63,956 nt of DNA from Minisyncoccota bacterium (GTDB taxonomy: Bacteria; Patescibacteriota; Minisyncoccia; Phycocordibacterales; Phycocordibacteraceae). Under the pieces are notes generated by a model, which made no database searches, was not told the origin of the DNA, and saw only the letters and a program-made list of their open reading frames with translations. The translations under genes were made by a program, and so were the position numbers. Within the stretch, counting starts at the first letter, position 1, and each line of letters starts with the position of its first letter. Shown in pieces: positions 1 to 63,956 of the stretch. Where the stretch lies: the NCBI GenBank assembly GCA_036399335.1, contig DASWNF010000002.1, forward strand, positions 1 to 63,956. Direction: 5' to 3'.

Positions 1-26
1 CGCTTGCTGACTTCGGCGCCGAACAC

Positions 27-419
27 ATGCTGGACGGCTACTTCCCCGACGGGCCCTCCAAGCATGGTCGCTCGGTGCTCTCTGACACCTACGGCCTCAG
101 GCTCTACGCCGCCATGCTCGGCGTCTATGTCTTCTTCCGCATGCTCGTCTGGGATCTTCCGAAGGAGCTGGTCCTCTTCTTCTGGTACGGCGTTCCCGCC
201 CTGGTGAAAATTGTCCACTCCGACAAGCGCCTGCTTTCCGGTGTAGACGGGTCTCTCGGCGGCGCGGTGGGCTATCTGTTCTTCGCGCACGACGGGATGA
301 CCGCGACGGACGCCGTCCTGGCCGTCCTGGCGGGCTTCCTCTTCGGCGCCGTCTTCGGCCTCCTCAGCTGGACGTACGTCACCCGGAATTCCGGGCAGGC
401 AGTGCCCACGGGCGAATAA
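27..419 (+). CDS. hypothetical membrane protein (N-terminus may lie outside window)
   Basis: 130-aa ORF with hydrophobic helices (LYAAMLGVYVFFRMLVW; AVLAVLAGFLFGAVFGLL). The frame stays open back to base 3. A hairpin terminator follows. Confidence 0.5.
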   Translation: MLDGYFPDGPSKHGRSVLSDTYGLRLYAAMLGVYVFFRMLVWDLPKELVLFFWYGVPALVKIVHSDKRLLSGVDGSLGGAVGYLFFAHDGMTATDAVLAVLAGFLFGAVFGLLSWTYVTRNSGQAVPTGE

Positions 420-440
420 GGCTCGCGCCACCTACGGCGC

Positions 441-476
441 AGCGCCCCCGTCTTCGGACTTGGGGGCGCTTCTTTA
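441..476 (+). terminator. rho-independent terminator
   Basis: Stem AGCGCCCCC (441-449) / GGGGGCGCT (462-470) followed by TCTTT. Confidence 0.6.
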
Positions 477-494
477 ATTACTCGATTTGCTCAA

Positions 495-530
495 ATACAA
501 AATATAAGGGCTCGCTTGTTAGCGAGCCCT
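495..530 (-). terminator. rho-independent terminator
   Basis: Stem AGGGCTCGC (507-515) / GCGAGCCCT (522-530). On the minus strand it is followed by a T-rich tail. It lies just 3' of the 552..1049 gene. Confidence 0.6.
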
Positions 531-551
531 CGGAGCAAAGCCCTAGTTTGT

Positions 552-1049
552 TTAATGCGGCACAAGTTCGGCCCTATAGCCTCCCGAAAACCATTCCGGC
601 CACTCCTCCGGGAGGTCGACGGGTTCTGCGTGCATCCCGTAGCCGGCGAAGTCCCCCGACTTGTCGTAGTGGGCTGTGTCCTGATTTTTCACGTTCACTT
701 CCCCTTCCCATATGACGCAGGCGGGATCGTCCTTGGAGAAGATCTTCAAACGGTCGCCAGTTGCGAGTATGCGCTGTCCTTCGTAGGACCAGTTCATGGG
801 GCTCACGACTTCGAATTGGTGTTCGCAGGTCCGCTGCTTCTCGCTGCCATGCTTGGCCGCCTTTTCGAGGACCTGTTCCTCGGTCTCCGCGGACTTGTCC
901 CAGTAGAGGTGGCACTGCTTGCAGGTGAAGCGCGTCGTGTTCTCCGTGATGAAGCGGTCGTCTTGAAAGGCCCAGAAGCCCCCTTCACTGCCCGTCTCGG
1001 CGTGAACGTGGAGGACTCCCGTCAACGGCACCTTGGTTTCTTCGGTCAT
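552..1049 (-). CDS. hypothetical protein
   Basis: 165-aa ORF (MTEETKVPLTGVLHVHAETGSEGG...) with high third-position GC. No family recognised. Competing plus-strand ORFs look like shadow frames. Confidence 0.55.
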   Translation of the reverse strand: MTEETKVPLTGVLHVHAETGSEGGFWAFQDDRFITENTTRFTCKQCHLYWDKSAETEEQVLEKAAKHGSEKQRTCEHQFEVVSPMNWSYEGQRILATGDRLKIFSKDDPACVIWEGEVNVKNQDTAHYDKSGDFAGYGMHAEPVDLPEEWPEWFSGGYRAELVPH

Positions 1050-1193
1050 CGAACTTGCTCCTTCTTGTCTGTGGTGACAGTAACCGAGTTAAAGGTTAAG
1101 CGCAATTGAACTTTGGGCTGCTGCACCCTTCCTTTTCTTTATGCTAGCGATGCCCTACCCTACCCAATAGGAACTGAGCAAGGGAGTGTGCAG

Positions 1194-1376
1194 ATGGTTG
1201 ACCTTTTAGATGACGTTACGCTGGCCCGAATGAGGCGTGCCGACCGGGAGCTCGGCAAAATGTCCCTGCAGACGGGCTTGTCCAAGCTCGCCCTCGTGCA
1301 GGCATCCGTTGCGCTGCTGAGCGCAAATCCCATTATCCTGAAAACCAGCAACGATAACAGCGAGCCCAATGGCTGA
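1194..1376 (+). CDS. small hypothetical protein (60 aa)
   Basis: ATG at 1194 preceded by AGGGAG. Sequence MVDLLDDVTLARMRRADRELGKMS... A hairpin plus T-tract follows at about 1406-1430. Confidence 0.4.
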   Translation: MVDLLDDVTLARMRRADRELGKMSLQTGLSKLALVQASVALLSANPIILKTSNDNSEPNG

Positions 1377-1507
1377 ATTCCAAGAAGACGGCCACGAAAT
1401 CCCAGAGCGCCTGACCAGCGCTCTTTTATTTTATAGTTGGGCTATAGGATGTCCCTCGACACTTTTTTATAAAACCGGGGCCACCATCGAAGATGGTGGC
1501 CCCTTGA

Positions 1508-1927
1508 TTATCCAAAACAGCTCCTTCGCGGACCCATCTCGGCATTGCACACCTCCCGGTGCAGGACACTCAAGTAGGTGATGGCGAGTTCGACGTCGCC
1601 CTCCTGCTCCTTGTTCGTCAGGAACCGTTCGAGAAGCTCGATCTTCTTCTTGAGCTCGGGGATAATTTGATCGAGGCACCAAGGCTCCGCAATCCCGAGC
1701 TTGTCGTGATCGTTGCTGAAGTGCCACTGGGCCCCGAGCGTCGTCTCCCAGGCGAGATACGTGTCACGCGCCACAAGGAAGTAGCCGGTACTTGCGAAGC
1801 TCTCGACCTGCCCCTTGAGGCCGTCGATGACCTTCTGGAGTTGCTGTATCTCGGCCTGCATATCCTGCCGCCTCGTATCGACTCCGAGCATCACATCGAA
1901 GATGTCGCCGCTTGCTGCAAATGACAT
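1508..1927 (-). CDS. hypothetical protein (helical)
   Basis: Internal ATG at 1927 (MSFAASGDIFDVMLG...) chosen within ORF 1508..2071. Hairpin GGGGCCACCATC/GATGGTGGCCCC (1476-1503) lies 3' of the stop. Confidence 0.5.
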   Translation of the reverse strand: MSFAASGDIFDVMLGVDTRRQDMQAEIQQLQKVIDGLKGQVESFASTGYFLVARDTYLAWETTLGAQWHFSNDHDKLGIAEPWCLDQIIPELKKKIELLERFLTNKEQEGDVELAITYLSVLHREVCNAEMGPRRSCFG

Positions 1928-2042
1928 AGCCCTGCTCCCTTTGTCCAAGTCTGGGCTAACTATGGGCTGTTGTGTTACGAGCGTCAAATTACAACCATAG
2001 TTGGGGATGTGGAGGATGTGAAACTTTTCGCCTCTTAAACAT

Positions 2043-2543
2043 CTAATCGAAATAAGAACGAAGCAACCCAACCGTTACCTCGGTTGGGCACTCAGCGTCC
2101 AATGCTTCCGCTCCAAGCTTTTGCATATACGCAGGAAGTGATTTATTCCACTCAAGAATGCGCGCCCCATCTGCGGGATGCTGGCCAAAATCTTTGTCGG
2201 TGCGGGCAGCAATCCTTTGGGTAATTGTCTTGTCGCTGCAAGTAAGAACAAATACCTTATCAAAAGAGTCTAGGTACTCCTTTAAGTTGTGGGAGTGACC
2301 TGCCACAATAATGTTCTTGCTTGTGGATAGCTGAGCCCTCAGCGTCTCAATATCGCAGATCCATTCGTGGTTTTTGTACCATTCATCTGAAGCGGCAGCT
2401 TCCCAATCAACAACAATGTGCGTGTCCTTAGTTTCCCAATGACAGTAGTCGTCAATATCCAGAGCGTTCTCTCCTTGGCGCTTTAACTCTCTAACGATAC
2501 TTGTCTTACCGGTGCCAGAAACGCCAGTAATAAAGATTTTCAT
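2043..2543 (-). CDS. P-loop NTPase / nucleoside(-tide) kinase-like protein
   Basis: Starts MKIFITGVSGTGKTSIVREL (Walker A GxxGxGKT). 166 aa, with ATG at 2543 inside the longer ORF. Confidence 0.6.
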   Translation of the reverse strand: MKIFITGVSGTGKTSIVRELKRQGENALDIDDYCHWETKDTHIVVDWEAAASDEWYKNHEWICDIETLRAQLSTSKNIIVAGHSHNLKEYLDSFDKVFVLTCSDKTITQRIAARTDKDFGQHPADGARILEWNKSLPAYMQKLGAEALDAECPTEVTVGLLRSYFD

Positions 2544-2614
2544 ACGTATAGCGTACCACTCGTGCTGGCAGGCTGAGTTTCGAACCTCCCGGCCAGTCGC
2601 GCTAATATAGAGGC

Positions 2615-4432
2615 ATGTACGTCGTCGACGTGATCCCCTTCTCCCCAGGCGCCCCTGCAGGTTCGCTTTCATACCGGAGCCCGCACCCGCTCGTCCCGGG
2701 AGACGTCGTCGAGGTAAAGCTTCGCCGGAGAACGGTGCCCGCCATCGTCGTGAGCGTGATGGACGCCATCGAGGCGAAGGCCACCCTCAAGGCCGCATCC
2801 TTTGCGCTTTCGAGCACGATATCAAAGCCCGTGAGCACGCTCCCGATTGCCGTGATGGATGCGGTTGCACGTACGAGCGAGTGGCACGCCGCGCCGCTGG
2901 GCTCCGTACTCTCGCAGCTTCTTGCCGAATGGATTGATACGGAGGCCGTAACCCTGCCGGATGCTCCGGGCGGAGGCTTCCTTGTGCGCCCCGTCGAGTG
3001 CCCCCTTGCCGAAAGGAAGGCCGCATACCGAGCAGCCATTGCCGCTGCAGAGAAGCGGGAACGCGCCGTGCTGCTCGTCGTCTCGACATTGGCCGAGGTC
3101 GAATACTGGTCGCGCGCCTTTGCCGACCTCTCGCCCGTCGTGCTCTCGGGAGCGCTCAAAGATGAAAAGCGGAAAGCCGCTCTTGCCGCGGCGCGCGCAT
3201 CGAGCGCGCTCGTCATTGCTACCCCGCACTTCGCCTTTGCACAGATAGCGGGGCTCGATGCCATTATCATCGACCGTGTGGGTGCCGGCGGCTTCAGGCT
3301 CCAGAAGCGCCCGTACCTTGATGTACGCGTGGCGCTCCTTGAGCTTGCGCGCGCCCGGAAGCTCACGCTTATTTACGGTGACTTCCCGCTCCCGCTTGAG
3401 TTCCGGTCGGGAGCCCGAAAGCTCGCTGCGCACCTTGAGCCCATCACGGTACTTGATGCGCGTGTTGAGCGCGCCGAAGGAGAGGCCTGGAGCGCCGTCC
3501 CGGCCATGCTTAAGGAACGCATTGCCGATGAACTCCTTGCCGGCGGGAGGGTTGCGGTATTTGCGGCAAGGAAAGGATATGCGCCCGTCGTTATTTGTCG
3601 TGACTGCGGCGAAGCGCTCAAAGACGAGCGCGGCAAGGTGTATGCCTTCACCACGGAGCGCGGCACGCGCCTCTTTAAGACGAGCGACGGCAAGAGCGTG
3701 TTATCGACCAAGATGCGCTGTCCGAACTGCGACAGCTGGAATCTTCTCCCGCTTGGCGTGGGCGTAGAGCGCGTCGTCGAGGAACTCCGGGCAGCCTTCC
3801 CGGAGGCTCCCTGCACGCTTTTTGATGCTGATACCGTGCGTACGTATGTGGGTGCGCGCAGGAAGCTCGCCCCGCTTGCGGAACTCGGTTCAATCGTCGT
3901 CGGGACTGAAGCCATGGCGCCGTGGCTCCTTGCCGCGTCGCCGGCGCCCGTCTCGCTTGCCGCAATCGCTTCCGCCGACACGCTTCTCGCGCTTCCCTTT
4001 TGGCGCGCACGCGAGCGCTTCCTCAGGCTCGGGTACCTCATGCAGGCGTGCGCGCCGCGCGCCATTGTGGCCACCCGACTTCCCGAAGACGCGGCCGTGC
4101 GCACTCTCAAGGATCCTAGCGACCCCGCCTTCTTCGAGGAGGAGACGGCGCTTCGCCAAGCCCTCGGGTATCCGCCCTTCGGTACGCTCATATCGCTCAC
4201 CTGGCAGGGCTCGACTCCCGTCCTCGATGCGCTCGAGACGACCGTCCGCAGGACTTTGGGGAGTCATACCGTGCGGAGCGTCCCGGACCGTTTTGTTCGA
4301 GGCATCGTATCAAAGCGAACGGTGGTGCTGGTGCTGCCTAAGGACGCGTGGCCTGATCCTGAGCTGTCCCAGGGGCTTGCCGGACTCCCAGCCTCGGTGC
4401 GTGTACTTGTTGACCCAGAATCCTTTTGGTGA
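2615..4432 (+). CDS. priA: primosomal protein N' (PriA)-like, helicase motifs degenerate
   Basis: 605 aa. CRDCG...CPNCD zinc ribbon and a C-terminal ALGYPPFG motif typical of PriA. Sits upstream of def-fmt as in many bacteria. No GxxxxGK[ST] motif anywhere, and the Walker B position reads IIIDRVG. Confidence 0.6.
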   Translation: MYVVDVIPFSPGAPAGSLSYRSPHPLVPGDVVEVKLRRRTVPAIVVSVMDAIEAKATLKAASFALSSTISKPVSTLPIAVMDAVARTSEWHAAPLGSVLSQLLAEWIDTEAVTLPDAPGGGFLVRPVECPLAERKAAYRAAIAAAEKRERAVLLVVSTLAEVEYWSRAFADLSPVVLSGALKDEKRKAALAAARASSALVIATPHFAFAQIAGLDAIIIDRVGAGGFRLQKRPYLDVRVALLELARARKLTLIYGDFPLPLEFRSGARKLAAHLEPITVLDARVERAEGEAWSAVPAMLKERIADELLAGGRVAVFAARKGYAPVVICRDCGEALKDERGKVYAFTTERGTRLFKTSDGKSVLSTKMRCPNCDSWNLLPLGVGVERVVEELRAAFPEAPCTLFDADTVRTYVGARRKLAPLAELGSIVVGTEAMAPWLLAASPAPVSLAAIASADTLLALPFWRARERFLRLGYLMQACAPRAIVATRLPEDAAVRTLKDPSDPAFFEEETALRQALGYPPFGTLISLTWQGSTPVLDALETTVRRTLGSHTVRSVPDRFVRGIVSKRTVVLVLPKDAWPDPELSQGLAGLPASVRVLVDPESFW

Positions 4433-4693
4433 TTAAGTACTCAGGTCGGCGGAATTGCGTTTTGAAAAGCCCCGACGTGTGTCTGCGCGGGCAGGTTGGC
4501 GTTTGCCCCACAAGTCGCCACTTGCTCGCGCATTCACCCAGTTCGTTTTCATCCGGACCCTCCCTCGGCCCCGGATGAGGGGTTGGGAGCGCCGTCTTCC
4601 TGGACGCGCTCCCGATTCTCCACACATATTCGTACCTTCATTCGTACCTTCAAATGGCTCCCCCGTGGAGCCATTATCTTTTGATATGCTATC

Positions 4694-5305
4694 GTGCAGC
4701 TCATGAAAGACGTTATCGTCCAGGACGGCGACCCGGTACTCCGCGAGGTTTCTTTAGCGGTGGCGGAGGACCAATTCGGCACGCCGGAACTTGCAGCCAT
4801 CGTTGACCGCATGGCGGCGGCGCTCGACGGTGAGCGCGATGGTGTCGCCATCGCCGCCCCGCAAATCGGCATCCCACTCCGCATTTTCGTCGTGCGGTAT
4901 GACCGCTTGAGCCCGCACCCGGAGGACGCACCTGAAGTGCCCGATGTGGGCGTGTACATAAACCCGGAATTCATCCGTGCATCGCGCCGACGCATTGAAA
5001 TGGACGAGGGCTGTCTCTCGGTACGCCGGGTATACGGCAAGACGCTGCGGCATGAGCGCGCAAGCGTTCGTGCGCGCCTTCCCGATGGCCGCACCTTTGA
5101 ACGCGGCGGAGGCGGCATACTCGCACAAATATTCCAGCACGAGACCGATCACCTCGATGGCGTCCTTTTTATTGACCACGCGCATGACCTCGTCGAAATC
5201 CCCCAGGAAGAGTGGTCCGAGTACCGCGCAGAGCGGAGGGCGCGGAGGTTAGAGAAGGAGGGCGCTGCCGAGGCCGATGCAGGTGACACCAATACTCATG
5301 ACTAG
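4694..5305 (+). CDS. def: peptide deformylase
   Basis: All three PDF motifs are present: GVAIAAPQIG, EGCLSV, QHETDHLDG. Charged C-terminal tail. Confidence 0.9.
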   Translation: MQLMKDVIVQDGDPVLREVSLAVAEDQFGTPELAAIVDRMAAALDGERDGVAIAAPQIGIPLRIFVVRYDRLSPHPEDAPEVPDVGVYINPEFIRASRRRIEMDEGCLSVRRVYGKTLRHERASVRARLPDGRTFERGGGGILAQIFQHETDHLDGVLFIDHAHDLVEIPQEEWSEYRAERRARRLEKEGAAEADAGDTNTHD

Positions 5306-6167
5306 CGCTACTACCATTCCCTTCGCTTTCTTTGGTACGCCGTACATTGCGCGCGATACGCTCGCAGCGCTTATAACGGCGGGGTATGTGCCGAGCGTTG
5401 TTGTGACGTCGCCTGACGCCCGCAGGGGCCGCGGCATGGAATTGACGCCGTGCGTCACGAAGGAGCTCGCGCTTGCTGCCGGCATCCCCGTCCTCACACC
5501 TGAGAATCTCGACGACGCCTTCCTGGCTGAGCTCCAGGCATACGGCTGCGCGTATGCCGTCGTCGTGGCGTACGGGAAGATACTGCCCGCAACGGCGCTC
5601 GAAGCCTTTCCCCAGGGCGTGCTGAATGTGCACTACTCGCTCCTGCCTAAGTACCGCGGTGCGTCGCCGGTTGAGACGGCGCTCCTTTCGGGCGAGACCG
5701 AAACCGGCGTGACGGTACAGCGCATGGTCCTTAAGATGGACGCTGGCGACATCCTCGCGCAGCGCGCCGTACCTATCGATCCTGACGAGACAATTAGGGA
5801 GCTGCGTCCGCGGCTCGTTGCCGTGGGTGCCGAGCTCTTGCTTGAGGTATTGCCGTTCTTTCTTGAGGGCGCGGCCGTCGCCGTGCCGCAGGACGAAAGC
5901 CAAGCGACGTATGCGCGAAAAATTGATAAGAAGGACGGGTGCCTGTCGCTTAAGGACGATTCCAAGACTAACTGGCAGAAGTATCGCGCCTTTGCCGAGT
6001 CACCCGGTACGTATTTTTATGCAGAGAAGGGCGACCAGCGCATCCGCGTGCGTATTGAAAAGGCCTCATATATAGAAAGCATATTCACCATTGAGCGCAT
6101 TGTCCCCGAGAGCAAGGCCTCACAGGACTTCGCCATGCTTGTGCGAAACGGATGGTGCGCCGCTTAG
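5298..6167 (+). CDS. fmt: methionyl-tRNA formyltransferase
   Basis: FAFFGTPYIA N-terminus and NVHYSLLPKYRGASPVE motif. ATG at 5298 overlaps the def stop by 8 nt; an alternative ATG is at 5277. Confidence 0.85.
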   Translation: MTSATTIPFAFFGTPYIARDTLAALITAGYVPSVVVTSPDARRGRGMELTPCVTKELALAAGIPVLTPENLDDAFLAELQAYGCAYAVVVAYGKILPATALEAFPQGVLNVHYSLLPKYRGASPVETALLSGETETGVTVQRMVLKMDAGDILAQRAVPIDPDETIRELRPRLVAVGAELLLEVLPFFLEGAAVAVPQDESQATYARKIDKKDGCLSLKDDSKTNWQKYRAFAESPGTYFYAEKGDQRIRVRIEKASYIESIFTIERIVPESKASQDFAMLVRNGWCAA

Positions 6168-6535
6168 CCGGTTCTTGAAAAGCGCTGCTGGAAGGCCTTC
6201 CAGATGCCCCCGCCGCGCCTGACGAGTGCCTGCCGCTTGCCCTTCGCCTTCTTAAGCTCGATGTCTATCTCCTTCAGCGCACGGTCAGATGCCTTCTCAG
6301 GGGTCTCCGCGAGTTCAGACGTATGGAAGCGTGTACCGTTTGCGTCGATGTTAACGGTTGCCTGCCAGACTTCGCCTGACTGGTGCGAGCCGACCGAGCG
6401 CTCGAGTTCGAAGAATGCGTTTGCGGTGTTGTCCTTCGTGTCGGTTAGCTTTGAGAGCTTTGCGAGTTTCCGTTCAATTCGCTCCTGGAGCGCGCTCGAA
6501 AGTCCTCCGTGGGTATTCTTGAATTGGGTATTCAT
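6164..6535 (-). CDS. hpf: ribosome hibernation promoting factor / RaiA family (short form)
   Basis: 123 aa MNTQFKNTHGGLSSALQERIERKLAKLSKL...ELAETPEKASDRALKEIDIELKK, the typical HPF fold pattern. ATG at 6535. Confidence 0.7.
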   Translation of the reverse strand: MNTQFKNTHGGLSSALQERIERKLAKLSKLTDTKDNTANAFFELERSVGSHQSGEVWQATVNIDANGTRFHTSELAETPEKASDRALKEIDIELKKAKGKRQALVRRGGGIWKAFQQRFSRTG

Positions 6536-6557
6536 ACTGTATATACGGTAACGTTCG

Positions 6558-6791
6558 CTATTTGAAGCGCGCATGAAGATGCGCGATGATCTCGTCCGAG
6601 CCATAGAATGCAACGCCGGCTTCGTCATCGACGAAATACGGCACCTGCCGCTTCCCGCCAAGGGCGATAAGTTCGTCAAGCACGCCCTCGTCCCGCACGT
6701 CCTTCTCAACGAGGGGCGCATTCAGGAAACGCGCCTCCTCCTTAACTTTCACGCAAAACGTACAGCCGGGTTTGGTATAGAGCGTCAACAT
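6558..6791 (-). CDS. glutaredoxin-like thioredoxin-fold protein
   Basis: 77 aa MLTLYTKPGCTFCVKVKE... with a CxxC site and RQVPYFVDD, as in Grx/NrdH-like proteins. Confidence 0.7.
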   Translation of the reverse strand: MLTLYTKPGCTFCVKVKEEARFLNAPLVEKDVRDEGVLDELIALGGKRQVPYFVDDEAGVAFYGSDEIIAHLHARFK

Positions 6792-6823
6792 TTCCCCAGT
6801 ATACCAATTCCCTGTGCGGGCAG

Positions 6824-6852
6824 TTGCTGAAATCGCCCATACGGCCTAGAAT
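6824..6852 (+). promoter_or_regulatory. sigma70-like promoter for tRNA-Asn
   Basis: TTGCTG (6824-6829), 17-nt spacer, TAGAAT (6847-6852), about 35 nt upstream of the tRNA. Confidence 0.45.
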
Positions 6853-6886
6853 AACGAAGCTCCGGTGCAACCCGGGGCGGTTACAT

Positions 6887-6958
6887 TCCGCGGTAGCTCA
6901 GCGGTAGAGCGGTCGACTGTTAATCGATTGGTCGTAGGTTCGAATCCTACCCGCGGAG
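6887..6958 (+). tRNA. tRNA-Asn (anticodon GTT)
   Basis: Cloverleaf folded by hand. Acceptor TCCGCGG/CCGCGGA, D arm GCTC-AGCGGTA-GAGC, anticodon arm GTCGA-CTGTTAA-TCGAT, T arm GTAGG-TTCGAAT-CCTAC, discriminator G. CCA is not encoded. Confidence 0.9.
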
Positions 6959-6968
6959 CAAAGTTGGA

Positions 6969-7005
6969 CGAACCGGTACAAAAGTGCCGGTTTCGTCTTT
7001 ATTTG
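6969..7005 (+). terminator. probable terminator after tRNA-Asn
   Basis: Imperfect hairpin CGAACCGGTAC-AAAA-GTGCCGGTTTCG followed by TCTTTATTT. Confidence 0.45.
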
Positions 7006-7017
7006 CATCACTAAATC

Positions 7018-7130
7018 TAGGTTCGAACGCTTCGTTTACTTACTTGGCCTCGAGGAGACCCTCTTCAAGAGCCAAGAACACTTCTTTGTTTAAAAAAATG
7101 ATTTTCTTACCCACCTAATGTTAGGTTCGA
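7018..7130 (+). repeat. two extra copies of the tRNA-Asn T-arm segment
   Basis: TAGGTTCGAA (7018-7027) and TAGGTTCGA (7122-7130) are identical to tRNA positions 6935-6944. Confidence 0.6.
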
Positions 7131-7249
7131 GGAGAGTCGATAGTGTATCTCATTTCTTCATGGCTACCGCTACGGAATGTTTCGGCCAGCCCGACTACCA
7201 GATTAAAGCCTTCTTAGTCCCCTTCCAGCGGCTTCTCCCCAGCCTGTTT

Positions 7250-7498
7250 CTAGGCCTTAATTTCTTCCCTAAGAAATGACAGCCCATTTTCGTGCCCTTC
7301 ACCGGTGGTTGCGTATACGTCTAAGTGAACCGCTTGTGTAAAAATACTGTCTCCCTTCGTAACCCACTTTTCAGCGACTTTTGATGTCCATTTCTGTACA
7401 TCCTCGTCAGACAAATCTCGAATGCCGAGACTATCCCAAAGATATTCGTGCGAAGCGCACGCCAGAATAGTGGTTTGCATTGTTCCGTCGTCAGACAC
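7250..7498 (-). CDS. small hypothetical protein, or detached C-terminal piece of the upstream DUF3800-like gene
   Basis: 82-aa ORF with GTG at 7498 (ATG at 7480). It begins 5 nt after the DUF3800-like stop, in a different frame. Low GC. Confidence 0.4.
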   Translation of the reverse strand: MSDDGTMQTTILACASHEYLWDSLGIRDLSDEDVQKWTSKVAEKWVTKGDSIFTQAVHLDVYATTGEGHENGLSFLREEIKA

Positions 7499-7503
7499 AA
7501 GAA

Positions 7504-8112
7504 TTATACGCCCCCAGTAGGTGTCCCTAGCTGACTGAACTCGTTAGTCATCTGTATGACAGGATAAACTATGCGTTCGAGAGAGAAACGACCAGCTCCA
7601 CTAGGGAAAATACTAAAGCAGTGCTCGTCCATATAGGATTTGAGTGAGTCGGCATACCGATCTGCGAAGACCATGCCGAGTGTATTTCCTTCACGAAGAA
7701 AGTGATTGAAGCGGCGGAGAGCCGCGTTGAGTGCATACTCTTGAGTTCGTATATGCAGAGTCGGATTTATACGAGCCTTACCGAGAGCGAGACCCACAAA
7801 AGTGCGCTTAATGTAGAACTCCTGCGGACTTAAGCAGACGATGATTTTCGCTCCCGATTGAGCGAACAGATCGAGCACTCGATCCTTTATCTGCCGATGA
7901 ACGTCGGATGGCAAAGCGGACTCCGCGCCGAAACGTTCGTTGTTCCACTTTATCGGTCGCTCCCTAGCAACACCAAACTCGCGCTTAATGGCGAGAACCC
8001 CCTGAGCCAACGGTCTGATCTCATTCTCGGGAACTACTATGCCGCCATAAATGAAAAAGCCGAGCTTATCGTCGTGCGACACATTGCACTCATCAACTAC
8101 ATAAAGCCTCAT
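7504..8112 (-). CDS. DUF3800-like protein
   Basis: N-terminus MRLYVVDECNVSHDDKLGFFIYGGIVV...IKWNN resembles the DUF3800 signature (h-h-DE-s-g ... f-h-h-GG-h-h ... K). 202 aa, low GC. Confidence 0.55.
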   Translation of the reverse strand: MRLYVVDECNVSHDDKLGFFIYGGIVVPENEIRPLAQGVLAIKREFGVARERPIKWNNERFGAESALPSDVHRQIKDRVLDLFAQSGAKIIVCLSPQEFYIKRTFVGLALGKARINPTLHIRTQEYALNAALRRFNHFLREGNTLGMVFADRYADSLKSYMDEHCFSIFPSGAGRFSLERIVYPVIQMTNEFSQLGTPTGGV

Positions 8113-8141
8113 AATGTGGCTTTATTTGAACATAGAACGCC

Positions 8142-8170
8142 TTGAGACAACAGTGCAGACGTGTTTTACT
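8142..8170 (+). promoter_or_regulatory. possible promoter giving a leaderless Beta-like transcript
   Basis: TTGAGA (8142-8147), 17 nt, TTTACT (8165-8170). The ATG at 8177 lies about 7 nt downstream with no SD sequence. The -10 is weak. Confidence 0.25.
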
Positions 8171-8176
8171 AATGTT

Positions 8177-9229
8177 ATGACCGACAGAACCTATTTCCCC
8201 ATCCTGAAAGGCAAGGCAGGCGAGCTAGGAGCCGTTGAAGAGCTCTACGATGACGTAAAGGCCGTAATTGCCCCTATTATCGAAATCACCGATGTTCCGT
8301 GGGATTTTCAGGCCGAGGATTATGCCAAGACGCCTGAGAAGCATATTGATGCTTTCGTAGAGAGTCTCGCCAAGAAGCTCATTGGAATTCCCTTCTACGT
8401 AGACCTTCCCGAGAGTCTTTGGGATGCAGAACTGGAGGACGGAACGCATCCACTTGCGCGTGTTTTCGCAGGAATACGAGAGAATGGTCTTGATGGCCGA
8501 CCTGTTATTGGTGCAGATCGTCCGACCGAATACTCGGATGTTGTGAAGGCTATCGCGGAGACCGACGGCAAGGGACTATGCTTCCGTCTTTCACCAGAGA
8601 AAGCAAACGCGGAGAACATAAACGGACTTCTCTCGCTATTTGAAGTGAAGCCCGTCGATATCGACCTGCTCATAGACTTCGAATTCATCACGCCAACTCC
8701 TGATGTCTACCTCTTGGCTTTCAAGGGAGTGTTCGTGGCGCTTCCCAGTCGAGACGAATGGCGCAACATCATTTTCGGTGCGACTGCGTTCCCCAAGGAT
8801 CTGAGTGATATTCAGAGTGGCACAAACACTATTCCCCGGAGTGAGTGGGCGACGTGGAAAAAGATTACTGCTGAGGCAAATATGGCGGGAGTAAAATTTG
8901 CGGACTATGCAATCTCACATCCACAGATTGTAATCATGGACCCGCGCATCATGACCATGAGTGCAAATATTCGCTACACCACCGACGAAGACTGGATGAT
9001 CCTTAAGGGTAGAGGTGTGAAGAAGCACGGATTCGGTCAGTTTACGGAGCACTGTGAGACGCTTATTAAATCAACCGCGTACAAGGGAGAAAGTTTTAGC
9101 GCAGGCGACAAAATCATCAAGGAATGTTCCCTTAAGAAACTCGGTCCCGGTAACGCAACCGTGTGGCGCAAGGTCGGTGTGAACCACCACCTTACGCTGG
9201 TGAAGTCGCAGATCGCCAACCCTGCCTAG
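8177..9229 (+). CDS. Beta_protein / sce7725-like family protein
   Basis: MTDRTYFPILKGKAGELGAVEEL matches the characteristic N-terminus (Y-x-P-I-L-K-x-K-x-G-E-x-x-A-L) of Beta protein (PF14350-type) family members. About 350 aa, as expected. Confidence 0.55.
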   Translation: MTDRTYFPILKGKAGELGAVEELYDDVKAVIAPIIEITDVPWDFQAEDYAKTPEKHIDAFVESLAKKLIGIPFYVDLPESLWDAELEDGTHPLARVFAGIRENGLDGRPVIGADRPTEYSDVVKAIAETDGKGLCFRLSPEKANAENINGLLSLFEVKPVDIDLLIDFEFITPTPDVYLLAFKGVFVALPSRDEWRNIIFGATAFPKDLSDIQSGTNTIPRSEWATWKKITAEANMAGVKFADYAISHPQIVIMDPRIMTMSANIRYTTDEDWMILKGRGVKKHGFGQFTEHCETLIKSTAYKGESFSAGDKIIKECSLKKLGPGNATVWRKVGVNHHLTLVKSQIANPA

Positions 9230-9857
9230 CTTTTAAGGTTTCTCTAACGTATCGATTGATCTCTGAGGGAGAAGTCTCTGTAGCCAAGTGATCCCATAGA
9301 ACACGTCGAGGCTTGTTCTCCATCCCTTGAGCTTTTCCAAGCGTCCGCAGAATATTGATAGTCTCATCACGCCAAAGGAGTTGAACGAGGGAGTATGGAT
9401 CAACAGTTTTGTTAACCTTCGCGGACCGAATGGGCTTCACTTTCGGCTGACCCTTCGCATCAGCGTAAATGAGTGTGATTCCACACCATGCTGGGATTTT
9501 TAATTGAACAGATTCGAGATGTTTCTTTCCTACAACGAACGTAAGCCGGTCGAAAATCTTTTCGTACACAGATAGCTGAACATCAACTCGTTCCAAGGTA
9601 TCCAAATCACTCTTAATCTCGTACCCATGTACCTGTCCGTTCAATACGGCAACATCAATGCGAGCACTCCCCTGACAAAGACCGAGTTCGTCCAGGATGA
9701 GACACGTTGGGTCATCCAAGACGAACTTCTTTGTGGAGAGATTGCTCTTGAGGGCAGAACGGAAATCTCGATCTCTAAGGTCCATAAGTCTTTTACATTG
9801 TATAAGTGAATTATGCAGCATATCCCTCGATATCCCCACTAGCTTAGGTGAAGCCAT
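9192..9857 (-). CDS. sce7726-like PD-(D/E)xK nuclease-fold protein
   Basis: ILDELGLCQGSARIDVAVLNGQVHGYEIKSDLDTLERVDVQLSVYEKIFD carries E...D...ExK restriction-endonuclease-like motifs. The start is uncertain (9857, 9821 or 9785). The 3' end overlaps the Beta-like gene by 38 nt. Confidence 0.5.
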   Translation of the reverse strand: MASPKLVGISRDMLHNSLIQCKRLMDLRDRDFRSALKSNLSTKKFVLDDPTCLILDELGLCQGSARIDVAVLNGQVHGYEIKSDLDTLERVDVQLSVYEKIFDRLTFVVGKKHLESVQLKIPAWCGITLIYADAKGQPKVKPIRSAKVNKTVDPYSLVQLLWRDETINILRTLGKAQGMENKPRRVLWDHLATETSPSEINRYVRETLKARQGWRSATSPA

Positions 9858-10050
9858 AGACAGTGGGCACTTATATACGAGTTGCAGTAAAAACTAACTA
9901 GCTAGGCATCTCGCTCGGTGGTTAAAGGTGAACGTTGTCCTAACTTCATCTGGCATGAGTAGCTAGACTTGACTTTAGATAAGAAATATAGTTCGATATA
10001 AGTAAGCCCTAACCGGCTTACTGTCCTTCACATATTCACGGAGGTGCGCC

Positions 10051-10656
10051 ATGGAAGCGCTGACACTGACTCTTGGAGTGGGGGCGGCGCTCTTGAGCGG
10101 CGTCGCCTACGTGATCTACAACGTTCAGACCAGGCTGGGACACTCGTGCCCCAACGCCGTGAGCTGGAGCATCTGGGCGTTCCTTTCAACGCTCAATGCC
10201 CTGTCGTATCGGGAAATGACCGATGACTGGGTATCGACGCTCCAGTTCGTGACGGGTGCCGTCGCCTGCATCCTCACCTTCCTCTACGCTCTGTTCAGCG
10301 GGAAGTTCGCGTGGCCAAAGCCGCGTGAGTGGGTGGTGTTCGCTCTCGGCGCAATCGCCGTTCTCGTCTGGTGGAAATACCAGAGCGCGACGGCGGCGAG
10401 CGTCATCGTCATCACCGCCTTCATGGTTTCCTTCATCCCCACTTATGAGGGGGTGATCAAGGATCCCTATAAGGAGTCGCCGATGGCCTGGGTGCTCTGG
10501 ACGATCGTCTTTGCCGTGGGAGCACTCATCGTGGTGCTGCGCGACAAGGAGCCGATCGCCCTGCTGAACCCGATCCTTCTTGCGATTTCGCACGGGGGCG
10601 TTGCTCTGCTTTCGACAAGAAAGCGGAAAGCGCGCTTTCCCAAGCCCACGATCTGA
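10051..10656 (+). CDS. polytopic membrane protein (about 6-7 TM), unknown family
   Basis: GGAGG lies 7 nt upstream of the ATG. Hydrophobic segments run throughout. This is a high-GC block inside the island. Confidence 0.6.
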   Translation: MEALTLTLGVGAALLSGVAYVIYNVQTRLGHSCPNAVSWSIWAFLSTLNALSYREMTDDWVSTLQFVTGAVACILTFLYALFSGKFAWPKPREWVVFALGAIAVLVWWKYQSATAASVIVITAFMVSFIPTYEGVIKDPYKESPMAWVLWTIVFAVGALIVVLRDKEPIALLNPILLAISHGGVALLSTRKRKARFPKPTI

Positions 10657-10996
10657 ACATCTGGCTTAGCCCGAATTAGCCACGGGAGCCCCGCACCAGT
10701 TGCGGGGCTACTACTTTGTATACAGAGTTAACGCAACTCAGCCTGTGAGGCTCTTGACACTACTATTCTAACGTAGCATTATTGTAGCGGAGGCTGGCAG
10801 TGCGCCAGTCATCCCTTCAGTGAGAAGGAGAAGAAAGATGTTTGGCAGAAGGATAATGGTAAGGAGGCGTGACCGAAAGGGTTTTGAGGAGGCGCGATAT
10901 CGTCTTCTCCCGCTTTGCTTGGAAAGAGGCCTGCGGTTAGTCCAAAGGCCCGCGGGAATTAAGGCCAGTGAGGCGGGAGCCACACTTTTGCCCGAC

Positions 10997-11374
10997 ATGA
11001 GATTCGATCCCCAGTCGGGGCTTCGTGTCGGCCAACTGATCGACGACTTTTTCGGTTACCTGGTCCCTTGGGGACTCCAGGCGGCCGAAAATCACCCGGT
11101 CAAGCCCGACTACCGGGGTCAGTGGATCTCGCGTGAGGTTTACCTCCTCTGCTTCGTGAGAGTCCCCTTCATAGGCAAATGTCCTGTGGAAGGCATGTAC
11201 GCGGTCCTGGCCCGCACTCCGCGCGAGCCGACGAAGTCCCCGCAACATTTCACAACCGACGTGGGCCTCTGGGGCGACGGAGATTTTCGCGACGTGGATC
11301 GGGAGAAGGGCCCATCGAAGGTGCTCCTCTATCCCGCAAGTGCCCTTCGGGCACGAAAATCGCGGAAGCGTTGA
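10997..11374 (+). CDS. hypothetical protein
   Basis: Third-position GC becomes high from the ATG at 10997 (MRFDPQSGLRVGQLIDDFFGY...). The upstream part of ORF 10820..11374 looks non-coding. Confidence 0.35.
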   Translation: MRFDPQSGLRVGQLIDDFFGYLVPWGLQAAENHPVKPDYRGQWISREVYLLCFVRVPFIGKCPVEGMYAVLARTPREPTKSPQHFTTDVGLWGDGDFRDVDREKGPSKVLLYPASALRARKSRKR

Positions 11375-11518
11375 ATTGGCGGCCGCAGGTACGAGGTTTC
11401 ATCCCTCTGCCTGCGGCTTTTTCGTTTAAATCAGGGTTCTGACTTCGTGCAGCATGCGGAGCAGGGCAAGACAAAAGGACTCGAAAGAGCCCTTTTGTCG
11501 TTTCCTTGCGGGACGAAT

Positions 11519-12046
11519 TTATTCCCTAGCTAGTGCGAAATCTTGGTATTCAGATTCGTCTGTAATGAGTGATACTACACCGCCACCGGACTCGATGATT
11601 TCAACTTCGCCTGTCTGTTTATTGATAGTAAAGATGTGCCCCGCCTCCCCTTCAAGAGTGAGTTGTTGAGGCGTGTTGCTAGTAATGGTTAGCGGTTCCC
11701 TTCCAAAGCTTCGTAGGGACATAGACGAAAGCCGCGTTAACTCTTCAAAAATGAATAGCTGTTTGCCATTTGTATCGTAATCGTTTGTAGCTTCAATAGT
11801 GTAGTACTGCCAAAATTGTTTCGGTTGTTCTTCGTAGCTTGGAAACTTCACAAACCCCGTAATACTTCCAACAGCGTTATTTCCGTTAAATACCATTGCC
11901 GACTCAAGGTGGATATGCGGAATGGCTTGCTCGTACTTCTGCGCATAATAGAGCTCTTGCTTCTGATGGAAGACAATAATCAGTAAAGCCATCAAAATAA
12001 TTATAATCAGACTCAAAATCTTGTTACTGCGAGACAGACTTTTCAT
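11519..12046 (-). CDS. membrane-anchored/secreted hypothetical protein
   Basis: N-terminal signal anchor KILSLIIIILMALLIIVF. Low GC (about 40%). Confidence 0.55.
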   Translation of the reverse strand: MKSLSRSNKILSLIIIILMALLIIVFHQKQELYYAQKYEQAIPHIHLESAMVFNGNNAVGSITGFVKFPSYEEQPKQFWQYYTIEATNDYDTNGKQLFIFEELTRLSSMSLRSFGREPLTITSNTPQQLTLEGEAGHIFTINKQTGEVEIIESGGGVVSLITDESEYQDFALARE

Positions 12047-12155
12047 GCGTATATGTTACCCCAACCGTGCCCTCACGGTGTTTTTAGCAAACAATTGCTG
12101 ACAAATCTTGTTTTTGTACTACTCTATCTCCAGAGTCTGATTAGGGAGATATGTC

Positions 12156-12620
12156 GTGCTTATGCTACCAACCCCTAGGCGAGTATCCGCTCGCCCGCTG
12201 GTCACGGTATGCGGGAGCTTCAATAGGCATCTCGCAGAAATCAAACTGGCGGTAGAGGAGCTCTTTGACTACGGCGCAGTCGTGCTTTCGCCGGAGCGTC
12301 CAGTCTCAGTGAGTCGGGAGTTTGCTCCTGGCTTCCTGCTGCTCGATAGTGACCTTCGCTTCAAGAAACTCTCGGTACGCGCCGTAGAGGACCGGCACCT
12401 TGCCGCCATTATGAAATCCGATTTCGTCGTCCTGGTGTGTCCGGACGGGTATCTCGGATGCGCCGTCGCAGGCGAGATGGGTGCGGCGCGCGCCGTCAAT
12501 GTTCCGCTGTACGCCGAACACACGCCCATAGACGACAAACTCGGGCCGTACGTCTATCGCGTTCCAAGCTTGCAGCTTGCCGTCGCCAATCACCGTATCC
12601 ACACGCTTCCAACCGCCTAA
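12156..12620 (+). CDS. hypothetical protein, tentatively nucleoside 2-deoxyribosyltransferase-like Rossmann fold
   Basis: VTVCGSFNRHLAEI...GAVVLSPE and DFVVLVCPDGYLGCAVAGEMGAA resemble the GSF/acidic-residue pattern of NDT-superfamily proteins. GGGAGA lies upstream. Confidence 0.35.
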   Translation: MLMLPTPRRVSARPLVTVCGSFNRHLAEIKLAVEELFDYGAVVLSPERPVSVSREFAPGFLLLDSDLRFKKLSVRAVEDRHLAAIMKSDFVVLVCPDGYLGCAVAGEMGAARAVNVPLYAEHTPIDDKLGPYVYRVPSLQLAVANHRIHTLPTA

Positions 12621-12640
12621 CTGAAAGTTCTGTTAGGCGG
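12613..12640. terminator. bidirectional hairpin between convergent genes
   Basis: CCGCCTAAC (12613-12621) / GTTAGGCGG (12632-12640), followed by TTGTCTTT. Confidence 0.5.
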
Positions 12641-12646
12641 TTGTCT

Positions 12647-13564
12647 TTACTTACTGGCCGAAATAAGTTGACGCAAGGCTGGCTCAAGCTGCACGGCATG
12701 TGCAGATCCGTATACAGCAAACAAGTGATCGTGCTCCTTCATGCCATCAGCAATGCGGCCTAGAATATACTCATTTCGATACTGACTGGATGCTTGTGAG
12801 ATGTCATTAATAACGGTCCCGTCCCTACCCTCCCAAGGTATGGGATCAACTTGCTCTCGATACTTGCCCTCCGCATGTAATTCAAGTTCGTTGGCAAGTT
12901 GCTTCTCAAATCCGGCGAGCTCGTCAGCACTCCAACCGCTCTCATCACGAAATCGCCCGAAGTTGTCTTTTAAATAATCGATGCAGGCGCTATCACTCCG
13001 GTCTTCCTTTGCTCGCTGCTGGTAACCCGAAATCTGCCTGTAGGCATAGAACATAAAGATATCTCTTTTTGAATAACCCAGACTCTGGAGTAGCTTAAGT
13101 TCTTCTTTGAAAGACGGTTCGGGGGACTCGAAATCTACGCCTGCATCAATAGCTAACTTCAAGAGAAAGTAGTTCTCCCCGCGACTTCGCGCCTCTTCTT
13201 GCGACACCTTGACCGCCTGTTCCCGTACACTCTCCTTCTGCGCGTTAATTCTCTCCAAACCCTCTACATATACAATGTCAGGGCGATTCGTTTCGAAGCG
13301 ACTAGCGATCTCCTCAAACTGAGGATCACGAGGATCATAAAGGTGTGAGGCTCCAAAGAATTCTAGGTGCTTGGCTCCATTAGTGACTTCAACGACGTAT
13401 GACCGGGCATCGGGATCTGAGGCGAAAGGGTGATCGCGGTACTGCTCGTGGGTAAGGATAAGCGACTTCAAGCGCTTTAACTCAGTTACTTCTAGGTGAT
13501 TCTTCTCAGGCTGCGGCCACTCGTTCATAGCTCCTATTGTAGCCCAGTGCTCCGGTTCGTACAC
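12647..13564 (-). CDS. TraB/GumN-like family protein
   Basis: HLEFFGASHLYD...RPDIVYVEGLER near the N-terminus and LFAVYGSAHAV near the C-terminus mirror the TraB/GumN pattern (GTxH ... PD-h-h-h-h-E ... GxGH). Confidence 0.45.
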   Translation of the reverse strand: MYEPEHWATIGAMNEWPQPEKNHLEVTELKRLKSLILTHEQYRDHPFASDPDARSYVVEVTNGAKHLEFFGASHLYDPRDPQFEEIASRFETNRPDIVYVEGLERINAQKESVREQAVKVSQEEARSRGENYFLLKLAIDAGVDFESPEPSFKEELKLLQSLGYSKRDIFMFYAYRQISGYQQRAKEDRSDSACIDYLKDNFGRFRDESGWSADELAGFEKQLANELELHAEGKYREQVDPIPWEGRDGTVINDISQASSQYRNEYILGRIADGMKEHDHLFAVYGSAHAVQLEPALRQLISASK

Positions 13565-13575
13565 TGTTTCACTAC

Positions 13576-13588
13576 GTTCAAATTCCTA
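13576..13588 (+). repeat. degenerate copy of the tRNA-Asn 3' segment (possible island right border)
   Basis: GTTCAAATTCCTA versus tRNA GTTCGAATCCTA (6938-6949): one substitution plus a 1-nt insertion. Confidence 0.3.
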
Positions 13589-13680
13589 TAACTCAACAGC
13601 TTTTTAGTTGCCTCAGTATGTAATCAAGAGGAGAATAGATTCCAGCTCAATCAAGAGTCGGAAAACAGCCCATGCTGGGC

Positions 13681-13728
13681 TATAAAAAATGAAGGGGCAC
13701 GATTGGCGTGAACGCAAACCGTGCCCCT
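13681..13728 (-). terminator. rho-independent terminator
   Basis: AAGGGGCACG (13691-13700) / CGTGCCCCTT (13719-13728). A T6 run follows on the minus strand, 3' of gene 13748..14008. Confidence 0.6.
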
Positions 13729-13747
13729 TGAATTGTCGCCAACCGCA

Positions 13748-14008
13748 TTACCGCATGAGCTCCTCAACCTCCTCCTGGCTGATTTCCCGGAACATGATGC
13801 AGCGCTGTTCGTCGTCGGGTTCGCAACAGCCGCATTTGAAGTCGTCCTCCCATGCCACGTGCTGCCCGTTAGGAAGCCTGAAGACGTGGGCATAGCAGTT
13901 CCCTAGAGGGAGGATGCAGCCTAGGTCGAAGCTGTTCGGCAGGTTGTATCCGGAACGCACCTGTTGGGGACGCGGCGGGAGAATGCTGCAGGTGTGGGTG
14001 CCGGTCAT
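13748..14008 (-). CDS. small Cys-rich hypothetical protein
   Basis: 86 aa with very high GC3. Cys cluster FKCGCCEPDDEQRC. Its ATG overlaps the upstream stop (ATGA). Confidence 0.55.
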   Translation of the reverse strand: MTGTHTCSILPPRPQQVRSGYNLPNSFDLGCILPLGNCYAHVFRLPNGQHVAWEDDFKCGCCEPDDEQRCIMFREISQEEVEELMR

Positions 14009-14319
14009 GCCTCACTCTCCATTGCTTCAGCAAGACCCACCGGGTACCGGGGTATCCCAGAAGAGTCATTCCTGTTGTCGAGAAGTATCGCCGCAAACAG
14101 GTTTGCAATGGCTTCCCGCGTATGCGGACTTCTGCCACCACCACCTGAAGTCGAACAAAACTCCACTTGCGCCTTATTCCCGTTGTGGTCCTCAATCGGA
14201 ATTCCGTCCTCGTCGATGCAAAGGACAAAGTCGCCGTCCGGGTGAAATTCAATGCGAAGCGAAAGCTTCTGCTGGCTCATTTCGTCATGCCTGCCAGCCA
14301 TTCTGACGTCCCAAGCCAT
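14005..14319 (-). CDS. hypothetical protein
   Basis: ATG at 14319 preceded by AGGAG (the longer ORF begins with TTG at 14376). Translationally coupled to the Cys-rich gene. Confidence 0.5.
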   Translation of the reverse strand: MAWDVRMAGRHDEMSQQKLSLRIEFHPDGDFVLCIDEDGIPIEDHNGNKAQVEFCSTSGGGGRSPHTREAIANLFAAILLDNRNDSSGIPRYPVGLAEAMESEA

Positions 14320-14440
14320 TTCACACTCCTGTGCGTTGCCTGACGGAATACTCTCACGGGCGCTAGCGTCGCACAAGAACCTTCCATAAGGCCTTAAGCA
14401 GGCTTTAACAGTGCACGAGAACTACATTCCCTCTAATAAA

Positions 14441-15238
14441 TTACTGGGAAAGAGTCCAGGTGGTTCCTCGTATGGGGAACGCGCCGGTAAAGGTGACGTC
14501 TTTTGCCGAGAGTGAGGTAACGTCAATCTTCAATCCCGTACCGACATATGCAGAGATATCAGGTCCCATCGTAGCTTTGATCGTAAAGAGCCGTACCTGC
14601 CCTGGCAGGAAGAGTGAGTCAGTGGGGGCAAAGGCCACCCCATTACTAAAGGGAGCCGATCCGCTTGTCTCGCCCCTTGAGCCGCCCTTATCGTCTACGG
14701 TTGAGAGCTTGGTAACGGTGCGCGTCGGCGCGTTGCCATTCTGCTTTACCCAAAAGCCTTTGAGGCGCGCTGCGTGCGGGCCTCGGTTCACTATCTTGAG
14801 ATACGAAAGCGGCACCGTCTCTCCAGCCCTCACCTCGCCACCCACGAGGAGCGGGACAGCCGATACGGAGAATGTTGCCGTACCCTCTTCTACTACTGCG
14901 GGCGTGGTTACCGTAGTTACGGTCGTAACCGTAGTGACGGTAGTCGGCGGCGCTACCGGCGCTGGTGGGGGTGTGGGGGTAACTGCACGCTTTGGCGGCG
15001 CGACTGCGGGCTTGCTGGGGACGTCCTTTGGAGTAGTCGTTGCGGCTGGCACCGTGGTCGTGGCTACGGGCGTAGTGGTAGCTACATCATTTACCTCTTG
15101 TTCAGGGAGTGTGACTTCGGTAACGGCCGTGATGCTGCACGGCAGCGCAAGCGAGCAGCGGACCTTTTCGAAACTTAGTGATAGGCCTGCAAGGACAATA
15201 AGCCCGAGAGCGAGGTATATAAGGGGGCGCGTATGCAT
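14441..15238 (-). CDS. secreted Thr/Pro-rich hypothetical protein
   Basis: Signal/anchor PLIYLALGLIVLAGLSL, a T/P-rich linker with a TTV repeat, and a beta-rich C-terminal domain. Confidence 0.65.
   Translation of the reverse strand: MHTRPLIYLALGLIVLAGLSLSFEKVRCSLALPCSITAVTEVTLPEQEVNDVATTTPVATTTVPAATTTPKDVPSKPAVAPPKRAVTPTPPPAPVAPPTTVTTVTTVTTVTTPAVVEEGTATFSVSAVPLLVGGEVRAGETVPLSYLKIVNRGPHAARLKGFWVKQNGNAPTRTVTKLSTVDDKGGSRGETSGSAPFSNGVAFAPTDSLFLPGQVRLFTIKATMGPDISAYVGTGLKIDVTSLSAKDVTFTGAFPIRGTTWTLSQ
14904..14946. repeat. 9-nt tandem repeat (encodes TTVTTVTTVTTVTT)
   Basis: GGTTACCGTAGTTACGGTCGTAACCGTAGTGACGGTAGT has period 9, inside the 14441..15238 CDS. Confidence 0.8.
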
Positions 15239-15282
15239 TCCCCTTCAGTCTTTCATACAAGGGTAGCCCGCACAACGCATAC

Positions 15283-15318
15283 AAAAGGAAAGCCCCTCGA
15301 AAGAGGGGCTTTCCTTTT
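15283..15318 (-). terminator. rho-independent terminator (symmetrical A/T arms)
   Basis: AAAAGGAAAGCCCCTC-GAAA-GAGGGGCTTTCCTTTT, 3' of the YggT gene. Confidence 0.75.
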
Positions 15319-15327
15319 GCGTCGTCC

Positions 15328-15693
15328 CTACACTACCGGGCCTTCCTGCTGGTCGAGCTTTGCTGCCGCTTCAGGAGTCGACACCGTCTTGCTCATGAGG
15401 AAGAGCTTCACGATGCCCCAGGCGACTATCAGGTAGACGAGCATGGCGAGAAGGGTCGTCCACTCGAACACCGAGCCCGCTACTCGCGTCTTGCCGAAGA
15501 CGGTAGCGAACGGCTGGGTGAACGGCCAGGTTACCGTGTAGACGAAGTACGCGAATCCGGCAGAAGCGTTCGCCGCAAAGGCCTTCAATACGAAACGGAA
15601 GGCAAGTAGGATTTCGAGCAGTCCGAGGACGTACCAGATTACCTGCGTGCTGCGGAAAATCGGCTTTGTCGTAGGAGAGTTATAGGAATCCAT
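15328..15693 (-). CDS. YggT family membrane protein
   Basis: 121 aa. VIWYVLGLLEILLAFRFVLKAF and WTTLLAMLVYLIVAWGIVKL match the two-helix YggT architecture. Confidence 0.6.
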   Translation of the reverse strand: MDSYNSPTTKPIFRSTQVIWYVLGLLEILLAFRFVLKAFAANASAGFAYFVYTVTWPFTQPFATVFGKTRVAGSVFEWTTLLAMLVYLIVAWGIVKLFLMSKTVSTPEAAAKLDQQEGPVV

Positions 15694-15791
15694 GTGAGTA
15701 GGTTATGAGGGCTATTGGTGAAGTGTAGCACCTGCTGAGCCCCTCTAGGGGGAACCGGGCGTAAACTTGCTGGAGCCTGCGCTTGAGGACG

Positions 15792-16268
15792 TCAGTTAAG
15801 CACCCAGAAACCGTAGTTCAGATAAGCCGCAAAACTCACCCAAAGAATATACGGGACAAGAAGCGCGGCAGCCGTTCGAGAAACCTTTGCGAAGGCGATC
15901 ATCGTGGCGAGTATGGCTATCCAAAGCACGGCAATTTCGACAAGTGCTGCACCGGGGTTCCTGAGGCCAAAAAAGATAATCGACCAGGACGTATTAAGTA
16001 CGAGCTGTCCCGCGAATAGGGCAAGTGCGATGCGGACGTCCCTGCGCCCCATCCCCTTTTTCCATACGAGGAATGCTGCAATGCCCATAAGCGCAAAGAG
16101 GGTCGTCCACACCGGGCCGAATACCCAGCTTGACGGGGCTAGTGGCGGACGCACCAGGGTGAGGTACCAGGAATCTACCGCCGATACCGTGAACACTGAG
16201 CCAATTATTCCGGCAAGCTCCGAGACTGCTATCGCCGCAGCTAGTTTTACGTAGTCTCCAAAGATCAT
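15792..16268 (-). CDS. tspO: TspO/MBR tryptophan-rich sensory protein
   Basis: PSSWVFGPVWTTLFALMGIAAFLVW, QLVLNTSWSIIFFG and LLVPYILWVSFAAYLNY are classic TspO motifs. 158 aa. Confidence 0.85.
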   Translation of the reverse strand: MIFGDYVKLAAAIAVSELAGIIGSVFTVSAVDSWYLTLVRPPLAPSSWVFGPVWTTLFALMGIAAFLVWKKGMGRRDVRIALALFAGQLVLNTSWSIIFFGLRNPGAALVEIAVLWIAILATMIAFAKVSRTAAALLVPYILWVSFAAYLNYGFWVLN

Positions 16269-16342
16269 GGGTAAATTGTACAGGCTTGGAGGTATAAAGG
16301 AACGCGCTATCGGCTGGGAGCTTCCTGCTAGGGCTGCGGCAC

Positions 16343-16380
16343 TAAAAGAAAGGCGGGCACGTGTAGCGTGCCCGCCTTTC
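16343..16380 (-). terminator. rho-independent terminator
   Basis: GAAAGGCGGGCACG / CGTGCCCGCCTTTC stem with CTTTT on the minus strand, 3' of the S8 protease gene. Confidence 0.75.
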
Positions 16381-16398
16381 TCGTAACTCTCTCTAACC

Positions 16399-18549
16399 CT
16401 ACTTCTTCGTCACCACAACCGAACGCGTAAGGGTGGCCTTGTTGCCCGCCTTATCGGTTGCAGTGTAGGTCCGTACATACGTCCCGACGACCTTCGTATT
16501 TACCGTTCCGGTAATCGTTACAGCGACGGCGCCATCGACGGCATCGCGTGCCGTAGCCCCAGGTTCGACATACGTCTGGCCGGCCTTGAGATACAAGGGA
16601 TTGGCGCCAGTAAGCGTGAGTACTGGCGCGGTCATGTCTTTGACGATAACGGAGCGCGTTGCAGTGGCCTTGTTCCCTGCTGCGTCCGTAGCCGTATAGG
16701 TGACTGCGTAGGTGCCGACCACATTCATATTTACGCTCGAGCTGTTAATGGTGATGGACGAACTTGCGAGTGCGCCATCCACGGCATCAGTTGCAGTTGC
16801 ACCAAGCTCAACGTATGCCTGGCCGAGCGGAAGCGTCTGGGGGTTTGCGCCCTTCAGTACGATTACGGGAGGTGTAGTGTCTGTCGGCCCGTCGTCGAAG
16901 GTGATTAGGCAAGTGCGCACGTCATCTACCGCAAGCGCAATGCCCGTACATGCCGCTGAGACCGCATAGCCTGCCTTTGTTACGCCTGCAATCGTATACG
17001 TTCCCGGTGCGAGGGTCAGGGTCGTCGTGGCTGAGGCGAAGGAACGCGGTGCACTGCCGTCAACTTTGTAGGTAAAGCCCGGCAGGGTCGCTGCTCCCCC
17101 ATTGTCATTCTTAACGTGTGCGGCAAGCGTAACAGTGCCGGTAACGGATGCGTCGGCAACCGAAGCAAGTGCACCGAAAGCATTCACGCGCTTTCCCGTG
17201 AGTGTCCGGCCATCGTGCGAGCCAAGGCTGTCGCCGCCCGAAAGGACTGCACCCTTGAACGCGGTGGCGCTAAGCGAAGGCTTATACGCGGCAAGCAGCG
17301 CGACGATACCTGAGACGTGCGGTGCGGCCATGGAAGTGCCGGACATGTAGTCATATCCGAATAGGGCGTCGTCTTCGATTTCTGCCGGTTCCATATAGGC
17401 CTTGTCGGAACTTGGAGTAGGGCTTGCCTCAGGTGAGTTAGCCTCCTGGAGCAGTGGGTAGCCCATGGTGCTGACTATGTGCACGCCCGGTGCGGCCACG
17501 TCCACGCTTACGGCGCCCGTGTTCGAGAATGAAGCGAGGCTGTCCTGCGAATCGGTTGCGGCAACCGTAATGATATTTGGGAGGTCGTATGCGGCCGGGA
17601 AGGTGGGTTCTGTATCTATGTCCCTGCCTGCGTTACCGGCTGAGGCAACAAACACGCCCCCGGCTTCTCCGAAGCGCGCAATTGCGTCGCGCATGGCCAG
17701 GGAGTTGTCCGGTCCACCGAAACTCGCATTGATGACGGTCGCGCCGTTCTCTCGTGCGAAATCAATGGCACGGATGATGTCCTCGGTATAGAGGCTGAGG
17801 CCGTTTTGGTCTACCGTATCCGTGCGAAGGGCCATGATCTGCGCCTCGGGTGCCACACCGGCAATTCCCGTGCCGTTATCTGCCAGGGCAGCAATCGTGC
17901 CCGCGACGTGCGTACCGTGCGAGTGTGCCGGCTTAGGGTCGGTACTGTTCCTTGGGAAGTCATAGCCGTGCACGCAGCCGCCAAGCGGTTGGCCTGCCTC
18001 GTCTACGCAGTTAGCGCCGTCCCACATGTTTCCGGCGAGCTCCGGGTGCGTGTAGTACACGCCCGTATCTATAACGGCAACAATGACTCCCGAACCCTTA
18101 GAAAGCTGCCACGCTTCCTGGGCGTCGACATCAGCGTCAGGAAGACCCGTCACCCCGTTGACTACTTGTCCGCGGTTTTGCATACCCCACAGCAAGTTCC
18201 ACCGGGAATCGGTCGGGTTCGTGACGGTCTCGTCGAGCGTGTACGCATAGTTCGGTTCAGCGAACACGACGGAGGGATCTTTCTTAAGGAGTGCTGCGGC
18301 ATGCGCCGGCTGGCTGGTTTCAAGAAGGGCAAGGTTTGCATGCTTATGCAAACGCTTTACGGTAAGCCCATTTGATTCTGCGAACCGGTGGGCCTTTGCC
18401 TTTCCTTCCGAGTCGGCAAGGTCGATTTCCGATGCTACGAACTTAACGATAACGCCTTTAGGCTGGGGATGCGCTTCTTTGGCGAGAGTCAGCAACGGAC
18501 TGCCGAGTAACGTGAGCGCAAGTATCAAAGGTAAAGAACGTCGTAACAT
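16399..18549 (-). CDS. secreted S8 (subtilisin) family serine peptidase with two C-terminal Ig-like (DUF5011-type) domains
   Basis: Signal peptide and catalytic triad motifs VAVIDTGV, HGTHVAGTIAA, GTSMAAPHVSG. The C-terminus has two ~78-aa repeats, GANP..L..GQ.YVE.GATA.DAVDG...VGTY..TYTATD.AGNKAT.TRSV.V. Confidence 0.9.
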   Translation of the reverse strand: MLRRSLPLILALTLLGSPLLTLAKEAHPQPKGVIVKFVASEIDLADSEGKAKAHRFAESNGLTVKRLHKHANLALLETSQPAHAAALLKKDPSVVFAEPNYAYTLDETVTNPTDSRWNLLWGMQNRGQVVNGVTGLPDADVDAQEAWQLSKGSGVIVAVIDTGVYYTHPELAGNMWDGANCVDEAGQPLGGCVHGYDFPRNSTDPKPAHSHGTHVAGTIAALADNGTGIAGVAPEAQIMALRTDTVDQNGLSLYTEDIIRAIDFARENGATVINASFGGPDNSLAMRDAIARFGEAGGVFVASAGNAGRDIDTEPTFPAAYDLPNIITVAATDSQDSLASFSNTGAVSVDVAAPGVHIVSTMGYPLLQEANSPEASPTPSSDKAYMEPAEIEDDALFGYDYMSGTSMAAPHVSGIVALLAAYKPSLSATAFKGAVLSGGDSLGSHDGRTLTGKRVNAFGALASVADASVTGTVTLAAHVKNDNGGAATLPGFTYKVDGSAPRSFASATTTLTLAPGTYTIAGVTKAGYAVSAACTGIALAVDDVRTCLITFDDGPTDTTPPVIVLKGANPQTLPLGQAYVELGATATDAVDGALASSSITINSSSVNMNVVGTYAVTYTATDAAGNKATATRSVIVKDMTAPVLTLTGANPLYLKAGQTYVEPGATARDAVDGAVAVTITGTVNTKVVGTYVRTYTATDKAGNKATLTRSVVVTKK
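16402..16878. repeat. tandem duplication of Ig-like domain coding units
   Basis: Residues about 558-638 and 639-716 of the protease are paralogous at both protein and DNA level. Confidence 0.7.
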
Positions 18550-18630
18550 ATGAAGGAATTATGAATTATTAGTGTAAAGATTATCCTCTTGAAGGGATGG
18601 TCTGTCAAGGCATATTGCCGTGCGGGCTAC

Positions 18631-18659
18631 ATAAAAAGCCCCGCGAGTATCGCGGGGCT
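18631..18659 (-). terminator. rho-independent terminator
   Basis: AGCCCCGCG / CGCGGGGCT stem with a T5 run on the minus strand, 3' of gene 18685..19452. Confidence 0.75.
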
Positions 18660-18684
18660 TGAAGTCCTTTCTGGGGTTAGAGTA

Positions 18685-19452
18685 TCAGACGGTGCGCTTC
18701 TGGCGTAGGCGGCTGACCTTATTGATGGCCGACTTGACCATGACATTGTCGGGGTTATTGCCGTCCGCGCGCAGGATACGCAGGTTGTGGAGCGCCCATT
18801 CGATGGCGGATGTCTTGCGCTGGGCAGTCGCGCGCTTCACGAAGAACTCGACAGTTTCGCCGAACGCAAGCGGCTCGATGGATGGCTCCCCGCTAGCGCA
18901 GGAAACCTTCGCAACCGCGCCGCGCGTGTCGACGGCGAGGAAGTACTCACCCTCACGAACCTCGAAAAGCTGGTCCTTGGCGGGTTCCTTGTGGCGCCCC
19001 ACCTGCACGAACGGCCTCAAGTCACCATCACCGCCGGGCCAGAGGCCCAGGCCTTCTGCGAGCGGCGGGAAATCGAAGATAAGGCCCTGCCCGATGATGC
19101 GGACGATAATCCGGCTCTTCGGAATCCCCGGCTTCACCAACCGATAGATCTGATGCTTAATCGCATAGGCCTCCGCTTGGAGGACGCGCGACGAATCCTG
19201 GGATATGCCGGGATCCCTCCTTCCGTTCGCGCCCAGATAAAGCATGATTGCCGCCTCGCCCACGGGCACGACAAACTGCCCGTGCCTGTTCATAATCCGG
19301 ATGCCATCCTCAAAGGGGATGCCGCTCCTGCGTTTGGCCTTTTCGGTGATGGTAAAGCAATTAATATTTCTGGACACTCCAGGTCTCCCGGTTTGTGCTC
19401 TTCCCCATGCGGGAATTAAGCGATTGATACCACCGTCCAACAGTCCCGTCAA
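18685..19452 (-). CDS. hypothetical protein
   Basis: High GC3 in this frame. The start is uncertain: TTG at 19452, or ATG at 19293 (MNRHGQFVVPVGEAAIM...). No family recognised. Confidence 0.5.
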   Translation of the reverse strand: MTGLLDGGINRLIPAWGRAQTGRPGVSRNINCFTITEKAKRRSGIPFEDGIRIMNRHGQFVVPVGEAAIMLYLGANGRRDPGISQDSSRVLQAEAYAIKHQIYRLVKPGIPKSRIIVRIIGQGLIFDFPPLAEGLGLWPGGDGDLRPFVQVGRHKEPAKDQLFEVREGEYFLAVDTRGAVAKVSCASGEPSIEPLAFGETVEFFVKRATAQRKTSAIEWALHNLRILRADGNNPDNVMVKSAINKVSRLRQKRTV

Positions 19453-19471
19453 AATTCTTGCGGTTTTAAGT

Positions 19472-19501
19472 AAAGGAAGCGTCTGTGTAGACGCTTCCTT
19501 T
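19472..19501. terminator. hairpin terminator
   Basis: AAAGGAAGCGTCT-GTGT-AGACGCTTCCTTT, 3' of the FMN reductase gene. Confidence 0.65.
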
Positions 19502-19524
19502 ATTACTCTGTGAGTAAACGAGTC

Positions 19525-20109
19525 CTATTCCCCCGCCTCTTCAAGCTTAGCCCTCGAGGCCTTCATCTCTGCAGCCCAGAAGACCAGCCTGTCCATAAGC
19601 TCGTTAGCGGACGCCGCATGGCGCTCGGTAAATTGGTACTGGCCGTTCTCGTCGAGGTTCTCCCAGTAGTTCGGGAAGAGCACCTGCTCGCGGAGGTCAT
19701 AGAGCTTAACTTCGCCGGAGACGCCCCGAAGGTGCTCAACGGCGCGCGCGCCTCCGGCAAGCGAACCGTAGCTCACGAAGCCGACCGGCTTGTAGTGCCA
19801 CTCAAAGAATAGGTAGTCGATGGCATTCTTAAGTGCCGGCGAGTACGAGTGGTTGTATTCGGGCGTAACGAAGAGGAAGCCGTCGGCGGCATCGATGCGC
19901 TTCGACCACTCCTTCGTGTGCTCGTTTTGGTATTGGCGGAGGCTCGGCGGCACCGGCTCATCAAGAAATGGCAGGTTAAGCTCGGCAAGGTCAATAAGCT
20001 CGACATCCATGTCGCCGCGCGCCTTTGCGAGCGCATAGAGCCAATCGGCCGGCTGCTGGTTAAAACGCCCTGGGCGGGTCGAACCGGTAAGGATCTTTAT
20101 GTTTGGCAT
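19525..20109 (-). CDS. NAD(P)H-dependent FMN reductase family oxidoreductase
   Basis: MPNIKILTGSTRPGRFN...DGFLFVTPEYNHSYSPALKNAIDYL, the typical FMN_red pattern. Confidence 0.8.
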   Translation of the reverse strand: MPNIKILTGSTRPGRFNQQPADWLYALAKARGDMDVELIDLAELNLPFLDEPVPPSLRQYQNEHTKEWSKRIDAADGFLFVTPEYNHSYSPALKNAIDYLFFEWHYKPVGFVSYGSLAGGARAVEHLRGVSGEVKLYDLREQVLFPNYWENLDENGQYQFTERHAASANELMDRLVFWAAEMKASRAKLEEAGE

Positions 20110-20292
20110 ATAGTGACCCTATACCATCCGAAACCTGAGGAAGGTGTTAATAACTCAGTTGCTTGATTAGTCTTGCCATAAGTTGTAGACTAGACCTATC
20201 AAATCGCAGCGCTGCTCACGAGAAGGACGTCGAGTTTCGAATTTTCAGCCTCCTGCACTTGATGGTTATCAGGTGCGTCGTCTCTGACAAGC

Positions 20293-20493
20293 ATGCAAAA
20301 AGGAACAATCGTGAAGATCAACCCTAACGGGTTTGGCTTCATCAAGACCGAAGGCGCTACGAAGGATGTATTCTTCCACGCCAACGAGCTCGTGAACTCC
20401 CGCATCGACGATCTTCGCGAAGGCGATGAAGTCGAATTCGATATCGAGGAAAGCCCGAAAGGGCCGAACGCGGTACGCGTGAACAAGATCTAA
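20293..20493 (+). CDS. cold-shock domain protein
   Basis: 66 aa. GTIVKINPNGFGFIKTEG..DVFFHANEL carries RNP1/RNP2-like motifs. Confidence 0.85.
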   Translation: MQKGTIVKINPNGFGFIKTEGATKDVFFHANELVNSRIDDLREGDEVEFDIEESPKGPNAVRVNKI

Positions 20494-20502
20494 TCTTGCT
20501 CA

Positions 20503-20528
20503 AAAAGCGCCCCTCACGGGGCGCTTTT
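20503..20528 (+). terminator. rho-independent terminator 1 after csp
   Basis: AAAAGCGCCCC-TCAC-GGGGCGCTTTT. Confidence 0.8.
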
Positions 20529-20540
20529 GGTATCCGGGCG

Positions 20541-20571
20541 GCAAAAGGAGCGCTTATTGCGCTCCTTTTGC
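20541..20571 (+). terminator. second tandem hairpin
   Basis: GCAAAAGGAGCGC-TTATT-GCGCTCCTTTTGC. Confidence 0.65.
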
Positions 20572-20585
20572 ATTCATGGTATTAT
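20557..20585 (+). promoter_or_regulatory. promoter with extended -10, predicted leaderless start
   Basis: TTGCGC (20557-20562), 17 nt, TGgTATTAT (20577-20585). The ATG at 20592 is about 7 nt downstream and has no SD. Confidence 0.4.
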
Positions 20586-20591
20586 ACTGAC

Positions 20592-20834
20592 ATGAAGTCA
20601 CCCGACCTTGATCGCATCCGCTCGGAGCGCCCGCTCTCCCTGCCGGGCTTCCTCAAGATATATAACGACGACCTTCCGACCGGATTCCCTGCGGCGACCA
20701 TCGAGCTCCTGCGCGAATTCAAGAAGACGCACCGCTCGTTCTTCCGTCTCGACGCGAAGTGGTCCCTCGACCAGCACCGGAAGCGCGTCATGGATTGGCT
20801 TCCCGCCCGCTACCGCCGCGACGTATCGGAATAA
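20592..20834 (+). CDS. hypothetical protein (80 aa)
   Basis: MKSPDLDRIRSERPLSLPGFLKIYNDDLP... with good GC3. The upstream part of ORF 20496 is covered by terminators. Confidence 0.5.
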   Translation: MKSPDLDRIRSERPLSLPGFLKIYNDDLPTGFPAATIELLREFKKTHRSFFRLDAKWSLDQHRKRVMDWLPARYRRDVSE

Positions 20835-21156
20835 GGGATTTAGCGGTATACTGCCGCCAGTGGACTTGAGTATGTCCATTGGCCCTTAAAGCCGGTACTC
20901 CATACGGGACGTATACTCCTTCTGTCTCCGGTCGTGTCAGAGAAGTAAATCAACGATGTCGGCCCACGGATCGCTGGCCTTGGCTGGCGATTTCGCGATA
21001 TAGTTTACCTACAGCAACATTAATCCACTCTATCCATGTCACGAGGAAGCCAGAGCCACGGCGTGAGCCCAAAGAAAGTGCGCAAGTCACCCCCAAAGAC
21101 GAAGAAGCGTCTTGCTATCAAGCACGAGCGCATGGCCGCACGCACGAAGCGCGCGC

Positions 21157-21768
21157 CTAGGTAGCCTTCCGGAAGAGCCTCGACCCGAGCCAATAGAGGA
21201 GGACGGCACCAAAGGCCCCTCCGAAGTTGAAGATGAGGTCGAGCATGGCGTTTTCATACCCGCCGACGCCGTTGCGTTCCAAATTTACGGCAATAAGGAA
21301 TTCCATGATCTCGTTCATGGCGCTGACGCCCATGGACGCCATTACGGCAATAAGTGCGATAAGCCACGACGGGCCCGTCGCCCCCAAGGTGCGGCGCAGG
21401 AGATGGATAAAGACGAGCGACATGACGCCGTAGAGGTAGCCGTGTACGAGCTGGTCATATTTGAGTATGTAGAAGTCACCGCCATTATCGAGGACTGGAT
21501 AAATGCGGTACGCGAAGAGGACGCCGTCCGGAGTCGCTACTGCCCCGCCAAGAATATGGAGGAGTCCCCAGAACGATAAGAGGGCGAGTACGTACGTCGG
21601 AAAGCGTGTGATATGGAGCGTTCCGAATACGAGGGCGAACATGGCGACGATGACGCCGACATAGATAACGAATTCAATATTAAGGTCGCTCCAAAAGTGC
21701 GCCGCGCCAAGCACAAGGTAAAGCGCGCTGAAGCCGATTACGGCGAGCTGCCCGGGTGTGAATTTCAT
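21157..21768 (-). CDS. polytopic membrane protein, unknown family
   Basis: 203 aa with about 6 hydrophobic helices and high GC3. Confidence 0.65.
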   Translation of the reverse strand: MKFTPGQLAVIGFSALYLVLGAAHFWSDLNIEFVIYVGVIVAMFALVFGTLHITRFPTYVLALLSFWGLLHILGGAVATPDGVLFAYRIYPVLDNGGDFYILKYDQLVHGYLYGVMSLVFIHLLRRTLGATGPSWLIALIAVMASMGVSAMNEIMEFLIAVNLERNGVGGYENAMLDLIFNFGGAFGAVLLYWLGSRLFRKAT

Positions 21769-21790
21769 GCATTAAAGCTATCATGCTCGG

Positions 21791-22216
21791 ATGAGCTTTA
21801 AAGGCGCTATACGAAGGCTGTCCGTTGGCAGGCCCGCCCACACGGGCATCGAATACCTGCGCTTCCTCCCCGTAAGCGCCGTCACCTCGCTCATCGACTT
21901 CGGCGTGCTTATCCTCCTCACCGAGCTTGCCTCCGTGCACTATCTCACCTCGGCAACCATTGCCTTCACGGCCGGGCAAGCGTGGTCCTACGTCGTGAGC
22001 GTCACGTGGGTCTTTGCCCGCATGCATGCACGTGACCATACGCACGGCTTTATCATGTTCCTCTTCCTCTCCTGCATCGGCCTCGTCACGACCGTCTTCC
22101 TCCTTTGGGTGATGACCGAACACTTCGGCCTGTACTACCTGTATTCGAAGATAATCTGCAGCGCAATCACCTTCCAGCTCCTGTTCGTACTCCGGAAGAA
22201 GTTCCTCTTTTCCTAG
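21791..22216 (+). CDS. GtrA family membrane protein
   Basis: LRFLPVSAVTSLIDFGVLILLTE...YLTSATIAFTAGQAWSYVVSVTWVF... 141 aa with 4 TM, the GtrA-like pattern. Confidence 0.65.
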   Translation: MSFKGAIRRLSVGRPAHTGIEYLRFLPVSAVTSLIDFGVLILLTELASVHYLTSATIAFTAGQAWSYVVSVTWVFARMHARDHTHGFIMFLFLSCIGLVTTVFLLWVMTEHFGLYYLYSKIICSAITFQLLFVLRKKFLFS

Positions 22217-23448
22217 CCCTCGGCAGGTGCTTCCATGGCGGCTTTGAGGCGCAGGAGCGCGATGAGGAATGCGGCGCGACGCAAATCCGTGGCGCGTGTG
22301 AGCGCCTCGTCGTGCACCAGCACTGACTGCGTATCGAGGATGTCCTTTAGGCGGGCATTCACGTCTTCCTCCGTCCAGGTTTCATTCGTAAGGTTCTGCT
22401 TCCACTCGAAGTACGAGACGATGACGCCTCCTGCGTTTGCGAGAATGTCGGGAATGACGTGTATGCCGCGCGCGAACAGCCGGTCGTCCGCCTCGGGCGT
22501 TGTTGGGCCGTTGGCGAGCTCAAGGATGGCCTTTGCTTGTACATCGTTTACGTTAGCATCGGTTATCTGGTTCTCGAGCGCGGCCGGTATGAGTACGTCG
22601 CACGGGAGAAGGAGCAGTTCTGCATTGGTGATGGCAACGGCATCCGGATACCCCGCTAGGCTGCCGTGGGTATGCTTATAATCCTCGACGGCGGACACAT
22701 CAATACCTTCCGCCTTATACACGCCGCCGCGTGAGTCCGAGATGGCGACGACCGTATGCCCGGCCTCACTCAATATGCGCGCAGCCGTTCCGCCGACGTT
22801 GCCCATGCCCTGTACGGCAACCGTGCACTTTTCTGGGAGCCCCAGCCGCGCGCGAAGGGCGTTGAATACGTAAAAGCCGCCAAGCCCGGTCGCGCTTCCC
22901 CGCCCGAGCGAGCCGCCGCCGTCCACGGGCTTCCCGGTAAAGGTTGCGCGCGTCGTGTCTCCCGTGAGCTTCTCGTACTCGGACACCATCCAGGACATGA
23001 TCTCGGGAGTCGTATTTACGTCGGGAGCGGGCACATCAACCTTGGGCCCCAAGTCCCTGTACAACATGCGGACGAAGCCGCGTGAAAGCCGCTCAAGTTC
23101 ACCCGAGCTTAGGGCCTTCGGGTCGACGGTTATGCCGCCTTTCCCGCCGCCCATAGGGATATCGGCCACGCTTGTCTTGAGGGTCATCCAGAGCGCAAGC
23201 GCACGGACCTCGTTGATGTCGGCTTTCGGATGGAACCGGATACCTCCCTTATGTGGCCCGCGAAGGCTTGAGTGCTGTACCCGATATCCCTCGAAAAGCC
23301 TTGTTTCGCCAGTGTCCATGACGACGGGCACCGAGACCGTAATCTCGCGCTCGGGCACGGACATACGCTCTATAACGTTGGCCGGTACCTCGCCCGCGCG
23401 TGCGGCACGACGGAGCTGCTCAAGGGCGTTCTCGAATGGGTTTTGCAT
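22213..23448 (-). CDS. gdh: Glu/Leu/Phe/Val dehydrogenase (glutamate dehydrogenase-like)
   Basis: HKGGIRFHP, KTSVADIPMGGGKGGI and a GMGNVGG Rossmann motif. 411 aa. Confidence 0.9.
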   Translation of the reverse strand: MQNPFENALEQLRRAARAGEVPANVIERMSVPEREITVSVPVVMDTGETRLFEGYRVQHSSLRGPHKGGIRFHPKADINEVRALALWMTLKTSVADIPMGGGKGGITVDPKALSSGELERLSRGFVRMLYRDLGPKVDVPAPDVNTTPEIMSWMVSEYEKLTGDTTRATFTGKPVDGGGSLGRGSATGLGGFYVFNALRARLGLPEKCTVAVQGMGNVGGTAARILSEAGHTVVAISDSRGGVYKAEGIDVSAVEDYKHTHGSLAGYPDAVAITNAELLLLPCDVLIPAALENQITDANVNDVQAKAILELANGPTTPEADDRLFARGIHVIPDILANAGGVIVSYFEWKQNLTNETWTEEDVNARLKDILDTQSVLVHDEALTRATDLRRAAFLIALLRLKAAMEAPAEG

Positions 23449-23559
23449 ACGGAAAGGATACCACCGCCCGGAAACGGCGAGGCGTTCATAAACTCGACAG
23501 GTAGGGGGGTATAGAGTGCAGCCTCAGCAATACGAAATTCAGGAGCCTAATACCACCCT

Positions 23560-24648
23560 ATGCCGAAATTCATTCCCGGGCTTGAGCTGAATCAGGGCTT
23601 CTTTTTCGACGTCGTCGACCCGCTCATGAAAGAGCATTTCCCGCGCCTGCAGTATTCTGCGGGTCTCGTTGGGCATGGTTCCGACGTCATCGGTTTCGAC
23701 TCCAAGACCTCCGTCGACCACGATTGGGGGCCGCGGGTACACATGTTCTTCTCAAACCTCGACTTTGTCGCACACAAGAAAGAGGTCGACGACATGCTCC
23801 GCAAGAATTTGCCGTACGAATATAGGGGGTTCCCTACCCACTTTGAGGAGGGTGACCGCTACCGCAAGCACATCCCCCGGCTAAAGAAGTCAGGCGAGGT
23901 AAACCACCTCTTCGAGTTCTGGACGTTCCAATCCTTCTTCAAGCATTACCTTGGCTTTGACGTCCACAAGAAGCCGACCATCCGCGACTGGCTCCTGTTC
24001 CCACAGCAGGCACTCATAGAGATTACGCACGGCAACCTCTTCCGCGACGACCTGAACCTGCAGAAAATACGCCAGGAGTTCTATTACTACCCGGACGACA
24101 TCTGGAAGTACATGATGCAATCGCAGTGGGCGCGCATCATCGACGAATTCCAGATGCAGGCGCGTGCCGGTGAAGAGGGCGACGTGCTCGGTTCACGCGT
24201 CATTACGGCGCGCGCCATCCACAACATCGTCTTCATGTGCTTCTTGCTTGAGCGGAAGTACGTACCGTATGCGAAGTGGCGCACCAAGACCTTTGCCGAG
24301 CGCCTCGAGAGCGGGCGCAAGCTGCACCCCAAGCTGATGCGGATACTGAATGAGACCGATTGGAAGAAGCGCCAACGGATGCTTGCAAGGTGCTACCAGG
24401 CGCTTGCGAAGATGCACAACAACCTCCGCATCATGGAGCCTGTCTCGACGGACATCATCGATTACTACGGCCGCGGCTATGCCGTCATCGACGCCTGGAA
24501 GATATTCTTCGGCCTTGAGGGCACTATCCGGAACCAGAAGCTGCGGAACATGAAGTACCCGATCGGCTCAATCGACCAGTTCATCGACCACGTGCGCATC
24601 AACCACATGGATTACGTGTACTGGGAGCTGAAGGACGTCATCCAGTAG
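23560..24648 (+). CDS. DUF4037-like (nucleotidyltransferase-associated) protein
   Basis: LVGHGSDVIGFDSKTSVDHDWGPR resembles the G-S...D-x-D nucleotidyltransferase/DUF4037 N-terminus. 362 aa. Confidence 0.45.
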   Translation: MPKFIPGLELNQGFFFDVVDPLMKEHFPRLQYSAGLVGHGSDVIGFDSKTSVDHDWGPRVHMFFSNLDFVAHKKEVDDMLRKNLPYEYRGFPTHFEEGDRYRKHIPRLKKSGEVNHLFEFWTFQSFFKHYLGFDVHKKPTIRDWLLFPQQALIEITHGNLFRDDLNLQKIRQEFYYYPDDIWKYMMQSQWARIIDEFQMQARAGEEGDVLGSRVITARAIHNIVFMCFLLERKYVPYAKWRTKTFAERLESGRKLHPKLMRILNETDWKKRQRMLARCYQALAKMHNNLRIMEPVSTDIIDYYGRGYAVIDAWKIFFGLEGTIRNQKLRNMKYPIGSIDQFIDHVRINHMDYVYWELKDVIQ

Positions 24649-25528
24649 GTTCGGGTGCTCGTACCCCCTCTTCCTGCTCCTGCACCCCAAGCAGATGGCT
24701 GGCGTTGTCTGGTATGGCTTTAACGTAGAGCCACCAATGGTCTGAGCTCCGCTTCAATCCCCGGCCGCGGCCCCGCAGGCGTGCCGATATGGGCTTGAAT
24801 CCCCGGAGCGCGACGATGTCCGTGTCGTAGGTGCCGTGCGGATCGTGCCGAAGAGGGTCGTAATACCCGCCTTTGAAGGCGTGGTATGTACTCGGGCGAA
24901 GGGGCGCCGAAGGGCCTACTACCTGGAGGGCATCGATGAACCCGGCCTGGAGCAGCCGCTCATACGGCGAGCGCTTGCTCGGGTCTACCCAGTGCTGGTG
25001 CGGGCTGTTCACGCTGACGTTCATGTCGGCAGTAAAGATAACGCCTATCCCTGCCGCCCGCTCCTGGATGAACTTAAGGTCGGCCGCGCACGCCATGTCG
25101 CGCGCGAGCGCGCTTTTATTATCCCAGTGGCTGTTTACGTGCAGGAATTCCTTCCCGGTAACGAGGTCCTTCAAATGCGCCCAACTGCTGCCGCGTACCA
25201 TGCCGTCCCATGCGGGCTTTCTTGTGCCATCCTCGGAGAGCCAATAGTCACCGGAATCAAGAAGGGTGAGGCGCTTGGGGTCGTAGGCGATGCTGTTTAT
25301 GTAAATGTCGTCGTGGGCCTGCCCGGGCCTGAATATGAGCTCAGGGCGCGCCGCAGACAGGACCCGTAGGCTCTCCGGGCTACTTTCCTGGAAGCCGATT
25401 AGGTGCGCATGGATATCACCGAAGGCCTTGCTCGCCACCTGCGCCCGCTCGCCCCAACCCATCCACTCCTGTCCGGCGACGTTAGCGTTCAGAATCTTCA
25501 ATATTTCCCGCTCCAGCGTAATTCCCAT
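24638..25528 (-). CDS. endonuclease/exonuclease/phosphatase (EEP) family protein
   Basis: ILNANV...GFQE, VNSHWDN, FTADMN and a terminal SDHWW match EEP catalytic motifs. Confidence 0.7.
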   Translation of the reverse strand: MGITLEREILKILNANVAGQEWMGWGERAQVASKAFGDIHAHLIGFQESSPESLRVLSAARPELIFRPGQAHDDIYINSIAYDPKRLTLLDSGDYWLSEDGTRKPAWDGMVRGSSWAHLKDLVTGKEFLHVNSHWDNKSALARDMACAADLKFIQERAAGIGVIFTADMNVSVNSPHQHWVDPSKRSPYERLLQAGFIDALQVVGPSAPLRPSTYHAFKGGYYDPLRHDPHGTYDTDIVALRGFKPISARLRGRGRGLKRSSDHWWLYVKAIPDNASHLLGVQEQEEGVRAPEPTG

Positions 25529-25654
25529 TTAACGATGTTATAGCGTATTTCACCTAATGGCACCATGAAGCTGAGCATTGTCCCTTCGTAGCTCATCCTG
25601 GCCTCATTTAGGGATTACGCGAAGAAGCTGCCGAGGTCGCGTTATACTAGTTGC

Positions 25655-26107
25655 ATGTCAGAAGATACATCACTGAAAGACCGCATCGACCTCGTGCTCG
25701 AGGAAATTCGCGTCGTCGTGCCGGGAAGCCAGGCGCTCCTCGGTTTCCAATTAGTCGCGCTCTTCAGTAACGGCTTCTTGCTCCTGCCGCAGGGGCTCCG
25801 CGAAGTGCACCTCGCGAGCCTTGGGCTCATTGCACTTGCGACCATACTCCTCATGGCGCCGTCGGCGTACCACCGCATCGCCTGCCGCGGCGAGAATAGT
25901 CCTGCCGTACACCGCTTCGCGAGCCGCATGCTCATCGGGGCGATGTTCTTCCTCATCTCAGGGCTCGCTGCCGATATCTGGGTGGCAACGTATCTCGTCC
26001 TCGGCACGAACAGCGCCGCATGGCTCGCCGGGGGTACGTGCTTCGTCCTTGCCCTTCTCCTTTGGTTCGTGTATCCCGCAATTCTCGCCCGAAAGCGCAC
26101 CGGATAG
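25655..26107 (+). CDS. DUF6328-like membrane protein
   Basis: EEIRVVVPGSQALLGFQLVALFS followed by 3 TM helices. 150 aa. Confidence 0.45.
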   Translation: MSEDTSLKDRIDLVLEEIRVVVPGSQALLGFQLVALFSNGFLLLPQGLREVHLASLGLIALATILLMAPSAYHRIACRGENSPAVHRFASRMLIGAMFFLISGLAADIWVATYLVLGTNSAAWLAGGTCFVLALLLWFVYPAILARKRTG

Positions 26108-26121
26108 GCGTGGGGGTGTAA

Positions 26122-26155
26122 GCAAAAAGCAGCCGCACATGCGGCTGCTTTTTGC
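26122..26155. terminator. bidirectional terminator
   Basis: GCAAAAAGCAGCCGC-ACAT-GCGGCTGCTTTTTGC between convergent genes. Confidence 0.8.
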
Positions 26156-26169
26156 TGTATGGTTGAACG

Positions 26170-27222
26170 TTACTTGCTCGCCTGCTTCTTGCTTCGTATA
26201 CGGTGCTGCTTCTCAGGTAAAGGCAACGCCTCCTCGATTACGGCCGCGCGAAGGATGTCCTTAATCGCGAAGACGGCGATGCCGTACTTCCAGTTATTCT
26301 TCCGGTGGTCATCGGGGTGTTCCTGCGAGCGGGCCTGGTAGAAGAGGTACAGCTCGTCGCCCACGAACCATGCGCTTGCGTGGCCGTTTTCTCCCGACTC
26401 CCACTCGTGTTCGCGGTCAGAGAGGACGGGGCCGATGCTCGTGTACGGGCCGCCGACGTCGGACGCTACGGCGAAGAACACGCGCTGGCGCGTTCCCCTG
26501 CGCCCTTCTTCGATGAAGCAGGTAGCGTTCATGAGCACGTGCCCCGTAGGCAGCGGTATGAGTTCAGGGCCTTCAATGCCCCACTCGTAGTCAGGGTGTT
26601 CGCGCCCGTTATGATGCCAGGCAATGTCTTCGTGCGTGAGGATCTTCTTCATGCGCTTCCAATGGCCTGACCAGCGGTCGGTAACGCTCCGGGCGAGGTA
26701 GACGTCGGGCTGCGGTATAAATGGCCGGTCGTAGGTGAGCATGGTGGTCGGGACGCCCGAGTACACCATGTACTTCTTCCCCTTAATTGAAGCAAATTGG
26801 GGGTCGTAGAGCCCGGCTTCGGTGAGACCCTTCGGCTCCATGAGTGACCGCATCTTCGTAAAGACGTGACCGTCAGCGGAAACGAGATACGCGATGCCCC
26901 CACCAATCGACATGAAATCTTTCTGCACGGCCATATGGAAGAGCTTGTCTTCAAAGTCATAAATGACGGTAGGCGCAGCGACATGCGGGCCCTCGACGCC
27001 GCGCAGTACAGCCGAATCCTGTTCGGTCCAGGGGCCTTCGATGGAAGGAGCGGTGGCGTGGAGTATTTCCCACTCCTCGGTGACGGTCGTGCCCCCCGAG
27101 CCGTAGATGTGCCATGTCTTGCCGTCGTACACGATGCACGGGTCTTTTACGTCCTTATAACGCGATGATTCAAAGAGGGGCCCGATCTTGCGGGTGGGCT
27201 TAAGTGCTGGTCCTGGAGGCAT
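26170..27222 (-). CDS. beta-propeller glycoside hydrolase-like protein (GH43-type superfamily, tentative)
   Basis: KDVKDPCIVYDGKTWHIYGSGG, GLYDPQF..IKGKKYMVYSG and GHASAWFVGDELYLFYQ repeat like propeller blades. Confidence 0.45.
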   Translation of the reverse strand: MPPGPALKPTRKIGPLFESSRYKDVKDPCIVYDGKTWHIYGSGGTTVTEEWEILHATAPSIEGPWTEQDSAVLRGVEGPHVAAPTVIYDFEDKLFHMAVQKDFMSIGGGIAYLVSADGHVFTKMRSLMEPKGLTEAGLYDPQFASIKGKKYMVYSGVPTTMLTYDRPFIPQPDVYLARSVTDRWSGHWKRMKKILTHEDIAWHHNGREHPDYEWGIEGPELIPLPTGHVLMNATCFIEEGRRGTRQRVFFAVASDVGGPYTSIGPVLSDREHEWESGENGHASAWFVGDELYLFYQARSQEHPDDHRKNNWKYGIAVFAIKDILRAAVIEEALPLPEKQHRIRSKKQASK

Positions 27223-27296
27223 ATTTGCAGTATACCCGATGCCGCATGCAGCACCTGTGGGTTGCGGTCACGGAGCTCTTGCGCGAATATAGGCAG

Positions 27297-27902
27297 ATGA
27301 AGAAGTCGACACTAATTATTATCGTCGCAGGGGTGGTGGCGCTTGGCGCTGCCGGCTACCTCTCGCTTAGGGAGCGCCAAGTCCCCGTTCCCGAGCTGCC
27401 CGACATCACCAGGGAGCCTGCGCCGGAAATGCTTACCTATAGCGCGCCCGAGGCCGGCATTACCTTCTCCTACTCCCCCGGTTATTACCTCAAGGAGCGT
27501 AAGGAAGGCGCAGGGAACCGCCCTGAGCTTGTTGTCGTATTAGTTGAAGATACGACAGAGAACCGCGAGGTCATCGATGGACGCTCCACGACAGCGCGCG
27601 AAGGTCCGACCTCCATCACGCTCGACGTATATCCGAACCCAGACCGTCTCGGTGCCGAGGACTGGGTCCGTGCTGACACCAACTGGACCGTACGGACCTC
27701 AGACGCCGCGCCTATCGGCCGCGGTAGCATTACGGGCGTTACCTACTCCTGGGACGGGCTGTATAGCGGCAAGACGGTTGTCGTTACCCGCGAGTCCCGC
27801 GCTTACGTGTTCTCCGTTACCTGGATGAGCCCCGAAGATCCTATCCTCAAGGAATTTGACCGCGTGCTTGAGTCCGTCGTCATCGCTGCACCGGAAAGCT
27901 AG
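27297..27902 (+). CDS. membrane-anchored hypothetical protein
   Basis: ATG at 27297. MKKSTLIIIVAGVVALGAAGYL anchor. Confidence 0.55.
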   Translation: MKKSTLIIIVAGVVALGAAGYLSLRERQVPVPELPDITREPAPEMLTYSAPEAGITFSYSPGYYLKERKEGAGNRPELVVVLVEDTTENREVIDGRSTTAREGPTSITLDVYPNPDRLGAEDWVRADTNWTVRTSDAAPIGRGSITGVTYSWDGLYSGKTVVVTRESRAYVFSVTWMSPEDPILKEFDRVLESVVIAAPES

Positions 27903-28270
27903 GTGCGTCCGTACTTCTCGTCGATCTTCCGGACGGTATCCTCACCGTTCCCGTCGATGGTCCGGAGGATGTGGTCAATCTTATCCTCAAGCCGATCGTC
28001 ACCCTCCTTAGACTGAGGCGAACCGAGGTACAAGAGGTAGGCGAGCCCGGCAACCTGCCAGATGAGCTGCAGGAATTCTGATTGCCAGTTTTCAAAGGTA
28101 TCGCGAAGCACCTCTACCAAATAACCGCTTACTTCAATCGCTTCACCGTGGGCGACCTGTTCGTTCACGAAGGCGAACCAGGCGAAGACCCAGTGACCGA
28201 TGAGGCTTCCCAGGAAAAGCACGAGGGTTACCCATACGTACCCATATTTCGTCCACACGGATTTATTCAT
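27899..28270 (-). CDS. DUF6766-like membrane protein
   Basis: WVTLVLFLGSLIGHWVFAW...ENWQSEFLQLIWQVAGLAYLLYLGSPQSKE. 123 aa. Confidence 0.45.
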   Translation of the reverse strand: MNKSVWTKYGYVWVTLVLFLGSLIGHWVFAWFAFVNEQVAHGEAIEVSGYLVEVLRDTFENWQSEFLQLIWQVAGLAYLLYLGSPQSKEGDDRLEDKIDHILRTIDGNGEDTVRKIDEKYGRT

Positions 28271-28312
28271 AGGCGTCGGGGTTATGGCTGAGCCATTACC
28301 CTAGTGCCTCTT

Positions 28313-28326
28313 GCCTGATTTTTGTA
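28313..28326 (+). repeat. direct repeat copy 1 (GCCTGATTTTTGTA)
   Basis: Identical 14-mer to 29046-29059. The flanks extend the match to 16 of 17 nt. Confidence 0.7.
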
Positions 28327-28414
28327 TTAAAACAATTTCAATTTTCTGGGTACTTTTGCCTAATTCCACAACAAAAGCTAGTATCTAGGAAGTTGCTATG
28401 CACAGGAGGTAAGC

Positions 28415-28993
28415 ATGCACTTTATCCTTCCGAAAAAGCGCCCGGATCTTCACTCCCAAGGGTTAAGCGCCTTGCCGCTTTTCTTCCTGGCCGGGCCGAT
28501 TCAGGGCGCGGGTGACTGGCATGTGCGCATGTCAGAATTGCTCGCAGACTCCGCCGGGAACTCAATCGTGGTGAACCCCTCCCGTTACGACGGGAGGCAC
28601 GAACACTACAGGCACCAACTCGACGGACCCGAAGTCGACATACGGCAGACGGACTGGGAGCGGCACTATCTTCGGCAGGCTGCAATTGACTGGCACGCTG
28701 GCTGCATTATCTTCTGGTTGGCCGAGCAAGTCGGGCCGCGGACGGACGGCAGGCCGTACGCCTCTGACACCCGGGGTGAGCTCGGGGAGTGGCGTGGACA
28801 CATGATGCACGTGCGTAATGCACGCGTGGTCGTCGGGGCCGAAAAGGATTTCCCAGGACTGAGCGTGATCGAGCGCAACTTCCAGTTGGCGCTGGGAGCC
28901 AGCTTCCGCATCAGCGACACCATGGAAGAAGTGGCTGCGCGGGCTGCGGTTCATGCCCAACAAAGCCTTCCGTTGGTCGGGCGCGACTACTAG
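28415..28993 (+). CDS. nucleoside 2-deoxyribosyltransferase-like (Nuc_deoxyri_tr2-type) protein
   Basis: AGGAGGT SD. LPLFFLAGPIQGAGDWH, TDWERHYL and IIFWL...PYASDTRGELGEW resemble PF15891-type proteins. Confidence 0.5.
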   Translation: MHFILPKKRPDLHSQGLSALPLFFLAGPIQGAGDWHVRMSELLADSAGNSIVVNPSRYDGRHEHYRHQLDGPEVDIRQTDWERHYLRQAAIDWHAGCIIFWLAEQVGPRTDGRPYASDTRGELGEWRGHMMHVRNARVVVGAEKDFPGLSVIERNFQLALGASFRISDTMEEVAARAAVHAQQSLPLVGRDY

Positions 28994-29018
28994 AAGTAGA
29001 AGCCCTCACGCCGTTCCT

Positions 29019-29056
29019 CAGGCTGCATTTCCGCAAGGAAGTGCAGCCTGATTTTT
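29019..29056 (+). terminator. rho-independent terminator
   Basis: CAGGCTGCATTTCC-GCAA-GGAAGTGCAGCCTG followed by ATTTTTG. Confidence 0.8.
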
Positions 29057-29059
29057 GTA
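29046..29059 (+). repeat. direct repeat copy 2 (GCCTGATTTTTGTA)
   Basis: Forms the 3' stem end and T-tract of the terminator. Identical to 28313-28326. Confidence 0.7.
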
Positions 29060-29167
29060 ATACTGGCTGGGCGCCGGATGCCAGAACCATGGTATTGACA
29101 AATACCCAAAGTATGGGTACCGTAGTGATAGTTGTACTGCATCCCGCGTTAACCCAAGGAGTCTGAC

Positions 29168-29434
29168 ATGAGCCTTTTTCATGCACTTGCCCTGGCCGCA
29201 GTCGCTCTGCTCATTCTTGTGCTGAGCCTTCTGCGGCGCCGGAATAAGGGACCTAAGTTTTTGCGGTGGGTTCTTTTCGTCGACTGCATCGCCGCGAGCG
29301 TCCATTCCTTCTGGCTCTACGCCACTTTCGTCAGAGACGGCAATGGCTACGGCGCGGGGCTATGCCTCGTCTGGCCCTTCGCGCTCGCGATACTTATGCA
29401 CGGCGAGGAGCAGCGCTCGACGGATGCTGGCTAA
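29168..29434 (+). CDS. small membrane protein
   Basis: AAGGAG lies 6 nt upstream. 88 aa with 3 hydrophobic helices. Confidence 0.55.
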   Translation: MSLFHALALAAVALLILVLSLLRRRNKGPKFLRWVLFVDCIAASVHSFWLYATFVRDGNGYGAGLCLVWPFALAILMHGEEQRSTDAG

Positions 29435-29537
29435 GCCGCCTCCACCTACTTCTCTCAAACAGAGGGCCGTACGGAGGGCGGCTTTTCTGTTTATTGCTGG
29501 CAGCCAGCGTTTGAACCTTTGGTATGATGCGCAGGTT

Positions 29538-30137
29538 ATGGCGCGCGCAGGAGACCAATACCGCTTATTTGATACGGGCATATCACTGCCTAACGGCTTC
29601 GTGTACCGACCTGAATTCCTGACCATACGCGAGGAAGAGCGCCTGCTTGCTGCCATTAAGCAGCTGCCGCTCGTTAACGCCCCGTACGGCGAATACACCG
29701 CGCGACGCCGCGTCATGAACTTCGGCATGGGATTTGAGTTCGATATGGACAAGCCCACCCAGGGACCGCCCTTACCTCCCTTCCTTACGCCCCTACAGCG
29801 GAAAGTCGCCAAGTGGATCGATGTGCCCGCAGCGCGTGTGGTCGAGGCCCTCGTGACCGAATACCGCCCCGGGACGCCCATTGGGTGGCACCGCGACCGG
29901 GAGATGTTTGAGTCGGTCGTGGGCGTATCGCTTTCGGGGTGGTGCGATTTGAAGCTCCGGCCGATAGGCTCGAAAGGATTAAAGGACATTGCGACCCTTC
30001 CGCTTGAGCCACGCTCGGCATACCTGCTCCAAGAAGACAGCCGCTGGAAATGGCAGCACAGCATTCCGCCGACGAAGACCCTCCGCTACTCAATCACCTT
30101 CCGCACGTTACCGAAGAGCTTACCTACACCGCGTTAG
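29538..30137 (+). CDS. AlkB-like Fe(II)/2-oxoglutarate dioxygenase
   Basis: IGWHRDRE (HxD), WQHSIPP (distal His) and RYSITFR (2OG-binding Arg). ATG at 29538 within the longer ORF. Confidence 0.7.
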   Translation: MARAGDQYRLFDTGISLPNGFVYRPEFLTIREEERLLAAIKQLPLVNAPYGEYTARRRVMNFGMGFEFDMDKPTQGPPLPPFLTPLQRKVAKWIDVPAARVVEALVTEYRPGTPIGWHRDREMFESVVGVSLSGWCDLKLRPIGSKGLKDIATLPLEPRSAYLLQEDSRWKWQHSIPPTKTLRYSITFRTLPKSLPTPR

Positions 30138-30208
30138 AAGGAAGTTATACCCAGGCCCGCGCAAAGGCTCAGCTTGCTTCTGTAATACCTCGCGCTCATA
30201 CTAGCTTC

Positions 30209-30787
30209 ATGCAAACAACGAAGCTCCCCACCAAGAAGCCTGCAAGATTTAAAAAGACGCCGCACTTTCCACCGGACCGCCTGGTGGAATATTTGGGCAT
30301 GGTTAATTACGCGACTTCAGAACGCGTCCTCGAGGAGATACGCGAGCTCGTCCACGAAGACCCCGAGCGCGAGATATCGCTCCTCGTGACTTCTGCAGGT
30401 GGGCCGTCCGGAACTGCCATGGGTTTTTATGACGCCATCCGCTCAGTATTAAAGCCTAAGCTTACGACCATAGGCTCGGGTGATGTCGATTCCTCCGGTA
30501 TCGTCATATTCTTGGCCGGTGATACGCGATACGTGACGAAGAACACCACCCTCTTATTCCATATGGCGGGTTCCTCATTCGAAGGAAATAAGCGATATAC
30601 GGCGTGCGAGATCGACGCCTTCCTGCGCGAATACCGCCTCAAGGACTTTCAGTACGCATCAATCGTCGCCGAGCGCTCAAACGGCCGCCTTACGACCGAG
30701 CAGGTGCTTTCCATGATGGAAAAGAACACCATCCTGACGCCTATCGAGCTCGTAAGCTACGGCCTTGCCGACGCCATTCTAAAATAA
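30209..30787 (+). CDS. ClpP/S14 peptidase family protein (divergent)
   Basis: LLVTSAGGPSGTAMGFYDAI, TIGSGDVDSSGIVIFLAG (Ser position), LLFHMAG (His position) and a YGLADAIL C-terminus. Confidence 0.6.
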   Translation: MQTTKLPTKKPARFKKTPHFPPDRLVEYLGMVNYATSERVLEEIRELVHEDPEREISLLVTSAGGPSGTAMGFYDAIRSVLKPKLTTIGSGDVDSSGIVIFLAGDTRYVTKNTTLLFHMAGSSFEGNKRYTACEIDAFLREYRLKDFQYASIVAERSNGRLTTEQVLSMMEKNTILTPIELVSYGLADAILK

Positions 30788-30977
30788 AACTGCAGCGCTT
30801 TCACGCACGGTTCACAGCCCATCCGTTATGGTTCAGTAGTCCCCAGTAGGACTAGCCGTAACGGCAAAAACGCTATTTGTTTGCGTCCACCAAGTGGCAC
30901 GTGAGCACGCAAGGATAACCCGAGGGCCACAACCCAAAAGCTATCCTACGGGGCTTACCAGCCTAAGCAGAACACGT

Positions 30978-31184
30978 ATGGCACAAAACAATACGGGTGG
31001 CGGCGGCAAACGTAAACGAGGCTTCGCTGCCATGAACCCCGAAGAACAGCGCGAAATCGCTGCGAAGGGAGGCCGTGCAGCCCACCAGAAAGGCACGGCG
31101 CACCAATTCAGCTCTGAAGAGGCACGCGCCGCAGGCCGCAAGGGCGGGCTCGCAAGCCGAGGAGGCGGAAGGAATAAGTCCTAA
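30978..31184 (+). CDS. KGG-repeat general stress protein
   Basis: GFAAMNPEEQREIAAKGGRAAHQKG...EEARAAGRKGG, the stress-induced KGG motif repeats. Confidence 0.7.
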   Translation: MAQNNTGGGGKRKRGFAAMNPEEQREIAAKGGRAAHQKGTAHQFSSEEARAAGRKGGLASRGGGRNKS

Positions 31185-31196
31185 TGCACACCAAAC

Positions 31197-31222
31197 AACC
31201 CGCGCATCGCGCGGGTTTTGTT
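31197..31222. terminator. terminator between convergent genes
   Basis: AACCCGCGC-ATC-GCGCGGGTT followed by TTGTT. Confidence 0.7.
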
Positions 31223-31223
31223 A

Positions 31224-31526
31224 TTAGCGGTATGCCGCTGGCGCCGGCATTTTCTTGAGTTTCCGCTTGTCGCACTTCGTGCACTTCATGTGTACAAGGG
31301 TCTTCTGTCCGCCCTCTATCTTGTTGTCGGAACTCCAGTTGTGGCGGCAAAGTGCCCGGCGGACATAGAGCCCGAGGTTTCGCATGCTCGCGTAGTCATT
31401 AAGCATGTCCTGGAGGTCATCGTGCTCCTCAAAACTGAGCGGGCGCTCAAGAAGTCCTTCAATGTAGGTGTATATCTCGTGGCGGTAATCCTTGGGGTGC
31501 TTCATGAAGCGGGACGATGGAACCAT
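31224..31526 (-). CDS. hypothetical protein with C-terminal CxxC pair
   Basis: 100 aa. ...TLVHMKCTKCDKRKLKK. Starts 4 nt after the SET gene stop. Confidence 0.5.
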   Translation of the reverse strand: MVPSSRFMKHPKDYRHEIYTYIEGLLERPLSFEEHDDLQDMLNDYASMRNLGLYVRRALCRHNWSSDNKIEGGQKTLVHMKCTKCDKRKLKKMPAPAAYR

Positions 31527-31530
31527 GTAC

Positions 31531-31983
31531 TTATGAAGACGCTAGAGCTGTGCTTTGCTTACGGTTCGGCTTATTTTTTGCACTACACTTTGGGCAGCGG
31601 CAGACGCCCTTTATATACTCGTCAAAATATTCTTTGCCGTAATCATACGTAATCTCCTCCCCCGGCTTAATCGCCTTGGTGGCGAAGATGAATACCCGGC
31701 CCTTGTGGATATACGGCTCGGCATTCGGTACGCAGGAGTGGTTTATGTATCCAGCCTTATTATCCCGCGGCTTCCCGTCTATCGTTTTGTGCTTGCTGAT
31801 GGAGAAAAGGTATCGGCTTCGGCTCGTGCGCTCCTCCTCGGGAGTCACCTGCCGACCAACATATTCAATAATGCATGCGTTCTTTGGTATCGGATCCCCT
31901 GCAAAAAGGCCGAGGCCGGCGGTTGAGCGCTTTACTAAAAGAGAAAATGCTCCGGGAGCATACTTCCTGCGAACGGTTGCCAT
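31531..31983 (-). CDS. SET domain protein (putative protein-lysine N-methyltransferase)
   Basis: GLGLFA, GYINHSCVPNAE, GEEITYDYG and a post-SET CRCPKCS motif. 150 aa. Confidence 0.85.
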   Translation of the reverse strand: MATVRRKYAPGAFSLLVKRSTAGLGLFAGDPIPKNACIIEYVGRQVTPEEERTSRSRYLFSISKHKTIDGKPRDNKAGYINHSCVPNAEPYIHKGRVFIFATKAIKPGEEITYDYGKEYFDEYIKGVCRCPKCSAKNKPNRKQSTALASS

Positions 31984-32000
31984 GGCCGAATTCTACTCCC

Positions 32001-33236
32001 TCACTCCGCCCCCGTCGACGCTTCCATGTACGAAACCGAACCGAGAGGAACCTCGACATGGCCTTCAAGGGTAATTTGGTACAGCACCAGCCCGAGGATG
32101 AATATGAGGAGTATGAGTCCCCCGCCGGCAACTTCGACATACTGGTGGCGAAGGTGCGTGCCGATGGCGATACCCAGGAGCACGATGGCTGCGGCAAGGA
32201 GCCCGGTAAGGAGCATCACGAGCGATGAGCGGGGGGAAGTCGCTATCCGGGCGAGCATGGTAGCGGGCTCCTCGACGCCTGCCACGATTCGCGGAGATGC
32301 CGGGCTTTCAGTACCCGAGACGCCTGCGGGCGTAGTCGAGGCATTTTCCGTATCGAGGCGCTCAGGACGCGATACGGGCATCGTCTCTTCTCCTGTTGTA
32401 AGTCGCTCAGGACGTGATACCGGCATTGTCTCATCCCCAGGCGCAACGAGCTGCTCACCAGCCACCTGGGCGTCGTTTGCGGGGGTTCCCGGGTCGCTTG
32501 GCGTCTCGGGGGCAGCAGGGGCTTCAGGTTCCGGGTTTGTAGACGGGGCTGGCTCGGGTGCGGGGCTCGGGGCTGGTATAGGGGTAGAGGCTGCTGCAAC
32601 CGGCGCGCTTCCGGGCGGGGTCGCAAAGTATTGCACGACGAAGGTCGTTTCCTTGCCCTTGTACGTACCCTGTGCGACCGCAATACCGACGCGTGTGTAT
32701 TCGCGCTTCATGATGTTGGCGCGGTGCGTTGGTGAATTCATCCAACCTTTCTCAACGTCGACGGAGTCCGTGAAGTTAACGGCAAGGTTCTGTCCGGCAT
32801 ATGAATACGGGTATCCAGCCTCGCGAAGCCAGTGCCACGGCGTCTTTCCATCTGGGCTGTTATGCGCGAAGTATCCCTTCTCGGCCATGTCGTTTACGGC
32901 GAGCTGTGCCGCGCGTGCAAGCGCCGGGTCATGGGTCACGGAAGGAAGCGAGTTATCCGCACGGTCTTCGTTCGTGAGGCTCGTGAGGACGCCCGGGAGG
33001 ACAGCGGCGAGGAAGTTCGTCTCCTTGAAGACGATGCGGGTCTGGGCAAAGTACGCGACCTGGAGCGCGACGAGGCCGATGGCGATGACGCCAAGCGACC
33101 ACGGACTGAATATGTGGGGACGGTACTCGTTCCGCGCATGCGGGAAGAAGTAGTCATGGAGGCGACGGGACCGCAAAAGACGCTTGTCCGCACGCGCCTG
33201 CTTGGGCTCAAGAGTCATGTGGTGATTATAAAACAT
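32001..33236 (-). CDS. CAP/SCP (PR-1-like) domain protein with Pro-rich region and C-terminal TM
   Basis: YFAHNSPDGKTPWHWL...YAGQNLA...GWMNSPTHRANIM...VGIAV are CAP motifs. There is an N-terminal TM and a C-terminal hydrophobic segment. Confidence 0.75.
   Translation of the reverse strand: MFYNHHMTLEPKQARADKRLLRSRRLHDYFFPHARNEYRPHIFSPWSLGVIAIGLVALQVAYFAQTRIVFKETNFLAAVLPGVLTSLTNEDRADNSLPSVTHDPALARAAQLAVNDMAEKGYFAHNSPDGKTPWHWLREAGYPYSYAGQNLAVNFTDSVDVEKGWMNSPTHRANIMKREYTRVGIAVAQGTYKGKETTFVVQYFATPPGSAPVAAASTPIPAPSPAPEPAPSTNPEPEAPAAPETPSDPGTPANDAQVAGEQLVAPGDETMPVSRPERLTTGEETMPVSRPERLDTENASTTPAGVSGTESPASPRIVAGVEEPATMLARIATSPRSSLVMLLTGLLAAAIVLLGIAIGTHLRHQYVEVAGGGLILLIFILGLVLYQITLEGHVEVPLGSVSYMEASTGAE
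32359..32432. repeat. 45-nt tandem repeat (encodes ETMPVSRPERL x2)
   Basis: Copies at 32359-32387 and 32404-32432 differ at 3 of 29 nt. Confidence 0.8.
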
Positions 33237-33240
33237 TTAT

Positions 33241-33277
33241 ACAAAAGCAACAAGCCGCCTCAAGGGCGGCTTGTTGC
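33241..33277 (-). terminator. rho-independent terminator
   Basis: GCAACAAGCCGCC / GGCGGCTTGTTGC with TTTTGT on the minus strand. Confidence 0.75.
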
Positions 33278-33296
33278 TAACGCTAACGAGGGTTTA

Positions 33297-35576
33297 TTAC
33301 TTCCCCGAGTTCATGAGCGCGCGCGTAATCGGGCCGAAGTAGCCAGCGGTCGGCGTGATGCCGTTTGCTGCCTGGTAGGCCGCGACTGCGGCGCGGGTGA
33401 GCGGACCGAAGTAGCCGGTTGGCGCCTCGATCTTCAGGTATCCCTTCGTGATGAGGATCTTCTGGAGTTCGGTGACGTCGCTATTCGTTAGGCCGAAGAA
33501 GAGGTCCTGGTTGAAGACGAAAGTCGCTTCGCCGAGGACTTCCCCGCCACCGTTCGTGTCACCGGAGGTGTCAGAATCGGAGTCATTGTCATCGGAGTCG
33601 TCGTCATTGTCGTTGCTGGAGTTGTTGCTCGAGCCAGACCGTGACGAACCGCCTCCACCACCGCCACCGACGCGGCGGTTGTCCACGATAACCGTGCGGG
33701 TAACCTGCGTTGCGGGGTTGCCTGCAGAATCAACGGCGTCATACGTAATGACATAGATGCCCGGAACTGCCGTGTTGACTGTGTCGCCGCCTACCGTCAC
33801 TTCTACTGAGCCGTCTCGGGCGTCCTCTGCGGTCGCTCCCGGGTCAGTGAAGGTAGAGTCTTCTGCTACGGTCATGGTGTCGTCTCCCTCGAGGGTAATG
33901 ACCGGGCCGGCGGTATCGGTCGATGAGGTAAGTACGACATCGTCGAAGAGGAACCCGTATCCGTCTGCTGCCGCGTTGCCCGTATTGCGCGCCTGGATGA
34001 GCATCGTGTTGACGATACGAGGGCTCTGCTCAGCAGCAGCTTCGGGGTGGTAGCGGTAGTAATCTTCCCAACTCGTTCCGGTGTGTTCAAGGTCGCCATC
34101 AACAAACACCTTTACAATGTCGTTTGACGGGCCCTCGACTGCATTAAGAAGCAGCTTGATGTCGTGAGGTACGGTCCTGCTGAAGACGCCAAGTTCAGTT
34201 GTCCGGAATGTCGCGGTTCCCGGTGCTCCCGAGCTCGTAACATCGATGAACCGTATGCTGATACCGGCAGCCGTGTCATCGAAGCGGAGGTAGCTCATGC
34301 GGGAGCCGTCACCACGATCTGGAGAAACGGAAACCTGCGTAATGCCAGGCACCACCTGTTCGCTTGCGGCTGCAATGGTGAACTCCATATCGAAGTGCTT
34401 CTGCAGGTCGCCTGCGTCGTATGCGCCCTCAGTCGAATCAGCCTCACCTACCGCATCTTCGGTCGGCGCAGCGAAGATCCAGTCAGCAAAGGAACCGCTC
34501 GCAACTGCGTTCGATACGCGAAGCAGCTTGCAGCCAAGGGTCGTGTATCCGTACGAGTTGGTAACGATTTCCTGGTCATAGGCGTCGTTGGTAGCCGTCC
34601 AGTCGTGCTGGTTGTTTACGCTACCGAGGTTGAAACCATCGAAGGTTTCGTCACCACCCTGGCAAGCAGGGACAGCGTTTCCGTCTTCGTCAGTAACGGT
34701 AACCTCACCGTTTGCACTTGTTACGACCGTTGAAGGCGAGTCAGCCTCAACAACCTTAATTGTCGAGCTGTAGTTGTCTACTTTGTCAGAAATAACATAG
34801 ACGTCCGTGGTATTCGTAGTACCCGCTTCCACTGAAAAGCCGTCCATAGGACCCCATCCAGTGACGTTGATGTCGTACCAGTTACCAGCGGTGTCCTTTG
34901 CCCAGAGCTGGATATGCCCTGAAGTATCACCTACGGGAGCAATGCGTACGTTCTCAGAATCTGCATCACCTGTGTTCTTGAGGGATACGGTGATCGGAGT
35001 ACTGCTTGCCACTGCCGCCTGTACTGCGGCGTTGTCATTCGCCTTTCCGTTTGTAGAAGGGACTAGTGCAGATACTTCGACTGTCGTCGAAGGAACCGTG
35101 AGCACGAGGTTCGCAGCCGGGGACGCGTCGGTCGTGAAGGCCTCTTCGCCGCCAGGGTACCAGGTGCCGCCAACTTGAGCCCAAGCAACATAGTAGTACG
35201 TGGTGTTGGGAGTAACTGCAGGCATGTCACTCGGCACGCCGCTTGTCGTCAGGGACGACAAGGAAGCGCTGAAGGACGTGCTTGAGGCAGTCGCGTCGAG
35301 AACCGGCGTCGAGTAGACGCCGTCACCGATAGTGGTATCTGAGGTATCTATGGTGGATGTCGAAACCCAGAATGAGGTTGCCTCCGCATCTGCAGGACCA
35401 ACCGTCCCGTTGAGGGTTGCGTTGTCTTCGGAAACGTTCGAAGCGTCATTCGTAACGACTTCACCGGCAGCTCGTGCTGCGAGAGAACCGCCGAAACTCG
35501 TGAGTAATAGCGCGAAAAGAAGCACAGACGCGGCGAGCGCGCTGCCCATATCCTTACGCATTGATGCGTTAAACAT
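33297..35576 (-). CDS. large secreted surface protein with Ig-like (DUF5011-type) module, G/S/D/N low-complexity linker and C-terminal peptidoglycan-binding domain
   Basis: Signal peptide. GPVITLEGDD...DPGATAEDARDG...PGIYVITYDAVDSAGNPAT. Linker GGGGGGGSSRSGSSNNSSNDNDDDSDD. PG_binding_1-like LQKILITKGYL...GYFGPLTRAAVAAYQAANGI. Confidence 0.75.
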   Translation of the reverse strand: MFNASMRKDMGSALAASVLLFALLLTSFGGSLAARAAGEVVTNDASNVSEDNATLNGTVGPADAEATSFWVSTSTIDTSDTTIGDGVYSTPVLDATASSTSFSASLSSLTTSGVPSDMPAVTPNTTYYYVAWAQVGGTWYPGGEEAFTTDASPAANLVLTVPSTTVEVSALVPSTNGKANDNAAVQAAVASSTPITVSLKNTGDADSENVRIAPVGDTSGHIQLWAKDTAGNWYDINVTGWGPMDGFSVEAGTTNTTDVYVISDKVDNYSSTIKVVEADSPSTVVTSANGEVTVTDEDGNAVPACQGGDETFDGFNLGSVNNQHDWTATNDAYDQEIVTNSYGYTTLGCKLLRVSNAVASGSFADWIFAAPTEDAVGEADSTEGAYDAGDLQKHFDMEFTIAAASEQVVPGITQVSVSPDRGDGSRMSYLRFDDTAAGISIRFIDVTSSGAPGTATFRTTELGVFSRTVPHDIKLLLNAVEGPSNDIVKVFVDGDLEHTGTSWEDYYRYHPEAAAEQSPRIVNTMLIQARNTGNAAADGYGFLFDDVVLTSSTDTAGPVITLEGDDTMTVAEDSTFTDPGATAEDARDGSVEVTVGGDTVNTAVPGIYVITYDAVDSAGNPATQVTRTVIVDNRRVGGGGGGGSSRSGSSNNSSNDNDDDSDDNDSDSDTSGDTNGGGEVLGEATFVFNQDLFFGLTNSDVTELQKILITKGYLKIEAPTGYFGPLTRAAVAAYQAANGITPTAGYFGPITRALMNSGK

Positions 35577-35721
35577 ACGATATTAATGAATTACGCCCTT
35601 AATTAAGATTGCAGCCTGCCGCTGCGATAACCTGGTGAGTATGTTCCTGCTCCCGATGATGTCAAGCTGGAGACTATATATGTACATGATGATGATGAAG
35701 AAAAGGTAGATTATAAGTAAT

Positions 35722-35755
35722 GCAAAAATGCCGGTTTCGAGTTCGAAACCGGCAT
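35722..35755 (-). terminator. rho-independent terminator
   Basis: ATGCCGGTTTCGA-GT-TCGAAACCGGCAT with a T5 run on the minus strand. Confidence 0.8.
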
Positions 35756-35813
35756 GTTGCTATGTCCTTTATGCTAAATACGGATGTCCTATAGGAAGTT
35801 TCGTATTTACTGG

Positions 35814-37376
35814 TTATTGCGCGTTCATCTTCGTACGCGAGAGCGGGCCGAAGTAGCCAGTGGCAGAGATGCCGTTTGCTGCCTGCCATGCACGGAGTGC
35901 GGCGATGGTTGCAGGACCGAAGACACCATTCGGCGTTGCCTTTAAGTATCCCTTACTTGCGAGCTTGAGCTGGAGCTGGCGGACTGCCGGGCTCTCCATG
36001 CCAAACTCAAGGTCAGTCGTGAAGCGATAGCTCCCGGAAGGGGTCGACGGTACTGGCGCAGGAGTAGGAGCCGGCGTCGACGGAGTCGAGGCTGAACTTC
36101 CCTTCTTAGGTGCGGCGACTAGCTTTGGGGCCGTGGCAGGAAGCATTTTCCACATGTTCTGGTCTTCGCCGCCATCGATCTTGAAGATAGCTACTCCAGC
36201 AATGCCGAGTTTGCTTGCGAGGTCTACTTTCTGCTTGATGGCGCCTGCATCGCTCCACGTAAGGTACGTGAGCGGGGCCTGCTGGCGCTTGCTCTTCGCG
36301 AGCGCGAGCGCACCTGCCGAGGCGAGGTATGCGGACGCCGTGTTCTTAGGCGCAAGGCGCGAGAGCTCGTCATGGGACGGGAGCGAGGCCGGATTGTTCT
36401 TCGGCACGTAGCTGAAGCCAAGCTCGCCTGACGGTCCGCGCTCAGGTGTGATGCCGTACTCCTTCGCCGTCTGGACGCCGTAGAGCGGATTGAACGCCTC
36501 CATCTTTATATAGGTGTAGCCCGTACCGCTCGTATTAGGCATTGCCTGCCAAATGTACCCGTACGTAGCAATACCCATGACCATCTTCGACTTCGAGATG
36601 TCCTTCGTCATGTGCTTGAGGGTCTTTTCGACCCATGCGGTATCCGCAATAGGCGCGTAGAGCTTCCCTGCATGCTCACGGTTCAGCTGCACATCGGCGG
36701 TCTGCTGGTCGTACGTCATGACGCGCACGCGATCGCAGTACTGGTTGATCTTAGGGAGGTCGTTTGCGTATTCGATGCCCGCAGGAGGCGTGCCTGAGAA
36801 GCGGGCCTCAAGCGGCATACGGACCTCTATGGTGCACTGGAGCCACTTTGGCTCCTTGCCCTTCTTAAGCTCGGCAGAAAGCTCCTTGAGGAAGGCGGAG
36901 TACGATTCGCGCGTGTCTGCCTTCTTGCCCTCATAGTCGATATCGATACCGTCAAAATCGTTGTCCTCGACGGCGTCGACGATGGCATCAATGTGCGCTT
37001 CCCGCCTATTCGGGTCCGAAAGTACGTTATGGATGGAATTGGTGTCACTCCACATGATGGTCGGGACGAAGCGGACCTTTTTGGCCTCAGCCTCCCTCTT
37101 GAGGCGCTTCCATGCGTCGAGGTCGAGCTTCATGGCGTCGTTCAGCGAGCCGTCGCTCCGCACGGTATAGCCGAAGGGGTTCACTTCGGTGAACTGGTCG
37201 AGATGCGCGCGTGCGTCAGCCGTACCGGCTTCGGTGCGCCAGTACGGGATCCAGCCTGACACCTCAAGGTTTGACGATGCGGCGAGCGCGCTTACCGGCG
37301 TACTGAGGGCGAAGACGGCGATAAGTACTGCCGCGCTTATACGAATAATGGGACGATTGTGGTGTGTGAATGACAT
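35814..37376 (-). CDS. secreted GH18 (chitinase-like) glycosyl hydrolase with C-terminal peptidoglycan-binding domain
   Basis: DFDGIDIDYEG (DxxDxDxE catalytic motif), a signal peptide, and C-terminal VRQLQLKLASKGYL...GVFGPATIAALRAWQAANGI. Confidence 0.8.
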   Translation of the reverse strand: MSFTHHNRPIIRISAAVLIAVFALSTPVSALAASSNLEVSGWIPYWRTEAGTADARAHLDQFTEVNPFGYTVRSDGSLNDAMKLDLDAWKRLKREAEAKKVRFVPTIMWSDTNSIHNVLSDPNRREAHIDAIVDAVEDNDFDGIDIDYEGKKADTRESYSAFLKELSAELKKGKEPKWLQCTIEVRMPLEARFSGTPPAGIEYANDLPKINQYCDRVRVMTYDQQTADVQLNREHAGKLYAPIADTAWVEKTLKHMTKDISKSKMVMGIATYGYIWQAMPNTSGTGYTYIKMEAFNPLYGVQTAKEYGITPERGPSGELGFSYVPKNNPASLPSHDELSRLAPKNTASAYLASAGALALAKSKRQQAPLTYLTWSDAGAIKQKVDLASKLGIAGVAIFKIDGGEDQNMWKMLPATAPKLVAAPKKGSSASTPSTPAPTPAPVPSTPSGSYRFTTDLEFGMESPAVRQLQLKLASKGYLKATPNGVFGPATIAALRAWQAANGISATGYFGPLSRTKMNAQ

Positions 37377-37538
37377 AGACTAGGACTAGTATACCGAGCG
37401 AGTAAGCATAAGACCAACTCAGCAGTAATGTGCGTTTATATAGGTTATGACGGCCAGGTGCGTCTCCGCTTACGAAATTCACCTGCGCTTAAGGCAACCT
37501 TGCGCATAGTCTGGGAGGACCGAAAGAGGAGAAGTATA

Positions 37539-37850
37539 ATGGCCCAAGCTCATCCGAGTACCGACCTGCGCTTGCAGCAATTCCATTTCCTGCTGCGCAA
37601 GAACGTTTCGAACTTCAGTGCATGGGTGCTCCTGCACAACACGGCCGAAGATGTGCCGGCTGAAGCGTTCTCGGCCTGCCTTGGCACGGCAATCGCGTCA
37701 GGCATCGCAACGCCTGCGTCGATAGCCCAGGAAGCCGGGGTTAACCGTGATGACGTCCTCGACTGGCTCGACCGCACGGACGCGCCATCGCCGCGCGTAC
37801 GCTTCGAGGTCATTACATGGCTCAAGGAGCTCTCGAAGCCAATGCACTAG
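37539..37850 (+). CDS. hypothetical protein
   Basis: GAGGAG SD before the ATG at 37539. 103 aa. A terminator follows. Confidence 0.5.
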   Translation: MAQAHPSTDLRLQQFHFLLRKNVSNFSAWVLLHNTAEDVPAEAFSACLGTAIASGIATPASIAQEAGVNRDDVLDWLDRTDAPSPRVRFEVITWLKELSKPMH

Positions 37851-37873
37851 AAGGGGTTCGTAGGATATGGGTT

Positions 37874-37906
37874 CACCCGGATACGCATGGTATCCGGGTG
37901 TTTTTA
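37874..37906 (+). terminator. rho-independent terminator
   Basis: CACCCGGATAC-GCATG-GTATCCGGGTG followed by TTTTTA. Confidence 0.8.
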
Positions 37907-37970
37907 TAGATCCGATCGCATAACGGGAAACAGCCTCGCGCGAGGCGAGGCCGTATCCCTTGTAAAAGGG

Positions 37971-38582
37971 TTACTTAAGTGCGATTTCCGGAGTACCTTC
38001 GACGATTACGGCGAGCTCTGCCTGGGTCATAGGGATATCCTTGACTGACATAGAGCCGACAATCGTGACGGTAACCGAGGCGCAGCGGCCAACGGCAAGC
38101 GCGGGATTCACCATGCGCCCGTCCACCCACACCTTCTTATGCTGATCGAGCAGCACGTCAACGGTGTTGATGATACGTGGGTTCATGGCGTCCGCGATGA
38201 CGCGGTAGCCTATCTGCTCCTCAACCTGGCTAAGGCGGCACGATGGCGTGTCTGCCACGGTGCGCTCAATCTTAATGATTGTGCCGTACGGAAGCACTGC
38301 GGCGAGGTCGCGAGACCGTGCGGCAATAACTTCCGGGTTGGAGAACGCGCCGACCGCAGTGGTAAACGGGGTGTTATCCGTTTGTCCTGGGACGGCATTA
38401 TATGCGGTGAGCTTGGCCGTGAGAGAAACCGGGGTTTCCTTCACGCTGGCGTTCGAAGCAAGAGCCTCGAGCCCGTTCGGGATGAGAGCGGTGTGAGCCG
38501 CTTCAGCCGAGTGCGGGGCGATTGCGCCAACCGGCAAAACGAGAAAGCCCACCAGGGCTGTTACGAGAAAACGCATAAACAC
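37971..38582 (-). CDS. secreted 3D (MltA-like) domain protein
   Basis: Signal peptide. TAKLTAYNAVPGQTDNTPFTTA and YRVIADAMNPR...VDVL resemble 3D-domain proteins. Confidence 0.6.
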   Translation of the reverse strand: MFMRFLVTALVGFLVLPVGAIAPHSAEAAHTALIPNGLEALASNASVKETPVSLTAKLTAYNAVPGQTDNTPFTTAVGAFSNPEVIAARSRDLAAVLPYGTIIKIERTVADTPSCRLSQVEEQIGYRVIADAMNPRIINTVDVLLDQHKKVWVDGRMVNPALAVGRCASVTVTIVGSMSVKDIPMTQAELAVIVEGTPEIALK

Positions 38583-38748
38583 AAAAACGCCTTTCGGCGC
38601 TTTTGTTCGATTAAGGTATCATGGCAAGCTCTTCCTTGTCAAGCGTTTTCAGGGTCCGGGTTAGGGTCTACCAGCCAGAATCCGTAATAAATACGCCATA
38701 TTTTCTTTATTATTAGGCCACCGATTAAGGCCTCTGTACAGCCAAGCG

Positions 38749-41613
38749 CTACGGTATGAGGTTCAGGATCCGGCCCGGACGATAGATTACCCGGCTTGGC
38801 TGCCCGCCCGGGAACAGCTCCCGCACCTTGGACACCAAAAGCGCAGCGGCAACGGCCTCAGCCTCGCTCGCATTGTGGGAAATGGTGATTTCCCCTCTTG
38901 TCTTGCCCGCAATTTGCACGCCGATGGTGACGGTATCACTTTCGAGGTGCCTTGCATCAAAGCTCGGCCACGAAGCCTTATGGATGGAACCGGCTTCCCC
39001 CAGCCGTTCCCACAACTCTTCGGTAATGTGGGGGGCGAATGGTGCGAGTATGCGGAGGAATGAGCTCCACTGCTCGCGTCCTATGGCGCGCTCCGCTTCA
39101 AGCGCATTGAGGAAGATCATCATCTGGCTGATAGCCGTATTGAACCTAAAGTTCAGGATGTCATCGCCGACTTTTTGGATGGCCTGGTGGAGCGGCTGCT
39201 CAAGTGCCGGGATGTGCTCATCTTGCACCCGGTCGCTTGCGCGCCAGACCCGGTCGAGGAACCTGCGCGAGCCGACCAAGCTCTTCGTATTCCAGGCGAT
39301 GGCATTCTCGAACGGGCCCATGAACATTTCGTATACGCGGAAGGCGTCAGCGCCGTACTCGGCGACGACGTCGTCAGGGTTTATGACGTTCCCGAAGCGC
39401 TTACTCATCTTCTTCCCGTCTTCGGCAATGATGAGCCCGACCGAATGGAGCTTCTTGAAGGGCTCAAGCGTCGAGACCACACCGATATCAAGCAGGAACT
39501 TATGCCAGAACCGCGCATAGATGAGGTGACGGGTCGCGTGCTCCGCGCCTCCCACGTACATATCAACGGGTGCCCAAAACTTCTCGGCCTCGGGAGAAAC
39601 GAGGGCTTCGGTATTATGCGGGTCCATATAGCGGAGGTAATACCAGGACGACCCTGCCCACTGCGGCATGGTATTGGTTTCGCGCTTAGCTGCGCCCCGG
39701 CACTTCGGGCACGCCGTGTTGACCCAAGAGTCAATGGCCGCAAGCGGGGATTCGCCTGTTCCCGTAGGCTCATAGTGCTCAACGTCGGGAAGCCGGACCG
39801 GCAGGTCCTCATAAGGCACGGGCACGACCCCGCACGAGCCGCAGTAGACAATCGGGATCGGTTCGCCCCAATACCGCTGGCGCGAGAACACCCAATCGCG
39901 AAGACGGTACGTCGTCGTCCTTCGGGCAAGCCCGTGTGCCTCGGCGTAGGCAACGATGTCCTCACGCGCTTCGGCGGGCACACGCCCCTTGAACTCGTCG
40001 GGTTCGGCGAGAATGCTGTTTTCCATGTCCGTCCAGCAGACTTCATTAAATAACTTCTTGAAGGCGTACTGGTGCGATACGGGCGTAAGGAACGGGGTCA
40101 TCTCTTCCTTCGTAAGCCAGCGGAGTTCGTGCTTCCCCTTCTCTTCGTGTGGGATCTCCTGCTGTTCACCGTCCTCAAGCTCTACGTAATACGTGGGCGC
40201 ATGCCCGAAGCGGTTCTGCTGCTTCGGGGCATGGTAGTACTTACCGTGTATGGTCCCGAGGCTCCGCGCAATGCGCGCGTGCACATATCCCGTTTCTTCG
40301 CGTATCTCGCGCAGCACCGTCTCCTCAGGACTTTCGCCGTCTTCAATACCTCCAGTGAGGAAGGTGCCCCAGCCGGCTTCAGGCCAGGTAAGCCCTAGGT
40401 ACTTCTCTTCGGACCAATGCTTTACGATAGCAATAACAGCATGGCTGTCGGCCACTGGCTCGTTCGGGCGGAATGCCGCAGTCCCGGTGTCTTGTACGAC
40501 AACCGGCTCGAGCACTTCCTTGAGCGGTATGCCGTACTTCTTGGCGAAGGCGAAGTCACGCTCGTCGTGCGCCGAGCACTTCACGATACCCGTGCCGTAT
40601 TCGGCGAGGGCGTAATTAGCTACCCAAATAGGCAACTCACCATTGCCGACCGGGTCGATTGTATAGCGCCCCGTAAATATGCCCACGGGCTCCTTCACCT
40701 CTCCGTACTTGTCTTCGGCGCGCTCGGCAGCCATGGCCGCGGCTTCGGCGAGTATACGCGGCGCTTCAGGCACGCCTTCGACGAGTTTGGGGAGGAGCGG
40801 ATGGTCAGGCGCGATGACGACGAACGTATCCGCCCGGAAGGCCTCGAAGTGCGCACTGAACGTCTCGAGCACCATGTCCGTGTCCTTTACGGGCGAGGTA
40901 AAGACAAGCCCTTCAGACTTCCCGATCCAGTTCCGTTGGGACTCCTTGATGTGCTCCGGCCAACCGTCGAGCGTGTCGAGGTCGGTGAGCAGGCGTTCTG
41001 CGTAGTCGGTAATCTTAAGCACCCACTGGGGGAGCTTCTTCTTGACTACAAGCGTGCCGCACCGCTCACAGCGGCCTTGGTCGAGGTCTTCGTTCGCAAG
41101 CCCTGTCATGCAGGACGGGCACCAGTTAATAGGCTCTTCCGAGCGGAAGGCGAGCCCGTGCTCGTAGAGCTTGAGGAATATCCACTGGGTCCAGCGGTAA
41201 TACTCGGGGTCGGTGGTATTAACTTCGCGGCTCCAATCGTAATCAAAGCCGATGCGCCCGAGCTGGTCCTTGAAGCGGGCGACGTTTTTCTCGACGGCTG
41301 CGCGCGGGTGCACCTTGTTCTTAAGCGCATAGTTCTCGGCGGGCAAGCCAAAGGCATCCCATCCCATCGGATGGAGTACGGACTTCCCTTGCATACGCAT
41401 GTGGCGCGCGTACACGTCAGTCGCGATATAGCCTTTAGGATGTCCTACGTGGAGCCCCTCGCCTGAGGGGTACGGGAACATGTCGAGGACGTAGCACTTT
41501 TCCTTCCCTTCTGTCTCCTGCGAGGCATAGAGGTTAGTAGTGCGCCATTTCTCCTGCGCTTTTTTCTCGAGTTCTTCGTGTTGGTACGATTCCTTAGCCA
41601 TAGCAATGCGCAC
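38749..41613 (-). CDS. leuS: leucine--tRNA ligase with inserted Nudix domain
   Basis: HIGH (GLHVGHPKGY), KMSKS (GKKMSKRFGN), RNWIGKSEG, a CP1 region (IAPDHPL...GTGIVKCSAHDERDFAFA) and YRLRDWVFSRQRYWGEPIP. 954 aa; ATG at 41613 or 41601. Confidence 0.9.
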   Translation of the reverse strand: MRIAMAKESYQHEELEKKAQEKWRTTNLYASQETEGKEKCYVLDMFPYPSGEGLHVGHPKGYIATDVYARHMRMQGKSVLHPMGWDAFGLPAENYALKNKVHPRAAVEKNVARFKDQLGRIGFDYDWSREVNTTDPEYYRWTQWIFLKLYEHGLAFRSEEPINWCPSCMTGLANEDLDQGRCERCGTLVVKKKLPQWVLKITDYAERLLTDLDTLDGWPEHIKESQRNWIGKSEGLVFTSPVKDTDMVLETFSAHFEAFRADTFVVIAPDHPLLPKLVEGVPEAPRILAEAAAMAAERAEDKYGEVKEPVGIFTGRYTIDPVGNGELPIWVANYALAEYGTGIVKCSAHDERDFAFAKKYGIPLKEVLEPVVVQDTGTAAFRPNEPVADSHAVIAIVKHWSEEKYLGLTWPEAGWGTFLTGGIEDGESPEETVLREIREETGYVHARIARSLGTIHGKYYHAPKQQNRFGHAPTYYVELEDGEQQEIPHEEKGKHELRWLTKEEMTPFLTPVSHQYAFKKLFNEVCWTDMENSILAEPDEFKGRVPAEAREDIVAYAEAHGLARRTTTYRLRDWVFSRQRYWGEPIPIVYCGSCGVVPVPYEDLPVRLPDVEHYEPTGTGESPLAAIDSWVNTACPKCRGAAKRETNTMPQWAGSSWYYLRYMDPHNTEALVSPEAEKFWAPVDMYVGGAEHATRHLIYARFWHKFLLDIGVVSTLEPFKKLHSVGLIIAEDGKKMSKRFGNVINPDDVVAEYGADAFRVYEMFMGPFENAIAWNTKSLVGSRRFLDRVWRASDRVQDEHIPALEQPLHQAIQKVGDDILNFRFNTAISQMMIFLNALEAERAIGREQWSSFLRILAPFAPHITEELWERLGEAGSIHKASWPSFDARHLESDTVTIGVQIAGKTRGEITISHNASEAEAVAAALLVSKVRELFPGGQPSRVIYRPGRILNLIP
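40039..40461 (-). other. Nudix hydrolase domain inserted in LeuS (about residues 385-525)
   Basis: Nudix box GGIEDGESPEETVLREIREETGY (40285-40353) fits Gx5Ex7REUxEExGU. Confidence 0.75.
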
Positions 41614-41621
41614 GAAGGCCG

Positions 41622-42566
41622 TTATTGCGCCTTCTCGTACGGTGGATAGAAGTCAGGGTCGATGGTGCGGTCGAAGCACGTCTCGCCCGTGCCGTGTTCC
41701 CAATTATCGCTCATCGGCATGCCCGGATAGCTCGTGTCGTGCATCGGGTAGCCGCCTCGTCCCTCCAGGTCGCGACTCGGCAGGTTGAAGGTACTGCACA
41801 GCTTGAAGGCGAGGTCGCCGGTTGTCTCGTAGCGATACGAAGTACCTGTCTGCGGGTCGCTCGGCACCACAAAGCCCGTCATGGGGGTTACGAGCTCATT
41901 CAGTGACTTCGGGAGCGCTTCCTTCTGTTGCCAGTAATTTACGATTTCGTATTGGATGGTTTGGAGGTCGGAGGTCTTCTGTTCGTCATAGCGGAAGAGG
42001 CGCATCTGGTGCGGACTGCCGACGATAAAGAAGCCGGCAACGACGGTGAGGAGCACGAGAAGCCCCGAAGCAAGGCCGATCAAGGTCGCCCTACGGGGGT
42101 GGAGGATCCAGTACCCGCGCAGGTCAGCCAGGAAGTGGAGCGCGACGCCGAAGGCGATGAGGAGCACGACGGCCACCTTAAGCGCAAAGCGGACGGTAAT
42201 CTCACCGCCAAGAAAGGTATTGATGAGCGTAATGAGGTCGATGAGTATGGTGGTACCGGCGATAAAGAGCGTGAGCATGAGTGCCCAGCGGCGGATCCAT
42301 ACCTGCGCGCGTGAAGGCTCGCGCATAAGCGCCTTCCGGATGAGGTGAAGAAGCATGAGCGCCGTCGGCGTAAGCACGATGAGCGTCGCCATTGAGAAGC
42401 GGATCGCCCCGCCGTAAGGATCGGCATAGTACGCGAGCGGGTCCGGGAAGACGTAATTAATATATTCGAATAGGAGCGTAATGAGCGCTGCGATGCTCCC
42501 GTAGAGGGCGATGACCGCACCGAACCAAAGAAAGAAATCGCGCGGGGTGGTCTTTTCCATACGCAT
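41622..42566 (-). CDS. DUF5671-like membrane protein
   Basis: N-terminal multi-TM region (FFLWFGAVIALYGSIAALITLLFEYIN...) plus a soluble C-terminal domain. 314 aa. Confidence 0.5.
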   Translation of the reverse strand: MRMEKTTPRDFFLWFGAVIALYGSIAALITLLFEYINYVFPDPLAYYADPYGGAIRFSMATLIVLTPTALMLLHLIRKALMREPSRAQVWIRRWALMLTLFIAGTTILIDLITLINTFLGGEITVRFALKVAVVLLIAFGVALHFLADLRGYWILHPRRATLIGLASGLLVLLTVVAGFFIVGSPHQMRLFRYDEQKTSDLQTIQYEIVNYWQQKEALPKSLNELVTPMTGFVVPSDPQTGTSYRYETTGDLAFKLCSTFNLPSRDLEGRGGYPMHDTSYPGMPMSDNWEHGTGETCFDRTIDPDFYPPYEKAQ

Positions 42567-42729
42567 GAGTATAGCACTAGCGGCTTCCTGGCGGCGTCAT
42601 CATGGCATTGGGCTGAGCTAATTAACTCATTATTGACGGGTAGTAAAGGAATGCGTATGGTGAAAACGGATCACTGGGATCCTTTGACAACCGAGCCGCG
42701 CAAACTAGCGGCCAAAGAAAGGCAGTCAA

Positions 42730-43482
42730 ATGAAGTACCAATCGCTTAAGGCGCCCGAGAAAGGCACCGTCAGCCCGCGTTTACGAAACTTCGAGGAATG
42801 GGAGCGCGCGTGGGTTAAAGCCGGCTACCGAGAACGCCTCGGCCTGCTTCACGAGCTTTACCACACGAGCGGTGGAACGCAGCGCTTCTTCCGCTGGCTG
42901 CTCGAGACGGCAGACGAATTCCGGCGCTTGCAGGAAAAGTACACGGGCACCTCTGACCATCTCCGCAAGATCGCGGAAGCTGCCCTCGAGCTCGCCGTTA
43001 AGCGGACTTTGAGGCAGGGTGTCCTGACTGACGAGCACCACGATCTCGCCTGCTTATTCTGGTTCATGCGGGTCGAGGATGGCAGCTTCGTGAACATGAG
43101 CAAGTTGCAGCTGAGGGAGCCCTATGCCGGCTATGTATGGAGCGCTATCGACGAGGAGTGCCGGAAGGCCTTTACTCGCGAATGGAACAGCCACCATGCG
43201 TACCGGAAGGAAGCGATATACCTGCTCGATGCGCGGGACAAACTCCCGCTTATCATCCCGCAGATATGGATGCCGCGGTCGATGCCGCGCGTTACCTTTT
43301 ATCCGTGGAGCGTATTCGATAAATCCGCGATGCAGGCCCTCGAAGAGCTCGCGCTCCGCGATGCCCGAAAAGTCGGCGGGGGTACGGTGGACCTCGCTCT
43401 TATCCATGGCTCCAAGCCTGCGGCCCTGTATACGGCCGTACTCCAGGCTCGCGAAGCGCTTCAGGCGCAATGCCTAGCCTAA
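42730..43482 (+). CDS. hypothetical protein
   Basis: 250 aa with good GC3. No family recognised. Confidence 0.55.
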   Translation: MKYQSLKAPEKGTVSPRLRNFEEWERAWVKAGYRERLGLLHELYHTSGGTQRFFRWLLETADEFRRLQEKYTGTSDHLRKIAEAALELAVKRTLRQGVLTDEHHDLACLFWFMRVEDGSFVNMSKLQLREPYAGYVWSAIDEECRKAFTREWNSHHAYRKEAIYLLDARDKLPLIIPQIWMPRSMPRVTFYPWSVFDKSAMQALEELALRDARKVGGGTVDLALIHGSKPAALYTAVLQAREALQAQCLA

Positions 43483-43495
43483 AGCTAAAAATACC

Positions 43496-43526
43496 GCAGC
43501 CCTTCTTCGGAAGGGCTGCTTTTTTA
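43496..43526. terminator. bidirectional terminator
   Basis: GCAGCCCTTC-TTCG-GAAGGGCTGC followed by T6, with an A-run upstream. Confidence 0.8.
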
Positions 43527-43537
43527 TATGGAGTTGG

Positions 43538-44635
43538 CTAGCCGTGAAGGAATACCATCACGTCCCCGTCGGACACGACGTACGTCTTCCCTTCGGTCCG
43601 AATGGCACCCGTATCACGTGCTGCTGCCCATGAGCCGCTCGCGATGAGCTTGTCCCAGGCGACGACCTCGGCGCGGATGAACTTGTCCTTGAAGTCGTTA
43701 TGGATGGCCGCACCGGCCTCGGGTGCGGTTGCGCCTTCCGAAATGGTCCATGCGCGGCTCTCCTTCGGGCCGGTCGTAAAGAAGGTAATGAGGCCGAGCG
43801 TCTTATACGCGGCACGGATGAGCGAATCCAGGCCGTCAACCTGTACGCCGAGCTCCTGGCGGAACATCTCCTTGTCATCTTCGGCAACGTCGTTGAGGTC
43901 GCGTTCGGTTGCGGCATCAACGTGCACGTAAAGTGAGCCGAGGGACTCGATGAGTGCGTGCGCTGCGTCGGCCCTGCCGTCGTTCGTTTCGCCGATGTTG
44001 TGGCCGCCAGTCTTCCCGTTGAGCGAATAGAGGATCGGCTTCAGGGTAAGGAGGTTCATCGACTTCACGAGCTTTAGCTCTTCGGGCGTAAGCGGAACGC
44101 TGAGCGCAAGGCGCCCTTCGGTGAGTGCGTGCTCGATACTCGCAAGGACGGCGTCTTCGGCTACGGCCTCCTTAAGTCCGGCACGGATGTCGCGCACGAG
44201 GCGCTCGCGTCGGTTCTTTACGGCTTGCGTGTCGACAAGGATAAGCTCAAGGTTAATGACTTCGATGTCGCGGACGGGGTCGACATCGCCATGTACGTGC
44301 GTAATGTCAGGGTCATCAAAGAAGCGCACCATCTGGAGGATGGCATCGACTTCGCGGATATGGGAGAGGAATTGGTTGCCCAGGCCTTCCCCCTCGCTTG
44401 CTCCCTTTACGAGGCCGGCAATATCGACGAACTCGACGGCAGCAGGCACCGTTTTTTCGGACTTCGAAAGCAGGGCGAGCTGGGCCAGCCGCTCATCAGG
44501 TACGCCGACCACGCCCACGGAAGGATCAATGGTGCAGAACGGATAATTCTCCGCAGGCACGGCCTGCTTGGTGAGCGCATTAAAAAGCGTGGACTTGCCG
44601 ACGTTCGGGAGCCCGACGATACCTATCTTTAACAT
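43538..44635 (-). CDS. ychF: redox-regulated ATPase YchF
   Basis: MLKIGIVGLPNVGKSTLFNALT plus DIAGLVKGAS and a TGS-like C-terminus. 365 aa. Confidence 0.9.
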   Translation of the reverse strand: MLKIGIVGLPNVGKSTLFNALTKQAVPAENYPFCTIDPSVGVVGVPDERLAQLALLSKSEKTVPAAVEFVDIAGLVKGASEGEGLGNQFLSHIREVDAILQMVRFFDDPDITHVHGDVDPVRDIEVINLELILVDTQAVKNRRERLVRDIRAGLKEAVAEDAVLASIEHALTEGRLALSVPLTPEELKLVKSMNLLTLKPILYSLNGKTGGHNIGETNDGRADAAHALIESLGSLYVHVDAATERDLNDVAEDDKEMFRQELGVQVDGLDSLIRAAYKTLGLITFFTTGPKESRAWTISEGATAPEAGAAIHNDFKDKFIRAEVVAWDKLIASGSWAAARDTGAIRTEGKTYVVSDGDVMVFLHG

Positions 44636-44726
44636 CCCACTACCTTACGTTCTGTCGCCCGAAAAGGAAAGCCGCAACCTTCCTAACTAAAGAAAACAGC
44701 CCGCCGAAGCGAGCTGCTGCCCCTGT

Positions 44727-44873
44727 TCACGTCAGCGGCTTACGTTTTGCGAGCTGGGCTTCCGCACGCGCGACTTGGCGTTCTGCCTTGCCGAAAGACT
44801 TCCGTGCGCGACTGAGATACAGGGCGGCTGCGTTAATAAGTGCTGCCGTAGGCACGACTTCAGGACCGTCCAT
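44727..44873 (-). CDS. small hypothetical protein (48 aa), below the ORF-track length cutoff
   Basis: Translated by hand: MDGPEVVPTAALINAAALYLSRARKSFGKAERQVARAEAQLAKRKPLT. A strong SD (GTAGGAGGCCGAA) precedes the ATG. High GC3. Confidence 0.5.
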   Translation of the reverse strand: MDGPEVVPTAALINAAALYLSRARKSFGKAERQVARAEAQLAKRKPLT

Positions 44874-44889
44874 TTCGGCCTCCTACAAA

Positions 44890-44918
44890 TTGACTGAACT
44901 TGATTACTACCGTATACT
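44890..44918 (+). promoter_or_regulatory. near-consensus sigma70-like promoter
   Basis: TTGACT (44890-44895), 17-nt spacer, TATACT (44913-44918), about 55 nt upstream of the ATG at 44976, which has a GAAGGA SD. Confidence 0.55.
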
Positions 44919-44975
44919 ATACCACAGTTTCGGATCTTTGACCCGTTCAAGACTCTCAGAGAAGGATGACCAGTC

Positions 44976-46139
44976 ATGAAAGCAGAACAGTCACAGGACA
45001 GCGCCTTTACCGTGGTTATTTGTAACCAGGGTCACCACATCCACACGCCGCGTCACCAGCGGCGCGTGTTTGGGGAGTCGGAAAAGCGCCTCAAGAAGGC
45101 TTTGGCAGCGAAGGGATTCAGGCGCGGCTCGTTCCGCCTCATTCCCGTCAAGGCGACTCCGGGTTCTTCATCCCGCCAGGGCATCAAGTTTGCCTCGGCG
45201 GACGAAGAGAATCGTCGCATCAGCATGACGATCCAGCCGGGCTCCTGCGATACGGCTTGGCAATATTGGCTTGAGCCGCCGCGTGAAGTTAGCATCCGGA
45301 GCCTGTTTGAGGCCTTCACCTCTTCAGGGCGTGTCGAGGAGGAAAGGCCGTTAGCGCCCGAGGCGCTCGAACAGCCCGAGCTTCAGCCCGAGCCGCAGCT
45401 CGAGCAAGGTGCCGAAGATCAGGCACCGGAGCCGGCAATCGTGGAGCCTGCGCCACCTCCTGTTCCGGTGGCAAGTCCCACGAGCTTTGCCACCGATCTG
45501 CCGTTCGTGGCGCTCACGTTCGACACTTGCTTTCGGAAGCCGGACTCGCGTCCAGCTCCCGAAGATCTCATCGCCGTCCTTATGGACGAGATGGGTTGGG
45601 ATGAAAAGCTGGCAGCCCAGGGCTACCAGTGCCTCGTTAACCGGGGCCATCTCAAGGTGCACGGTGTTACAGGGAACGAGCGCGTGCTCATCGGGAGCGA
45701 TGAACTGCGCGCTGCCTTCCGCGAAATCGGCATCCACCAGGAAACCCGGGAATCGTCTGCGCAAGCAACGGTTTCCGCCATCTTGCCGGTGCCGACGAGT
45801 CGCGCGGTTCGCCCATTCCGGGCGAGCAATGAGCCTAGCGTACCCCCGGTGGCGCAGCCGAAGCCCGCACCTGCTCCGGCGAGCATTTTCGCCACGTTGG
45901 CGGAAATGGAAGAACGCGCGCTTACGTATGAGAAGGCGCGCGGGGAGTTGGTGCAATGCGTACCGGCGCAGACGGCGCTCATCGAGCGGATCGAACGTGC
46001 CCGTCTTGAGCTCGATACGGCGCAGCATGCGCTTAGCGAGCTGGAGCAGCGCATGGCCGCGCAGCAGAAGATCGTTTCCGACCCCGCCTACTCGGAAGCG
46101 GCAGATAAGCTGAGCCAGATCAAGGCCATCATCGGCTAA
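44976..46139 (+). CDS. hypothetical protein with Pro/Glu-rich linker and C-terminal coiled coil
   Basis: 387 aa. PEALEQPELQPEPQLEQGAEDQAPEP linker. C-terminal heptad-like LIERIERARLELDTAQHALSELEQRMAAQQKI. Confidence 0.6.
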   Translation: MKAEQSQDSAFTVVICNQGHHIHTPRHQRRVFGESEKRLKKALAAKGFRRGSFRLIPVKATPGSSSRQGIKFASADEENRRISMTIQPGSCDTAWQYWLEPPREVSIRSLFEAFTSSGRVEEERPLAPEALEQPELQPEPQLEQGAEDQAPEPAIVEPAPPPVPVASPTSFATDLPFVALTFDTCFRKPDSRPAPEDLIAVLMDEMGWDEKLAAQGYQCLVNRGHLKVHGVTGNERVLIGSDELRAAFREIGIHQETRESSAQATVSAILPVPTSRAVRPFRASNEPSVPPVAQPKPAPAPASIFATLAEMEERALTYEKARGELVQCVPAQTALIERIERARLELDTAQHALSELEQRMAAQQKIVSDPAYSEAADKLSQIKAIIG

Positions 46140-46154
46140 AAGCTCAGTGGACTC

Positions 46155-46184
46155 AAAGGGCCCCCACCATGGGGGCCCTTTTTA
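46155..46184 (+). terminator. rho-independent terminator
   Basis: AAAGGGCCCCC-ACCAT-GGGGGCCCTTT followed by TT. Confidence 0.8.
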
Positions 46185-46211
46185 TATCCTACCGATTTGA
46201 CCCGTTTTCGG

Positions 46212-46472
46212 TTATTGGTTTAGGAATTTTCCTATCCACCAAGCTTTCGCGCTGCGAAGCGTTACCGTAGAGAGCAGGTATCCTCCCACCGGCACGAGTG
46301 CGGCAAGATAAAAATCCGGCACCTTAATGAGGTACAGGAATAGGCAGGCAGCAAAATACGTAATTAAGGCAATGAGCCCTTTGCGGGTTCCGCTTATTTC
46401 CCAGGCCTTATCCGCCTCGACGCGCGCATTCCGTTGGTTAAGCTTCTCTACTTCCTCTTCCAGGTTGGTCAT
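46212..46472 (-). CDS. small membrane protein
   Basis: ATG at 46472. MTNLEEEVEKLNQRNARVEADKAWE followed by two TM helices. Confidence 0.5.
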   Translation of the reverse strand: MTNLEEEVEKLNQRNARVEADKAWEISGTRKGLIALITYFAACLFLYLIKVPDFYLAALVPVGGYLLSTVTLRSAKAWWIGKFLNQ

Positions 46473-46609
46473 GGGTAAAGCATACCAAACCCAGCACACC
46501 CTGCCCTGTTCCTCGGGCAATTGACTTCTACTGCCCGGGGTGTTTAATTTTCATGTCGCACGGTGATGTTTCTGGGTTGGCCAGGGATAAGTGCGCGGGA
46601 GAGTGTATT

Positions 46610-46930
46610 ATGTCCAGTTCTTTGGCACGCGGCATCTTGGCCGCCATCATTGTCGGAGCATTCGCAATGTTCGCACCGCCGGCGGAGGCGTTCGACCCGA
46701 AGATCGCATTCGTCCTCGTTTGCGCGGCGCTCGCCTTTCTGGCGGCGTACAGCGAGATCCGTGCGCTTTACTTCTTCATCGCGGGCGCCGTGCTGGTGCT
46801 CGCGAGCGGTCTCGCCATGCCCGAACTCGGCTTCTGCGCCTGCGCGTTCGGTCTCGCCCTGATCTTCGGCGCATTCATCCGCGTCGTGATCAAGGCGCTC
46901 AACCGCCCGACGACTTCCTCCGCCGGCTAG
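46610..46930 (+). CDS. small membrane protein
   Basis: GGGAGAG SD before the ATG at 46610. 106 aa with 3-4 TM. Confidence 0.5.
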   Translation: MSSSLARGILAAIIVGAFAMFAPPAEAFDPKIAFVLVCAALAFLAAYSEIRALYFFIAGAVLVLASGLAMPELGFCACAFGLALIFGAFIRVVIKALNRPTTSSAG

Positions 46931-47022
46931 TTCCGGCGCTTCGCCGCCCCTTCCGGGCTCTACAAAAAAGAGCCGCTTTGGAGGGAGCGGCTCTTTGTTT
47001 GCCTAGAGGGCTGGGCATTTGC

Positions 47023-47613
47023 CTACGCGCCGCGGCGGCCGAGGACGCCGATATAACGCTCCCAGTTCATGCGCTTTGTGTCCGAAAGCTTTTCCGCATT
47101 ACCAATGTGCGTGCGGCTAACACGGTAGCCGGCAAAGCCGAGCGTTGCGCGGGATATCTCATTCGTGAAGTCACCGAAGAGGAGCCGAATCTGCCACGGC
47201 TGGGATTTCGAGAGTGCGATGACGCGCGCCGTCTTTCCCTTAAGGAGCTTGTCCCACCCGGGGATGCTGTGCCAACTCTCGCGCTTATGGAAACGGAACG
47301 CAAAGCCGGGGATAAACATACGGTCCCACATGCCCTTCAGGAGTGCCGGCATAGCCGACCACCAAATCGGGTAGATGAGGACGAAGTGGTCCGCCCACTT
47401 CATGTCTTCCTGCACCTGCTTTAAGTCAGGCTCGAGTTCCTGGATAACCTTGTATCCCTTGTGGAGGATGGGGTCGAAGGAGAGGTCGCCGACGTTCGTG
47501 CGCCGCACCTCGTGCCCGGCTGCTTGCGCGGCTTCCGCATAGAGGTCGGCAAGGTGTCCTGAAAACGTTTCCTTATCCGGGTGCCCGAGGAGGATGTAAA
47601 TCTTTTTAGCCAT
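47023..47613 (-). CDS. NAD(P)H dehydrogenase (quinone)/flavodoxin-like fold oxidoreductase
   Basis: MAKKIYILLGHPDKETFSGHL...ADHFVLIYPIWWSAMPALLKGMWDR, the Flavodoxin_2 pattern. Confidence 0.75.
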   Translation of the reverse strand: MAKKIYILLGHPDKETFSGHLADLYAEAAQAAGHEVRRTNVGDLSFDPILHKGYKVIQELEPDLKQVQEDMKWADHFVLIYPIWWSAMPALLKGMWDRMFIPGFAFRFHKRESWHSIPGWDKLLKGKTARVIALSKSQPWQIRLLFGDFTNEISRATLGFAGYRVSRTHIGNAEKLSDTKRMNWERYIGVLGRRGA

Positions 47614-47699
47614 ACGTGATTTAGCGGCGACTGCGCCAATAGCGGACAAGGCGACGGATGATACGGAACAAGATAAGGAAGCGCGCGAGTTTCTTCACG

Positions 47700-47981
47700 T
47701 TACTTCTGTGCGAGCTTCGCAAGCTCAGGCTGGTATTTCTTCATGACGGTAAGCGCGGCCTTCATTTGCGGCTCGCCGCCCTTGACCCTGCGGTCGACTT
47801 CTTCGCCAATACGCTTAAACAGCTCCGGGTCCTTCTGGACCAAGGCCATGAACATGTCCCGCTGTTCGGGAGGCACATCCTTCATCTTCCACTTGAGCGC
47901 TGCGCCCATCAAGAAATTCTGTATACCCATATGCGGCGAGTGTACCATAGACCGGTCTCCGGTGCTGTATACTTTTCCCAT
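47700..47981 (-). CDS. hypothetical protein (start uncertain)
   Basis: ORF of up to 93 aa. The first ATG shares a CATG with the divergent transporter start. Internal Met codons at 47948 and 47930 are alternatives. Confidence 0.4.
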   Translation of the reverse strand: MGKVYSTGDRSMVHSPHMGIQNFLMGAALKWKMKDVPPEQRDMFMALVQKDPELFKRIGEEVDRRVKGGEPQMKAALTVMKKYQPELAKLAQK

Positions 47982-49029
47982 GCAAACCCAGAAAATACAG
48001 GGCTACTTCCTTTTTGGCCTCCTGGCCGCGGTCTCCATACTTACCTTCTTTATTTTCTCGCCATTCCTGACACCGCTCGCGCTTGCGGCCATATTCGCCG
48101 TCGTCCTCTACCCGCTCCAGCGGTTCTTCATTTCGCGCTTTAACGGCTGGCCGGGCCTCGGTTCCCTGCTCACGATACTGATTGCGACCATCTGCCTTCT
48201 CGTGCCGATATCGCTCATCGCGCTCCAGGTCATCGGTGAAGCCAAGCACACCTACATGTCCCTCACCCAGGGGGCGGGGCTCGTAAATACCCAGGGCACG
48301 ATAATCTACATAGGAAGTGCACTTGAACCGCACGCACCCGGTGCGTCAGCCGTCGCCGCAGACGTCGCCGCCGACCTGAACTCGTACGTTGCCGGAGGCC
48401 TCGAGTGGCTCCTCGCGCATCTTGGTACCGCTTTCTCGAGCCTGCTCGGCGTCGCCCTCGACCTCTTTATCTTCTTCGTCGCGCTCTATGTCTTCCTGAA
48501 GCACGGCCCGTCCATCCGCCAAAGCCTTCTTCGCCTCAGCCCCTTTAACGACGAGGACGATACGCGCATCTTCGACCGCTTGGCGCTTACGATTAACTCA
48601 GTCGTCCGCGGAAGCCTTGCCGTCGCCCTCGTGCAGGGTATCGTGGCCTCACTCGGCTTCATTATCTTCGGCGTACCGAATCCTCTCCTGTGGGGACTCA
48701 TCACGAGCATTGCTGCGCTCGTGCCGGGCGTAGGCACGGCACTCGTGCTCGCGCCAGCCATACTCTTCCTCGTAGTCTCCGGCGAGACGGTTTCCGCGCT
48801 TGGCCTCCTTGCCTGGGGCATTGCTGCGGTCGGGCTCGTGGATAACTTCCTCGGCCCTATGCTTATGGGTCGCGGCATCCACATGCCTTCGCTCGTCGTG
48901 CTTCTCTCGGTACTCGGCGGCCTCGCCTTCTTTGGCGGTGCCGGCATCTTCCTGGGGCCTCTTACCGTGAGCCTTCTTCTTGCGCTCTTCAGCCTCTACG
49001 CTGACGCGGAGAAGCGAAGGACTGCTTAG
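47980..49029 (+). CDS. AI-2E family (PerM-like) transporter
   Basis: 349 aa, multi-TM. The N-terminus MQTQKIQGYFLFGLLAAVSILTFFIFSPFLTPLALAAIFAVVLYP and the C-terminal GGLAFFGGAGIFLGPL are typical of the family. Confidence 0.75.
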   Translation: MQTQKIQGYFLFGLLAAVSILTFFIFSPFLTPLALAAIFAVVLYPLQRFFISRFNGWPGLGSLLTILIATICLLVPISLIALQVIGEAKHTYMSLTQGAGLVNTQGTIIYIGSALEPHAPGASAVAADVAADLNSYVAGGLEWLLAHLGTAFSSLLGVALDLFIFFVALYVFLKHGPSIRQSLLRLSPFNDEDDTRIFDRLALTINSVVRGSLAVALVQGIVASLGFIIFGVPNPLLWGLITSIAALVPGVGTALVLAPAILFLVVSGETVSALGLLAWGIAAVGLVDNFLGPMLMGRGIHMPSLVVLLSVLGGLAFFGGAGIFLGPLTVSLLLALFSLYADAEKRRTA

Positions 49030-49048
49030 TAAGCACTCCTTAGTGAAG

Positions 49049-49090
49049 GCAAAAAGAAGAAAGCCCCGTATGGGGCTCTCTTCTTTTTGC
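49049..49090. terminator. bidirectional terminator
   Basis: GCAAAAAGAAGAAAGCCCC-GTAT-GGGGCTCTCTTCTTTTTGC between the transporter and atpC. Confidence 0.8.
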
Positions 49091-49102
49091 ACATTGGATT
49101 CT

Positions 49103-49350
49103 TTACAGCAATACCGTCGCCTGGTTCTGCGAGACTTCGACGACGCCCGTTGGGGGCGCCTCAATGCGATGCTCTTCGCCGCCCTCGGCGAGGACGACAA
49201 TCGTCCCTTCCTTTAGGGGAGAGACAAAGGCCTCGTGATTGGCGAGGACGGTAAACACGCCTTCGCTGCCCGGGAAGGTAGCGGATACTGCTTCCCCGTC
49301 AAAGAGGTTCTCGCCGACGCGCGCGATGGTGAGATGGAAAGTCTTAGCCA

Positions 49351-49351
<1 letters not shown>
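49103..49351 (-). CDS. atpC: F1 ATP synthase epsilon subunit (short, beta-sandwich only)
   Basis: 82 aa. FHLTIARVGENLFDGEAVSATFPGSEGVFTVLANHEAFVSPLKEG. Last gene of the atp operon. Its ATG shares 1 nt with the atpD stop (TAATG). Confidence 0.8.
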
Positions 49352-50739
<1,388 letters not shown>

Positions 50740-51102
50740 TTAATCAGAGTTTGCGTCTTCAATCAAAAGATCAAACAATGCTGACGCAGTCTGCTGATCC
50801 GGTGATAACGCTGCTTGGGCTGAAGAGAAGGGATGCGGGATGATGTCTGCTAAGTGAAATGCGAGGATGTTTTTCCATTTATCACAAACCTGTTTCTCAT
50901 TAACACCCACCTGAGAAAGCTCACCGGATTCTAGGGAGAATGCTAATTCACCCAGTGCGGCATCAAACTTGGCCTCATAGCCTGGGGAGAGACCGGCAGT
51001 ATCTATCATTTCCCGCCAACGCCGAGTCCTCTCACCGAACCCATTATTGCGCTCAGGACTTGAAGGGCGCGGTTCGCTTAAGGGAGATCTTAATTCTTCC
51101 AT
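50740..51102 (-). CDS. hypothetical protein inserted between atpG and atpD
   Basis: 120-aa ORF in a visibly lower-GC (about 47%) segment. It is 8 nt after the atpG stop and 15 nt before the atpD start. No family recognised. Confidence 0.5.
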   Translation of the reverse strand: MEELRSPLSEPRPSSPERNNGFGERTRRWREMIDTAGLSPGYEAKFDAALGELAFSLESGELSQVGVNEKQVCDKWKNILAFHLADIIPHPFSSAQAALSPDQQTASALFDLLIEDANSD

Positions 51103-51110
51103 ACTTAATT

Positions 51111-52028
51111 CTAGGTCGCTAACGCCTCACGGCCGCCGACGATTTCCGACACCTCGCGCGTGATGGCCGCCTGGCGCACCTTGTTGTACACGCGGGTGAG
51201 GTCGCGTGCTACTTCCTTCGACTTATCGGAGGCACTCTTCATGGCCACCATGCGCGCCGAGTGTTCGGACGCCTTAGCCTCAAGGAGCATGTTGTAGAGC
51301 GAGACGGCGACGAGGCGCGGCGTGAGTGAGGCGAGCACGTTTGAGCGCGCATCCGATTCCGCGTCGGTGGCGTATGAAGCCGGGGCCTCAAGGATGGGCT
51401 CCTCGCTCCACTTCCCCTTTGCCGGGCGGATGTCGCGTACGAGATCCGTAAGTGCGTCAATCGTAAGCGGGAGGAGCTTATGGACGGTCGGCACCTGCTC
51501 GAAGGTCGAGCGGAAGTTGCTGTAGGCGGTCAGGACCTCGTCGTACTCGCCGGCGCGGTAGCCGTCAGCAATGCGGATGGCAAGTTCCTCCATAAGCGAG
51601 AGTTCGACTTCGGCGCGCTTGTTCTCTTGCGCCACAGCGACAGGATACCCGCGGCGGCGGAAGTACTCCTCGCCCTTCTTGCCGACGGCAAAAACGGTGA
51701 CGTCCTCGGGGTTACGCCCGCGAAGCCCGAGCTCGGCAGCCTTGATGACGCCGCTGTTGAGCGCTCCTGCAAGGCCCTTGTCACTCGTAATGATGACAAG
51801 TGCGACACGCCTTACCTCCCGGACCTCGGCGAGCGGGTCGGTCGAGAGCCCACGGCTTCCGGTGAGACGGGTAAGGATGGCGAGCGCGGCTCGTGCGTAT
51901 GGGCGGCCCTCAAAGGCCTGCGTCTGTGTCTTCCGCATCTTCACGGCAGACACGGCTTCCATCGCGCGCGTCACGGTGTTCATCCGCTTCGTTGCCGCAA
52001 TTTTTGCCTTAATGTCCTTGAGTGCCAT
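51111..52028 (-). CDS. atpG: F1 ATP synthase gamma subunit
   Basis: MALKDIKAKIAATKRMNTVTRAMEAVSAVKMRK...ITREVSEIVGG, the canonical gamma termini. Confidence 0.9.
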   Translation of the reverse strand: MALKDIKAKIAATKRMNTVTRAMEAVSAVKMRKTQTQAFEGRPYARAALAILTRLTGSRGLSTDPLAEVREVRRVALVIITSDKGLAGALNSGVIKAAELGLRGRNPEDVTVFAVGKKGEEYFRRRGYPVAVAQENKRAEVELSLMEELAIRIADGYRAGEYDEVLTAYSNFRSTFEQVPTVHKLLPLTIDALTDLVRDIRPAKGKWSEEPILEAPASYATDAESDARSNVLASLTPRLVAVSLYNMLLEAKASEHSARMVAMKSASDKSKEVARDLTRVYNKVRQAAITREVSEIVGGREALAT

Positions 52029-52046
52029 ACCGTGGGTAGTGAATGA

Positions 52047-53609
52047 CTACGAGGCCTTTACCGCGTCTGCGCGTCCGACAAATGTGTCGAGTGCCGTGCG
52101 GAGCTTTGCTTCCGTTTCTTCGTCGATATTCCGGCTCTCACGGATAGCCGAGAGCGCGTCGCTGCCTTCGCGAAGGAGGAAGTCCTGGAGCTTCGCCTGG
52201 GCCTTCGACGTGTCCTCAGGCGCATACGCGTCGAGGTAGCCGTTTGTTGCGGCAAATATGACCGCAGCCTCCATCTCGAAGGCGAGTGGCTCGCCGACAT
52301 TCTGTTTCAGCACTTCCGTCATGCGGCGGCCCGAATCGATACGCTTCTTCGTGTCCTCATCGAGGTCTGAAGAGAACTGCATGAAGGCTTCGAGCTCGCG
52401 GAACTGGGCGAGTTCAAGCTTGATCTTGCCCGAGACCTTCTTCATGGCCTTGGTCTGCGCTGCCGAACCGACGCGCGACACGGAGATACCGACGTCGATG
52501 GCAGGACGCATGCCCTTGTTGAAGAGGTCGGCGAGGAGGTAGATCTGGCCGTCCGTAATGGAAATGACGTTCGTCGGGATGTAGGCCGACACGTCGCCCT
52601 CCTGCGTCTCAATGATAGGCAACGCCGTGAGCGAGCCTCCGCCCTTCGCTTCGGAGAGCTTGGCAGCGCGCTCAAGGAGGCGTGAGTGCAAGTAGAAGAT
52701 ATCGCCCGGGTATGCCTCGCGGCCCGGTGGGCGGCGCAGGAGGAGCGACAGCTGGCGGTACGCGACAGCCTGCTTCGAGAGGTCGTCGTACACGACAAGC
52801 GCGTCCTTGCCCTGCTCCATGAAGTGCTCGCCGATGGTCGCGCCAGCAAACGGTGCCAGGAACTGGAGCGCAGCGGGCGCTGACGCCGGTGCGGTGACGA
52901 CGATGGTGTAGTCCATGGCTCCAGCCTCGGCGAGCTGGGCGACAATCTTAGCCGTCTTTGATTCCTTCTGGCCGATTGCGACGTAGATGCAGATGGGACG
53001 CGTCGCTTCGGGTTCGCTCTTCTGGTTCAGGATGGTGTCGATGGCGATTGCCGTCTTGCCGACGCCGCGGTCGCCGATGATAAGCTCGCGCTGCCCGCGG
53101 CCAATCGGGATCATCGAGTCGACGGCCTTGATGCCGGTATGGAGCGGCACGTTCACGGGTGCGCGGTCGATGACGCCGTACGCCTGGCGTTCGATAGGTT
53201 TAGCTACCGTTCCCGCTACCGGACCTTTGCCGTCTACCGGTTCCCCGAGCGCATTTACGACGCGGCCGACGAGGCCGTCCGCTACCGGCACCGAAAGGAG
53301 CTGGCCGAGACGGCGCACGAGCATGCCCTCGTAGATCTTCGAAGCATCACCCAGGATGACGGCGCGGACGCTGTCTTCCTCGAGGTTAAGCACGAGGCCG
53401 TAGATGACTTCGCTGTCCGCAAGCGCTTCTTCAAGCGTACGGTCATGGGTCGGGTCGAAGACGACCATTTCGGACATGAGCGCGCCTTCGAGGCCGTCGA
53501 TCTGCGCGATGCCATCGCCCGTCTCACGGACGGTGCCGACACGCTCGACGCCTTCGCTCGGCGTGAAGCCGGCGATCTCATTCTCAATACGCTTGATGAT
53601 GCTTTCCAT
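52047..53609 (-). CDS. atpA: F1 ATP synthase alpha subunit
   Basis: GDRGVGKT Walker [42 protein letters not shown]. Confidence 0.95.
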
Positions 53610-53627
53610 AGGTGTGGTTGATAAGTA

Positions 53628-53993
53628 TTAACGGGTGATGGACCGGTAGAGGTCGATGAGCGCACGCTTTCCGGAACGGTCGCGCAGCGTGTCGGCGGTC
53701 GTGAGGCGCCAGCCGCTTACCAGGCTCGGGTTTACCGCAGCTGTCGTCGTAACGCCCTCGGCGAGCACGGCCGCCTCAGCAGCCTTCGCTTCGGCGTCTG
53801 ACGCGACTTCGAGCAAGGGCCCACGGGAAGACTGGCGCGCGCGCAGGGTCTTGAGCTCGCGCAGGAGCTGCGGGAGCATCTTCGTGCGTCCTGTTTTCTG
53901 CAGGTGCGCCATGAGCTTCGTAAACACCTCGTCTTCGCCCATGCCGCGTTCGCGGATGAGTACATCGACGGCCTGTGCGTACGCGCGTACCAT
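53628..53993 (-). CDS. atpH: F1 ATP synthase delta (OSCP) subunit, unusually short
   Basis: 121 aa from the ATG at 53993. Sits between atpF and atpA. RAYAQAV start and a C-terminal NPSLVSGWRLTTADTLRDRSGKRAL motif resembling the delta C-terminal domain. Confidence 0.65.
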   Translation of the reverse strand: MVRAYAQAVDVLIRERGMGEDEVFTKLMAHLQKTGRTKMLPQLLRELKTLRARQSSRGPLLEVASDAEAKAAEAAVLAEGVTTTAAVNPSLVSGWRLTTADTLRDRSGKRALIDLYRSITR

Positions 53994-53994
53994 A

Positions 53995-54441
53995 CTAGGA
54001 CTTGGCGCGCATTGCCTTTTCGGCCGCAAGGATGGCGAGGCGTGCGATCTCCTTATCGCTCTCGCGAAGCGCGCGTGCACGAGCCTCTTCGGCGCGTGCC
54101 TCAGCATCGGTCGCGATGCCGGCAGCACGCTCTTCAGCTTCGCGGATGAGGCGCGCGCGCTCTTCAGCTGCGCTCGCGCGCGCCGAGGCGACGATGCCCT
54201 CCGCTTCCCCTTCGGCAGCACGGACGGTCGTTGCGGCCTTCTCGTCAGCACCCGAAAGGAGCTCATGGGCTGCCTCGGCTTCGCGCACTCCTTCGGCAAT
54301 CTTCTCCCGGCGCTCGTCGAGCGTCTTCAGTACCGGCTTATACAGCAAGTACGAGAGCGCGAGGAAGAGTACGCCGAAGTTCACCGCTTGCGCGATGATG
54401 AGCGAGAGGTCGATGCCAAAGGTGCCAAACAGCTGCTGCAT
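53995..54441 (-). CDS. atpF: Fo ATP synthase subunit b
   Basis: N-terminal TM LIIAQAVNFGVLFLALSYLLYKPV followed by a long Ala/Glu/Arg-rich helix. Confidence 0.85.
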   Translation of the reverse strand: MQQLFGTFGIDLSLIIAQAVNFGVLFLALSYLLYKPVLKTLDERREKIAEGVREAEAAHELLSGADEKAATTVRAAEGEAEGIVASARASAAEERARLIREAEERAAGIATDAEARAEEARARALRESDKEIARLAILAAEKAMRAKS

Positions 54442-54458
54442 GCGGTGAGATTAGGCGG

Positions 54459-54698
<240 letters not shown>

Positions 54699-54776
54699 TT
54701 AACCTATAAATGCTCCTTGAGGAGCTCGATACGGCCAGTATACCTGAACCGCTCGCCACCCTGAACCCCTCCCGCG

Positions 54777-55583
54777 TTAATGCTCTGCGTGGGGGTCCAT
54801 GATTGCGAGTTTTATGAAGAAGAGGGTGAGCATCGCGAAGACGACTGCCTGGATGAATCCGACGAATACCTCAAAGGCCATGAGAGGAACCGGGAGGAGA
54901 TACGCGACAAAGAACATGGCGACGACAATCATGACCTCGCCGGCAAAAATATTACCGAAAAGACGGAATGAGAAGGAGATGATGCGTCCGAGATTGGAGA
55001 TGATTTCGATGATGCCGACGAAGAACCCTGAGATTGAATGGAAATTGAAGTACTTGCCGCCGTAGGACTTGGCACCAAGGATGGCGAGGCTTGCGATCTC
55101 GATAGTAAAGAAAGAAATGAAGGCGAGCGCGAGGGTGAAGTTAAGGTCAGCTCCCGGAGCGCGGAACAGGGGCGTAAGTCCGTGCTCGCCCTCGACGCCG
55201 ATTGAGCCGACACCAGGAAGGAACGCCATCTCGTTCCCGACAAGCACGAAAAGGAAGATGGTCATCACGAGCGGGAAGAACCGGCGCGCGAGCTTCGCGT
55301 CTTCAAGCACGTCCTCCATATAGCCGAGCACGCCCTCGAAGAGCCATTCGACACCGGCTTGGAGCTTTCCGGGGATGAGTGCGATCTTGCGCCTAAAGAG
55401 GAGCGCGAAGATGACGAGCACGGCCATGACGACCCATGTCATAAGAAGGCTGTTCGTAAGCGTAAGCCCGAGGAAATGCCCCACCGGCTCTGCCTTGAGG
55501 ACTACGTGCATGCCGCCGCCTGCGTGCTCAGCCGCTTCAGCGCCATGCTCTACCGTTTCAGCCGCGTACGCTATGAGCGCCAT
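54777..55583 (-). CDS. atpB: Fo ATP synthase subunit a
   Basis: ISFSFRLFGNIFAGE (conserved Arg). Multi-TM. ATG at 55583 (an alternative is at 55622). Confidence 0.9.
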   Translation of the reverse strand: MALIAYAAETVEHGAEAAEHAGGGMHVVLKAEPVGHFLGLTLTNSLLMTWVVMAVLVIFALLFRRKIALIPGKLQAGVEWLFEGVLGYMEDVLEDAKLARRFFPLVMTIFLFVLVGNEMAFLPGVGSIGVEGEHGLTPLFRAPGADLNFTLALAFISFFTIEIASLAILGAKSYGGKYFNFHSISGFFVGIIEIISNLGRIISFSFRLFGNIFAGEVMIVVAMFFVAYLLPVPLMAFEVFVGFIQAVVFAMLTLFFIKLAIMDPHAEH

Positions 55584-55706
55584 AGGTGAAATACAGTACA
55601 AAAAGACCCTACCCGGGGCCATACTCCTGCCATATGCCTATAGTCTACCAAAGACCTGCCTCTGGTGAAAGAGGAGAGCGCGCAGGTATGGCCTGCGCGC
55701 TCTGTA

Positions 55707-56390
55707 TTACTTCGTTCCCCGAAGCCGCTTCTCGATTTCCCTGCTTGCGGCAAGCACTTCGAGGAAGGATTCGTGCGGCGAAGATGCGGGCGTGTAGCCC
55801 CCGTGAAGAGAGTCGACCCATGCCCGTTTCAAGACCACGAGCAAGTCATGGATGCTCGAGTCCGGATGGGCCTGGCACATACGCCACAGGGCGGATTCGA
55901 GCTTCTCTCTACCCGCGCTGTTTGCCTGTTCGCGGACTTGCGCGAGGATGTACTCGACCACCCCCTTCCCCGTATCGCCCGGGAATTTGCGGTACTCGTC
56001 CACCAGCCAGTCCATTACGGCATTGGTGGGCACTCCGCGGACGGCGCGCGCCCAGAGCCAGACAATTCTCCTCAAAAGCGACTTACGGCCCTCGAAATAC
56101 TGGAACGGCTTCCCTTGCCGCGGATTGGGGAAGGACCGATACAACTCGACAATGGCCTTGAACTCTTTCTCAATAGGCCACCGTGTGTTGCGCAGTGCGG
56201 CCAGGAATGCCTTTGTGTGGAGCTCTACCTCGTCGCCAAGGGTGCCATCGTGATTGAAGATTCTCTTCGTGAGGTTGGCGAGCTTGGAGGCTTGCCCGGC
56301 AGGCGTCATGCGCCTAAGCAATTCTGCCGTCCCCACGTGGCCGTGCCGGTGCAGCAGGCTTTGGGCGCTTTCGTATACTCCAGCGTTCAT
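55707..56390 (-). CDS. hypothetical helical protein
   Basis: AAGGAAG SD before the ATG at 56390. 227 aa with high GC3. The plus-strand ORF 55665..56408 is judged a shadow frame. Confidence 0.5.
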   Translation of the reverse strand: MNAGVYESAQSLLHRHGHVGTAELLRRMTPAGQASKLANLTKRIFNHDGTLGDEVELHTKAFLAALRNTRWPIEKEFKAIVELYRSFPNPRQGKPFQYFEGRKSLLRRIVWLWARAVRGVPTNAVMDWLVDEYRKFPGDTGKGVVEYILAQVREQANSAGREKLESALWRMCQAHPDSSIHDLLVVLKRAWVDSLHGGYTPASSPHESFLEVLAASREIEKRLRGTK

Positions 56391-56496
56391 CTTCTTCTTC
56401 CTTATTAGGGGCCTGGGCCCTTGTGCGTCTCGCGGGCGAGACAAGTACGGATTGCCTGAGCATCCATGGGGAGTCTGCACCCACTTGCTCAGGCGG

Positions 56497-57066
56497 TCAA
56501 TCAGTGAGGTACGGGGACGGATCAACGGCGCCAAAGTAGCCGTTTTGGGGAAATGCCTTTGAGAACCGGCCTGTAATGCCGCGCTTCACGGGCTTAAGCT
56601 CGAAGTGAAGATGCGGGCCGGAAGAAAGGCCCGTGCTCCCTGCCCAACCGATGAGCTGCCCGGCCGTAACCGTATCTCCTTTACGGACGGCAAAGGCGTC
56701 AAGGTGCCAATAATAGGTGCGTGCAAACCAGAGCTTCCGGTCGGGTAGCGAATCAAACCTGAAGCGGTCGACGGTACGGATGACGATACCGAGCCCGCGA
56801 TTCGTTTCTTGCTCGAGCTTCTCAACTACGCCATCGGTAGCTGCATATACCGGCTGGCCTTCTCGTGCCGCGAGATCGATACCGTTATGGCCCTTAAGTC
56901 CGAGCGAGGCGTAGAGCGAACCGAATCCGGGAGGACATGCCTCATCTCGAAGCCGCGTCGTGCATAACGTCTTTGTGGAGAGGTCGACGCAGGTGAGGTC
57001 ATCCCCAAAATTTTGCGTGGGCGTACATGGAGTGATGGGCTTCCGTAATCGGAGGCGTTCGGCCAT
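56497..57066 (-). CDS. M23 family metallopeptidase
   Basis: HNGIDLAA (HxxxD), GQLIGWAGSTGLSSGPHLHFE (HxH). Confidence 0.85.
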   Translation of the reverse strand: MAERLRLRKPITPCTPTQNFGDDLTCVDLSTKTLCTTRLRDEACPPGFGSLYASLGLKGHNGIDLAAREGQPVYAATDGVVEKLEQETNRGLGIVIRTVDRFRFDSLPDRKLWFARTYYWHLDAFAVRKGDTVTAGQLIGWAGSTGLSSGPHLHFELKPVKRGITGRFSKAFPQNGYFGAVDPSPYLTD

Positions 57067-57116
57067 GCACTAAGTATACGATGCCGAGGCATCACAAAGC
57101 GCACGTTAGCCGCAGC

Positions 57117-57620
57117 CTACTTCCCTTTCTTTAGGGCTTCGAGGTCGGCGAGTACGCGCCCCACATCCTTCATCAGCTGCTCGAGTACGGCGACGTCATC
57201 CTTGGCAACGGCCTGGTGCTCAAGGACACGGTCGCGGAGTTCGTCCTCGTTCATCTCCTCGACGTCTTCTTGGATCTCATCAATGTCCTCACTCATCTCC
57301 TCAACGTCTTCTTGGAGCTCATCGATGTCTTCGCCGATCTCTTCCATGTCCTCCTGAATTTCGTCGATGTCTTCCTCGACTTCGCGGAGGCTCTCGGTGT
57401 TCGAGTTCACGGTCATCTGGATGAAGATGGCGAGATAGATGGCCTCGAGCGAGACGAGGGTCGTGAGCACGAGGAGCATGGTCTCAAGGGCGACGAGGCC
57501 AAGGACGACCACGAGGAAGAAACTCGCAAATACGAAGGTGTGGAGGATGAGTGACGGCACGGAGCCGACCCATGACGTGACCCGGAAGGTCAGCGCTTCT
57601 TTTTCCGGACGAGGCTTCAT
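57117..57620 (-). CDS. two-TM membrane protein with acidic repeat tail (DUF1003-like, tentative)
   Basis: ATG at 57620. The TM pair ends in VSLEAIYLAIFIQMTVNSN. The C-terminal half is EDIDEIQEDVEEM-type repeats. Confidence 0.5.
   Translation of the reverse strand: MKPRPEKEALTFRVTSWVGSVPSLILHTFVFASFFLVVVLGLVALETMLLVLTTLVSLEAIYLAIFIQMTVNSNTESLREVEEDIDEIQEDMEEIGEDIDELQEDVEEMSEDIDEIQEDVEEMNEDELRDRVLEHQAVAKDDVAVLEQLMKDVGRVLADLEALKKGK
57252..57377. repeat. three 42-nt tandem repeats (14-aa acidic units)
   Basis: 57252-57293, 57294-57335 and 57336-57377. CATCTCCTCxACGTCTTCTTGGAxCTCATCxATGTC... repeats with few changes. Confidence 0.8.
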
Positions 57621-57717
57621 ATACGGAGACCGTACCACTGTCCGCACTTGATTGTCTATGAAGCGGCCTGCGCTATGCGAGTTCAAGCGGTTCCCATACG
57701 GGACAGAGGCAGCTAGA

Positions 57718-58830
57718 ATGCAGGGCATGGACATGAAGCGCACGCCGCGCACCCTGATACCGCGGCCACGTATTGAGGGCAAGCAGCACGCATTCCCGTT
57801 GCGGAACCTTGGGAGGCGCCGCGCGACAGCACCGAGCTGGATTCGGCCCTGGCTTCCCGTACTTGGCTCCGCGCTCGCCGTGGCAATTGCCATTTTCTCA
57901 CTGCCAACCGTCCTCGCCATCGACCTCGCGCATGACGCGGCAGAGGCTCCTCAGAATGCGTTCCCGGTAACGGTGGACGCCGAACGCAAGGTCATTACCG
58001 AGGACCCGGCCGTCGAAGAGCTCCTGACCGTTGCACCGAGCGGACTTGCCGCCGCCGCCAACCTCGCCGACCTCGCGTACACCTGGCTTGCCGTGCGCAT
58101 TTCAGAAACGGCGCCGTATCGGCAGGTCGCGGGTATCGCCGGCATCGACAGCCTCTTCGTCACCATCTATCCCGGACAGCGTGCGGAGGAAGTCGCCGCG
58201 GCCTTCGGGAGCAAGCTCGAGTGGACAAAGGCCGAGCGCGCCGCATTCCTTAAGGAAGTCGAGGCGACCGAGCCAGGCCTTCCTGACGGACAGTTCGTAC
58301 CCGGTACGTATTTCATCGGTGTGACGTCCCCTGACGATGTCGCACACGTTACCCAGGAACGTTTTAATGCGGAGATTCTTTCTAGGTACAGCAGCACGAC
58401 CGAAGCGCGCGTGCCGCTTGAGGACGCCATTATCATCGCCTCGCTCCTCGAACGGGAGGCCGGAGGCTGGGAAGACATGCGCCTCATTTCGGGCGTGATT
58501 TGGAACCGCCTGTTCATCGGAATGAACCTGCAAATTGACGCGACGATGCAGTACAGCAAGTCGACCCTCGCGAATGGCGAGGGTGGCTGGTGGCCGACGC
58601 CCATACCTGCCGACAAGAACATCCGGCATGCGTATAACACGTACCGCCGCTCAGGGCTTCCTCCGGGACCCATCGCAAGCCCTTCCATCGCCGCAGTCGT
58701 TGCCGCGCTGAACCCGAAGAAGACCGATTGCCTTTTTTACTTCCATGACCAGTACGGACGGTTCCACTGCTCGCCGAACTACGAAGGACACGTCGCCCTC
58801 CTCAAGAAGCACTACGGCCAAGGCCGCTAG
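57718..58830 (+). CDS. mltG: endolytic murein transglycosylase MltG (YceG-like)
   Basis: IIASLLEREAG, ISGVIWNRL, LQIDATMQY, YNTYRRSGLPPGPIASPS. A GAGG SD precedes the ATG at 57718. Confidence 0.85.
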   Translation: MQGMDMKRTPRTLIPRPRIEGKQHAFPLRNLGRRRATAPSWIRPWLPVLGSALAVAIAIFSLPTVLAIDLAHDAAEAPQNAFPVTVDAERKVITEDPAVEELLTVAPSGLAAAANLADLAYTWLAVRISETAPYRQVAGIAGIDSLFVTIYPGQRAEEVAAAFGSKLEWTKAERAAFLKEVEATEPGLPDGQFVPGTYFIGVTSPDDVAHVTQERFNAEILSRYSSTTEARVPLEDAIIIASLLEREAGGWEDMRLISGVIWNRLFIGMNLQIDATMQYSKSTLANGEGGWWPTPIPADKNIRHAYNTYRRSGLPPGPIASPSIAAVVAALNPKKTDCLFYFHDQYGRFHCSPNYEGHVALLKKHYGQGR

Positions 58831-59477
58831 CGCGCATTCTTAGAACGTACGAAAAGATAGTACCCGAGCGCGGCGAGGGCGAGGAGCAGGAGGGTTGCGG
58901 CGAGTATCGTTCCTTCGAGTTGGTCCATGACGTCCACGTATTTGATGTAGTACTCGCCGGTCTTCCAGCCAAGGAGCCCGAGCCCGTACGCACGGAGCAA
59001 GGAGCCAAGGAAGGTAAGCACGAGAAAGCGCGAGAATGGGTACCGCACGACACCGCAGAACCCTGAGAGCGCAAAGCCCGGGATTATGGGCACCAACCGT
59101 AGGAGGAAGAGCATGACCTCATCGCGCTTACCGCGGGTCATCTTGCGTTCAATGCGTTCGATATCGTGCCAGGAGACGCCGGTCATCTTCCGGGTCTTCT
59201 CTATGATCGGTTTACCGCCGTAGTATGCGACCGCATAGAATGCCGCCGAGCCAAGGCTGATGCCTAGGGCAACCGGTATGGCGACGAGGAAAATGGACTC
59301 GAGGGCGACGAGGGGGAACGACGCCGTGGCTGGAAGTAGGAAGAAGCCCGCAGCAAGCGGTACGAGCGCAGACGGGATAGGGGCGACGACTTCCTCGACA
59401 ATGGTCGCCCAAAAGACGCCCCACGCGCCGTAGGCAACGATAACCGACTGGATATACGTAACTGATTGTTCAATCAT
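58827..59477 (-). CDS. DedA/VTT-domain membrane protein
   Basis: GVFWATIVEEVVAPIPSALVPLAAGFF...RLVPIIPGFALSGFCG. 216 aa. Confidence 0.7.
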   Translation of the reverse strand: MIEQSVTYIQSVIVAYGAWGVFWATIVEEVVAPIPSALVPLAAGFFLLPATASFPLVALESIFLVAIPVALGISLGSAAFYAVAYYGGKPIIEKTRKMTGVSWHDIERIERKMTRGKRDEVMLFLLRLVPIIPGFALSGFCGVVRYPFSRFLVLTFLGSLLRAYGLGLLGWKTGEYYIKYVDVMDQLEGTILAATLLLLALAALGYYLFVRSKNAR

Positions 59478-59755
59478 GCCTCAGGGCCCTTACGGCGATA
59501 ATACAACGTCAAAAACAGGACGAGCCACGAGCCCACCATGCCGAGGAAGAAGCTCAGGATAATAGTGATATTCCTTTCGTAAAATCCATAGAACGTCCAC
59601 ACTGTCGTGCCGATGACGAAGATGATGAATGAGGATATGGACACGTCCCCCGCTGACTTCGTCTTGAATATCTTATACGCCTGCGGGTAGTAACCGATCG
59701 AAAAGGCGAATCCGACTACGGTGACCGTGGCTTGAATGACTGAGTCGAGGGTCAT
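59474..59755 (-). CDS. SemiSWEET / PQ-loop transporter
   Basis: 93 aa with 3 TM and a PQ motif (IGYYPQAYKIFKTKSAGDVS). ATGA overlaps at both ends. Confidence 0.7.
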   Translation of the reverse strand: MTLDSVIQATVTVVGFAFSIGYYPQAYKIFKTKSAGDVSISSFIIFVIGTTVWTFYGFYERNITIILSFFLGMVGSWLVLFLTLYYRRKGPEA

Positions 59756-60417
59756 GCCTTTTCTTTCGGTATCTTCTTCTTGCGATGCTTCTCCTCGCGC
59801 GCGACGAACCACTTGTCTTTCTCGTCAAACCACCACGCATCCGGGTGCATGCTGAGGAGCCGCTTGCACACGAGCTTTCCTGCCGGGGTCTTGATGCGCT
59901 TGGCGGCGATCGTCACCCACGCCTTTGCCTTGCCGTTCCCTTTTACCTCTTCTTCCCGGAGCGAGGCAATCCATTCGAGCTGGTCGGCATCCTTCACGAG
60001 GATAGATTCCGGCGTTATGCGCGCCTGCTCCTCGTTGTAGAGGTCGAGAAGTTCCTGGCCGAAGGGCACGTCGGCTGCGAGGTCTTCAAGCGCCATGCGC
60101 TCGGCGAGCCGCCCGTACCGCTGGTGCACGTAGTTCGGGTCACCCGTGCGGCCTTCGCCGAGGTCGTGCGTGAGCGCCATAAGGAGGACCTTGGATCGGT
60201 CGACGCCGGGCGTCACGTAGGCAAGCGCATAGGCGATCATCGCCGTCCGGAAGAGGTGCTCGGCAACCGACTGCTGGCCGCTCCCAAGGAACCAGAAACC
60301 CGAGCGCGGCGTCTGCTTATGGATGCCCATTTCATAGACGAAGCGCGCGAGCGGGTCTGCACCCGCGGTTTTAGCCCTGCCCACCTTCTTGCCGGTCTTC
60401 TTTGGCGACTTGTTCAT
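59752..60417 (-). CDS. HD domain phosphohydrolase (YfbR-like)
   Basis: SVAEHLFRTAMIA...ALTHDLGEGRTGD...KDADQLE, the H...HD...D metal motifs. ATG at 60417. Confidence 0.75.
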   Translation of the reverse strand: MNKSPKKTGKKVGRAKTAGADPLARFVYEMGIHKQTPRSGFWFLGSGQQSVAEHLFRTAMIAYALAYVTPGVDRSKVLLMALTHDLGEGRTGDPNYVHQRYGRLAERMALEDLAADVPFGQELLDLYNEEQARITPESILVKDADQLEWIASLREEEVKGNGKAKAWVTIAAKRIKTPAGKLVCKRLLSMHPDAWWFDEKDKWFVAREEKHRKKKIPKEKA

Positions 60418-60516
60418 TACCAGATAATACACCAACCCGGCTATGGTTTTCCTGAAGCCCCTTTGGTATCGTGCTGTTGCGGAGAAATAGCGATAGCGTG
60501 CAGTCATCTCTTCTGT

Positions 60517-60587
60517 CGGGCCGTGGTATAGTGGTATTACGTACGCTTCGGGTGCGTATAACCCGAGTTCGATTCTCGGCGGCCCGA
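60517..60587 (+). tRNA. tRNA-Pro (anticodon CGG)
   Basis: Acceptor CGGGCCG/CGGCCCG, anticodon arm TACGC-TTCGGGT-GCGTA, T arm CCGAG-TTCGATT-CTCGG, discriminator A. CCA is not encoded. Confidence 0.85.
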
Positions 60588-60658
60588 CAGAGGATGTGAC
60601 TATTTCGTAGCAAGTTAGGCGGAACTTTATTCCCTTCGGGGCTCGCGGCCCGACAGAG
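60579..60658 (+). repeat. 14-nt direct repeat of the tRNA-Pro 3' end
   Basis: GCGGCCCGACAGAG at 60579-60592 (tRNA 3' end plus trailer) and again at 60645-60658. Confidence 0.7.
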
Positions 60659-60690
60659 AAGGTAAGGCAGTGAAGTGTTTGCTGCTAATA

Positions 60691-60721
60691 GAAAAGGCGC
60701 CTCGGTGTGAGGCGCCTTTTC
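60691..60721. terminator. hairpin terminator
   Basis: GAAAAGGCGCCTC-GGTGT-GAGGCGCCTTTTC followed by TATTTCTT. Confidence 0.7.
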
Positions 60722-61113
60722 TATTTCTTGATACCCAGCCGTTCCCGGAGCGCTTCCAGTTTATTCTCAACAGCCCCGTCTTCATTCCTCGAGTAAATGC
60801 CGGTCACGTCGTCCGCGCGTACCGCGCGTTCGCTCGCAATCTCATGGGGTGCTTCGATGATGTGCGAGCCCTCTCCGACGAAGTGATGCGTTCCGTCGCC
60901 GCGGCTCCAGTACACGTTGCTCCCCCAGCGACTCTTATCCAACTTCCCTTGTGCCTCTGCCCTATTCCTTACTTCCCCGTGCTCGAAGAGGTCTTGGATG
61001 GCCTCATCCCCGTGGACGCTACGATATACGTGGTCCGGGGAGGTCGGCAGTCCGCCATCCTTAAATCCCATAATGTTGCCTATGTTATTCGGGTTCTTTT
61101 TCGGCCCTTCCAT
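60721..61113 (-). CDS. hypothetical protein
   Basis: 130 aa (MEGPKKNPNNIGNIMGFKDGGLPTSPDHVYR...). No family recognised. Confidence 0.5.
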   Translation of the reverse strand: MEGPKKNPNNIGNIMGFKDGGLPTSPDHVYRSVHGDEAIQDLFEHGEVRNRAEAQGKLDKSRWGSNVYWSRGDGTHHFVGEGSHIIEAPHEIASERAVRADDVTGIYSRNEDGAVENKLEALRERLGIKK

Positions 61114-61170
61114 TGGTTTTCATCATACTACTTCATTGCCCTATCACCCTAGCTCGTCCATAATTAAGCT

Positions 61171-61773
61171 ATGAATACGAACACCAGGACTGCTGCAATC
61201 ATCGGGCTGATTATTCTTGTTGCCATTGCCATCTACGCCTTCGCGAGCTCGAACGAACGCAAGGAGGAGGTGGTCGCCGAGCCCATGAACTTTACCGAGT
61301 GCGCAGAGCGCTATCCCGTCATGGAAAGCTACCCGCGCCGCTGCGTCTCGCCGAGCGGCGTACAATTCGTCGAAACGGTCGCAACGACGACGGCTCCTGC
61401 ACCGACCCCAACCACGCCGACTACCCCTGCCCAGCCGCAGACGTCCGGTATCCCGAACCTCATTACCGTATCGTCACCGACCCGCGACCAGAAGGTCTCC
61501 TCGCCCCTTACCGTCACCGGCCAGGCACGCGGTACGTGGTACTTCGAAGCTTCCTTCCCGGTTGAGCTCCGCGATACCTCGGGACGGCTTATCGCACAGG
61601 GGCCTGCACAAGCGCAGGGCGAGTGGATGACCGAAAACTTCGTTCCCTTCCGCGCTTCGCTTACCTACCCTGCGCAGCCTGCGGGCTCAAAGGGCACGCT
61701 CATCCTCCGCAAGGACAATCCTTCGGGCGACCCTGCGCGCGACCAGAGCGTAAGCATCCCGGTTACGTTTTAA
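61171..61773 (+). CDS. Gmad2 Ig-like domain protein, membrane-anchored
   Basis: N-terminal anchor and a T/P linker, then SSPLTVTGQARGTWYFEASFPVELRDTSGRLIAQGPAQAQGEWMTENFVPF, which is typical of Gmad2 domains. Confidence 0.6.
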   Translation: MNTNTRTAAIIGLIILVAIAIYAFASSNERKEEVVAEPMNFTECAERYPVMESYPRRCVSPSGVQFVETVATTTAPAPTPTTPTTPAQPQTSGIPNLITVSSPTRDQKVSSPLTVTGQARGTWYFEASFPVELRDTSGRLIAQGPAQAQGEWMTENFVPFRASLTYPAQPAGSKGTLILRKDNPSGDPARDQSVSIPVTF

Positions 61774-61781
61774 AATGACCT

Positions 61782-61821
61782 AAAAGAAAAGCCGCTGCAT
61801 CACTGCAGCGGCTTTTCTTTT
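61782..61821. terminator. bidirectional terminator
   Basis: AAAAGAAAAGCCGCTGCA-TCAC-TGCAGCGGCTTTTCTTTT. Confidence 0.85.
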
Positions 61822-61831
61822 AGGTGCCCAA

Positions 61832-62791
61832 TTAATTGAGACCTAGTTTCTCTAGGGCTTCTTCGTCGGTCATCCACTTCTTCGGCGCGGTAACCTTCAC
61901 CTTCTTGTTGAGCTTACTCGTATCCATCGAGATAAAGAGGTCAGTCGTCTGGTCATTTGCCACATCGCGCACCTCTTCTCCGGTAGCCATGCGTACCGGC
62001 ATACCGGTTGCCTTATCAAAGGCCACGAGCATCCAGGCCTCGCTCACGAAGCGATCCATGTAGCTCTTGCTGTCGAGCCCCTCGCGGAAGCCGTCAAAGT
62101 TAAGGTCGGTTCCTTCCTCGTCCTCGCCGTTAAGGAGCTGGTCGAGTTCCTTGTAGTAGGCGACGGCCGTATCGCGGTTCATCTCGAGGTAATAGGCATC
62201 GGTGCGGAACTTGCCCACCTTAAGCGCAACCGGGGCCTCGTTTGAGATCCACAGGTTGTGCTTGAGTTCGAGCGCGCGGCGCTTCTCGCGCAATTCATTC
62301 TCACGGGCGCTTGAGGAGAAGGTCGTCGTGAACGTCAGCAAGCCGACCGTCCCGAGTTTGTCATCGAATTCCTCCACGTCCTTTTCGTGTATGCGTATCC
62401 ACTTATTCTTGATTCCCTTATTGTCTGCGTTCTTAATCTTTATGTATGCGTATTCATCCTTCTGGATCGCATCCACCTTGAGTTTTGCCGTCTGGTCAGG
62501 AGTCACGATGGTCGCGTTCAAGGAGCCTATAAAGTCATAGTACGAGCCAGCGCGGCCCTGCTTCACGGCTGATCCCTCGAGGGTCGCCTCAATGGTTGCT
62601 TCAAGCTCGCCGGAAACCTCGACGCTGCCGGCCATGCGAGCGTCGATATCTCCTGACTGTATCTTCGAATCGTTCTCGACGAAGGCCTTATACGGGTTGG
62701 TAAGGGTCGCTGCGGAAACCGAGGTCGCAAGGGCCAGGAAAACAATAATAAGCGAGCCGAAAGCGCCAAGGGCACGGTATTGATGGGTCAT
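61832..62791 (-). CDS. secreted hypothetical protein
   Basis: ATG at 62791. Signal peptide ALGAFGSLIIVFLALATSVSA. 319 aa. Confidence 0.55.
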   Translation of the reverse strand: MTHQYRALGAFGSLIIVFLALATSVSAATLTNPYKAFVENDSKIQSGDIDARMAGSVEVSGELEATIEATLEGSAVKQGRAGSYYDFIGSLNATIVTPDQTAKLKVDAIQKDEYAYIKIKNADNKGIKNKWIRIHEKDVEEFDDKLGTVGLLTFTTTFSSSARENELREKRRALELKHNLWISNEAPVALKVGKFRTDAYYLEMNRDTAVAYYKELDQLLNGEDEEGTDLNFDGFREGLDSKSYMDRFVSEAWMLVAFDKATGMPVRMATGEEVRDVANDQTTDLFISMDTSKLNKKVKVTAPKKWMTDEEALEKLGLN

Positions 62792-62890
62792 GGCCAAAGT
62801 GTAGCCCCTTGTTACCAAAGCACAAGTATGGGGTGGTAAGAGCCGCCAAGCACCTACACCTGGATAAGAGGCCTTGAAGATTGGGCGCAA

Positions 62891-63397
62891 CTAAGACCTT
62901 TCCATGTACGTTAGCAAGGCGTCAGGCGTTTCAAAGAATTTTCCCGTTTTTGAGTACCACTTCTTACTCGTTGAGAGATTATTGTCGCGTTCAGAGGAAC
63001 TCGCTATCACTCCCCGAGCGGTTGCTATCCGATAGCCTCTACCGACTGCGCCCATGGCCGTGTCCTGTACGCAGCCACTGCCATTAATTCCCATAAGGAC
63101 TATGTCTTTCGTACCGAGACGCTTCAATATTTCGTTAAGGTTCGTATTACGGAACCCGCTGTTATGAGGCTTCCGTATAAGGAAGTTTGGTTTAACCCGT
63201 TGCGTCTCCTCAGTTAACGAAGAAACTGTCTTACCTCTACCAGTACCTTCGTACTCCAGGACTATCACGGGAATCTTCTTACGAGCACAAAGTTGGATTA
63301 CGGCGGCCTGGTTCAAAATAAGTTCCTTGCGTTTTTCTGCCGGAATTCTTTTAAGGAAGAAGTCCTGCATGTCTACTAACATGACCGCAAGTTTCAT
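62891..63397 (-). CDS. isochorismatase-family cysteine hydrolase
   Basis: VMLVDMQDFF (Asp), IRKPHNSGF (Lys) and GINGSGCVQDTA (Cys). Lower GC (about 46%). Confidence 0.7.
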   Translation of the reverse strand: MKLAVMLVDMQDFFLKRIPAEKRKELILNQAAVIQLCARKKIPVIVLEYEGTGRGKTVSSLTEETQRVKPNFLIRKPHNSGFRNTNLNEILKRLGTKDIVLMGINGSGCVQDTAMGAVGRGYRIATARGVIASSSERDNNLSTSKKWYSKTGKFFETPDALLTYMERS

Positions 63398-63476
63398 GTA
63401 GAAATAGTATCACTCTCATCGTCTTGAGGGACGAGAATGGGCTTGAGAGCCTCGGATCGAATAAGATTAGAACCTC

Positions 63477-63956
63477 TTACTTTTTTGAAAAGAAAGAGAA
63501 CTTTGATTCGGTGGTCGGGTGCAATTCAGACGCAAAAGCAGGTATTTCCATCATTCTCGAATGAATTTGCAACATATCACCTGTAATGGCTTCCAATGAT
63601 TCAGGCCTCTCACCGATACTCCCGATAAACTCAATTTCTACCTGCTCTAACTCTCGCTTGTATTTATCTACGCAGTAATCGATTGCTATGTGATACGCGT
63701 GCCCATTGGCTAGCGCAAATGGAATTTTCCTTTGTATCTTTATATACGAATTTAGATAAGCTCCGTCCTTAACGAAGGAAGGAGTATTATTTACTTCTCC
63801 CATTAAATCCCCTTGCGTGTCTCTAAGAAGAATAAGCTCATCTTGTACCCGTGGCCTCTGCTTGTGCTTGATTGAAACTTTTCCAGATGGGAATTCGACA
63901 TGCGTATACTCCTTTCCAGTTATAGGGTCATAGACTATATGATTCTTGAGTAGCCT
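63477..63956 (-). CDS. hypothetical protein, 5'-truncated by window edge
   Basis: The frame of ORF 63477..63803 stays open through base 63956 (RLLKNHIVYDPITGKEYTHVEFPSGK...). About 40% GC. Confidence 0.5.
   Translation of the reverse strand, partial: RLLKNHIVYDPITGKEYTHVEFPSGKVSIKHKQRPRVQDELILLRDTQGDLMGEVNNTPSFVKDGAYLNSYIKIQRKIPFALANGHAYHIAIDYCVDKYKRELEQVEIEFIGSIGERPESLEAITGDMLQIHSRMMEIPAFASELHPTTESKFSFFSKK

What the first reader, a model, noticed from the sequence alone, without database searches (positions are those of the whole stretch)
7250..9857. Candidate undescribed conflict/defence cassette: DUF3800-like + Beta/sce7725-like + sce7726-like PD-(D/E)xK nuclease
What the sequence shows:
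- Three to four low-GC genes sit tightly together right after tRNA-Asn.
- (i) 7504-8112(-) starts MRLYVVDECNVS...FFIYGGIVV...IKWNN, which is DUF3800-like.
- (ii) 8177-9229(+) is transcribed divergently and starts MTDRTYFPILKGKAGELGAVEEL, the hallmark N-terminus of Beta_protein/sce7725-type proteins.
- (iii) 9192-9857(-) converges on (ii) and carries ILDELG...RIDVAVL...HGYEIKSD, a restriction-endonuclease-like E/D-ExK core as in sce7726-type proteins.
- (iv) An 82-aa ORF trails the DUF3800-like gene.

What is established: sce7725/sce7726 pairs are catalogued only as function-unknown two-gene cassettes. To my knowledge no activity has been shown for them, nor for a combination with DUF3800.

Inference: the island location, the foreign composition and the nuclease fold fit an anti-phage or anti-MGE module with an enzymatic or sensor partner. 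That would be unusual in what looks like a reduced genome.
Basis: partly seen in the sequence, partly recalled or inferred. Interest (0 to 1): 0.8.

Follow-up and report, generated by a model that had tools for sequence, protein, structure and literature searches.

The report
Phage P4-type beta–cII module, decayed island
Next to a tRNA gene sits the leftover of a mobile element: an intact copy of a two-gene pair (a barrel-shaped "Beta" protein and a nuclease-like "cII" protein) already known from phage P4 and from tested anti-phage systems, beside a third gene broken by a deletion, so this is an ordinary new copy of a known but mechanistically unsolved module.

Summary
All four ORFs, the tRNA-Asn and the low GC are real. 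The cassette is not undescribed.

- **Two intact genes.** ORF (ii) is a full-length Pfam Beta_protein and matches PADLOC PD-Lambda-2_C and 'beta'. ORF (iii) is an sce7726 / Phage_P4_cII protein with an invariant E…D…ExK motif, and it matches PADLOC 'cll'. These are the β and cII genes of phage P4, arranged convergently as in P4.
- **Prior experiments.** gop-β-cII protects against λ and P1 (Rousset 2022). The Beta protein PD-λ-2C is required for defence (Vassallo 2022).
- **Linkage.** 76 of 80 genomic cII loci and 26 of 28 viral Beta loci carry the pair. In 100 of 102 pairs the 3' ends overlap.
- **Missing partners.** The window has no gop and no PD-λ-2A/B.
- **ORFs (i) and (iv).** These are the two sides of a ~270-bp deletion through a separate DUF3800-like + small-gene module. 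The DUF3800-like gene has lost its C-terminal third, including the QxxD motif. It accompanies Beta/cII only in this groundwater lineage (0 of 108 other loci).
- **Setting.** Intact relatives carry a serine recombinase, which the window has lost, so this is a decayed island.

Mechanism is inferred: the cII nuclease is the effector and Beta the sensor or regulator. Interest is low to moderate.

The parts
6887..6959 (+). tRNA-Asn (GTT), left border of the low-GC island
   Evidence: ARAGORN; Rfam tRNA, 74 bits. A terminator-like hairpin lies at 6970-6993. No tRNA-derived direct repeat was found within 6800-16000.
7250..7531 (-). Remnant of a small (~105-aa) partner gene of the DUF3800-like gene. 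The first ~13 codons and the native start are deleted. The listed 82-aa ORF (7250-7498) begins at an internal GTG.
   Evidence: The frame from 7531 to 7250 aligns to residues 13-103 of the L008 105-aa protein (52% identity), to L091's 104-aa protein (61%) and to L005's 110-aa protein (49%).
7528..7529 (.). Deletion junction. About 270 bp present in relatives (L008 2473-2746) is missing here.
   Evidence: MAFFT DNA alignment of the window against L008. All 7 homologues plus L091's copy are 267-273 aa long.
7504..8112 (-). DUF3800-like gene, 3'-truncated. Residues 1-194 are homologous, followed by 8 out-of-frame residues and a stop. It keeps the N-terminal DE motif and has lost the C-terminal QxxD motif. 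Probable pseudogene.
   Evidence: tblastn of homologues stops at 7528. Alignment A3. The window copy has no Pfam hit, whereas 7 of 8 family members hit PF12686. PADLOC PDC-M04A gives a weak N-terminal match. Motif definition from PMC7736814.
8113..8176 (.). 64-bp divergent intergenic spacer between the DUF3800-like gene and Beta
   Evidence: Coordinates. Collinear with L008. No sigma-70 consensus match here.
8177..9229 (+). Beta-family protein (P4 β / PD-λ-2C type), 350 aa, intact, with a TIM-barrel-like predicted fold
   Evidence: PF14350 7e-75, full length. PADLOC PD-Lambda-2_C 2e-53 and 'beta' 9e-10. 21% identity to P4 β over the full length. AF2 pLDDT 95.9. Foldseek hits to TIM-barrel enzymes at E ~2e-4, TM 0.35-0.48. 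pN 0.13 against pS 0.88 versus L008.
9192..9229 (.). 38-bp antisense overlap of the 3' ends of Beta and cII, a family-wide feature
   Evidence: The overlap is 26-167 bp in 76 of 76 genomic pairs and 14-104 bp in 24 of 26 viral pairs.
9192..9785 (-). cII / sce7726-family PD-(D/E)xK nuclease-like protein, 197 aa (the ORF is open to 9857, giving 221 aa), intact
   Evidence: NCBIfam sce7726_fam 2e-48, 164.7 bits against a cut-off of 70. PF26915 Phage_P4_cII is precomputed for it. PADLOC 'cll' 4e-29. 28% identity to P4 cII, E 9e-20. E33, D44, E56 and K58 are invariant. AF2 pLDDT 93.8. Foldseek top hit 3dnx, E 3.9e-6.
7000..10000 (.). Low-GC island: remnant of an integrative element that has lost its recombinase
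   Evidence: GC 0.48 against 0.58-0.59 in the flanks; related elements are 0.42-0.43. L091 carries a large serine recombinase next to cII, plus Vsr/Dcm and other element genes. No trace of those genes is found in the window.

Best explanation
The region is the decayed remnant of an integrative mobile element inserted beside tRNA-Asn.

**Shown.**
- It retains one intact functional unit, a convergent and 3'-overlapping gene pair. One gene encodes a Beta-family protein (TIM-barrel-like). The other encodes a cII/sce7726-family protein with a complete PD-(D/E)xK nuclease signature.
- This pair is homologous to β and cII of satellite phage P4 and has the same arrangement.
- Beta also matches component C of PD-λ-2.
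- The pair is a tightly linked two-gene module found across many phyla and in prophages.
- Its accessory genes vary: gop in P4, HigB-like + Xre-peptidase in PD-λ-2-type loci, and none in most loci.
- The neighbouring DUF3800-like gene and its small partner gene form a separate module. In this window a ~270-bp deletion has inactivated that module.

**Inferred mechanism.**
- The pair acts as a toxin–antitoxin-like abortive-infection or exclusion module.
- The cII nuclease is the effector that cuts DNA.
- Beta is the sensing or restraining component. It buffers a toxic partner, as β does for Gop in P4, and it is needed for the response to phage, as PD-λ-2C is.
- The obligate antisense overlap of the two 3' ends may couple their expression.
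- Survival of only this pair in an otherwise eroded element fits a module that is selected for, or is hard to lose.
For: Family placement. P4 locus and annotation: with pairwise homology. Published experiments: gop-β-cII protects against λ and P1, and gop is toxic without β (PMC9122126). A phage gene, orf184, triggers cell death through gop-β-cII (bioRxiv 10.1101/2023.04.06.535777). PD-λ-2C is required for defence but not for toxin neutralisation (PMC9519451). Nuclease signature and fold. Beta fold and conserved polar residues (E16, D167, D243, D311, H338). Linkage and geometry: 76 of 80 genomic loci and 26 of 28 viral loci carry the pair, and 100 of 102 pairs overlap. Variable partners: PD-λ-2B in 26 of 76 loci, PD-λ-2A in at least 10, gop in 0 of 108. 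Purifying selection on both genes. Deletion and separate module. Lost recombinase.
Against: No experiment has tested a Beta+cII pair without gop or PD-λ-2A/B. In P4 the demonstrated toxin is Gop, not cII. In PD-λ-2 the toxin is B, and cII was not part of the defined system. The role of cII is therefore unproven in every studied case. Nuclease activity rests on motif and fold only. The fold match is moderate (TM 0.42/0.54 to 3dnx), and that protein's function is unknown. The Beta fold match is generic (TM below 0.5), so neither an enzymatic nor a sensor role is established. No promoter could be recognised, and expression in this organism is unknown. The host taxon was not identified.
Confidence: 0.6

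Rival explanations
1. One reading: DUF3800-like + Beta + sce7726-like (plus the 82-aa ORF) form one undescribed multi-component defence system that is active in this genome.
For: The four-gene block [small][DUF3800-like][Beta][cII] is conserved in three diverged elements, the window, L008 and L091, at 51-78% amino-acid identity. DUF3800 is an RNase H-like domain found in retron type VII and in Cas12-linked systems. There is a weak PADLOC PDC-M04A match.
Against: In the window the DUF3800-like gene lacks its last ~75 residues, including QxxD, and the small gene lacks its start. The DUF3800-like + small pair occurs without Beta/cII in L005-L007. None of 80 genomic or 28 viral Beta/cII loci has a DUF3800-like gene. 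All three co-occurrences lie on one family of groundwater elements, so the linkage may simply be inherited.
Confidence: 0.07
2. The Beta–cII pair is primarily an addiction (post-segregational killing) module that stabilises prophages and integrative elements, and any anti-phage effect is incidental.
For: The pair sits beside integrases or recombinases in P4, Gordonia phage Powerball, L091, L010, L073 and L086. It is the only intact unit left in a decayed element. P4 gop/β behaves like a toxin–antitoxin pair.
Against: The P4 system protects against λ and P1, and a phage gene triggers it. PD-λ-2C is specifically needed for defence rather than for neutralisation. No stabilisation phenotype is reported in the literature I could search.
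Confidence: 0.18
3. The whole island, including Beta and cII, is a non-functional relic that is intact only because too little time has passed for it to decay.
For: Adjacent genes are already deleted or truncated and the recombinase is gone. No recognisable promoter was found. Three solo cII genes exist elsewhere, showing that the pair can break up.
Against: Both ORFs are full length, with every invariant family residue present. pN is 0.13-0.25 against saturated pS, although most of that divergence predates the decay.
Confidence: 0.1
4. cII is a DNA-repair or recombination nuclease (MmcB-like), or a lysogeny regulator as its P4 name suggests, and Beta is a metabolic TIM-barrel enzyme, neither being related to conflict.
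For: A weak Pfam MmcB-like hit (E 0.035). The best structural match is 3dnx, which I recall as an MmcB-like/DUF1052 structure. Beta's fold hits are aldolase, lyase and synthase barrels.
Against: The strict pairing, the prophage or satellite hotspot location and the association with toxin modules, together with the defence phenotypes of gop-β-cII and PD-λ-2, all argue for a conflict role. The P4 region is non-essential for the P4 life cycle.
Confidence: 0.05

Closest known systems
Phage P4 gop-β-cII (PADLOC gop_beta_cll; I recall the DefenseFinder name as Rst_gop_beta_cll)
   Same: Beta and cII are homologous to P4 β (21% identity, full length) and P4 cII (28% identity, E 9e-20). The geometry is the same: β→ ←cII on a mobile element. 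PADLOC 'beta' and 'cll' models match.
   Different: No gop gene exists anywhere in the window. The Beta and cII 3' ends overlap by 38 bp, whereas P4 has a 28-bp gap with an annotated terminator. The window's cII is 197 aa against 264 aa in P4. Beta is closer to PD-λ-2C than to P4 β.
PD-λ-2 (Vassallo et al. 2022): HigB-like A + Xre-peptidase B + Beta-family C
   Same: The window's Beta is the best PADLOC match to PD-Lambda-2_C (2e-53, near full length). In 26 of 76 genomic loci the same Beta–cII pair sits directly downstream of PD-λ-2B, and PD-λ-2A is present in at least 10.
   Different: The window has neither A nor B. The published three-gene PD-λ-2 definition does not list a cII/sce7726 gene.
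NCBIfam sce7725/sce7726 two-gene cassette
   Same: cII is a clear sce7726_fam member (164.7 bits against a cut-off of 70). It has an adjacent partner whose N-terminus resembles the start of sce7725.
   Different: The partner scores only 20.5 bits against a cut-off of 60 for sce7725_fam. It is a Pfam Beta_protein, which PGAP names 'beta family protein'.
Rac-type prophage β/cII pair of E. coli (phage Rac-SA53 and 93 complete genomes)
   Same: A bare two-gene pair without gop or PD-λ-2A/B, convergent with a 41-bp overlap, annotated 'beta family protein | sce7726 family protein'. Identity to the window is 30% for Beta and 40% for cII.
   Different: Different host phylum and element type. No DUF3800-like neighbour.
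DUF3800 (PF12686) RNase H-like proteins of retron type VII and Cas12a-linked loci; PADLOC PDC-M04A
   Same: The family of ORF (i) matches PF12686 in 7 of 8 members and has the N-terminal DE motif.
   Different: The window copy lacks the C-terminal QxxD motif and a third of the protein. It is not next to a retron RT or a Cas12. The PDC-M04A match covers only ~50 N-terminal residues.

Membership tests
Pfam Beta_protein (PF14350) | Full-length HMM match above the gathering score | tested here: met
   253.1 bits against a cut-off of 27; residues 6-342 match profile positions 1-340 of 342.
NCBIfam sce7725_fam (NF033831) | HMM score of at least 60 bits | tested here: not met
   20.5 bits, over N-terminal residues 6-36 only.
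NCBIfam sce7726_fam (NF033832) / Pfam Phage_P4_cII (PF26915) | HMM score above the cut-off | tested here: met
   164.7 bits against a cut-off of 70, profile positions 2-183 of 184. PF26915 is precomputed for the window's protein P0009 and for all 120 listed homologues. PF26915 is absent from the local Pfam copy.
PD-(D/E)xK nuclease superfamily | Conserved acidic residue(s) plus a (D/E)xK motif | tested here: met
   E33, D44, E56, I57 and K58 are invariant in 52 sequences, in 197-aa numbering.
PD-(D/E)xK nuclease superfamily | Restriction-endonuclease-like fold | tested here: met
   The AF2 model (pLDDT 93.8) has one significant PDB hit, 3dnx (SPO1766), at E 3.9e-6, prob 1.0, TM 0.42/0.54. I recall 3dnx as an MmcB-like PD-(D/E)xK structure, and Pfam gives a weak MmcB-like hit (E 0.035). 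Weaker hits go to splicing endonuclease, XPF, FAAP24 and SduA. Strength is moderate.
PD-(D/E)xK nuclease superfamily | Metal-dependent nuclease activity | not testable with these tools
   Requires biochemistry.
DUF3800 (PF12686) | HMM match for the window's own protein | tested here: not met
   No Pfam hit at E up to 1 for the 202-aa ORF. All 7 full-length homologues do match (best 4.9e-7; P0002 scores 22 bits against a cut-off of 21).
DUF3800 (PF12686) | N-terminal DE motif | tested here: met
   VVDEC at residues 5-9; D7 and E8 are invariant in alignment A3. Motif definition from PMC7736814.
DUF3800 (PF12686) | C-terminal QxxD motif | tested here: not met
   Homologues have L-H-Q-x-N-D immediately after residue 194. 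The window diverges there into GTPTGGV and a stop because of the deletion.
gop-β-cII system (PADLOC gop_beta_cll) | gop gene present | tested here: not met
   P4 Gop matches PADLOC 'gop' at 4.8e-70. No gop-like ORF exists in the 64-kb window, although the HMM was built from a single sequence. The 202-aa ORF against Gop gives E 3.9.
gop-β-cII system (PADLOC gop_beta_cll) | β and cII genes present and convergent | tested here: met
   PADLOC 'beta' 9.3e-10 and 'cll' 4e-29. Geometry as in NC_001609.
PD-λ-2 | Component C (Beta family) | tested here: met
   PD-Lambda-2_C 2e-53, residues 4-347.
PD-λ-2 | Components A (HigB-like) and B (Xre-peptidase) upstream of C | tested here: not met
   The gene upstream of Beta is the divergent DUF3800-like gene. 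An HMM built from 26 PD-λ-2B homologues finds nothing in the window. Component A was judged by gene position only, not by a profile search.
Anti-phage defence system (functional class) | Protection against phage on expression | not testable with these tools
   Shown experimentally only for P4 gop-β-cII and E. coli PD-λ-2, not for a gop-less pair.

The most novel reading that the evidence does not exclude
The Beta–cII(sce7726) pair on its own, without gop or PD-λ-2A/B, is a self-sufficient and very widespread two-gene immune or exclusion module (at least 542 loci among GTDB species representatives). In this reading it is the true conserved core onto which toxins such as Gop or HigB/Xre-peptidase are bolted, and its near-universal antisense 3' overlap acts as a regulatory switch between the TIM-barrel sensor or enzyme and the nuclease effector. 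The published three-gene definitions of gop-β-cII and PD-λ-2 would then describe decorated versions of one larger family, and cII would be an overlooked fourth gene of PD-λ-2-type loci.
Probability: 0.35. Interest if true: 0.55.

Novelty: new member of a known kind. Interest (0 to 1): 0.3.

Why it matters
For this window, the result replaces an apparent new three-family defence system with something ordinary. It is another copy of the P4-type β–cII pair on a decayed mobile element, with a broken neighbouring gene.

The wider comparison is of some value. The two proteins are almost never separated: 102 of 108 loci carry both (of the 6 exceptions, 2 are cut by a contig end). Their genes nearly always overlap tail to tail. 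The two named systems that contain Beta (gop-β-cII and PD-λ-2) look like variants built on this common core. The biochemical roles of Beta and cII are still unknown, so a minimal natural two-gene version is a convenient starting point for working them out. It also shows that candidate-phyla-radiation-type genomes do carry this module.

Tried and rejected
1. **Gop replacement.** ORF (i) against P4 Gop gives no similarity (E 3.9).
2. **Missing DUF3800 C-terminus encoded elsewhere or in another frame.** tblastn of four homologues against the whole window finds nothing beyond 7528.
3. **82-aa ORF as the detached C-terminus of ORF (i).** Rejected: it is homologous to the next gene, the 105-aa protein of L008.
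4. **att site.** No tRNA-Asn-derived direct repeat lies within 6800-16000.
5. **Sequence search of PDB** for Beta and cII found nothing significant.
6. **sce7725-type partner.** The three Beta-less cII loci (L053, L087, L088) are solo cII genes with no partner.
7. **Other defence genes in the window's flanks.** No PADLOC hits, and several flank ORFs have no Pfam hit.
8. **Small partner of the DUF3800-like gene as a PADLOC PDC-M04 component.** No hit.
9. **Promoter scan.** Fewer sites than expected from shuffled sequence.
10. **Host taxon.** 90%-identity cluster names returned nothing.
11. **Literature.** The 2026 preprint mentioning a '2TM-β family protein' is unrelated. Ghisotti et al. 1990 is not held. 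No mechanistic paper on Beta or cII turned up.
12. **Rfam.** Only the two tRNAs, and no DUF3800-associated RNA motif.


Full report
**1. Observation.**

tRNA-Asn lies at 6887-6959. The block 7000-9900 has 48.1% GC, against 59.1% upstream and 57.5% downstream. Beta (8177-9229, +) and the nuclease-like gene (9192-9857, -) converge and overlap by 38 bp. Gene callers and the family's typical length (189-197 aa) favour Met25 as the start of the nuclease-like gene, giving 9192-9785 and 197 aa. The window comes from JGI metagenome 3300034138, contig Ga0334955_000062, 91.4 kb.

**2. Identity of the two intact genes.**

ORF (ii) is a full-length Pfam Beta_protein (7e-75). It reaches only 20.5 bits against NCBIfam sce7725_fam, whose cut-off is 60. 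ORF (iii) is a clear sce7726_fam member (2e-48, 164.7 bits against 70). It and all 120 listed homologues carry PF26915 'Phage_P4_cII'.

In PADLOC, ORF (ii) matches PD-Lambda-2_C (2e-53) and 'beta' (9e-10), and ORF (iii) matches 'cll' (4e-29). The RefSeq record of satellite phage P4 explains these names. It lists gop (133 aa, +), then beta (355 aa, +, 'beta family protein'), then cII (264 aa, -, annotated 'sce7726 family protein'), next to the integrase. Direct comparison confirms homology: Beta against P4 β is 21% identical over the full length, and cII against P4 cII is 28% identical with E 9e-20.

So the 'Beta/sce7725-like + sce7726-like' pair is the β–cII pair of P4, in the same convergent arrangement.

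**3. What is already known.**

- Rousset et al. [quoted passage not shown] They cite Ghisotti 1990 for gop being toxic without β (PMC9122126).
- A 2023 preprint shows that a phage accessory gene, orf184, triggers cell death through gop-β-cII.
- Vassallo et al. 2022 describe PD-λ-2 as a HigB-like A, a toxic Xre-peptidase B and a C 'related to a P4 phage antitoxin'. C is not needed to neutralise B but is required for defence (PMC9519451).
- PGAP annotates a Rac-type prophage copy of the pair as 'beta family protein | sce7726 family protein' in 93 complete E. coli genomes.

I found no mechanistic study of either protein.

**4. Structure and motifs.**

For cII, E33, D44 and E56-I57-K58 are invariant in 52 diverse homologues. 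The AlphaFold model is confident (pLDDT 93.8). Its only significant PDB match is 3dnx (SPO1766; E 3.9e-6), which I recall as an MmcB-like PD-(D/E)xK structure. Weaker hits go to other nucleases of that fold. This agrees with the weak Pfam MmcB-like hit.

For Beta, the model has pLDDT 95.9 with alternating β/α elements. It matches TIM-barrel enzymes only generically (E ~2e-4, TM 0.35-0.48). Invariant polar residues (Y6, E16, D167, D243, Y244, Y267, D311, H338) suggest a catalytic or ligand-binding pocket. Neither protein has a solved relative detectable by sequence.

**5. Linkage across genomes.**

A scan of GTDB species representatives with the cII alignment found at least 542 relatives, and I analysed the best 80 loci, which span many phyla.

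- 76 of the 80 have a Beta gene, always convergent. One exception is cut by a contig end and three are solo cII genes.
- All 76 pairs overlap at their 3' ends by 26-167 bp, with a median of 56 bp.
- Starting instead from Beta in viral contigs, 26 of 28 loci have the convergent cII, and 24 of those 26 overlap.
- Phages Rac-SA53, Powerball, DumpsterDude and Mycofy1 show the same arrangement.
- P4 itself is atypical, with a 28-bp gap and an annotated terminator.

**6. Variable partners.**

In 26 of the 76 loci the gene directly upstream of Beta is an HTH + Peptidase_M78 fusion with an invariant HExxH. Of these, 24 match PD-Lambda-2_B (best 1.3e-159). In 10 of 18 tested loci the next gene upstream matches PD-Lambda-2_A. 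Gop was found in none of the 108 loci, although the gop HMM was built from a single sequence. In the remaining loci the neighbours are heterogeneous. Six loci, including ones labelled Saccharibacteria or Patescibacteria, have a large serine recombinase beside cII. The window has no gop and no PD-λ-2B anywhere.

**7. The DUF3800-like gene and the 82-aa ORF.**

Homologues of ORF (i) are 267-273 aa long. The window's protein matches only residues 1-194 and then reads eight unrelated residues and a stop. The closest relative, L008, has the same layout with an intact 268-aa gene followed by a 105-aa gene.

Base-level alignment shows that the window lacks L008 positions 2473-2746. That removes the last ~75 codons of the first gene and the first ~13 codons of the second. 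The 82-aa ORF is the remnant of that second gene (49-61% identity to its homologues).

The family is DUF3800: 7 of 8 members hit PF12686, and the only non-hit is the truncated window copy. DUF3800 is defined by an N-terminal DE motif and a C-terminal QxxD motif, and it is RNase H-like. The window keeps DE but has lost QxxD, which lies just past the junction.

The DUF3800-like + small-gene pair also occurs without Beta/cII (L005-L007). It is absent from all 108 other Beta/cII loci. It accompanies Beta/cII only in three related groundwater elements: the window, L008 and L091. I therefore treat it as a separate neighbouring module that is inactivated here.

**8. The island.**

L091 shows the fuller element: small gene, DUF3800-like, Beta, cII, a large serine recombinase, then Vsr/Dcm and replication-type genes, at 42% GC. 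The window holds no trace of the recombinase or of the other element genes. It has no tRNA-derived direct repeat and no other PADLOC hits nearby.

Beta and cII remain full length with all invariant residues. Against relatives they show pN of 0.13-0.25 with saturated pS of 0.78-0.90. This fits a decayed island whose only intact unit is the Beta–cII pair.

**9. Mechanism (inference).**

I commit to a toxin–antitoxin-like abortive-infection or exclusion module:

- cII is the nuclease effector.
- Beta is the sensing or restraining partner.
- The antisense 3' overlap may couple their expression.

This extrapolates from β buffering Gop in P4 and from PD-λ-2C being needed for the phage response. It is not demonstrated for any gop-less pair. 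In the studied systems the proven toxins are Gop and PD-λ-2B, not cII. An element-addiction role is the main rival.

**10. Verdict.**

The claims of an undescribed system, of no known activity, of DUF3800 partnership and of sce7725 membership are wrong. The locus is a new member of a known kind, a gop-less P4-type β–cII pair. It does not meet the three-gene definitions of gop-β-cII or PD-λ-2. Residual interest lies in the unknown biochemistry of the pair, the conserved tail-to-tail overlap and the possibility that the pair is the common core of two named systems.

Noticed in passing
window 9192-9229; loci L010-L089 and L094-L121: The Beta and cII genes overlap tail to tail in 100 of 102 pairs examined (14-167 bp; 38 bp in the window). 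P4 itself instead has a 28-bp gap with a terminator. Such constant antisense 3' overlap suggests coupled or mutually interfering expression. I found no description of it in the papers searched.
   Followed up: partly
L011-L086 (26 loci, e.g. L073:7623-8840, L086:4219-5433): In about a third of genomic Beta/cII loci the pair sits directly downstream of PD-λ-2B (Xre + M78 peptidase; 24 of 26 match, best 1.3e-159). PD-λ-2A (HigB-like) was found in 10 of 18 tested. PD-λ-2-type operons therefore commonly carry a convergent sce7726/cII nuclease gene that the published three-gene definition does not list.
   Followed up: partly
L005:7516-9139, L006, L007; L008:1892-3025; L091:6802-7937: The DUF3800-like (~270 aa) gene plus a ~105-110-aa gene form a conserved pair of unknown function. 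In L005-L007 a 157-aa protein with a hydrophobic N-terminus precedes them. The small partner has no PADLOC hit.
   Followed up: partly
L091:1-12896 (Hainich groundwater, GCA_964364215.1): An apparently complete integrative element carries the four-gene block next to a 529-aa large serine recombinase. It also holds Vsr + Dcm methylase, a DnaA_C/HTH protein and a 696-aa protein with no family hit. It is the likely intact form of the island that has decayed in the window.
   Followed up: partly
L053:6004-6657, L087:5995-6564, L088:5995-6564: Solo cII/sce7726 genes with no Beta partner (a Selenomonadaceae MAG and two Obscuribacterales MAGs). These are exceptions to the otherwise strict pairing, and it is unclear whether they are remnants or work alone.
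   Followed up: no
window 11500-13500: A second low-GC patch (0.43-0.53) holds ORFs with no Pfam or PADLOC hits (11519-12046(-), 12156-12620(+), 12647-13564(-)). It may be further foreign DNA to the right of the island.
   Followed up: partly
window 7528/7529 versus L008 2466-2750: In L008 both edges of the deleted segment contain the short sequence CCAG, which would fit a microhomology-mediated deletion. This is speculative, because the window's own ancestor is unknown.
   Followed up: no
window 8114-8176: The Beta ORF is open from an ATG at 8114, two bases from the divergent DUF3800-like start at 8112. Gene callers and all homologues support 8177, which leaves only a 64-bp divergent spacer with no recognisable sigma-70 promoter.
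   Followed up: partly
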